This document shows, in pieces, positions 1 to 11,686 of a DNA stretch of 11,686 bases. The number at the start of each line of letters is the position of its first letter. Positions within the stretch are counted from its first letter, which is position 1. The translations under genes and the position numbers were made by a program. The notes under the pieces were generated by a model. The model had not been told where the DNA came from, did not search any database, and saw only the letters and a program-made list of their open reading frames with translations. Source of the DNA: Octopus sinensis (lineage: Eukaryota); assembly GCF_006345805.1 (NCBI RefSeq), contig NW_021826923.1, positions 1 to 11,686 of the forward strand, read 5' to 3'.

Positions 1-165
1 ACATCACATATATATACATACAAATATATACATACATACATACACATACATACATACATACATATATACAAATATATACATATATATATATATATATTAA
101 TATATATATATATATATATTATAGTAGAAAATTATGAAAGGACACACGAATTGATCTATATATGA

Positions 166-214
<49 letters not shown>
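1..214. repeat. (ACAT)n/(TA)n microsatellite, probably the expanded internal microsatellite of the adjacent family-A SINE
   Basis: Visible ACAT and TA arrays. They abut the SINE at 'gacggg', the same point where the full-length copy (8576-8973) has its CA/TA tract. Confidence 0.9.
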
Positions 215-215
<1 letters not shown>

Positions 216-372
216 ACGGGTTTCTTTCAGTTGGACATCTACCAAATCTACTCAAAGGCTTTGGTCGGCCCCGAGCTATAGTAGAAAGACCTTGCCCAAG
301 TGCCACGCAGTGATACTGAACCCGGAACCATGTGGCTGGTTTTACAGCGCTACTTACCACTCAGCCACTCCT
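215..372 (-). mobile_element. tRNA-derived SINE family A, 5' half
   Basis: Aligns by eye with 8812-8968 (gacggg..ttcagtt..ctaccaaatc..ggtcggccc..gctatagtagaa..ttgcccaag..tgccac..actgaacc..ggaaccatgtggctggt..ctacttaccac..gccactcct). The minus strand has A-box-like TGGCTGAGTGGT and B-box-like GGTTCAGTATC. Confidence 0.9.
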
Positions 373-585
373 TTCTATCTATCTACTTATCTATCTATCT
401 ACCTTATTTATCTATCTATCTATCTACTTATCTATCTATCTATCTATCTACTTATCTATCTATCTATCTACTTATCTATCTATCTACTTATCTATACCTA
501 CCTACCTACTTGTCTGTCCTATCAATCTCAGTCTCTCTCTATCTCTCTCTCTCTCTCTACACACACACACATATATGTATATAAA
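373..585. repeat. Compound microsatellite (ATCT)n-(CT)n-(CA)n
   Basis: Directly visible; TATC units are interrupted periodically by ACTT. Confidence 0.95.
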
Positions 586-1080
586 TATCCGTATCCTCAC
601 GGAAATTACAGCGTGTTTTCATTCACATTCACGCTGCATAGAAAGAGGCTGAAAAGACAAATGGAAACCATAAGTGTTGGTATAAAAATAAATCGAAAGT
701 GAAAACACTGCGTATTGGTTTTTAAGAAGTTCACACACACACACGCAATACACAAGCAAAAACACATAAATACATATACACGCGTGAGGTCTTGCGTATA
801 CATATGCAAAACAGATTCAGAATTACTTTGTAACATAAGGTAATAGCTTAATGACGTCTCGCTTTAAGTTCACAATTCGTTGTGACGCCGGTAGGAAAAC
901 TGAGGCAAAGTGAAAATGTGCTTTGAAAGGGAACCAGTGCTTTCACTTCAATTTCGTTTAAGTGTTCGTTTTTTAAATGTAACACGATTAGATGGGAAAG
1001 AGTAAACTCAATCAGTTTCGAAACATTTTACCTGTCACTCGCTTGAGAAGATATATTGCCAAACTATAAACAAGAAAATA

Positions 1081-2402
1081 TCTCTGTCTCTCTTTCTTTC
1101 TCCCCCCTCTCTCTCTCTCTCTATATAATATATATGTATGTACACATATATATACAAACATACACATATATATAACTCATGTATTCATATATGTGTTTAT
1201 ATATATACATACATACATATCATATATGCATACTATAACATACATATATCTACATACATATACATACATATATATATATACAACAATACATACATATATA
1301 TTACATATTATACATACATACATACATACATAATATACATACATACATATCATATATTACATACATACAATATATACATATTAATAATATCATACTATAT
1401 ATTATAAATATATATACATATATATACATATATACATACATATATAGATAATATATATATACATATATATACATAGATATAACTAATATATCCATACTAT
1501 ATACATATAATATAGCATATATATACATATATAACATACATATATATGCATATATATATAGATATACATATATATACATATATATACATATACTTATATA
1601 CATATGCACATATAAATATATACTATATGCATATATATATACATATATATATACATATTAATACATACATAGATACATATATATATAATACATATATACA
1701 TATATATATACATACATACGCATATATATATATATATACATACATACGCATATATATACATACATACATACACATATACATACGCATATATATACATACA
1801 TACATACACATATACATACGCATATATATACATACATACATACACATATACATACGCATATATATATATACATACATACATACATACATACATACATACG
1901 CATATATATACATACATACATACACATATACATACGCATATATATACATACATACATACATACGCATATATATACATACATACATACATACGCATATATA
2001 TACATACATACGTACATACATACATACATACATATGCATATATATACATACATATGCATATATATACATACATATATATGCATATATATACATACATACA
2101 TATGCATATATATACATACATACATATATATGCATATATATACATACATATATATGCATATATATACATACATATATATGCATATATATACATACATATA
2201 TATGCATATATATACATACATACATACATATATATGCATATATATTACATACATACATATATATATATGCATATATATACATACATACATATAATATATA
2301 CATATATATACATACATATATATATAAATGTATACATACGTTTATATGTACATACATTTAGATACATAACTATACACAAACAGACACGGGCACACACACA
2401 TA
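1081..2402. repeat. (CT)n followed by a ~1.3-kb (TA)/(ACAT) low-complexity satellite with higher-order units
   Basis: Directly visible. 36-bp period (TACG at 1745, 1781, 1817, 1853) and 24-bp period (TATGC at 2129, 2153, 2177, 2201). Confidence 0.95.
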
Positions 2403-2923
2403 TTTAGGTAGGTTGGATAGAATCGCAGCCGTTTCATCTTGAAGCGCATTATTTACAATCCGGCGAATAGTTGTTGTTCTTGCTGTATTGATGTGAGGTG
2501 CTTATTAGAGTTGAAAATTCTGGAAACATTGTTTGCAGAATTATTATACAACAAAACAGGAATTTGGAAAAGTTTTGGGCACTATTTATTCACCATTACA
2601 CATGTTTCAATTACTAATAGGAATTACGTTGTTTTACATCCCTTACATGTCTATTTAACATGTAAAACACAATAATTCCTATTAGCAATTGAAACATGTG
2701 TAACGGTGAACAACACCCCAAAGTTTTCCAAATTTCTGTTCTGTTATAAGATCGAAAAAGGCAGGTACGGCTATGTAAGTGCTACCGCAGGACAGCTGTA
2801 AGGCTCCCGGTTCGATAATAGTATGAGTGAGGAGTCTAACACGGGTCGCGTGTGAGCGTGTATATGTTAAATAAAATGTGACAACAAAGCCAAGGCAGTG
2901 TGAAATTTCTAGGACATCTTATA

Positions 2924-3157
2924 TATTTCTTTATTGCCCACAAGGGGCTAAACATAGAGGGGACAAAGAAGGACAGACAAAAGGATTAAGTCGATTACAT
3001 CGACCCCAGTGCGTAACTGGTACTTTATTTATCGACCCCGAAAGGATGAAAGGCAAAGTCGACCTCGGCGGAATTTGAACTCAGAACGTAACGACAGACG
3101 AAATACCGCTACGCATTTCGCCCGGCGTGCTAACGTTTCTGCTAGCTCGCCGCCCTA
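2924..3157 (-). mobile_element. tRNA-derived SINE family B (MetaSINE/MESC-like central domain), full length with 17-bp TSD
   Basis: Minus strand: GGCGGCGAGCTAGCAGAAACGTTAG head, B box GAGTTCAAATTCC, body GACTTTGCCTTTCATCCTTTCGGGGTCGATAAA..GTACCAG. Perfect direct repeat TTCTAGGACATCTTATA at 2907-2923 and 3158-3174. Confidence 0.93.
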
Positions 3158-3186
3158 TTCTAGGACATCTTATAAAGAGAAAGGTA

Positions 3187-3233
3187 ATCTTACAGCTGTT
3201 TCAGAGACATAAAAATATTCCATCATCAGAGAC
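3187..3233 (-). ncRNA. Minimal type I hammerhead ribozyme motif (GUA cleavage triplet)
   Basis: Minus strand reads GTCT-CTGATGA-T-GGAATAT-TTTT-ATGTCTC-T-GAAAC-AGCT-GTA-AGAT: stem I GUCU/AGAU, CUGAUGA core, imperfect stem II, GAAA, palindromic CAGCUG stem III. Confidence 0.72.
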
Positions 3234-3426
3234 GATATGAGAGAGTTAGATCGAAGGAAATAGTAGAGTTCAGTACAAGATGTTATTTTGGGAAGGGAGA
3301 GATCTCCCCCAATCGTTTAGACCTATACCATTTTTCTTCCTCCTAACATACTTATCTATTCTATTCTCAAAATTTCATTTACACTACAAGGTTCTTTTGA
3401 ATGAATACCACATGAAATTAATACCT

Positions 3427-3648
3427 ATTTCTTTTTACTACCCACAAGGGGGCTAAACACAGAGAGGACAAACAAGGACAGACAAACGGATTAAGTCGAT
3501 TATATCGACCCCAGTGCGTAACTGGTACTTATTTAATCGACCCCGAAAGGATGAAAGGCGAAGTCGACCTCGGCGGATTTTGAACTCACAACGTAACGCA
3601 GACGAAATACCGCCAAGCATTTCGCCTGACGTGCTAACGTTTCCGCCA
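3427..3648 (-). mobile_element. SINE family B, slightly 5'-truncated, same tail as 2924-3157
   Basis: Colinear with 2924-3145 (cccacaagggg..ggacagacaaa..ggattaagtcgatta..cgaccccagtgcgtaactggtac..cgaccccgaaaggatgaaaggc..gtcgacctcggcgga). An 18-bp near-perfect direct repeat lies at 3409-3426 and 3710-3727. Confidence 0.92.
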
Positions 3649-3777
3649 CCTTTCTACCTTCCTTTTTTTCTTCTGTTGAAGAACAAACCATTTGTTGCTG
3701 CAATGTGTACACATGGAATTAATACCTGCTCACTATCCATTTGTAATAACAATATTGACTCCTACCAGAACTTACAT

Positions 3778-4161
3778 GGAAGGAAGCACTCCGTCGGTTA
3801 CGACGACGAGGGTTCCGGTTGATCCGATCAACGGAACAGCCTGCTCGTGAAATGAACGTGTAAGTGGCTGAGCACTCTACAGACACGTGTACCCTTAACG
3901 TAGTTCTCGGGGATATTCAGCGTGACACAGAGAGTGACAAGGCCGGCCCTTTGAAATACAGGTACAACAGAAACAGGAAGTAAGAGTGAGAGAAAGTTGT
4001 GGTGAAAGAGTACAGCAGGGATCACCACCATCCCTGCCGGAGCCTCGTGGAGCTTTAGGTGTTTTCGCTCAATAAACACTCACAACGCCCGGTCTGGGAA
4101 TCGAAACCGCGATCCTACGACCGCGAGTCCGCTGCCCTAACCACTGGGCCATTGCGCCTCC
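3778..4161 (-). mobile_element. tRNA-derived SINE family C, full length with 11-13-bp TSD
   Basis: Minus-strand head GGAGGCGCAATGGCCCAGTGGTTAGGGCAGCGGACTCGCGGTCGTAGGATCGCGGTTTCGATTCCCAG has A and B boxes. (CC)AGAACTTACAT is repeated at 3765-3777 and 4160-4172. Its 5' part is homologous to 10421-10582. Confidence 0.93.
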
Positions 4162-4295
4162 AGAACTTACATACCATGTACAAGAAGCCTTTTTACCCAT
4201 TCTACACAACACATTCCTTGAATAATGGAACAGCAAATTTAACATCCAACATATATGTATATATTTATTCTTACATTTCTCTTTATCCTTCCTAT

Positions 4296-4471
4296 ATCTC
4301 TCCCTTTCCAAAATAACTTCTATTGAATTCTACCATTTCCTTCTATTTAACTCTCTTATATCGTCTCTGATGATGGGATATCTGTTATATCCCCGAAACA
4401 GCTGTTAAGACTACTTCTCTCTAATGTCCCAGAAATTCCATACTATCTTGGCCTTGTTGACTCATTTTATT

Positions 4472-4476
<5 letters not shown>
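4296..4476 (+). repeat. Right arm of inverted repeat (pseudo-LTR copy)
   Basis: Reverse complement matches 2865-2918 plus 3175-3303; it ends in a (CA)n tract. Confidence 0.9.
4363..4411 (+). ncRNA. Minimal type I hammerhead ribozyme motif, with one extra base at the cleavage site
   Basis: GTCT(4363-66)-CTGATGA(4367-73)-T-GGGATAT(4375-81)-CTGTT-ATATCCC(4387-93)-C-GAAA(4395-98)-CAGCTG-TTA-AGAC(4408-11). Perfect 7-bp stem II and 4-bp stem I; GTTA instead of GTA. Confidence 0.72.

Positions 4477-4512
<36 letters not shown>
4474..4512. repeat. (CA)n microsatellite
   Basis: Pure AC run. Confidence 0.97.
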
Positions 4513-4513
<1 letters not shown>

Positions 4514-4586
4514 CCTTAACAAAAATAGTGCTAAGAGTAACCTGAAGTTTCTTAAACTATCATCGGATAGTCCGATGAACTAACTT

Positions 4587-4690
4587 GTATGAATGAATGT
4601 ATATATGAATGTATGTATGTATGTATGTATGTATGTATGTGTGTGGGTGTGTGTGTATGTATGTATGTATGTATGTGTGCGTGTATGTTA
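4587..4690. repeat. (ATGT)n/(GT)n microsatellite
   Basis: Directly visible. Confidence 0.93.
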
Positions 4691-4804
4691 GTATACACAC
4701 AAACATAATTACCCCCACACAAATATGGACTACAACAGGATTTGCATTACACTCTGAACGAATACCAGCGGGTAGAGTGATCGGGCGCCTAACGCTTCCG
4801 CTTC

Positions 4805-4987
4805 TGTGCATGTATATGTATGTGTTCGTATGTATGTGTGCCTGTATATGGGTGTGCGTGCGCGTGCCTGTGTCTATGTATGTTTGTGTGTTCCTATGTA
4901 TATATGTGTGTCTGTGTGCATAGGTGTATGTGTATATATATATATAATATATATGTATATATATGTGTATATATATATGTGTGTGTG

Positions 4988-5056
<69 letters not shown>

Positions 5057-5255
5057 GTGTATATATATATTATATATATATATATATATATGCGTGTGTA
5101 TATATATATATATATTATATATATATATGCGTGTGTATATATATATATGCGTGTGTATATATATATATATATATGCGTGTGTATATATATATATATATGC
5201 GTGTGTTATATATATATATGTGCGTGTGTATATATATATATATGTGTGCGTGTAT

Positions 5256-5307
<52 letters not shown>

Positions 5308-5322
5308 GTATGTACGTATGCG
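4805..5322. repeat. (GT)/(TA) compound microsatellite with recurring ATGCGTGTGT(AT)n units
   Basis: Directly visible. Confidence 0.93.
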
Positions 5323-5619
5323 TGGGATGCTTGTTGCTTTGTGTGGGTGTTTTCGTCCTATTCTCTGCTTTTGATTTAATTAATCCATAAACAATTGTTT
5401 CTCCATAAAAAAAAAACACATTCAAATCTCTTTTACAGAAACATAACGCCATGTATAAATTTAATCACAACTTATCAATATAATTGACATGACATGTGAA
5501 TGTTGGTTGGCCACAAATCAAACACTGCTTCAAACCATCGCTTTTAATAATGAAATTTGCATGACTATTCCTATGAGATATGTCCCAGCTTTTTTCTTCT
5601 TCTTTGCCTCCCCTCCTGT

Positions 5620-5658
5620 CCCTCCACCACCATCATCATTATCATTATTATTATTATT
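5620..5658. repeat. (CAC/CAT/TAT)n trinucleotide tract
   Basis: ccaccaccatcatcattatcattattattattatt. Confidence 0.85.
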
Positions 5659-5660
5659 CA

Positions 5661-5823
5661 GGTGGCGAGCTGGCAGAATCGTTAACACACTAGGCGAAAT
5701 GCTTAGTATTTTGTCTGCCGTTACGTTCCGAGTTCAAATTCCGCCGAGGTCACTTTGCCTTTCATCCTTTCGGGGTCGATAAATTAAGTACCAGTTACGC
5801 ACTGGGGTCGATGTAATCGACTT
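5661..5823 (+). mobile_element. SINE family B, 3'-truncated (tail missing)
   Basis: GGTGGCGAGCTGGCAGAATCGTTA..GAGTTCAAATTCCGCCGAGGTC..CTTTGCCTTTCATCCTTTCGGGGTCGATAAATTAAGTACCAGTTACGCACTGGGGTCGATGTAATCGACTT; reverse complement of the 2924 and 3427 copies. Confidence 0.92.
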
Positions 5824-6890
5824 TTGCTTTGCATTTGTACAAGTTAACTCCAAGTCTTACCCAGAAACCTCAGGAGACAACAAGTTAGAAGTTTATGTTG
5901 GTCTTATGCCTATGGTGCCATATATTTGGTTTTGTACATAGTATTATTCTAGAGAATGTTTAAGAAAAATAAGATAATTATGAGTTGAGATTGCATAGTT
6001 AGTATTTTACGTAGGATATGGGCAGTTCCCATGAGCACTATCTTTTGAATTTCTGCCATTTTGGGGTTTCCTGGTATCTGAGCTAGGTAGCAATCAACCT
6101 CTTTTGTTATCATTCCATATTTTGCTAATTTCTTTATACTTGCTCAGTTTTTGGTAGGTCGTGACAGATACGTTTATATCGATTGGGACAGTCATGATTT
6201 TTGTCTGAAATCTTTCAATTTAATGTCTGGCCTATTTGCATCTGTCTTTCTGTCAGTTTGAACGGTGAAGTTCCATAGGAGTGAGATGTGATCATTTTCA
6301 AGCACTGGAAGTGGTTTGTGTTCCCACCAGTTTTTATCACGTGGCTGGTCCAGATTTTGTAAATTACTTAGTGAATATATTGTGCTGCTCTATCATGCCT
6401 ACTGAGATACTCTGTTGGCGGGAGGCTACCGTTCTTTAATATGTTGGCCTGGTAGTTTCTTGTAGGTAAGCATTGATCTTGTGCTGCTATGATAAACCCT
6501 TGTGTTTTTGATTTTAAGCCAGAAGCTTGATGGGTAAGAGCTTTATCAACATCGGCATTATCCGCTCTCTTTGTGTATTTGCCATTGTGAGGTTTTTCTT
6601 GTCATTTATCAGTAAGAATATCTAAGGCAGCAGTTTTAGCACGGATTTTCATACGCTTAGCTTTTTTGTGCTTGATTCTAGTACGTCTAATTCTGGAATT
6701 TGTTGTATTTGGAATTCACTTATATATTTCTTTGCCTGTTTTATTGCTGCGTATGATACTTTCTTGTTTTCATGTTTTGAGATAAGTTTTAACATCCAGT
6801 CCTCAGAGTTTTCCAGGTAGGTGTCTAGGCCAATTGTGGAAATCTTCATTGTTAATTCCAGTTGTAAAAGTCCACGGCCTCCCTCTTTAC
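5824..6890 (-). mobile_element. Decayed 3' fragment of an R4/Dong-like non-LTR retrotransposon (post-RT region, restriction-like endonuclease, 3' UTR), family 1
   Basis: Manual minus-strand translation across stops and frameshifts: KEGGRGLLQLELTMKISTIGL..; SGLKSKTQGFIIAAQDQCLPTRNYQANILKNG; PTEYLSRHDRAAQYIH; KNWWEHKPLPVLENDHISLLWNFTVQTDRKTDANRPDI; MTVPIDINVSV..QKLSKY; EIQKIVLMGTAHILRKIL. These are the RHD, PD and KxxKY motifs of RLE endonucleases. Confidence 0.85.
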
Positions 6891-7221
6891 TTTACCGCAC
6901 AACAGCCAGTGGACATATCTGGCCACATTGTCGTGTCTCCTTTTATATTCGCGTTGTGCGAGCTCACTGACAATATGGCTTATACTTTCTCCCTTTTCAG
7001 AGCCCATCCTACACTGTGGCGAGTCATTGCTTTTATTAATGTGATATTTGGGGTAGTTTGTACTGAGAGCTTGTTCTTAAGCGCTGCACACTAACGCCTC
7101 AGCGGGCCCTTTTAAGCCTCCTTTTTGCAGCCATTGCCAGGTCCTATTCCAATCAATCCCATCTTTGTTCTTCAAGAACTGATTGTGCATTTTCTAGCCC
7201 TGCCAGATTTTCTTCCTCTCC
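6891..7221 (-). mobile_element. Internal fragment of a second, divergent R4/Dong-like retrotransposon (zinc-knuckle/RHD region), family 2
   Basis: Minus strand: ERKKIWQG*KMHNQFLKNKDGIDWNRTWQWLQKGGLKG/AEALVCSA*EQALSTNYPKYHINKSNDSPQCRMGSEKGESISHIVSELAQREYKRRHDNVARYVHWLLCGK. Confidence 0.8.
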
Positions 7222-7235
7222 TCTCTCTGGTCAAA

Positions 7236-7418
7236 GACGGGGAACTGGTTGAATCGTTACTGCGCCGGACAAAGTGCTTAGCAGCAATTCGTCCGTCTTT
7301 AGCTTCTGAGTTCAAATTTCGTCAAGGTCGACTTTGCCTTTCATCCTTTTGGACTCAATGTAATCGTCTCACCCACTCCCACCAAATTTTGGGACTTGTG
7401 CCTATAGTAGAAAGGATT
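7236..7418 (+). mobile_element. SINE family B, diverged, with internal deletion and a different 3' tail
   Basis: GAATCGTTA..CGCCGGAC..GAGTTCAAATTTCGTCAAGGTCGACTTTGCCTTTCATCCTTT, then a jump to ATGTAATCG; tail ..GACTTGTGCCTATAGTAGAAAGGATT. Confidence 0.85.
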
Positions 7419-7430
7419 GTTGTTATTAGC

Positions 7431-7599
7431 ACGGCGAGCTAGCAGAATCGTTACCGCGCCGGACTCCAAATACCACCGGGGTCACTTTGTTTTTATTTTT
7501 TCAGGGTCGATAAAATAAGTACCAGTCGGGTACTGGGGTCGATGTAATCGACTATCCCTCTCGCCCGAAATTGCTGGCCTTGTACCAAAATTTGAAACC
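7431..7599 (+). mobile_element. SINE family B, diverged, with a deletion in the tRNA head and a third tail type
   Basis: GGCGAGCTAGCAGAATCGTTACCGCGCCGGAC joins a degenerate B box; GGGTCGATAAAATAAGTACCAGT..CTGGGGTCGATGTAATCGACT; tail ..GAAATTGCTGGCCTTGTACCAAAATTTGAAACC. Confidence 0.85.
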
Positions 7600-7815
7600 T
7601 CTACCACTAATAGCATCATCATCAATATCACAACCACCACTACCACCAACAGCGTTATCATCTGCATCCTCTTCTTCATCATCGTCATCACCACCATTAA
7701 TACCATCATTCTCCTCCTCCTCCTATTCTTCCTCCTCACCACCGCCGCCACCACCACCACCACCAACACCCACTCGTGGCCGCCATCGTCGCCGTCATAT
7801 CATTATTACTATTTA
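7600..7815. repeat. Mixed trinucleotide low-complexity tract (CAT/CAC/CTC/CCG)
   Basis: Directly visible. Confidence 0.9.

Positions 7816-11686: not shown

Follow-up and report, generated by a model that had tools for sequence, protein, structure and literature searches.

The window analysed here, the whole stretch of 11,686 nucleotides, is repeat-rich animal DNA composed of microsatellites, SINEs and transposon fragments, and between positions 2866 and 4476 it holds two inverted arms around a short spacer, the left arm being split by one SINE and the spacer by two (Table 1). Self-BLAST of the window aligned 3158-3303 with 4434-4296 (81.8% identity, 148 columns) and 2850-2917 with 4491-4424 (82.4% identity, 68 columns). 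Excision of SINE1 together with one copy of its target-site duplication yielded a single continuous left arm that aligned to the right arm at 167/205 columns with a local score of 206, whereas none of 500 dinucleotide shuffles scored above 30. In a global alignment of the arms (188 vs 181 bp), 156/179 aligned bases are identical (82% of columns), 18 of the 23 differences are transitions, five gap runs are present and the divergence is JC 0.141 ± 0.030. The inverted repeat of about 180 bp and about 80% identity that a sequence-only reading had placed at 2865-3303 and 4296-4476 is therefore real and lies where it was placed, with 82% identity after removal of SINE1. No third copy of the arm was found in the window, since a model built from the two arms scored only its own training copies (E<1e-20; best non-training match E 0.93 among 10 rows). 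Scans of GTDB with the arm motif and with a SINE motif each returned 0 loci, as expected for animal DNA; 0 sites came from a scan for bacterial promoters, which has no bearing on such a host.

Table 1. Coordinates of the inverted-arm unit, its insertions and its flanks in the window
Feature	Position	Strand	Details
TG-rich left flank	2835..2865	.	reads as CA-type along the strand of the arm; candidate optional tail
Left arm, putative inverted pseudo-LTR copy	2866..3303	-	188 bp without SINE1 and one duplication copy; 3′ end faces left
SINE1, inside left arm	2924..3157	-	perfect 17-bp target-site duplication 2907-2923 / 3158-3174
Left-arm hammerhead motif (predicted)	3187..3233	-	helix I 3233-3230/3190-3187; core from 3229; GUA site intact at 3193-3191
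Near-palindrome	3295..3310	.	16 bp, 7/8 pairs; perfect 8-bp core 3299-3306; centred at 3302/3303, left arm inner end
Spacer piece 1	3304..3426	+	without recognisable coding trace; element body or host DNA
SINE2	3427..3654	-	SINE1 family (90% over 222 columns); 5-bp duplication candidate only
Spacer piece 2	3660..3777	+	open frame with terminal YQNLH trace; final 13 bases are the SINE3 duplication
SINE3	3778..4159	-	tRNA-like head also at 10421-10590 (91%); perfect 13-bp duplication 3765-3777 / 4160-4172
Possible GIY-YIG C-terminal trace	4184..4223	+	one 1-nt shift; E codon 4184-4186, L-N codons 4218-4223
Right arm, putative 3′ pseudo-LTR	4296..4476	+	181 bp
Right-arm hammerhead motif (predicted)	4363..4411	+	core from 4367; palindromic helix III 4398-4405
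(AC)19.5 microsatellite	4474..4512	+	adjoins right arm

Architecture of the inverted-arm unit

The arms point outward, head-to-head, a polarity that is set by the ribozyme motif in each of them. Both finish in the same sequence and then continue into a CA-type repeat on their own strand, which makes the left flank TG-rich, the right one being (AC)19.5; this pattern would arise if the empty site had been a symmetric TG/CA junction, or if the CA tract was part of the template. Homology past the arm ends is at microsatellite level only (reached by 92/1000 shuffles), and the 30 AC-rich nucleotides outside the left arm are able to pair back onto its end, with a stability matched by 32/200 shuffles (z −1.0). 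No target-site duplication of the whole unit stood above chance, the best candidate being 6 bp long, a length reached by 101/300 shuffles. A near-palindrome is centred exactly where the left arm ends internally; of 2070 centres in 2400-4470 only two, this one included, score so well.

The sequence-only reading correctly counted three SINEs in the unit and underestimated the length of the SINE-free spacer, which is 364 bp rather than about 300 bp. Pairs of SINEs in the window are separated by JC 0.075-0.107, compared with 0.141 for the arms; the gap is within about two standard errors, and the greater age of the arms agrees with the nesting of the SINEs in the element. Elsewhere in the window, further copies or pieces of the SINE1/SINE2 family lie on the opposite strand at 5660-5823, 7238-7352 and 7432-7553 (75-90%), and could form long-range double-stranded RNA with SINE1 and SINE2. 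The segment 10421-10860 begins with a 170-bp tRNA-like head as in SINE3 (91%) followed by a different body, and may represent either the 5′ end of a LINE or another SINE sharing that head.

Hammerhead motifs and the affinity of the arms

Each arm carries a minimal type I hammerhead motif. It comprises, in order, a lead-in rich in U, helix I (4 bp), the core, a single unpaired base, helix II (7 bp, bearing a bulged C), GAAA, and helix III, whose 2 bp are capped by a palindrome of 4 nt. The helix III 8-mer has a self-pairing energy of −11.1 kcal/mol. Helices I and II of the right arm are entirely Watson-Crick; in the left arm, where helix III is likewise palindromic, helix II holds three wobble or changed pairs besides its bulge. 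Each arm departs once from the PLE consensus, the left by closing helix II with G-U and not G-C, the right by one additional U at the cleavage site, and both ribozymes are predicted to be defective. All 13 modelled pairs are kept in both arms (26/26 cells, compared with 15-54% in slid registers), and in the two-arm alignment three pairs differ by a wobble and one differs on both of its sides; a pairing shuffle control was uninformative with only two rows (244/500).

A loose hammerhead core pattern gave 12 overlapping matches, a number reached by 1/200 shuffles, at three sites of the window: 3229 (-), 4367 (+) and 6806 (-). The last of these fails the helix tests and was rejected. We then used a structural descriptor composed of the core, a helix II of at least 4 bp with one bulge, a palindromic helix III, UH and a helix I of at least 3 bp. 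The first version of this descriptor disallowed the bulge and matched neither arm nor 6806; the bulge was allowed post hoc, with the sequence already seen. The bulge-allowing descriptor matched the left arm and 0/300 shuffled windows, and with one additional cut-site base it matched both arms, 2/300 shuffled windows and 0/5000 shuffled arms. No hammerhead family appeared among the 23 Rfam rows at E<=10 over 2400-4700, and the whole window had 0 Rfam matches at gathering level; the miRNA rows obtained are a reflection of the 2544-2749 palindrome and of microsatellites. The minimum-energy folds of the arms do not give the hammerhead fold (z −1.35 and 0.66), and the left-arm helix II does not fold in isolation. 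A start of an open reading frame at the helix II ATG was considered and rejected, the frame not being conserved between the arms. An 11-base match to the left-arm helix III and cut site at 2792-2802, 64 bp outside the left arm, has no core upstream and no model match, and is probably due to chance.

Hammerhead motifs are a published hallmark of Penelope pseudo-LTRs (PMC4209133). The arm motif agrees with the PLE consensus in the PMC4209133 supplement, where the D. willistoni row has the same 4-nt palindromic loop and the same A at the cut site. According to the same source, PLE hammerheads likely work as dimers and have low activity in vitro, and truncated PLEs carry pairs of motifs on opposite strands 100-700 bp apart; with the SINEs removed, the two motifs here are about 540 bp apart. 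The motifs share with the minimal hammerheads described for metazoan PLEs (Cervera and de la Pena 2014) the U-rich lead-in, the 4-bp helix I, the additional core base before helix II, the 7-bp helix II and the small palindromic helix III, a variant of D. willistoni, Aedes and Saccoglossus. They differ from these by the left closing pair, by the additional cut-site U of the right copy and by the bulge in helix II, which is described for D. virilis.

The arrangement of the unit resembles that of canonical EN+ PLEs of the Penelope/Poseidon type, such as Pen2_Av of Adineta vaga and PAc of Anolis, in having a predicted hammerhead motif within a pLTR of about 190 bp, an inverted, shorter-or-equal 5′ copy placed head-to-head, and a junction palindrome, a feature that is common in these elements and not universal. 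An inverted 5′-truncated copy is a common PLE arrangement (PMC8557442), and inverted pLTRs of 181-212 bp, head-to-head, with junction palindromes and sometimes without duplication, have been reported (PMC3846280). A further likeness is the ATG at the helix II base, which partly follows from the core consensus. In Anolis Poseidon, reverse transcription begins 111-118 nt into an ORF whose ATG is at this position (PMC11167929); the arms here end 104-108 nt past the helix II ATG, a resemblance only, given that the frame is not conserved. In full-length canonical members a telomerase-like RT occupies the same ORF, the GIY-YIG endonuclease is C-terminal and directly precedes the 3′ pLTR, a target-site duplication is often lacking or concealed by microsatellites, and a tail of 30-40 bp at one end is optional. 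The unit has no RT, no direct 5′ pLTR, no duplication above chance and no clear tail.

The unit is very probably a Penelope-like remnant with an inverted pseudo-LTR, an interpretation that agrees with the sequence-only reading and is supported mainly by features on which that reading had not drawn, namely the hammerhead motif in each arm, the head-to-head orientation and the near-palindromic junction; the motifs are the strongest evidence for this origin. A MITE or another DNA-transposon derivative with long terminal inverted repeats, in which the ribozyme-like and peptide traces would be chance, is very improbable. Such a derivative would account for inverted repeats of similar length around a short spacer, for the palindromic MITE-like element adjoining at 2544-2749 and for the blank protein and Rfam searches, but it leaves unexplained a full hammerhead geometry found in 0/300 shuffled windows and 0/5000 shuffled arms, and no superfamily-specific target-site duplication rises above chance.

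Octopus Naiad elements (Naiad_Obim, Naiad_Ovul) are PLEs in the likely host that have microsatellite targets and inverted structures; unlike the unit, they are without a canonical hammerhead, their endonuclease is N-terminal and its E-to-N spacing is longer. The canonical-type hammerhead and the 3′ position of the possible endonuclease trace set the unit apart from Naiads. Non-LTR retrozymes are likewise hammerhead-bearing non-coding repeats related to pLTRs (10.64898/2026.07.22.740005), but they are tandem on one strand, whereas the two copies here are on opposite strands. This relationship bears on another explanation, a non-autonomous PLE-derived family in which an inverted arm, a short body and an arm were moved whole by a Penelope partner, the unit being one of many copies. 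A compact 730-bp unit with both cis ends present would suit such a family, and cis-acting pLTRs sufficed to move unrelated DNA in A. vaga (PMC3846280). The window, however, holds no second copy, the arms are 14% diverged and a tandem arrangement is absent, and we consider this explanation improbable.

Possible endonuclease traces in the spacer

The peptide traces noted in the sequence-only reading are present, in frames starting at 3652, 4160 and 4161 that require two frameshifts for read-through; their claimed likeness to the end of GIY-YIG endonucleases proved only weakly above chance. A motif defined by the spacing from E to N occurs once in the spacer, on the + strand, 72 bp before the right arm. 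It also occurs in 93/3000 shuffles, or 20/3000 for a stricter version, and it was picked post hoc. Its E-to-N distance, used as a proxy for a Penelope/Poseidon or Nematis clade, is 12 codons. Fig. S2 of PMC8557442 shows the same distance for PoseidonFr, Perere, Pglau and three rows of Nematis, as well as for one Chlamys row and the terminon rows, and longer distances for D. virilis Penelope, Hydra, Neptune and Naiad.

Pfam returned 0 families for 4/4 spacer pieces. A homologue search with a 42-aa spacer frame gave 0 matches, a decayed short query having little power; the same frame had 0 matches at E<=0.001 among 1.84 billion representatives, and its best Atlas score was 0.78 (no relative). 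A GIY-YIG endonuclease trace is thus plausible but weak. The post hoc choice of motif and the lack of a protein relative of the spacer count against a single PLE insertion as the origin of the unit, as do the blank Rfam result for a hammerhead, the missing target-site duplication and a spacer piece 1 without coding trace.

Spacer piece 1 was compared with a decayed direct pLTR, a candidate that was rejected as 468 and 294 of 1000 shuffles score equally. Its reverse strand matches the third spacer piece at a level reached in 23/1000 shuffles, in one of six such tests. The SINE-free body had no tblastn match to 35 LINE and transposase proteins.

Insertion history and surroundings

Overall, we favour, with reasonable though not high confidence, a reading of the arms as the 3′ pseudo-LTR and its inverted copy, left by one old 5′-truncated PLE insertion that was later hit by three SINEs. 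The simplest history would be one truncated insertion with both ends derived from the 3′ end of the element, followed by decay and the three SINE insertions. Judging from published PLE work, the GIY-YIG endonuclease of the element may have nicked an AT-rich TG/CA microsatellite, after which RT would have started on the RNA at a point lying downstream of the ribozyme core by about 105 nt, copied the pseudo-LTR together with the terminal part of the endonuclease gene, and halted early. The opposite strand would have gained its own copy of this 3′ end, by a second priming on the other nick or by fold-back, and the two copies would have been joined at a short palindrome. The ribozyme of the parent element would have cut a tandem precursor RNA as a dimer through its self-complementary helix III, probably aided by protein. 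This scheme can be compared with purified Poseidon from Anolis, which cuts and extends both strands and is predicted to be a dimer, and whose ribozyme needs protein in order to cut but is not required for insertion in vitro (PMC11167929). An alternative published route is self-priming with an antisense RNA as template (PMC3846280). The present copy lacks RT, its putative endonuclease remnant is broken and each of its ribozymes has a putative defect, so that it is predicted to be inert.

Alternatively, two short 3′ ends of Penelope elements, perhaps from two subfamilies, may have inserted independently into CA/TG microsatellites separated by a few hundred bases, the two facing opposite ways and spacer piece 1 being host DNA. 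The 23/179 base differences and five gap runs between the arms, the CA-type tract at the end of each and the absence of a duplication bracketing the unit would fit this explanation, and purified Poseidon nicks its own pLTR region (PMC11167929). Pairing provides a further point in its favour: among helix-strand positions, 5/23 differ between the arms, with pairing kept at all five, an outcome that a simulation of neutral decay from one template gives in 950/37325 or 1681/36839 matched trials, depending on the assumed ancestor (P 0.025-0.046). This statistic, however, consists of five changes only, in a structure drawn with both arms in view. Moreover, the near-palindrome sits exactly at the inner junction, and a head-to-head unit is a known product of single insertion (PMC8557442, PMC3846280). 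A single insertion is more likely, and we regard two insertions as unlikely.

The pair-preserving differences are a small post hoc signal hinting that two templates fit better than one, which is compatible either with two insertions or with one event involving two RNAs. In the latter case a dimeric Penelope enzyme would, in a single integration, have cut the symmetric centre of a TG/CA microsatellite and primed both strands on two RNAs from two subfamilies, the cDNAs being joined head-to-head; we give this a rather small chance. If true, the arms would preserve ribozyme covariation of two lineages. Inverted Penelope ends would then be a record of integration from two templates and not of self-priming, a question open to genome-wide counting. 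It would matter more if it held across many copies, because the formation of inverted Penelope ends is stated as open in print (PMC11167929, PMC8557442). The papers listed by a literature search on Penelope with twin priming and inverted ends deal with mammalian genomes, judging by title.

The host is likely an Octopus, since the SINE-derived peptide of 8873-8974 matches an O. bimaculoides protein at 28/34 residues. Taking half the arm distance and a calibration in which JC 0.09 corresponds to about 25 My (PMC13282606), we infer an insertion age of roughly 20 My, provided that the arms were identical at insertion and that the Octopus calibration holds. For O. vulgaris, 30 recently active Penelope families are listed (PMC13282606), and the locus would be one dead copy, among the many Penelope families of its genome, of an already described structure. 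It provides an example of a PLE hammerhead that is likely from a cephalopod; the consulted part of the published alignment (PMC4209133) has no cephalopod row, and among the papers listed by a literature search none describes such a hammerhead, judging by title or the start of the abstract.

Other repeats surround the unit. The segment 2544-2749 is self-palindromic, with two 94-bp arms that are 78% alike, a short loop and TA-rich ends, and looks like a fold-back MITE. At 5994-7223 (-) a LINE with RT, presumably Dong/R4-like, is represented by two 3′ pieces that overlap in part; they match PF00078 proteins of 1125-1137 aa, one over about aa 865-1000 at 58-63% identity and the other over aa 862-1137 at 25-31%. 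A broken gene at 8184-9373 (-), split by SINE sequence at about 8600-8970, is 53-68% identical to unnamed 455-563-aa proteins without a Pfam domain and probably encoded a DNA transposase, presumably Chapaev-like. Two copies of a further SINE, 82% alike, lie at 8792-8968 and 195-372, and their translation gives the O. bimaculoides match, the only clue to the host that a search provided. Finally, a 37-bp unit is repeated 2.1 times at 10902-10979, with 80% matches.

Follow-up and report, generated by a model that had tools for sequence, protein, structure and literature searches.

A probable relic of a Penelope-like retroelement with minimal hammerhead motifs on both strands of an Octopus sinensis contig

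The minimal hammerhead ribozymes described in Penelope-like elements (PLEs) share the consensus core CUGANGAH and are built from a helix II of 7-8 bp, a helix I of 4-5 bp, an unpaired base and a palindromic loop 3 (PMC4209133). They are found as opposite-strand pairs at distances of 100-700 bp, and in a truncated element a second, inverted motif has been reported at the 5′ end (PMC4209133). PLE copies are typically accompanied by inverted 5′-truncated ones and show a microsatellite bias; the hammerheads compiled in File S2 of the same work have U-stem II-Y-GAA cores and a stem III of ACAG/CUGU together with an A at the cut, and one of the elements listed there, Penelope-13_HM, bears a hammerhead on both strands (PMC8557442). 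Published minimal PLE hammerheads do not cleave as monomers and are slow as dimers or trimers (PMC4209133; PMC6765202), dimer cleavage having been reported by Lunse et al. 2017 (via the review PMC6765202). As for cephalopod genomes, PLEs are abundant in the group, with 31 recently active families in O. vulgaris (PMC13282606), and 235 Rfam Hammerhead_1 loci are given in the giant squid paper (context papers PMC8967140, PMC6962438 and PMC10886601), and ribozymes go unmentioned in the accessible portions of two genome annotation papers (PMC8967140, PMC13282606).

We analyzed a window of 11,686 nucleotides, the contig NW_021826923.1 of Octopus sinensis, in which a preliminary description based on the letters alone had placed two minimal hammerheads on opposite strands. 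The locus is probably what remains of a long-past insertion of a high-copy Penelope-like retroelement, in which two copies stand head to head and into which three SINEs were inserted later.

The coordinates and letters of both motifs were confirmed. In the + copy (4363-4411), stem I (4363-4366) is followed by CUGAUGA (4367-4373), U 4374, the two strands of stem II (4375-4381 and 4387-4393), C 4394, GAAAC (4395-4399), AGCU (4400-4403), GUUA (4404-4407) and stem I′ (4408-4411), one U at 4405/4406 being extra. The - copy (3187-3233, read from 3233 to 3187) has a weakened stem II and a GUA site that ends at 3191, with the predicted cut between 3191 and 3190. Helix II consists of 7 pairs and helix I of 4 pairs, and a single unpaired base H, which separates A9 from stem II, is U in both copies (4374 in the + copy). 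The core CUGANGA...GAAA...UH is present in the - copy and in the majority of the family described below; in the + copy it is broken by the one extra U. The opposite-strand motifs are separated by 1129 bp, or by 433-508 bp once SINEs B and C are removed. The architecture matches the published consensus and supports the earlier assignment to the minimal type I hammerheads found in PLEs, in which stem III is palindromic.

The core CUGANGA joined to GAAACAGCUGU was matched twice in the window, against 0.00 matches expected (200 shuffles). A stricter structural descriptor, which requires a 4-bp stem II, the palindrome, U-H and a 3-bp stem I, retrieved one of the two copies, the - copy, and gave 0 matches in 300 shuffles of the non-microsatellite sequence; the + copy was left unmatched. 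The Rfam search recommended in the preliminary description gave no hammerhead match in 2900-4470 up to E=10, hammerhead models being absent from the 4 weak matches obtained; on the whole window, the 150 matches listed out of 222 were nearly all microsatellite-driven miRNA. In single-molecule folding, neither copy formed a hammerhead or performed better than shuffles (z -1.26, +0.70, -1.17 and +1.15). Since stem III is only 2 bp long, the lack of both an Rfam match and a monomer fold is expected. A third ACAGCUGU palindrome, followed by AAG and with no CUGANGA upstream, is located at window positions 2786-2803 (+) and is probably a coincidence in an unrelated repeat.

Stem II can be read in two registers. 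In the contiguous register, that of the first reading, stem II was said to have diverged with most of the changes rescued by G-U pairs; two G.U pairs are indeed present in the - copy, but one A.C mismatch remains. In an alternative register with one bulged C, all 7 positions pair in both copies (26 of 26 cells paired), 4374 is unpaired, G10.1 pairs with the base preceding GAAA, and the copies differ by one G-C to A-U double change. The pair G10.1-C11.1 next to GAAA, for which the bulged C is required, is then G-C in the + copy and G.U in the - copy and in the family majority. For the + copy, the contiguous register is predicted at -7.6 kcal/mol versus -3.0 kcal/mol for the bulged one; the base of the helix is then U.Y or A-U. 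There are precedents for the contiguous register in the U-stem II-Y cores of Hydra-clade PLEs (PMC8557442) and in the U.U at the helix II base of the axolotl hammerhead HHR_Amex2 (PMC7229834). The stem II of the - copy amounts to only -0.1 kcal/mol, against -7.6 kcal/mol in the + copy, and its stem I terminates in G.U; the earlier view of the - copy as the intact one was correct as to the retained GUA and overstated as to the rest. The comparison of the two stems contains one double change and three wobbles, a shuffle control on two rows being uninformative. That all 5 stem changes keep pairs has a P of about 0.025 under neutral decay in a register that was picked after seeing the data, while P is about 0.14 for finding all 14 core sites unchanged at the rate of the flanks, which is not significant for the two arms alone.

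Both motifs are carried by the arms of one inverted repeat of ~190 bp, whose 3′ ends face outward into AC-rich sequence, an arrangement that the preliminary description had overlooked. Since the similarity of the arms spans ~190 bp, the motifs are copies of one repeat and the identity of the core, pointed out in the preliminary description, is not an independent recurrence. Segment 3158-3303 is 82% identical to 4434-4296 on the opposite strand (E 1e-32), and 2850-2917 is 82% identical to 4491-4424. Aligned across an intervening SINE (SINE A), the arms have 153 identical columns of 176 and 23 differences, of which 18 are transitions and 5 are transversions (K2P 0.147). Both finish in the same T-rich word, which is followed by AC-rich sequence.

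On the left, this AC-rich sequence (2850-2867, -, TG-rich on the + strand, aligned to 4474-4491) lies directly outside the 3′ end of the arm. The arm itself consists of an outermost 3′ piece (2868-2906, -, identified by alignment to the + arm) and an inverted, 5′-truncated copy of the 3′ region of the element (3158-3303, -, matching 4434-4296). Inside it lies SINE A (2924-3157, -), which has a tRNA-like head, is flanked by a perfect 17-bp target duplication (2907-2923 / 3158-3174), is 90% identical to 3426-3646 and 5661-5823, and presumably belongs to the Octopus OK/OR type SINE family. The inversion junction at 3295-3310 is a near-palindrome (7 of 8 pairs), in which the arm similarity stops at 3303 and the GC skew changes from +0.44 to -0.64 at 3300. 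To the right of it, 3304-3426 is the probable 5′-most retained body of the + copy, its + strand taken from the skew only. There follow SINE B (3427-3651) with ~58 extra bases (together 3427-3709, -) between imperfect copies of an 18-bp duplication (3409-3426 / 3710-3727), the part of the element body that lies between SINEs B and C (3728-3777, +), and SINE C (3778-4159, -), also inside the body, whose tRNA-like head runs from 4159 to 4095, which is flanked by a 13-bp duplication (3765-3777 / 4160-4172) and is 91% identical to 10421-10590. ARAGORN detected no tRNA in the SINE heads. The 3′ region of the + copy (4173-4473, +) comprises the end of the body, a U-rich leader (4250-4362; T 55, C 28, A 28, G 2), the hammerhead and a tail of ~60 nt, with the motif 62 nt before the end of the arm, and is directly followed by an (AC)19.5 microsatellite (4474-4512, +). 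The + strand of the element is strongly pyrimidine-rich and has a GC content of 32-33%.

Because of the arms, the skew flip and the near-palindromic junction, we read the locus as a longer + copy that stands head to head with a short inverted copy. Assuming that the two arms were inserted as identical sequences, each would have drifted by about 0.07, or roughly 20 My, on the O. vulgaris scale, where a divergence of 0.065 corresponds to 18 My and 0.09 to 25 My (PMC13282606). No tandem pseudo-LTR was detected at this locus, the similarity of 3300-3425 to the 3′ region being no better than chance; since pseudo-LTRs are often absent from truncated copies, this does not exclude a PLE. For 3304-3425, descent from a tandem duplicate of the 3′ region, since decayed, was also considered and rejected, as 298 of 1000 shuffles score as well. 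The 58 bases between the SINE B head and the second copy of its duplication (3652-3709) were possibly carried from the source locus. A KNKP..HG-like frame at 3646-3777 was discarded as an endonuclease remnant: it begins in these 58 bases and has no Pfam match.

Contigs from four runs, X1-X4, were placed on 4160-4485 at 80% likeness; X1, X3 and X4 come from one sample, possibly the source of the window, and X2 from an independent second organism. The numbers of contigs placed were 1322 (X1), 1013 (X2), 834 (X3) and 14 (X4), most of them 80-95% alike; the summed contig depth is not a copy number. The multi-copy family supposed earlier is borne out by the 1322 and 1013 contigs in the two organisms. 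Behind 4405, 79, 51 and 55 contigs diverge from the + copy and continue A-AGAC; it thus follows that the family site is GUA, that stem I is fully paired and that the extra U is private to the + copy, in line with the preliminary description, which had called GUA canonical and the additional base extra. Position 4374 is U or A (A makes up 44-45% of the depth in X1-X3), in agreement with the published consensus CUGANGAH, 4394 is U in 71-80%, and loop 2 (4383-4386) is variable. Among the 40 rows listed, the only change within 4367-4373 is 4370 A>G, at less than 1% of the depth (X1-X3). Of the 12 majority sites that were compared, for which 15 of the 24 listed arm rows were entered, the - copy has the family majority letter at 10. 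At 4357, roughly a hundred contigs in each large run have the majority letter.

In 18 contigs of X1 and 15 of X2, the loose ends that precede 4163 look by eye like 3738-3764, which indicates that the element continues across SINE C. Another opposite-strand joint (4240/4321) was seen in one contig each in X1 and X2. Contig depth peaks at the motif and in the last 30 bases and falls after 4478, positions 4479-4485 having 40-73% of the depth of 4468-4478 (X1-X3). The depth of 4446-4478 equals that at the ribozyme start, which suggests either numerous 3′ fragments of very small length or sister families that have this end in common. Run X4 is dominated by a single 220-nt contig (record 27, 4264-4475, depth 76.6) with A>G at the core positions 4370 and 4398. 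Editing was considered as the source of this A>G and set aside as less likely: there is one contig, the run was labelled DNA by guess, and A>G accounts for 4 of 49 places; a dead copy is the simpler explanation.

The identity of the element as a PLE and its arrival in a single insertion event are what we infer, the former from the RNA motif and the anatomy of the element. Several PLE hallmarks are observed, namely an inverted 5′-truncated copy adjoining the 5′ end, the second opposite-strand joint among the contigs, and a hammerhead in the 3′ repeat near the end, the sense strand being taken from the motif itself. The AC-rich sequence that follows both 3′ ends could be a microsatellite target or a tail. 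On the coding side, Pfam gave nothing below E 0.17 on 10 frames from the element, word-index protein searches of the element frames gave no match, phmmer gave 2 matches that are both tandem-repeat artefacts, atlas look-ups gave no usable match, and inspection by eye revealed no Hydra C-terminal CxxC/CxH motifs in any of the (decayed) frames.

The alternative that best withstands the evidence, though we regard it as unlikely, is a short, SINE-like non-autonomous element devoid of ORFs (a ‘mini-PLE’) with a borrowed PLE 3′ end and hammerhead, copied by PLE enzymes. The absence of coding similarity in the ~470 non-SINE bases upstream of the motif, the pyrimidine-rich + strand and the depth profile that is greatest at the motif and the last 30 bases all fit it. 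However, the frames searched were decayed and 21-60 residues long, so that blanks are weak, 5′ truncation also yields 3′-biased depth, and the family extends upstream across SINE C. In addition, 4167-4190 reads LHTMYKKP, loosely like the end of a Poseidon endonuclease, although this was seen by eye and is a lead only. A bolder version, to which we give somewhat less credence still, is an ORF-less hammerhead retroelement of octopods that reached hundreds of copies or more through PLE enzymes and whose ribozyme is switched off by editing of double-stranded RNA; if it were true, head-to-head insertions would give rise to long dsRNA in animals with very high A-to-I editing, here of core adenosines.

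It is improbable that the family and its ribozyme are as described and the two arms are separate insertions, or derive from separate RNA templates, that came to lie head to head by chance. The arms are 13% different, they differ at polymorphic site 4438, and different active variants as templates would more readily account for the double change from G-C to A-U in stem II. Against this, the arms abut at a palindromic junction with no recognizable host sequence between them, the arrangement is the published typical one (PMC8557442), and a second opposite-strand joint is found in both organisms.

A non-LTR retrozyme, i.e., tandem units of 150-450 bp with a hammerhead in each and circular RNA, was the other possibility raised in the preliminary description and is very improbable. 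The type I topology, the GC content and the invertebrate host agree with it, and mussel retrozymes exist (PMC7229834), yet there is no head-to-tail repeat of such units at the locus and no go-back joint among the 15 listed, the element exceeds 450 bp, and the stems (helix I of 4 bp and helix II of 7 bp, where the canonical type I motif has 6 and 4 bp and a loop 1-loop 2 contact) have the sizes of the minimal PLE form, with no Rfam hammerhead match. Even less credible is a MITE or another DNA transposon, whose long terminal inverted repeats would merely hold a hammerhead-like string: two inverted arms of ~190 bp do bound the unit, but contigs run continuously from arm to body (pieces 4161-4405, 4190-4400 and 4194-4405), no loose end at 4296, which a fixed second arm should produce, is shared among those listed (X1-X3), no duplication around the whole unit was seen by eye, and every sub-feature of the ribozyme consensus is present. 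The possibility that a repeat resembles a hammerhead by chance can practically be dismissed: the two copies count as one observation, Rfam and folding give no signal, and a looser pattern was matched at 10 unrelated loci when 241 million metagenome records were scanned, but the full descriptor finds nothing in 300 shuffles, the motif is in the correct place near the 3′ end, and family copies vary at the unpaired base and in loop 2 and have GUA and stem I restored. None of the 10 metagenome loci had element flanks (best E 0.10), and the pattern scan gave 0 matches in viral contigs and 0 in prokaryote genomes. In one metagenome contig, L005, positions 76-113 resemble a hammerhead core in which stem II is short and the AGCU loop recurs together with GUC; no pairable stem I was found there, and no PLE-like frame was seen by eye.

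Returning to the PLE relic, which we prefer, a 5′-truncated + copy (at least ~3730-4473) would have been joined at ~3300 to a shorter inverted 5′-truncated copy, and three SINEs would have inserted into this relic later. Each 3′ end would have borne the minimal type I hammerhead of the family ~60 nt before its terminus. In an active ancestor, by analogy with described PLEs, the motif most likely cut the element RNA after GUA as a step in retrotransposition. Because stem III is only 2 bp long, the monomer would not be cleaved; two same-sense copies may instead pair via the 8-nt palindrome ACAGCUGU, and a tandem or read-through transcript could be cut in this way to the unit-length RNA for target-primed reverse transcription. 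Lying on opposite strands, the two copies in the window cannot dimerize within one transcript; in a read-through RNA, their arms would instead anneal to a long hairpin with imperfect pairing. In self-cofolding, the palindrome pairs between two molecules over 8 bp (-) versus 10 bp (+), the 8-bp palindrome duplex amounting to -13.1 kcal/mol. In the + copy, the extra U is predicted to stretch the palindrome to 10 bp and to draw core A14 into the helix. Judging from these models, both copies look decayed and are probably inactive, the + copy because of the loss of A14 to the helix and the - copy because most of the stability of stem II is gone. The locus itself is probably a fossil that does nothing.

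Other old repeats are present in the window. Segment 2547-2748 is an imperfect palindrome of ~200 bp, 78% identical to its own reverse complement and MITE-like. Broken frames at 5830-7130 (-) resemble the 3′ half of a restriction-like-endonuclease LINE, which we take to be of Hero type, with no real Pfam match in 4 frames. Broken transposase-like frames at 8190-8580 and 8990-9410 (-), which we assume to be Chapaev3-like, are split by a SINE-like repeat at ~8580-8975 and likewise have no real Pfam match.

Opposite-strand pairs and an Octopus PLE hammerhead have already been published, and the novelty implied by the preliminary description was overstated; apparently, what we have is one more PLE-type hammerhead family, one not present in the papers searched, in an arrangement that is itself known. 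The family is undescribed in the literature searched, and Repbase, Dfam, subscription papers or the supplements of the O. vulgaris annotation may hold it. Two short family motifs gave 0 matches in the accessible supplement of Craig et al., where line-wrapped sequences could hide one. With hundreds of copies in two related organisms, the family would lend itself to asking which stem II base is selected (G.U with a bulge, or U.U / A-U), and the same copies would be useful for asking whether PLE hammerheads cleave in vivo.

Of the known systems, non-LTR retrozymes (Cervera & de la Pena 2020) share the type I hammerhead and low GC with our element and differ from it in having short tandem units, canonical motifs and circular RNAs, none of which was seen at the present locus (PMC7229834). 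The Octopus Naiads (Naiad_Obim, Naiad_Ovul and Naiad_Omin) share inverted structures, perhaps the microsatellite bias, and presumably the host; unlike the present family, which has a complete hammerhead, they are without a canonical one in the available material, with half a core only in Naiad_Ovul (PMC8557442). The Hydra-clade PLEs Hydra-1_Obim, Penelope-13_HM, Penelope-1_NV and Penelope-1_SK have an unpaired base on both sides of stem II (U...Y-GAA), as our motif does in the contiguous register, and, as here, Hydra-clade hammerheads have an ACAG/CUGU stem III and a GUA site and lie near the 3′ end (PMC8557442). The inverted 5′-truncated copy with a second hammerhead is also shared with this clade (PMC8557442, Craig et al. 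2021). In contrast to our family, the Hydra-clade stem III has a 1-3-nt loop and the targets are (TA)n, whereas the flanks here are AC-rich; the hammerhead of Hydra-1_Obim, from Octopus bimaculoides, is different in sequence throughout (PMC8557442). In the rows of Fig. S3 of Cervera & de la Pena 2014 that were available, there is no cephalopod, the molluscs being Lottia (twice) and Crassostrea, and the motif described here differs from theirs in that its G10.1-C11.1 forms only if a C is bulged and is mostly G.U across the copies, and in that no linked ORF was found (PMC4209133). In other respects the likeness to these PLE hammerheads is close: the core, helix sizes, stem III and U-rich leader are the same, they too occur as many dispersed single copies and opposite-strand pairs, and the row for D. 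willistoni agrees with the family reported here in the AGCU loop and in having A at the cut (PMC4209133).
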